This document shows, one piece after another, positions 1-62,435 of a stretch of DNA of 62,435 nt. The notes under the pieces were generated by a model. It ran no database searches and had not been told where the DNA came from. It saw only the letters and a program-made list of their open reading frames with translations. Position numbers and translations under genes: made by a program. The number at the start of each line of letters is the position of its first letter. Position 1 is the first letter of the stretch. The DNA lies in the NCBI GenBank assembly GCA_964199315.1, contig OZ116698.1:6262001-6324435 (forward strand). Reading direction: 5' to 3'. This DNA is from Orbicella franksi. Taxonomy: Eukaryota.

Positions 1-28200: not shown

Positions 28201-29696
28201 CGGAACTTCTTATTTCGATATGTAATATATAGGTTGGGGTTTTTTTTTTTCTTTTTCTTTTCTTTTTTTTTTTTTTTCTAAAAATGGGGGAAATGGCACG
28301 AGAGGAAGAATTAGGAGATTAAAACGGCGATACCGTTGGATTGCGTAAGGCTGAGGAGCTTTATAACAAGTTTTGTCAGACAGCCAAAATTAAAGCACTA
28401 GTGTTTATTTAAATACTTTGATTGCTGCGTTTTGTTTTATTATTATTATTATTATTTTTGTAGCAATACAAAACTGATCCATTGTAGATATCAAATATAA
28501 AGGTCATTCAAATGTGATACTTTTCTTTCTTTCATACAACACCGCCAAAAACAAAAGATCGAGTTGCCATCATTTCAATTTTACTAGAGTGTCTAAGTGG
28601 GGGGCATGATTTCAGTTGTCGGCTTCTAATTTGGGCCTTCTGACTTTTGTCGGCTACTGTCAGTTACATTTTTGGTTTATTTTTGGTGGGGTTAAGTCCG
28701 ATAAATTTGTTGGCCTCCTATTTGGAATGTTTGTCAGTGACAGTTATAAATACAAATGGTTCGCTGTACCATATATCCGTCAAAACCTTCCTAACGGTCC
28801 TGGAGAGACCATACAGGTTCTTAGCACAATTGATTGTCCTCTCTTAGGGATACGGGTTTCTACTTTAATGGGCTATGGTTAGAGAGTATGGATTTTGACG
28901 TGTTTTAGTCTGCAATATCTACTGAAATTGCGTCAATAGTTAGACAGATTTTGATGACTTCCAGAAGTGATGCTGCTGGACAAGGTAATATCAACTGCAT
29001 TAAATAACAAATATGTTAAGTGTAATCTTACTTTCTTACCTGATCGTTAAAATAAATTGTGAGCAAAAGACAAGCAGTTGCTTTGCACTTTCACACGCCT
29101 TTCGCAAACCTTCTTTTCTGATGGCTTCTGATGTTAGCACAGAATGCAGCAGTAGAGCGCAAATAGACAGACAAGCGGATTTACTCTTACACCTACGTTT
29201 GAGCCATTCGGAGGGTCTATGACGTCACCTTCAGTGAAGGTAGCGAGGTTACCTTTGCACGTTCTTGCATTCACGCGACCCTCTCTGCAAGGTTCACGAT
29301 ACCAGCTGGGAGAATGGTTCTTTCGTGTTGAGCAATCCAAAATGCCCCGTGGACGATAGCATCAAACGTAACGAACATTTTAACTGAGAGAGAAAACAGG
29401 GAAGGATTTACGAGAGACGAAAATAGCGTCTGGCGGAGTGAGAGCGCACTAGGCTAACGTATCGACAGCACCCAGCCCTCTGCGTTTTACAACTCCGACT
29501 TGACCGTTAGATGGCTGAAGCTTGTAATATCCAGCAAAAGCACCTTCAGTTAAAAGTGTTACAGATTTAAGTATGATTTATTCGAGGCCTGCTGGGTGAA
29601 AGTTTTATTTTTGTTATGGGAAATGTTGCCCATAGGAAAAGTTCAGTATCGGTTTCCAAAATAAAAAAAAAAGAGTAGAATAAATTCAAAAAGAAA

Positions 29697-29697
<1 letters not shown>

Positions 29698-29735
<38 letters not shown>
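29698..29735. repeat. (AAC)n microsatellite
   Basis: Seen directly. Confidence 0.9.
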
Positions 29736-29736
<1 letters not shown>

Positions 29737-30605
29737 AGGAATTTGAGTTCAGGGCAAAAAAGTTATTGAAAATAATAATTATTAGAACACTTCAGCCACT
29801 GCACCAGTGGACAGTTTGAACCAGCAGTGACTCACAAGTAGTCATTGTGGAATTCTTCAATTTGGAGAAAACGCCTTCAGCCCAGCTAATCGAGTTTTAG
29901 AGAGAGTGACAGATTCATTCAAACTTTATTTACGGAACTCCCCGAGCATATACTCTGAAATCCAACGCTTGTCAAATAGTCGACGATTTCACGTCAAAGA
30001 TTAAAAACTAGACAAAATGAAAGGACTACTTTAATTAATAGCACTCTTTGATTCACATACTGATGACTAAAACAAGACAGGCTGTCGAAAAAGATGAAAA
30101 AATGTCATCCCCTTTTAAGAAAGACCGCAGGATCAAATACAACCTAAATAGTGGTTTGTTATATCCGTATTGCCTAACTCTCCATGCGTTACGACATTTT
30201 TTTTTTTACAGCCGAGTTTAATCTATTTTAGTCAAATATTCTTGGTGTCTGTCAGTCGCTGTTTGAACTCAATGGCAGAACTAGGGGAGGAGCTAACAGG
30301 TTGAATTCGACTATTTCGACTGAATTCTACCATGTTCTGTCTGCGTTTGGCAAGTTCCCTAATTGTAATAAATGGTTTTGATGACTGGTTTTCTCATTCA
30401 AATGCCTCCATCTCAATTGAAATATAAATCCACTTATCGAATTTGCAGACTGAACATTGCTGAAATGTTTAGGGACTTAACACCTCAAATCTCTTTTTTC
30501 TGCATATGTCGCATAGCTTAACTGGCTAGCAAGAATGTATGGTGTAAAAACATTTTTCACTATACTTTGGAAAGAATTTGTTATGAGAACACAATCCCGT
30601 TCCTG

Positions 30606-30815
30606 GGGCCCGTTTCTCGAAAGCCCCGGAAACTTTTCGGGCCCGTAAAGCCATTCTTAGTTCTTCCGTATCTAAAAACGGAGAAGTGTATACCCCTGAA
30701 ACTTCTTGTAATGTTAAGAAAATGTGACTAAAACAGCTCTGTAATCGTAGGGTTCGAGATTTTACCGTGGCTTTCCGGGCCCGAAAAGTTTCCAGGGCTT
30801 TCGAGAAACGGGGCC
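30606..30815. mobile_element. PIF/Harbinger-type MITE
   Basis: About 45-bp imperfect TIRs (GGGCCCGTTTCTCGAAAGCCCCGGAAACTTTTCGGGCCCG...) with a 3-bp CTG target-site duplication. Confidence 0.75.
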
Positions 30816-31835
30816 CTGGACATACTAAAAAGTCCCTTTGCCTGCACTCCATTGAGAAATCTATTATTATGAGGCTGTCGTGACCACAATTATGTCTAGC
30901 CGGCCATGTTGCTAAACCGTTAATTAGGTGCTTAACAGAATTTCTAGCCAGCTTGTCATCATAAATACGAAGTTAAGGGATGAACCGTGACGGGTCAACA
31001 AAATAGTTGACTGCAACTATAATAAGAAAATCAAAAAAAGATTAATAGAACTATATCTTTAGGAAAAGAATGCAGGTAGTTTCAAGCAATTGTTGCTATT
31101 GTTGTTATTATTGTTTATCGTTTTATTTTGCTTTATGAGGTAGTATCGATGACGTATCTTTTTATTTTCTAGGAACGTGTAGCTTTAAAGGTATGATGTA
31201 AAAGGTTTAATTGGTTATTTATCCTATTTTTCAAAGCTGCTAAGGTTACATCCGAAGGGTAACATCTCACAACAATCTGTGAATTTTTTCTGAGCCACCT
31301 AGATGATCTATGATTAGTCGAGAGGAGGATCCCTAACGGTTTTATACGAAAAAAACGACCTCGCATCTCTAAACCCGTTTTGTTCGTTTTATTTTGATAC
31401 AAATGGTTCACAATTCTCCACTGTAGCTCTGCATTCGACCGGTTAGGTTCTCTGTGTTGGAAAGAAGTCACACGAGACTTCGCTACACTAATTTACTGTT
31501 AAAACTGTCATGGCGCTAGAAACCATTCAAAAACCAAGTACCTTCCTGGGCTACATTGTTCAGTGGCTGTTTATCAATCTTTGAGAGAGGGGGAAGGGAG
31601 AAGAATGTCTACACACCTTACCATGCCAACTGCATTATACAAGACAGATGTGCCAAGTTTTCTACATTTTAGACATAATTCTTGGTTGTAAGATTTTTAT
31701 CTTTAATGTTGTCACTATCGCGTTTTCGCTAACATGTCTATACATAGTGACAACAGACTTCACAAATCTCTACATTTTGCCATCGAGTCGTCCTGCCGTT
31801 AGCCTGGGCACAGTGGCATTAGTACAAAATACAAA

Positions 31836-34800
31836 TTATGAGCAAAAATCTGGTATTTTGACGATACGAATCTTGTTTAAATCACTCTTCCAAATTTCAT
31901 CGTTACTTTTTATGGTACAAACTGAATTTGATATTTGTTCTATTTTGCCCTCTCTAATTTGGCCTGGTGAAGTTGCATCCTCTCCAAGGACTAAGGTCCC
32001 TATAGCTAATTCATGGACGTTTGGTTTCTCATCTAGAATCACGTGTTCCATATTCATCATTATGCTCTTAGTTTTCCCGGGAAGAAAGACTTCCGGGTTG
32101 TACTCCACATCGATGTATTCTCCTACAAATCCACGCTGATATCTACCGTTTTCCTTGATAAGAACAGCAGAGCCTCGCATAATACAACCTAGAAAGAGTA
32201 AGAAATGCGATGAGCCTAGTGATCCTACCGTGTGTCAAGGCTTGACATATTAGAAACGAGGTTTAATAGTTTGTAAGGAAGGATTGATTGCTTAGGGGGA
32301 GGGGTTATGTATGTAACAGTGTGTACCCTCAAAGTATCTCAAATGTGAAAGCGAGTAGTCTTCCGATGTTGAAACTTCCACCACGTCCCCTAATTGCTTC
32401 CCCGCACTTCCATCAAAGTTGGTAAAGCGATCGTAGGATAAAGAAGGCCTTAGGGGCATATATACGAGGCTTTGTCTTTGTCAATAAATTATAGACTCTT
32501 ACCTTTGGGAATTCCACATCCATAGACTTCGGCTCTTAGACAAATCGATTCCTTTATATTTTTTAACACTTTGATTCGTACAGACTGAGCAATAAATGGA
32601 TGTATTGCTTTTATTTGTTCCTCTTCTTCACTATAAGGTGGCTGTCAGATAAAACCAAATACAAATATTAGAAGTGAAAATTCTGTTGAAATTTCTTTGC
32701 AGTGTCTTTAAAATGGATTGATTTTACAAAGATAACCAATTTGCAGCATTCGATTACAACTATCATTTGGCTCCATTTCTCTTCACTACTCCCTGCCTCT
32801 CCTTTTTCCTTCCTTCTTCTCTCTCTGTTGACGAATACGATACGCCAGGTCCTATATTGTAATAAAGTTGATGTGTTATATGCTATTCTCATTTATCGTG
32901 TTTATTTAACTATTACATAGAGCACGAGTCTGTGTTTAAGACTAATGACTAAGCCACGATGTTTAAACGTGTAAAAGTTCAAAAAGTCGGGAATGTTTAG
33001 TGCTGTTTTTCTATTTGTTCGCTTTTTTCTCGTGTATATTTATCTCGTTCTCATTTAAGAATTATATTGTTTCCGTTTTCTACAAATGATAAAGCAAGTT
33101 TCACCTTTTCATAATGGAAATCCAACCACGCTTTGAAAATTTGGCCTTTCAACACTATACTTTTGATCTTGTATTCGCTTTTGAGTTGAATTCTTGCTCC
33201 AGTAATCTTATATTTTTTGGGCAAGTTAATCTGAATAAAATCATCCTTTCCCCCCTCTGAGCACCAATAGTTGCCTCCACCAAGTCGGCCATTATGAGCT
33301 GGATGTTGAACTCTATGACTGGAAGCTTTGATGGATGCGTCTGGGACCTTTCTACTTTCCATTCCAAGAGGAAACCCTGTGCCACAATCTTAAATATTGA
33401 AATAACACTAATATGAGCCTCTAAAACTCCAGCACAAAGACATTAGAATGATAGCAGAATGATAACAGAATCAAAGCCAAATTAATCACACAGGGGCACG
33501 TAACCTAAGAGATCAATCAGAGGGCACATTATTGTACACAGGCGAGAAACGGATTAATTTGCAGGGATAGGCTAAAGAAAGAGTTTATATCGAATAATCC
33601 AATTGTAGAGCTCCGCAAGGACAAAGTCAGAGGAAACGTAAATATAAACGTACAAAAAGCAATGGACGGGAAAACGTAAAGATGGATGTGCAGATGGATC
33701 ACTGAATGCAAGTGCACGAAATCTGATAATTATCAATGGACTGGCTGACAAACGGTTTAAATGCGTTTAAAAGCGCAGATTCTTCTTTGAAATTAGACCA
33801 AAAATGTCCGTCTTGCAATGCTTGCTCTAACTTGGAATTCTAACTCAAATTCTAAATCAAAATTGTATGAAGTACGCTACTGAGCAGGGAGTAACGAAGC
33901 ACTGGGTCTGGACGCCTTTTATGACCAGGTACTTAAGTAAATAAATTCAAAAAAAAAAATCATATATTGGAGGGAAAAGAAAAGTATATTTAGTTATCAT
34001 TGGTTAATAAGTTACCTTGGCATGTTGGCAGTGCTTGATCCCACTGCCCATTGTTGCATTTTGCCTGAGAGGGACCTTGTAACAAGCGATCTCCCAAACA
34101 TTCAAACTCGACAACTGAGGTATGATTAAAAAGTCTTCCAATGGTTTGTCCATTTTCTGGATGACCGGGATCAGGGCAGGATGCTGTGAAACATGAAAAT
34201 GAATCAGAGTATGAAAAGATTATTACGTTTATATAAAAGAGCACCAGAATAAACATTCACAATTTGAAATAGGGTTGTCATGGTTATATGAACTTCCTTG
34301 AATAAAATCATGCCATCCCAAATAGCATACAGACAAATTTTCGACTAAATCGCAAAGTTTTTAAATCAAATATTGACAAAGTTGTAAATGGTTAAATTCA
34401 GGAAAGGACAGTCCACCCTTAGACTGATTTCCGGGATGAGAGGGGTTAAAACAAATTGCACAGTTGAAATTGTATTTATTACGAAAGGTTTACCTAAGCA
34501 CTTCGGTATTTCTCTATTCCAGTTCTTGCTTTTGAGACAAGTTAGTTTGCCGCTTCCCACCATGGTGTAGTTTTCACTGCACTTAAATCGCACGAATCCG
34601 CCGACAGTAAAGTTCTTTTTGACTTTCGATTGTCGTCCATGTGAAGGACTTCCTGGATCTTTACATGAAATAACTGAAAAGTAATTAATACAGTTTTATT
34701 AAAGTGGTGGTGCTCATACAACTAACCAATAGAAACCTTGCGATTACGCAATTCATGCATAGTCAATGAGCGTAAAACAAAAGATGTGCAGGGTCAAGGG

Positions 34801-37800
34801 CCTTCCAACATAAATCTTAACCTGTTTGTCTGCTTCTGTGATATTTACCGGCCTTCGTAACCATTTCCCTCTATTAACTATGGATAAACATGGTATCATT
34901 TTTAATAAAAACATAATTGCGGAATAGCCGAAGACATAAGGTGTTGTGAACCGGACCATGCTTGATTCTTCAGTTGAAGAATCTCCAAACATATTATACT
35001 TGATTGTAAGGAAAAGGCGAGTAAAAAATAGAAGCCTGGCTTAAAATGCAGCAAAATGCTTATGAGGGTGATAATCTAGGCTTTAAATAGCGAGGCGTAT
35101 TTTTATCGTATTTCGTCTTTTCATAGGATGTGCCTGTGAGAATTATAGCTAGATTGTAGTTGCACTCTGGCCTCAAATGCAAGCTAGGTTCATACATTGA
35201 CCTAGAAACAATATTTTGTTTCGATTTCGCTTTCTTTTAAAGTGCACAGCTTGTTAAATAGCTGTTTATTGCTACAGCACAATTAGCAGAACCATTTGCA
35301 TTCTAGATGTACATACCTTTACACAGGGGTTTTTTGCTTGTCCAGTCTCCATTGTTACAGCTGATGGTTGCTTCTCCTTCCAGTTCATAATCCTCGTTGC
35401 ATCTAAAGGTTACCGATTTAGCGTGTCTAAAGTCATCTCCGCTTCTGTTTCCATTGTCTGGCACTCCGGGATCAGGACATGGAGCTAAAATTGCATTATA
35501 TATTGAACATCAATACTTGGTCTTTTTAAGTGTTGTAAAAAACAAGCAATAAGTTAAAAGACGTCGGAGTGCAAGTTGTGCAGACCCCACCACCAAAACC
35601 GTTGTCTCTTTGAATTAAACTTGAGATTACCATATCTGTGCTAGCAAAGAGCTAAAGCTCAATCCAATCGCGTTTAATTGACCATATGCTAGGTATTGAA
35701 AATATAAATTCTATGGTTAAAAGTTTTCTAAAAATAAGCTTTCGGCTATCAGGCTACAGCTTCGACAAATAGTACGGAAGGTACGAATGTATTATGAGTG
35801 TTAAAAGTGTTAAAAGTGTTGATAAAAATGAGTCACTTACTCTGGTAACTTTTAACCAGATAGCCATTTTAGTTGTTTACATTACTTCTAACCCTGGTTA
35901 GTCATCCATTTGTACTTATATCCTAATGTCTTTAATTTTTGCGTGCCGGCAATGAAGCTTTACGGCGGATGATTCCTTCAACCCCATTAATGAACCCAAA
36001 GCAATCTAAGGTCCGTTTTGACTCACCCCAGCATTTTGGTGTTGGCGAACTCCAATCTTTCGTTTCTTCGCAAACGATCTCGCTTTTTCCTGACAGCGTG
36101 TAGTTATCTTTACAAGTAAATTTCACTGAACCACCATAGTTGTAACCATTTTTCACGTCAGCTTGTTGACCGTTTAGAGGAATACCTGGATCACCACAAC
36201 TTATGACTGTGAAGAGATAAGTTAGTAACATGGAGAGACTTGTACAAAAAGTCACTGACATGGCCTGTTGTCGTAGAAATGGCCACCTTCGATATTCATT
36301 CGCTTTCATCATAGGTACAATTTCGTGCACGTATTACGCTAGGTTGTAAATCACCGAAACTCGTAGCGTTATCATGACATTGGTACTGAGCACCAACGAG
36401 GGGCACCTTTACTCAGGTACAATAAAAGTTGACAATAAACGTTGATAGTTACTTGTGATAATACATTTGGTGGCTAGTCTAACATAGCGCTTTGATTCGC
36501 CCCGGCCAAGGTACTCTTCAGAGACATTTCTGCTTGGCAAACTCGCAATGCTCAACAAGTTTCCAAGCAGAAAGGTCCTTGGCTGGGACGAAACGAAAGG
36601 GCTGCATCAGACTAACCACGAACAATGTATTATCTCAATAAAAATTAACCTGTATGATGTCTTATGTTAAATGCAGATATTGATGAAAGAAAATAACACT
36701 TGTTAATATATAAATATATTTCCTACTTACTGTTACAAGATGTTGGAGATCCACTCCACAGCCCATTATTGCCACAAGTCCGGATCTCTGAGCCACTGAT
36801 CTCGTAACCTGTCTCCTTACACTTAAACCTGACGACGCCATCGACTTTCGTGTGGGTTTCGAGAATTTTTTCAGCCTTATCAGGGGTTGGTAGCACTCCA
36901 CAGTCAATTTCTTGGGGGGAAAAAGTAAGAGACAGAATTACACGTACAAATTTTATATTACAGAATTAGTTACTTGTAATTAGGAGTTACTCGTTTAACT
37001 AGCTTAAAATTACTATAATTTTGTGTAAAAATCTCTTTTAAGATACAACAAAAAACAAAATAAAATTGATTTTCTTGTAACTTTCAAAATAACAACATCA
37101 GCAGCAGCAGCGACAACAAAACACAGTAGAAATATTGTTTTTTGCAACTATAGGCAAAATGAAATAAATTCAAAACACACACGCAAAAAAATGAGGTTAG
37201 AATAGCCACGCTGACGACTCTATCACTTTGACCTTGAACGCTGTAAAGTAACATCGTCAATGTATTTACGTTCACAGGTTGGCGACCTCCCAGTCCATCT
37301 CTGGTTCGCTTGGCATTGCCGGTATTTGTCTCCGACCAGTTTGTAGCCATGATTACAATCAAAATCGACTCTGCTTTTGAAGGTAAAGATGTAAGACTTC
37401 AGCTTGCCGTTTTCAGGGATCCCAGGGTTTCCACAACTTTTTGCTGAGAAAGAAAATATATCAGTGTTCATCGTTCTTATTTTAGAGATATCTCTGAGGA
37501 CACCTTTATTCCCTGGCACGAGGTATGTGGAAGAACATTTTGCGCAGAAAACGAATCCCTGCGGCGAGACTTTATTTAACAATCGATATAAACCGCCTTA
37601 AACAATATTGAAGACATGTCTAACACACAAGTAATAAGTCTAGCTGGATTTGCAAGTTTGAATTTCATTAACTTCGCTCCCTTGTAACACAACGTTCTAC
37701 TACTACATTCAAATCACGACAAAGAAATTTGCGCTTTATAAATTGCAGGGTTCTAGGCAACTGCTTGCGATTGGTTCTTTACTCAAGCGCAACGTGTCAA

Positions 37801-40800
37801 TCCAGTGGCAGCCATTCAAACAGGGACACTACATGCATCTCAAACAGGTCGTGCTACGTCTCCAGAGCTTGAATTGTCAGAATCCCTCGGTTTGAAGGAG
37901 TTCTACATGAGATAAGTTTGTTTTGTTTCATATCACTGAAACCCTGTTCTAAACCACCTGACAAAGAGCTATAACTAAACACGTTTGACAAAATTAGTTT
38001 TAGACATACGTGAGCAAGTAAAAGAAGGGCCGGTCCATCCTTCCAAGCTACAACTCAGCAGTCCTATCCCTGTGGAGAAGTACCCACTCTTGCACCTGAG
38101 GAATACTTTTTCCGAGTACTTGTATGAAGATTGCTTAGATCCTCTTAGCTCAGAATTTTTCGGAAGTTCCGGAGGGCTACAAGATGGTACTGATTGAAAA
38201 GATCAAAAATTGAACGTTGTTTAAGCACCATTCTAGGAAAAGTCAGCAAATTTGGAGCTGACTGTTAAAAGATTTTAAAGTTAAAAAGGGTCAAAGATAT
38301 CCCCAGTTTAGTAAAGATCCCGAAAGATCAGACTCGTGGCGCAATTTATTCCATTCCCTGTCAAGGTTGTGACAAAAGCTACATCGGGGAAACGAAACGA
38401 AAATTTTCCACCCGGCTCAGGGAACATCAAAAAGCGGTTGTAAACAAACACTCGCACAAGTCAGCTTTAGCGGAACATTGTTCACACTCTGGCCACATAC
38501 ACCATCTCCTAGGAATCTTCAAAGATTTCACGTACAAGCACAAATTGGCGCAACAGACGTATTTCAGAAGCATGGGAAATGAACACTTGTAGGAATCCGC
38601 TGAACCGCGGTGATGGCATGCATTTGCCGCACGAATTCTTAAATTTAGCCCTGAGGGACAGGACATAATTAGCTCCGATTTGCTGATTTGCATAGTATAA
38701 GAACGTGCCTTTTTACAAATTCCTTGTCACTTTCCCCTAATGAAGGCTGAAGTTTTAGCCGAAAAGTTGGGACTTTTACAAAAGTTTTACTAACATTTTT
38801 ACATTTTTTTAAACCAATCATGGACCCCAAATTAAATTCATCCATGAAAGTAGGTTTTGTTACCCGATTTTTTTAACTGTCGAAGTAAACACACTTTTAT
38901 ATGGGTTTTGTAGTCATGATGGTTTTTAGTTACAAACTGAAGATGTGTGTTACCATCTTGGGTAACTCGCTTCCAAATCTGACAGCCAAATGCTTAGAAT
39001 TATGCGTTCAAAGCTGAACACGCACAATCACAATAGCTGCTAAGCTCTTTAAAGTACTCACATACGCATTTTGGCTTGGCTCGATTCCATTCTCCCGAAT
39101 TAGTGCAAGTAAGATATCTTGAGCCCTCCATCTTGTAACCTGGGAAACAGTTGTATTCCGCTCTATCTCCTACTGCTACATAATCCTCATCGAGATTTCG
39201 ACGGAATATCTGCTTATTTCCATTGCTAACACCTCCTGGGTCCTGGCAGATGATTTCTATTAAAGAAAAATAACATACTTGGTTGTTAAACTGCCAGAAA
39301 AGCACAATTCGAACGATTCTGCAATGAAGGAACTGCGACTTAAAATTGGCTTTGGGTTTCTTCCTAGCTGAGTTTCGTCGATCGCAGCTGTCTTAGCCTT
39401 GCAACGTTTACCTCTTCATACCAGGCGAAGGCGAAATTTTTTTTCAATTACATATATAATATAAATCATGACCAGTGTAAGATAAAGTTAGAGCCAAAAG
39501 ATTGATACTTACTGCAGGATGGTTCTGTTCCGTCCCACCTCCTTATTCCACGACAAGTCCGTTTCTTGGACCCAAGCAATGAGTAAGGTTTGTCGCATTG
39601 GTAACTGACAGTGGACGCAAACGTGGTGGAGGAATATTGTCGTCTGCCATTGTCTATTTCTGTTGGTTTTCCACAGTCTATGGCTATAAATTCAATAAAA
39701 ATATAACTAAGTTTTGTTTGGAATGAACTAGGCACTTTTAAAAGCTAATTATAAGAATGTGTTTGTAGGGAAGTGGTTAGAAAACCAGACTGGTATTGGG
39801 TTATGAGTTCGACCTCCGTCGGGAATTCAGATTTTTTCTTCTACCCATCACCAAACTTAAAATTCACCATCGTTCATTATTTATCTGCGCGCAGGACGTT
39901 GTGCAAGCTGCTGATCCCAGCACTTTACAGGATGCTTGTCACATTTGAACCCAGTGGATTTATGTAGGTCGTAGTAGCTCCGTAGTTAGAGCGTCCGATC
40001 AGCATCCGGGACGTCATAGGTAGGAATTATGACGGGAACTTTGTCTCTCTCCGGATCCCGTGCTCGCGAAAGGCTGAAAATTCCCCCTACACGCGCAACG
40101 CACGAATTCAGAAATACAAACCTTTCGGAAGACAGCTGTAACCACAGTCCCCATCACAAACGCATTCCTTATCTTTACTACAACTGCCTGAATCTGGATT
40201 ACATGACTTTCTGCAGTACCGGAAAGCTTGTTTATTAGTTCTCTTGCATGTGCAGCTTGGCTTTACTTTGTCCCAAACTCCGGTTCTTGTGCATGTTAAG
40301 GTGTTGCTCCCTTCCATTGTGAAACCTGGGAAGCAACTGTATTTTACCTTTTTTCCAGATTCGAAGCCATCGTGAGATTTTTTTCCGTGTTGGATGTTGC
40401 CTGGGTCTGTACAGATCAGCTCTAAAAGACAAAAAAAAAATTACTCATTTTTTGGCAGCGGAAATTTTTACCTTTGTTTGATGTTTGAAAGAACCATTGA
40501 AAGAACGAAGGAATGAAATGAAAGTTTAAAATGTGAATGTAATTACTACTTTGAAAAAAATTATACTAAACTGTAATAAATTTCGCACACTATATACTTA
40601 CTGCAGGTTGGCTTTTCCCCATCCCATTGACCGTTTCCTCTGCAAGTTCTCTTCTTGGAGCCAAAAGCTATATATGGAGAGGTGCACCGATATCTTGCAA
40701 CCGAGCCAAGCGTGTCGTTTTTGTAACGGACCCGCCCGTTGTCTATAGTTAGTCTTGGGCAATGTAGATCTGGAATAGTCGAAAACGACGTCCTTTTTTT

Positions 40801-43098
40801 CAATATCTCAATATACAATCGGTTTTAGTTATTACTGTAAAAATACTAGTAAAAGAGTGCTTTTGGCCAGAAAACCAATACAGAACACGGGTCTGACGAT
40901 AGCATCCTGCTACACAGTCCATATGCTCTACCACAGCCATCAACCACACCTATAAAATCTACAACTGGTTGCAAGGTTAGATTTTTACTATTTTGTATGC
41001 CTTCACATAAACATGTTTAAACAACGCAAGTTGTATCAGGGGAAAGTAAATGAATTAACATTCATTGGTGAAGAGGAACGGACAATAGACGAAGGCCTAT
41101 TTCACGTAACCCAATCATTAATTTAAGTCCAAGTGTTTGGGATACATAACTGACTTTATGTAGCTAAGGTATATTTTAATATGTAAATAGTGTCCCCAAA
41201 TAGTCATTTTAAGCTATATACCGTTGACACTGAAATGAAGTCGTTCATTCATTCATTCATTCATTCATTCATTCATTCATTCATTCATTCATTCATTCAT
41301 TCATTCAATTAAAGACACCTAATATAACCGTTTCGATAACGAAGACTTGTAAAACTGGAAGTTGAAACCAAAGGAAAGCAAGACGCTGTCTATAATTATT
41401 TTTACTATTCGTCTGAATGCGTAGGACTTTGGATAATAGAAATACATGAATGATCACTTCTTCACTTGCACATGTTCACTTGGACTTTGAAAATATTTGT
41501 AAAATCGCGAATAAATGCCAAAACATTGCATATCTATCTGGAAATTGAACACCTTTATGCCTAAAAGCCTAAAGGTCAAGGTTAGAAATCGAGCCCAAAA
41601 GTAAAGGCAGATATTCCAAGGGCGTTATGGTATACCTCACCCAATAAGCTATTGTGAACTTGCCTTATTATCATTGTATGAATTTCAGGTCAGTCTCGGC
41701 AACCAGGTGGGATTTGTTAAATAAGTTTTTCAGGTCCAGTTGCAATATTTTTTCTCGATTTATAGTGTACCAAATTAGCACGGGAGTACTGAAAAGCATG
41801 ACACGAAAAACAGTTTAGTTACATCTCTCTCCACTTTTTTTTCTTTTTTTTTTTAGCAAATGTCATTACACGTTCCCGCAGTCTAAAAACGGTATAACAC
41901 TACAGCTTGTACAATAGTAGTACTTCATTTATACCAGAAGGCAAAGGTGGCAATGTAGAAATCACGTAGATATGTTGAAAACAAAGCGCAAGAATGATAA
42001 TTCCAAATGAACCTGTTTTCATTGGTCTTGCAACGTATCTGGACATAAAGAACCCCCGCTGGGACTCCCATGTAAAAAGGAGGGGTGCAGGTCGGAAATT
42101 TTGAAAGGAAGCCCTAAGAGGCACCAAAATCCTGTTTTGTAAGCGTGGCATTAAGTCTTTTTCAACCCCCCGGGTTCAACTCTAAGAGGCACTAATTCAA
42201 AAGAACACATTATCCCCCATTATACGTTTTTCTTTTCGTCTCAATACTCTAAAAGGTACCCCAAAAGCTCCATCTTTTGAGGATGAAGACCCTAAGAGGT
42301 TCCAAAACCGAGTTCGTATACAGTATTTATTTTATATGGGAGTCCACCTCCCCCAGGGATGAGACCATATGGCGTGACACCAGTGTGAACGACACAGATC
42401 AAATTTTTAGTAGAAGAGCCAGAAGCCGAGAGGTTTATCGCGATAAGGTAAAAAAAAGGAAAAACAAAAAAAAGAAGCTGTGAAAACCATGGTGAGAGGA
42501 TTTTGAGCGATTAGGTCAAAAGGCCAGAGTCATCAGAGTTTCAATCTTAGCAGACACGCTGAAAGGAAATGACGCCATAGATGGCGCTAACGCAGCTGAA
42601 GCGAATATTTCTTCGTCCATAGACGCTGTTGAGCAGAATTGCGTTCATCCTTTCCATTTGGTGAATTCTAGAACAAGGCAGTCAGTATTTTGACTGGTGT
42701 TTTGTAGACAGGTAACCATAACGGCATAACAAAAAGAGATGACTGTGCTAAATCTCAAATTGTGTAAAATCTGTTGCACACGTAGGAAGGAATTTCTTAC
42801 CTCGTTTGACGCAACTGTAGCCGCAATCCCCATCACACACACAGTCTCTGTTACCTTTGCAGTCATCCTGAGCGGGATCACAGGGTTTCGAGCAAACTTT
42901 GGGCTGGCGATTTGTACGAGTGCAGTTCTGACATCGAATGCCTAACAACAAATGTCAATGCAGCAAGTTACATTACGAGAGCTCATGATTGCAGCATAGT
43001 AATTTAAGCGTCCCATTATGTTAAACTTAAGATCATGAATTCGTAACCCAGTTACCTTGAACAGCGAAAAAGGCAAGAATAACCACTGCGTATTTCAT
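31836..43098 (-). CDS. Gene B: secreted WAP-CCP2-WAP-CCP9-F5/8C(discoidin)-tandem Tudor/SH3-like protein, about 1007 aa, 16 exons
   Basis: Exons 43056-43098 (signal MKYAVVILAFFAVQ, aaaacaATG context), 42801-42941 (WAP-like), 40602-40769, 40122-40421 (CCP+WAP), 39513-39683, 39062-39256, 38010-38189, 37270-37443, 36731-36910, 36027-36206, 35317-35484, 34494-34673, 34016-34183 (CCPs), 33105-33388 and 32503-32641 (CGTGFPLGMES...CLRAEVYGC = F5/8C), 31836-32188 (terminal). Lengths sum to 3024 nt in frame. Confidence 0.9.
38225..38790 (+). mobile_element. Decayed Penelope-like element 3' fragment (GIY-YIG endonuclease) in a gene B intron
   Basis: Translates GAIYSIPCQGCDKSYIGETKRKFSTRLREHQKAV...SALAEHC, then a frameshift/stop, then EAWEMN...LNRGDGMHLP; followed by a taatgaaggctgaag...ccgaaa tail. 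Confidence 0.85.
39770..40085 (+). mobile_element. Degenerate tRNA-derived SINE
   Basis: A-box-like gtagctccgtagttagagcgtcc and a B-box-like gagttcgacctccgtcggg unit. Confidence 0.5.
41244..41306. repeat. (TTCA)n microsatellite
   Basis: Seen directly. Confidence 0.95.
42050..42355. repeat. Dispersed repeat related to 13598-14120
   Basis: Shared subsequences in opposite orientation. Confidence 0.5.
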
Positions 43099-44155
43099 TG
43101 TTTTAAAAACGCAACTCGTTACGACTGTGTGAAACTCACACAGGAAGTTTTATACCCGAGACGTCGTGGGTGCTACTGGCAAAGCATCAAGTTTCCCCCT
43201 GGCAATACGTCATATGATTGATGGCGTTCTTGTTGTTGTGAGACGGCGCTGAATCATTACTGTACTTGAGACGATGATCATCGTCTCTTGTTACTGTGCT
43301 ATTTTGATGTATTAATTTTTTCTTCTGCATGCTTTTCATCTAAAAACGTGGGAGCTTTCGGTTTTACTTTGTCGGCTTAGCACTGAGTGAGAGAGAAAAT
43401 GTTTGCAACAGTGATAGCATAGAGCCTATTATTGGTCTTTAGCCACGTAGAGGATCCTGAGCAATCCAACCTTTCTAAGCTAAAGCTATTCACCAGTACC
43501 CAGTGAGTAAGCTCTCTAACAAGTCACGGGTGGAGGGTACAAAGCTGTCTTTTTCCTCTCTCCCTATCTCTGTCAGACCATTTCACTACAGCTGGATGAA
43601 GGGAACAAAAGGGAGGGTGGGTCGCCGAGCGTTTGTGCATCAAACGTGAGAATGTGCTTCAGCGTTCAAAAAAAAAAAAGGGAAAAAAATTGGACAAATG
43701 AGAAAAGTCGGACGGGAACGTGATGATCTTCACGCAGATCCAGTTGAACCCGATAAATTCTACACCTATTTTGACTATCAGGTATCGTCTAAGTCAAGTT
43801 GTTTGTCCACGGGATATGATAACAAAAGCTTCCACATTCAATAAAGATCACTCAATGAACGCACAATAACACTTGATTATATATAGGTAATCATGTTATG
43901 TTGAAGCAATCCAATGATTTCGAATTTCATTTAAAATGTCTTTTTCAATTCCTTTAAATTATATCTTTTACTTTCTAACCGCTAAAGAACACCACAGCCC
44001 TGAGGATTTAACTAAAAATGAATTCTAATTAACTCCGACTACTCGCGATCATCTGGCTTGCCAAGGCTAGCCTCCATACTTCCGCTTAAGCTGAAAGGAA
44101 AGTTTCCCAATCTGGGCGTCAATAATTTTACTTCGACTGAAATGTGATTCGGAAC

Positions 44156-47100
44156 ATGGCGGCCATTAGCACGATACACATTGTTGTTCTTTCCTGTCTC
44201 CTTCTGTCGTCTGTAAGAGGTAAGAAGTACCAACTAAATTAATGGGAAAATTCTACTGTCATTCCGCGGTTGATAAATGAGTCATAACGACCTGAGGGCA
44301 GAAATATCAAGATATAACATTCCTTTGACTACTTGCTGAAGCAGACGCCACTCCTTGGAAACTGAAAAACCCTAAATAATAAGTGGAAGACAAAACAGTT
44401 TGTAAGTGATTGTAAGCCACAGAAACAGTTGATCGTACAGAGACCTACAGGACACTAGAATGAACACGAACTTGGTTGTTGCCATCAAACGAAGGTCAAT
44501 GCATGCGTCTCTCTGTGAAATATATAATTTGCAAGACTAATTTAGAGCAAAGTGAAAGGAAAAATAACGTTGGAAACAAGGCATTGGCTAAACGGAACTC
44601 AATCAGTGCCAGGCATAATATAATTTTCGACCTTTTTAAATTCTTATTGGCCTCGAATTTCGTAGCACAGCAGTGTGGTTTGTGGCAGTTTTCCCGTGAG
44701 TCGATCGCGTTGTTTATATAAGCCCCGGTGAGGGTGAGGGCTGGGGAAAGAAGGAAGTACACTGTGTCAAGAGATGGTGATCTAGATCACAGTCTCTTGA
44801 CTCTGTATGTTACACTGACAGGATACTACACAGACCACTGAGAGTTAAAATCGTGCTTTGGTAGTATACTAAGAGACTTATTTTCAGCCAAAATTTGCTA
44901 AATAACCGGTAAACTACCGCTTTATAAGTCCCCCCCCCCCCCACCCCCTTCCCCTGGTCATTGGCCCAGCTGCCTGTAAACCGAAACAAACCCGCTCTCT
45001 AGCTTTCCTTGTTTTGAATGCTATAATGTTTTACAGCTTAATTAACAGTATATGTGAAAACATTTTTGGTCAACATGTGCAGCTATAGCTTGTTTCGAAA
45101 CGGTTTTTTATTCCGGTTATAAGCCCATCGAAAAGCCCTTACGAAGTTGGATAAGCCCAATGCTTATAAGCGGTAGTCTAAGTTAGTTTAATTGTGTAGC
45201 TAAGGTTTAATTTTGCGTATGTGTAGGGTAGGGTATGTTTCGTACATTCCAATAAATTGAGCCACGATAGACATAAACTAATTTGCCACAGTGTGTGCTA
45301 CAGTATTTAACTCTAGTTCGGACACACCTATCCACTTACAATACAAAAATACACTGTACACTGTTATTTCTCAAGGGTAAAAATACTTACTCTGCGTCCC
45401 CAGAAATGAATTGTGGTGCCTTCGAAATGTTTTCTCTATTAGTTTTCGCCGAACATGGCTATCACGGTCATATTTAAATCCTACCTCCGGGTGCAAATTA
45501 TGCGATTGGAATAGTCCGCCATATTGGAATAGCCGACAATTTACGAAAATAGTCCAGTTTCGAGTCCACCATGATCGCTGAATAAAAGCACTGGGAACGT
45601 ATTTGCACAGGGTTAGCCTCGACCTAAAAAATATTCACAAATACCGGTGGGAACAGTGCCACAAATTTGAAAATTAAACAATACACAGAGCTGTAAACAG
45701 GTCATCTTCTCGCTGGAATTTGTGAATATTTAACTTTAGATCGAAGCTAATCCTGTACAAATGCGTTCTCAGTGCTTTTAATTAGCGGTCATGGCGAACT
45801 CGAAACTGGACTATTGCTTGACTCGGAAACTCGCTCCCAGGACTTCTCCGTTGCCCTTCTGGGCCGTGCCTACCCCTCATTACTCCCGTTCTAAACAGAA
45901 AATTACCTGAAACTCTTACACAATAACTGGCGCCAAGTAAATGTAGAAACACAGCAGGAAATAGAACATTACTTTTAGCCCTTCCAGAGACAATAAAAGC
46001 AAAATTAATGTAATTAGTAAAACAAGAGGTAAAGAAACAATGTAAAATTTATTGACGCTTTTAGGGTAATATGGCTAAAGTCATTTTTCTTACATAGTTA
46101 TACTGATTCGTGGTCCCATATCACGCCTTGCAGGGGATGTTTGCGGAGACCCGCCAAAAATTAACAACGGTAAAGTACAGACTGAGTCGAAAACGGGCAA
46201 CGTCACGGCTTTTTACACCTGTGACAAAGGGTTTGTCAAAGTTGGTGAAGAAAAAATTGCTTGTCTTTCATCTGGTAAATGGAAGAAAGCCACGATCAAA
46301 TGTGGTAGGTAGCAACACAGCTTGTGGCGTATTTCAAGTGGTAAACAATACTTTTTTTTTTCCACAACGTTGTCCAAATACTTCATTGAGGTGAACAGCG
46401 GCTTTTGTTCCTTTTTGTGAGCCAATAGTGTTTTCGTGGTTCCTTATGTATTAGCCTTACCTTATAGGGAACTCGCCGCCTGCCTATTTGTCACAGGGAT
46501 GGAGAGATACATCGTTTGGACATATTGACATATGTTCTATTGCTTCGTAAGGATTTTTTTCTATTATCATTTCACTTAGTTGCAGTCTGTCCTTTACCAC
46601 CCATTCCACCACATGCGTTCATTAAAAGGCCAAGATCACAATATCTCGAGGGAGACTGGGTATTCTACGCCTGTAGACCAGGATATCGACCTCTGGATGG
46701 ATTGGTCTTTAATCGGTGCTTACGAGGAACGTGGAAGAAAGTGACATTCAAGTGTGTTGGTAAGCGTGTGCACTAAATATGTCCACTTGAGAGTACCCAG
46801 AATTTTATCTCCCTGGCAGTAGTGCACCATCTAGGCAACCCAGCAGCGGTTTAAGTTAGCAAGTAATCCTATATAATTCTCATTCTTAAATCTTAAACCT
46901 ATAGTAAACAAGCAAACTCAAGCCCCTCTCCGTGTTTTGACAGGGATGGGGGTTGATTGAGATGCCTTCGGGTTTTCGTTGACATTAAAACTGTCCACGT
47001 AATGAGCTGCTTTTGTTGATCATGAAGAGACGTCCGCTATCTTGGATCCGCCATCTTGAATTCGACAATTTTTGATTTCACCATTTTTTCACAAGTCAGA

Positions 47101-48587
47101 AAATAAGTAAACGAAATTGGTGGGAAATTGATCCAAAATGATAACAGAATTTAAATAGGTACTTATTTTGCAATGCTACTCAAGCGGATAATCCTCGTTC
47201 TAAAGTTCTGATAAAAAACCTTTAGAGGGTTGAACTGGCATCCATCTCCACCCCTTTTGTACACCGCAAGGTTAATCGAAACATGCTACACTGTTATCTT
47301 CTTCCATAACATTTAATACTCCCTCCTTAACTTCATTCGTTTCCTTTCTTTCTTGTCTAAATATTCCAAGGATATCGCAGTTTTCTAAAAAGAATTAACC
47401 ATAACTTTTAAGGAGACTTGATTCCCCTGCACCTAACAGCTCGATTGTAAGGACCGGCGTTTAAATGTTTTGAGTCACTCGAACTAGCTGATATCTCTTT
47501 CTAGTGTCCAAGGAATGCAAAAGGCCAGAGGATCCCAAAAATGGTGAAAAATTCGGTAGTGATTTCTCTGTTGGCAAAAGAGTGAGGTATACCTGTGATA
47601 CTGGCTTTGTTCTTCAAGGAGCTTCAGAAATCAAATGTTTGAATAATCGAACGTGGAGTGGCGGAGCGCCATCTTGCAAAGGTAAACACAAGATCCACGG
47701 CTCTGCACAGACGTGCACACACACACACACACTTTACTTCTCCAATTCATTAATAATTCACCACATTTCCAAACACCTCGAGGTTAGCCAAAAATATTTT
47801 CCTACGTGTCGTATTTTCAAATCTATTCTCGGTTTTTGGAAATGTGGTAAAACATGGTCTTTCTTGTTTGATATATTACATATAGGGAGCTTTCAGCAGC
47901 ATGTTTGCAAATAAATGCCAAAACTCCTTCGAGGATTTTTTCTGCTCTACTCCTTTATTTCGAATGCTAATGGAAAGATCGTGATGGTTGGTCAATTTCT
48001 CCCCGCCCCGATTCTCCCGTCGATTTGCTAGAGATGAAGGCTTAGGGATCACGCTTTGTTTCAAAGAAGCGATGAATGATAGCTAAGTTTAAATGATGTC
48101 ATTATTCTCTACGCAAGTGGTAGTTATTCCCTTTGTTAGTTGTTGACTGTGGAAGCCTACCAGATCCTGTCCATGGAAGGAAAATCAAGGAAACGAAAAC
48201 TACGTTTGGAGGCAGAGCTGATTTCATTTGTAAGAAGAGAGGGTATTCTTTGATCGGGAAGAAGAGCCGATTATGTCAAGCTAGCGGTGCATGGAGCGGC
48301 AAGCCAGTGGTTTGTAAAGGTGTATAATTAAAGCTAATTAACACGTTTTTTTGGTAAGGACATAGTTAGTTCCCTCTGGTAACTATGGTTAGGGTGGTTG
48401 TGATTATGTTCAATACAAATTATGTTAAGAACGAGTAGTGCACGAAGAATCTCTGATAATTTCCGGTGTTAGTTAGTTTGTTTAGTCAACTGTTTGTTGA
48501 TAATTTTCCGCCGATTTTTCTTTCTTTCTTTCTTTTTTTTTATCTTGATTGCAGGGACTGTTGATGTTGTTCGTTTCATCGTTATTG

Positions 48588-48634
<47 letters not shown>

Positions 48635-51403
48635 GATGAAAGATTCGCACAGCTATTGATGATATTGAAGCTGGTTTCGTCATTGGCTCCGGGCAACAAC
48701 AAGTTGCCTAAGGAAGCCAAGAAACACCCCTTGTTTGCTTTTTCTCTTCTTTCTACATCTCCAGCACCTTTCTAAGAATTCTTGCCGACCCCAACAATGC
48801 ACATCTCTGGATCAGTCCAACAGGAATGCCNNNNNNNNNNNNNNNNNNNNNNNNNNNNNNNNNNNNNNNNNNNNNNNNNNNNNNNNNNNNNNNNNNNNNN
48901 NNNNNNNNNNNNNNNNNNNNNNNNNNNNNNNNNNNNNNNNNNNNNNNNNNNNNNNNNNNTTGTCCCTCAAGCAAAACAGGCGGAGAATGTAAGTTGTGGC
49001 CAAAAGTTTATTTTACAAAACAAAGCCTAGTTCAAACAAAATTCTTCAAACGCCAGTTTAGCGTCATCCATCATTCATATCATTTTTGTACATGGCTACT
49101 TCTCTTAGTAGCTGTATATAGATATTCTTAGTCACTAAATATTCCTTTCTGCTGATTCCATGTGTAGCCCCTTGTGGTGATCCTGGGAAACCAGTTGGTG
49201 GACGACGAATTGGAAAGAGCTTCAGGCATGGAAAAAAAGTGAGATTCAGCTGTATGGAATCTCTGAAGATTCAAGGACCAAAAAGAATTATTTGTTTTGA
49301 TGGAGTTTGGAGTGACAAGAAACCTATGTGCCTGCCCCCTTCGCAAGTAAAAGGTAAACGAACGTTTCCAATTTGAATGTATGAAAGATCGAAAATATAT
49401 ATCCCACAAGCGCATTAAATTCTTGTTTCTTACTTGGCCCTCTCCTTTCTTGAAACTTAGGTCTGCATCCAGGCCAAATAGTCCATCAGGCCAGCGCTCA
49501 TTTGACTTGTCTCTTTGATCTTAACATGAGTAAGAAGTACTGAAGAAACCCTTATTTTTAGATTATTCAGAGTGCGGTATGCGGAGTAAAATTCGCCTTT
49601 CTCGAATGGTTGGTGGTGTTCCAAGTACTCATGGAATGTGGCCCTGGCAAGCTGGACTGTATAGACTTGATCAAAAGACCGGTGAGATTAATTAAATGTG
49701 TTTCTCATAATCAAATAGAAATGAAGGCATTTTAAAGTACTCGAACTTTAAATATATAATCCCAACCTCCTCTCTCTTGGATCGTAAGGATTACACAAAA
49801 CATCTGAACGCATACAAGTGTATAAAAGTGTTCGCTTTCTTTCGCTGATTCTAACTCCGTTCTCAGCCAATTAATGCAACGTAGTTCAGTTATCAAAACC
49901 CTTTTAGAATCGATGCAAAAAAATGGTCTAGAAGCGAACTTGCCATGAGAGATTACCTTCTTATTTAATATTTACTGTGAAAATGTAGAAACCTCTGCCT
50001 CTCCCATAAATCACCGACGGAGCGAGACTAGCAAGAAACAAAAAACAAAATTTTCCCGGATTATTTTTCCCATCCTCGATCTGCATGGCAGGCTAGTAGA
50101 CTGCTCGGAGGACATTGCCCTTCAGGGATGGTTTGTTGGTCTGTTATTGTTGTTATTCTTTTTCATGTGTCACGTCCAGGCGAAAAACAGTTTCTTTGTG
50201 GTGCAGCGCTGATTGAGCGACAGTGGATTATCACTGCAGCACACTGCTTTATGTACAGACACACAGAAGATCAAGTCAGACGCCCTCTTACATCTCCACC
50301 AGAAATGTAAGTCAGGTTGTTCGCTTAATAGAAAGGTTAACCACCTTCCAACTTCAGCAGAGCTATACTACTTAGCCACCTGTAGCAGTGACTAATATTG
50401 ACCAATGAAGCCACAGAAAACTTCTATGGTGGAGTTGAGTTTGAAATATCTAGAACCACTATGCATGTACGTGCGTACTTTTGTGCAGCACCGTAATTGT
50501 AATTTTGAGTCCCTATTTGAGGGATGTTTTTATTTACTTATGTTTTTCTTACTCCAATTGACGATTTCAATAGAGAAGTGTTAAAATAACGTGCAGTGAA
50601 AGGAGAGGGGAAAGGGCAAAATGTAGTGAACTAATTACAGTGTATATGCCCTTTAATTAGATACGTTCATATTAGGATAAAAATAAAATTAGTATAAGAG
50701 AGGAAAGAGTAAACAAGAAGTAAATAAATAGTCTATGTAAATGGGTTATTTATTCTTATATTTTAGTGTTCTTTGTTATGCTGTCTTCTTCAGGTATAAG
50801 ATCATGGTTGGCGACAGTATGCGCGACATAGAAGAGGACTCAGAGCGTACATTCTTCGCGACTAAAATAATAATGCACCCTGGATACCATGACCACTTCA
50901 AAGAGAATGACATTGCTTTGGTCAAGTTATCCACCAAAGCGACACTTACACGGAATGTAAGGAAAGTTTGTCTCCCAGAGTCGGCCAACAGCTCGACACG
51001 TTGCGATAGCGTAACCCCTGGAAGTCAAGGGTTTGTTGGAGGCTGGGGAGCGACACAAGTGTTAAGCCCAGGAGAGACCGTAAACTCTGAAAACTCGTCA
51101 TCTACGGTGTTAAAGTACGCTAAGTTCAAAATTCAGGACGCAGAGCTGTGCCGCAACTCTACTGACTACCACTTTAACGAGTCTCTAAATTTCTGCGCGG
51201 GAGGCGATAAACATGGCGTCGGTCCATGTACGGGCGACAGTGGAGGTCCATTCGTCATGAATATGTTCCAGGGCGGCGCATGGAAATGGGTTGCTGTAGG
51301 CCTCGTTAGCTGGGGGGAGGGGTGTGGCATCCAAGGTCGATATACATTTTACACTAAGCTAGCAACTTATGTAGACTGGATTAACAAGCACACCAGGAGA
51401 TGA
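44156..51403 (+). CDS. Gene C: secreted 5x CCP + trypsin-fold serine protease (MASP/C1r-s/factor B/factor C-like, no vWA or CUB exon seen), about 604 aa
   Basis: Exons 44156-44219 (signal MAAISTIHIVVLSCLLLSSVR), 46134-46304 (alternative acceptor 46098), 46580-46759, 47505-47681, 48140-48319, 49168-49353 (CCPs), 49562-49681 (ECG..LSR|MVGG..WPWQ), 50180-50306 (LCGAALI..WIITAAHC), 50794-51403 (ENDIAL, GDSGGP, stop). Lengths sum to 1815 nt in frame. Confidence 0.92.
44913..45177. mobile_element. MITE-like element
   Basis: Termini ACTACCGCTTTATAAG ... CTTATAAGCGGTAGT with internal TATAAGCCC subrepeats. Confidence 0.55.
45548..45815. mobile_element. Foldback/MITE with about 100-bp imperfect inverted arms
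   Basis: AATAGTCCAGTTTCGAG...AATATTCACAAAT arm mirrored by ATTTGTGAATATT...CTCGAAACTGGACTATT. Confidence 0.7.
48591..48830 (-). mobile_element. 3' end of an R4/Dong-like non-LTR retrotransposon ending in (TAA)n
   Basis: Minus-strand GIPVGLIQRCALLGSARILRKVLEM* (stop at 48753), about 120-nt 3' UTR, then about 14 TAA units; the upstream part is in the N gap. Confidence 0.6.
48831..48959. other. Assembly gap (N run)
   Basis: Run of N. Confidence 0.99.
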
Positions 51404-53261
51404 GATCAACGTAAAACTAAATAAAATTGATAATAATAACATAAAAATGAAAGCGTCAAGAAGTGGATCACGCACTTTGCCATACCATTTGATATTAAGT
51501 GAGAACGCGATGTAAAGCAAAATATCAAGTCATGAAGTCAGGGAAACTTAGTAAGGTTTCATGGCTAATTGAAACTTTCCTCCAGGTAAAAGGCATTAAC
51601 AAAAGTGAATGCTCTTAAACAAAAGAAGTCATATTAATTCCCCATGAGGCAACAAAAGAAAGAAAAAACAGTGGTCAGATGGCAAAGTTACATAATGGCG
51701 CGATAGTGACTCGTCTTTTACACAACTTTCTTCTCTTGTGTATTATCCTAGACAAAAGAGGCTGTTGTTAACTGACAAAAAATCTTTTATTAACTGACAA
51801 AAACAAAACAAAAATGCAACATATCCTGATCAGCCAAGTTTTTACAAACAAAAGAGTTCTATCGACGTTGAGTAAAGAATATAGTTACATTGCTCTCGCT
51901 CTTTTAACTGACCTAATTTAAAGACAAAAGAAAATATATAAATTAACGTCTACTATTAAAGGTATAGCAGAAGCATCATTATATTCCTTGCTTTATTTGT
52001 CCGCTAACAAATCCACACATTTGTGCCTAAACGACGATGACCATTACATTAACGTTATAAATTGGCAAATCGATAATACAAAGCAGCCAGAATGGCTACA
52101 ACGTAAAAAATAAAACAACAACGAAAAGGTTATCGCCTCGCAAACCTGCTCTGTTTTGCGCATAGAAAGCATATGCCTGTGTGTTAATCTCCTTGAGGAT
52201 AACATCGCAGCATATTTGTACCATATCAAGTTTATTTGAGAAATGATAACTCGTCGTAGTTTTTGATGGAAATAAAAAAAGGTGCAATGATGGTGGACTG
52301 AAGTTGGCCCTAAGAAACGTGCGTCGCATGAAGCAACCCCTTACCTAAAACACAAAACTCATCAAAATGAGCCATCACTGAAACTTTTAAATATATATAT
52401 AAAAAATAAAGACACAATAGGATCAATGCTGGAAAAAAAAAAAAAAAGATTTTCAAACCACGCTCGTACGTTCGCCGTCTTCTATAGTTGAGGGGGTGGG
52501 GGGGAGGAGGGACTTCAAGCAAGGACGACTGCGATCCCAGCGACGATGCCTAGTAAAAAATAGATTGATATCTTAACTTCGAACGTAACTATCTGAATCT
52601 GGTCAGTACGCCAATCGATCTGACAACTTGCCCAAACTAAATATGTAATGCCAGCGATCAATTCCAAAAAAGAATAGAAAAAGTTTGCCGTCGTGGCCTA
52701 CGTTCTCCAAAATACGCAGAACTTGGTCATTTCACGATGCTAAGGAGTTTAAGGAACCAGGACACGACGCCGAGGACATCGCCGATTATGTACCAATGTA
52801 CCAAGAATTATAACGCACATACACAGCCATTGTTCTGCTCGTTAAACATTTTGTTTAGCGATGTTCCCGTTGCTGTCGTGGTTTTCTTAAACTCCCGGTT
52901 GTTTTGCAGAGGAAGCTACGAGATGCACAAAGATTTATAACGCACGTGCATAGCCAATGTTCTGCTTAGTAAACCTTTTGTTTAGTGACATGTTCGTTGC
53001 CGTTGCCGTCGTGGTTGGCTTAAGTTCCCTAAATGTCGTCAGTTTCCGGAAATTAAGTTTTTGATACCATGCAACTCCTAGATAGAAAAAAAAAAAAACG
53101 AAAAAAAGAAACTTCACAGCAGATTATCAAACACAGCTAGGCAAAGGGAATCTTAAAACCAGTGTCTAGGACTCGGGTAACTAACTTCTTGTGTTGTTAA
53201 TTTGAAGAGACAAAGAGACACTAGTTTCGTCGACATAGTAACCGTTGTGAGGCGTTAATAT

Positions 53262-62435: not shown

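Follow-up and report, generated by a model that had tools for sequence, protein, structure and literature searches.

A secreted sushi-repeat protein of a stony coral that combines a discoidin domain with a tandem Tudor module

To our knowledge, the double Tudor fold is otherwise known in animals from intracellular proteins. The chromatin-reader tandem Tudor domains (TTDs) of SETDB1, BAHCC1, Sgf29 and UHRF1, and likewise those of FMRP/FXR and the plant tandem Agenet proteins, are built from two five-stranded SH3-like barrels in about 115 residues; the chromatin readers are nuclear or cytoplasmic and carry an aromatic cage for methyl-lysine, and the first cage aromatic of Tudor domains is usually found at the end of β1. 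Also to be considered here are the N-terminal domain of Capicua (CIC; Pfam Cic, PF16090, formerly DUF4819), a nuclear transcription repressor, and DUF4537 (PF15057), the family of C11orf16 and VWA3B, in whose proteins we know of no signal peptide. In extracellular proteins such as DDR1 a second, C-terminal β-rich domain comes close behind the discoidin domain; in DDR1 this DS-like domain is a large jelly-roll and not a double Tudor. The bacterial chromo-like and Tudor-type domains, with which the intracellular Tudor/chromo-type barrels of eukaryotes, regarded as readers of marks on chromatin and RNA-protein complexes, have been contrasted explicitly, are consistently secreted and tandem, with probable disulfide cysteines, and the secreted bacterial chromo-like/SH3b domains have been proposed as binders of cell-wall or matrix peptides (Kaur et al. 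2018, PMC5906684). That study was the only relevant result of our literature search on extracellular or secreted Tudor domains and DUF4537, and we found no paper describing a protein with the architecture reported here, in keeping with the earlier statement, made from the sequence alone, that no characterised protein of this kind is known.

We analysed a stretch of 62,435 nucleotides from the stony coral Orbicella franksi (the window, in which all positions below are counted), and confirm that it encodes a real and unusual domain combination, a discoidin domain and a double Tudor barrel in a secreted sushi-repeat protein.

Gene structure and transcripts of related corals

The minus strand from 43098 to 31836 holds a clean gene of 16 exons that encodes 1007 amino acids in one open frame, with AG/GT at every exon junction (splice sites and frame were read from the sequence; all features described here lie on this strand). 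Its product begins with a signal peptide and a Cys-rich module, continues through eleven Sushi/CCP domains, among which a second Cys-rich module is inserted, and ends in an F5/8C discoidin domain, encoded by two exons, and a 117-residue tail. A TATA-like box (TATAAAA, 43148-43154, identified by motif only) precedes the start codon by about 50 nt, and downstream of it MKYAVVILAFFAVQG opens the sole ATG-started frame, which we read as the signal peptide. Exon 1 (43056-43098) comprises the ATG and the signal peptide, MKYAVVILAFFAVQ/G, and ends in phase 1 at a GT donor. The signal peptide was judged by eye and by hydropathy; in the whole protein, exon 1 alone encodes a strongly hydrophobic 19-mer, the Kyte-Doolittle 19-mer maximum elsewhere being 1.09. 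With no TM-like 19-mer beyond the signal peptide and a C-terminus that is not hydrophobic, the protein has neither a transmembrane segment nor a GPI-like tail, and the initial description of a secreted CCP protein ending in a discoidin domain and a Tudor module is borne out by the signal peptide and the full 1007-residue gene model.

Exon 2 (42801-42941) encodes the first Cys-rich module, with nine cysteines. Neither this nor the second module matches any Pfam family, PF00095 included, even at an E-value of 10, and the Atlas returned what we regard as noise, only mixed knottin/toxin families with a best score of 0.75; the ‘WAP’ label given to the stalk by the sequence-only reading finds no support here. 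The eleven Sushi/CCP exons span 34016-40769 and are all of phase 1-1: 40769-40602, 40421-40122 (which also carries the second Cys-rich module), 39683-39513, 39256-39062, 38189-38010, 37443-37270, 36910-36731, 36206-36027, 35484-35317, 34673-34494 and 34183-34016. All eleven match Pfam Sushi (PF00084) at 28.5-49.6 bits (cut-off 20.7; E 2e-6 to 5e-13).

The discoidin domain follows on exon A (33105-33388, phase 1 in and phase 0 out) and exon B (32503-32641), with a cysteine at its start and another at its end (DCGTG...YGC). Exon A alone matches PF00754 at 29.5 bits (cut-off 28.2; E 9e-7) and exon B matches profile positions 95-127, while the spliced ortholog P0037 scores 41.5 bits and covers profile positions 2-127 of 127. 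Exon B ends in the invariant YGC and a short linker of five residues, G-[IV]-P-[KR]-G, itself invariant. The last coding exon (31839-32188) is entered in phase 1 through an acceptor AG at 32190-32189, which joins it to the discoidin exon ending at 32503; the peptides originally quoted for the tail do lie in this frame, from 32188 to 31839, and are closed by a TAA stop codon at 31836-31838. The 3' UTR (31696-31835) contains an ATTAAA poly(A) signal at 31707-31702. The gene is adjoined by CCP-serine-protease genes.

Splice evidence comes from metatranscriptome contigs of related corals, in which the CCP, discoidin and tail exons are connected precisely as in our gene model, so that the connection of the tail exon to the CCP array, presumed at the outset, is sustained. 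Contig L006 (83-93% protein identity) is colinear with exons 12-16 and the 3' UTR, and L001, L005 and L007 have an open frame through CCP or Ig-like regions, discoidin domain and tail. The junction from CCP exon to discoidin exon A is present in L006, L005 and L001, and two contigs have 3' UTRs that align to 31696-31835 (L006, 95% over 136 nt; L005, 92% over 190 nt). L007 has its own signal peptide. In one of the contigs the coding order runs from a signal peptide through an Ig-like region and the discoidin domain to the tail. L005, in which a protease end and CCPs precede the cassette, is possibly chimeric through misassembly. Three further genomic loci retain discoidin exons A and B and the tail exon in this order. 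The discoidin-TTD cassette is reused with differing N-terminal partners, either a CCP stalk or an Ig-like region and, possibly, a serine protease.

The predicted tandem Tudor fold of the tail

AlphaFold2 predicts the tail, from an alignment of 18 sequences, with a pLDDT of 90.5 and a pTM of 0.81, placing barrel 1 at about residues 5-52 (strands 8-13, 16-25, 32-35 and 50-52) and barrel 2 at about residues 62-110 (strands 66-70, 78-87, 90-95, 98-103 and 107-109), with the linker LDEKP between them. The two similar halves that had been remarked upon in the sequence are found again in the model, where each forms its own five-stranded barrel; their likeness in sequence is weak, hhalign giving P 0.04 for a match of 19 columns that falls in register with the β1-β2 hairpins. 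An internal duplication is visible in the predicted structure but does not show in the sequence.

Structure searches with the tail all return tandem Tudor domains, namely those of SETDB1, BAHCC1, Sgf29, UHRF1, the CIC N-terminus and C11orf16, and so the AlphaFold2 model, Foldseek and VIA-align together uphold the tandem Tudor/SH3-like assignment with which the analysis started. No known extracellular eukaryotic fold was among these matches. The chromatin-reader TTDs align with VIA-align Z-scores of 10-11.5 and an rmsd of about 3 Å over 109-113 residues, at 11-17% sequence identity. SETDB1 reaches Z 11.5 both among the Foldseek candidates and in a search independent of Foldseek, and Foldseek against the PDB gives the BAHCC1 TTD at TM 0.70, the upper limit of TM for the chromatin readers. 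Higher still is Capicua, the top non-coral match (TM 0.79 in the AFDB and 0.81 in the Atlas, residues 3-117), which has 16% identity to the tail and no sequence-level signal that we could find; the AFDB search also returned an ‘F5/8 type C domain-containing protein’ at TM 0.81. The coral module differs from the chromatin readers in its position behind a signal peptide, CCPs and a discoidin domain, in its conserved end cysteines and in showing no complete cage by sequence.

At the sequence level the relationship is faint. Tudor-clan Pfam models give no match to the window’s tail at E-values up to 10, and a profile of the family finds nothing below E 0.3 among PDB sequences. The only Pfam match of the tail alone, UDPG_MGDP_dh_N, was at chance level and was discarded. 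DUF4537, the relative on which the sequence-only reading leaned, is supported more weakly than was proposed. It is the sole Pfam family matched by more than one member of the tail family, and in P0001 residues 9-105 are colinear with profile positions 9-103 of 120; yet the window’s tail is not matched, and two of its 18 relatives are matched below threshold, the better at 15.2 bits (E 0.022) against a Pfam gathering cut-off of 27 bits. C11orf16 is a genuine structural match (TM 0.72 for human and 0.67 for mouse, by query; 0.58 for the DUF4537 cluster representative), but not the best one, as CIC, SETDB1 and BAHCC1 match the tail equally well or better.

A model of the discoidin domain and tail together has a pTM of 0.70, from an alignment of only nine sequences. 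An Atlas shape search with this two-domain model found no cluster uniting discoidin and Tudor, only a match to DDR1 (TM 0.57 by query) that is one of general shape.

Conservation and origin of the module

Searching 1.84 billion representative proteins with phmmer, we find the tail in at least 58 protein clusters at 90% identity, a small family. Among the phmmer matches listed, none looks like a transposase, which lends no support to a link with Tudor-tailed Zator transposons. Given its retention in these clusters, and its presence in spliced transcripts, the tail reading frame is not a chance one. The named members come from Oculina and Desmophyllum only, and one of them is annotated as a “DNA damage responsive protein”. 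The cassette is conserved under purifying selection: dN/dS for the tail is 0.36 at a dS of about 0.85, and the tail is constrained no more weakly than the discoidin domain. Between close orthologs dN/dS is 0.5-0.8 over the entire 3' part of the gene, which could reflect relaxed constraint rather than adaptive recognition. Invariant in the tail are K12 and Y17 in β1/β2 of barrel 1 (Y17 in 17 members), D53-E54 in the linker and R108; W100 of barrel 2 is mostly conserved, and invariant in the nine longer members. Of the three cysteines, Cys2 and Cys116, at opposite ends, are conserved, and at position 91 the members have Cys, Tyr or Trp.

Co-option of an intracellular fold, as initially suggested, is not established, given the chromo-like domains that bacteria secrete (PMC5906684) and the bacterial neighbours that the tail has in a language-model search. 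These raise the alternative that the tail descends from secreted bacterial chromo-like/Tudor-type domains that an ancestor of corals took up, that exon shuffling then placed it, in phase 1, after the discoidin domain, and that it would act much as bacterial SH3b or chromo-like domains do, binding, for example, microbial wall peptides. In the language-model search the clusters closest to the tail are bacterial and of the Tudor_3/Agenet type, with a score of 0.89 and 169 shared features that fall under the tool’s guide of 0.9 and 170. The best E-value among AFDB clusters belongs to an unnamed protein of 272 aa, aligned from residue 20, the cluster in the fourth row of the Atlas search is 75% bacterial (TM 0.73), and the entire coral domain is on a single exon. 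Like it, the bacterial domains are extracellular SH3-fold barrels, often tandem, with likely disulfide cysteines, but they are described as retaining the aromatic cage (PMC5906684), and they have no significant sequence match to the tail. Against descent from bacteria, the phmmer search revealed no credible bacterial relative, the only bacterial-looking matches being a repeat protein and a contig that is probably chimeric; the sole recurrent Pfam signal is the eukaryotic DUF4537, and the top TM-scores are those of eukaryotic CIC and a coral protein. We consider this origin unlikely, on balance. The contig in question, P0014, joins a bacterial-looking hydrolase N-terminus to half a coral Tudor barrel; it was rejected as a case of gene transfer and read as an assembly chimera, since it is an 851-nt k-mer contig with the join in mid-barrel.

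Proposed function and significance

We propose, with a probability of roughly 80%, that this stony-coral gene encodes a secreted and unanchored protein of 1007 residues in which a CCP stalk presents the discoidin-TTD cassette as an extracellular binding head. The two domains would form a rigid unit in which the discoidin domain docks on a lipid or glycan surface and the TTD binds a second ligand, probably peptide-like or charged, through K12, Y17, D53-E54, R108 and the mostly conserved W100, while a putative Cys2-Cys116 disulfide, suggested by the sequence and the DSSP string, would staple the module. Given the adjoining CCP-serine-protease genes, the likeliest role would be one within a complement-like or adhesion system, in either recognition or regulation.

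A different use of the tail, as mainly a structural or oligomerising cap, would have disulfide multimers form, for instance, via an unpaired Cys91 and the odd ninth cysteine of the N-terminal module. We hold this to be improbable. Two modules do have odd cysteine counts, nine and three, and both the short, invariant discoidin linker and the two-domain model are compatible with a cap, but several members have Tyr or Trp in place of Cys91, which makes the position look buried rather than inter-chain, and the charged or polar character of the invariant K12, D53, E54 and R108 is what would be expected of a binding surface.

Retention of Tudor methyl-lysine/arginine reading in an extracellular setting, directed for example at histones or methylated proteins from damaged cells or microbes, appears to us a little less plausible again. 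The top structural matches are all methyl-lysine readers, and aromatic residues are available in the invariant Y17, in W100 and, in some members, at position 91. However, the β1-end position is the invariant K12 in barrel 1 and Gly/Glu (G69/E70) in barrel 2, where β2 moreover starts with Ile-Arg (I78/R79), and the usual cage of three to four aromatics appears to be absent from both barrels, so far as sequence and DSSP register show. With no complete cage evident, such reading is unlikely. That the tail exon lies outside the CCP gene, or that the shallow alignment (18 sequences) has produced a spurious fold, is already largely refuted, as four transcript contigs, independent of one another, share the junction with three genomic loci, transcript contigs match the gene’s 3' UTR, the five AlphaFold2 models score 89-90.5, and the Tudor clan is indicated by both structure aligners, by the language-model search and by the weak Pfam matches.

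Beyond the binding head proposed for this protein, a wider and much more speculative view is that the cassette is a new animal extracellular recognition head, borne by complement-like CCP stalks and perhaps also by serine proteases, in which a Tudor/chromo-type double barrel, derived from a bacterial secreted domain or from a converted nuclear reader, would bind microbial cell-wall or matrix peptides as bacterial SH3b/chromo-like domains may do.

The secreted coral TTD, conserved and probably disulfide-stapled, would be a counter-example to the confinement of eukaryotic Tudor/chromo barrels to the cell interior, and it shows that exon shuffling is able to bring the Tudor fold into the extracellular repertoire. 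For an evidently secreted discoidin protein, “DNA damage responsive protein” looks to be a misleading name. Should the ligands of the module be microbial or matrix ones, the complement-like CCP/protease gene clusters found in corals would gain a further domain for recognition.

Gene model and predicted fold of the last exon

The gene occupies 43098-31836 on the minus strand, in AT-rich eukaryotic DNA (about 38-40% GC), and comprises 16 exons. The first exon (43098-43056), whose ATG follows a TATAAAA box by about 50 nt, codes for a typical signal peptide, MKYAVVILAFFAVQ. Two short Cys-rich modules (42941-42801 and the second half of exon 40421-40122, both minus strand) had been labelled WAP in the sequence-only reading; this label is not confirmed, as no Pfam family matches them up to E 10 and the Atlas gives only noise. 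Eleven Sushi/CCP exons lie in frame upstream of the discoidin exons, all phase 1-1 and all over the Pfam cut-off. The discoidin domain is split between two minus-strand exons: exon A (33388-33105) encodes the first two thirds and alone scores above the Pfam F5_F8_type_C cut-off, while exon B (32641-32503) aligns with the end of that profile and closes with the hallmark YGC followed by GIPK, at a phase-1 GT donor. The last exon, the tail, is in phase 1, preceded by a polypyrimidine tract and AG, and contributes a 117-codon open frame on the minus strand (32188-31839, TAA stop at 31838-31836) in which every peptide quoted in the earlier reading is present. Spliced together, the 16 exons form one uninterrupted reading frame of 1007 codons, encoding 68 cysteines and seven N-x-S/T sites. 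As previously claimed, there is no transmembrane segment, the signal peptide being the sole hydrophobic 19-mer of the spliced protein, and the 1007-residue product is thus predicted to be secreted and not membrane-anchored.

AlphaFold2, run on an 18-sequence alignment, models the tail as two five-stranded barrels linked by an LDEKP segment (pLDDT 90.5, pTM 0.81, all five models at least 89); by sequence the likeness between the two halves is marginal. In the PDB, Foldseek matched nothing but tandem Tudor, Agenet and MBT readers (BAHCC1, TM 0.70; SETDB1, 0.68; also FXR2, 53BP1 and UHRF1). VIA-align scored SETDB1 at Z 11.5 and Sgf29, BAHCC1 and UHRF1 at Z 10-11, and its wide search, independent of Foldseek, reproduced these VIA-align matches. 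A language-model search independently ranked Tudor_3/Agenet clusters first. Among predicted structures (AFDB and ESM Atlas) the tail resembles the N-terminal domain of Capicua (CIC; TM 0.79-0.81) and C11orf16, i.e. DUF4537 (TM 0.67-0.72). The tandem Tudor/SH3-like module proposed from the sequence is supported by the modelled double barrel and by these searches, and known extracellular eukaryotic folds, which would have spoken against it, are absent from every structure and language-model result list. The suggested kinship with DUF4537 is weak by sequence: the family appears below threshold in two of the 18 relatives, in one of which the match runs colinearly along the entire domain, and the window tail matches no Pfam family, being at sequence level an orphan.

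Exon joining and distribution among corals

Splice evidence comes from relatives' transcripts, namely short JGI contigs carrying relatives of the tail, each open end to end and thus taken as transcript-derived. One of them, L006, encodes a protein 83-93% identical to window exons 12-16, colinear and with the same junctions, and its 3' UTR, 95% identical to 31831-31696, ends at an ATTAAA signal. L001 comprises about 3.5 CCPs, discoidin and tail, and the discoidin-tail junction is common to L001, L005 and L007. In transcripts of close relatives the tail exon is spliced to the CCP array, as had been supposed, and for the window gene this indirect evidence argues strongly for the same joining. L007 (53-1339, JGI sample 3300008014) is a complete small paralog with signal peptide, N-terminal region, discoidin and tandem Tudor domain (TTD), the region between signal peptide and discoidin being Ig-like by eye and without Pfam match. 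It is a second, independent case of a signal peptide preceding the tail, and shows the discoidin-TTD cassette reused behind a different N-terminal part. Three further long genomic contigs, whose tails are only 37-44% identical, preserve the exon order discoidin A, discoidin B, tail.

When 1.84 billion representative proteins were searched in full with HMMER, the tail gave 20 matches, 18 of them credible and most exon-sized ORFs, and a profile search gave 58 clusters at 90% identity. Neither found a named member outside Scleractinia; the only two named, an Oculina patagonica hypothetical protein and a Desmophyllum pertusum "DNA damage responsive protein" (P0039, NCBI/UniRef), are discoidin-plus-tail fragments of stony corals. 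The latter name is unsuited to a secreted discoidin protein and may derive from Tudor similarity. Structure search of AFDB clusters recovered a 357-residue "F5/8 type C domain-containing protein" matching at its C-terminus (TM 0.81, 24% identity). Protein P0014, which joins the N-terminus of a bacterial-type PAF-AH-like hydrolase in frame with a coral Tudor tail, is most likely an assembly chimera, as the Tudor part begins mid-barrel 1 and its short k-mer contig (L008, ENA ERZ27314241, 851 nt) ends within the ORF.

Conserved residues and possible exchange among paralogs

Seventeen members share invariant G6, S7, K12, Y17, D53, E54, L61, V67, G81 and R108 (window tail numbering) and nearly invariant G76, S102 and C116. 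In the nine longer members the YGC closing discoidin, the GC opening the tail, W100 and the final Cys are also invariant, and the linker is G-[IV]-P-[KR]-G in all nine. In the model, residues 3 and 115 form isolated beta-bridges next to Cys2 and Cys116, whose putative disulfide would staple both ends of the tail; such terminal staples are usual in extracellular modules. Cys91, where some members have Tyr or Trp instead, is probably buried. At the usual Tudor cage aromatic positions barrel 1 carries one Lys and one Tyr, both invariant, barrel 2 only W100 and C/Y/W91, so that at sequence level a complete aromatic cage is not evident. A two-domain model (ortholog discoidin plus tail) reached pTM 0.70 from only nine sequences and, together with the short fixed linker, suggests that discoidin and tail form a rigid pair.

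The compared 3' half of the gene evolves fast. Tail dN/dS is 0.36 against paralogs (dS about 0.85) and 0.5-0.8 against close relatives (dS 0.08-0.15), its constraint not below that of the discoidin and CCP parts. When 33388-31839 is compared with L001, dS is 0.20 for the discoidin exons and 0.85 for the tail, a four-fold gap between adjacent exons, suggestive of gene conversion or of exons exchanged between paralogs. The CCPs of L001 and L005 find their best match in the other window CCP array (7259-5369), which with the dS gap points to paralog exchange or, for L005, to chimeric assembly. L005 (2-1942, JGI sample 3300008037), open end to end, begins with the C-terminal part of a trypsin-like protease and continues through six CCPs and discoidin to the Tudor tail. 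The best match of the fifth CCP is 5536-5369 (82%), and later parts match 34184-31839 (80-89%); L005 may thus be a paralog with protease-CCP-discoidin-TTD architecture or else a chimeric assembly.

This second array (561-7879, minus strand; tblastn matches at 7879, 7259, 6630, 6167, 5536, 4393, 4166, 3000, 1988, 1514 and 725) lies downstream of a trypsin-like remnant (17465-17370) and runs toward the window start. Since the CCPs of L001 and L005 match this array best, a further discoidin-TTD cassette may lie at its 3' end, outside the window.

Genomic setting, origin and likely role

A plus-strand CCP-rich gene (46516-51403) with a trypsin-like serine protease domain at its end (ORF 50741-51403, GDSGGP) lies head-to-head with the gene studied, indicating a complement-like gene cluster, and another protease-like gene and CCP array are nearby. 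An N run (assembly gap or masked stretch, about 48830-48960) falls within this neighbouring gene region. Two opposed ORF pairs, 45411-45581 (plus)/45782-45952 (minus) and 56068-56268 (minus)/57591-57773 (plus), have the look of repeat elements present as inverted copies; the near-identical peptide stretch shared within a pair is MTRPNQGLSSLAPGGGKMRDPGNEV in one and ...IVQFRV.HDR in the other.

The fold is already known, but the literature searched seems to contain no description of the sequence family, its animal extracellular setting or the discoidin-TTD cassette. Of two possible origins of the tail, we judge recruitment from a eukaryotic intracellular TTD about three times as likely; the faint DUF4537 signal and the matches to CIC and C11orf16 favour it. 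The other, descent from chromo-like domains that bacteria secrete, is hinted at by language-model neighbours and by published bacterial architectures (PMC5906684). A secreted discoidin-TTD protein is surprising to domain-evolution specialists.

The secreted CCP stalk ends in a conserved discoidin-TTD cassette that corals have reused behind different N-terminal parts. Discoidin domains bind lipids or glycans and SH3-fold barrels short peptides or nucleic acids, and the cassette would act as a bipartite binding head, with a candidate ligand site at the invariant residues, charged and aromatic, that surround the linker between the barrels. For secreted bacterial SH3-fold barrels, binding of peptides from the wall or matrix has been proposed (PMC5906684). 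Given its CCP-protease neighbours, the putative role of the coral protein is most likely in a complement-like recognition or adhesion system.
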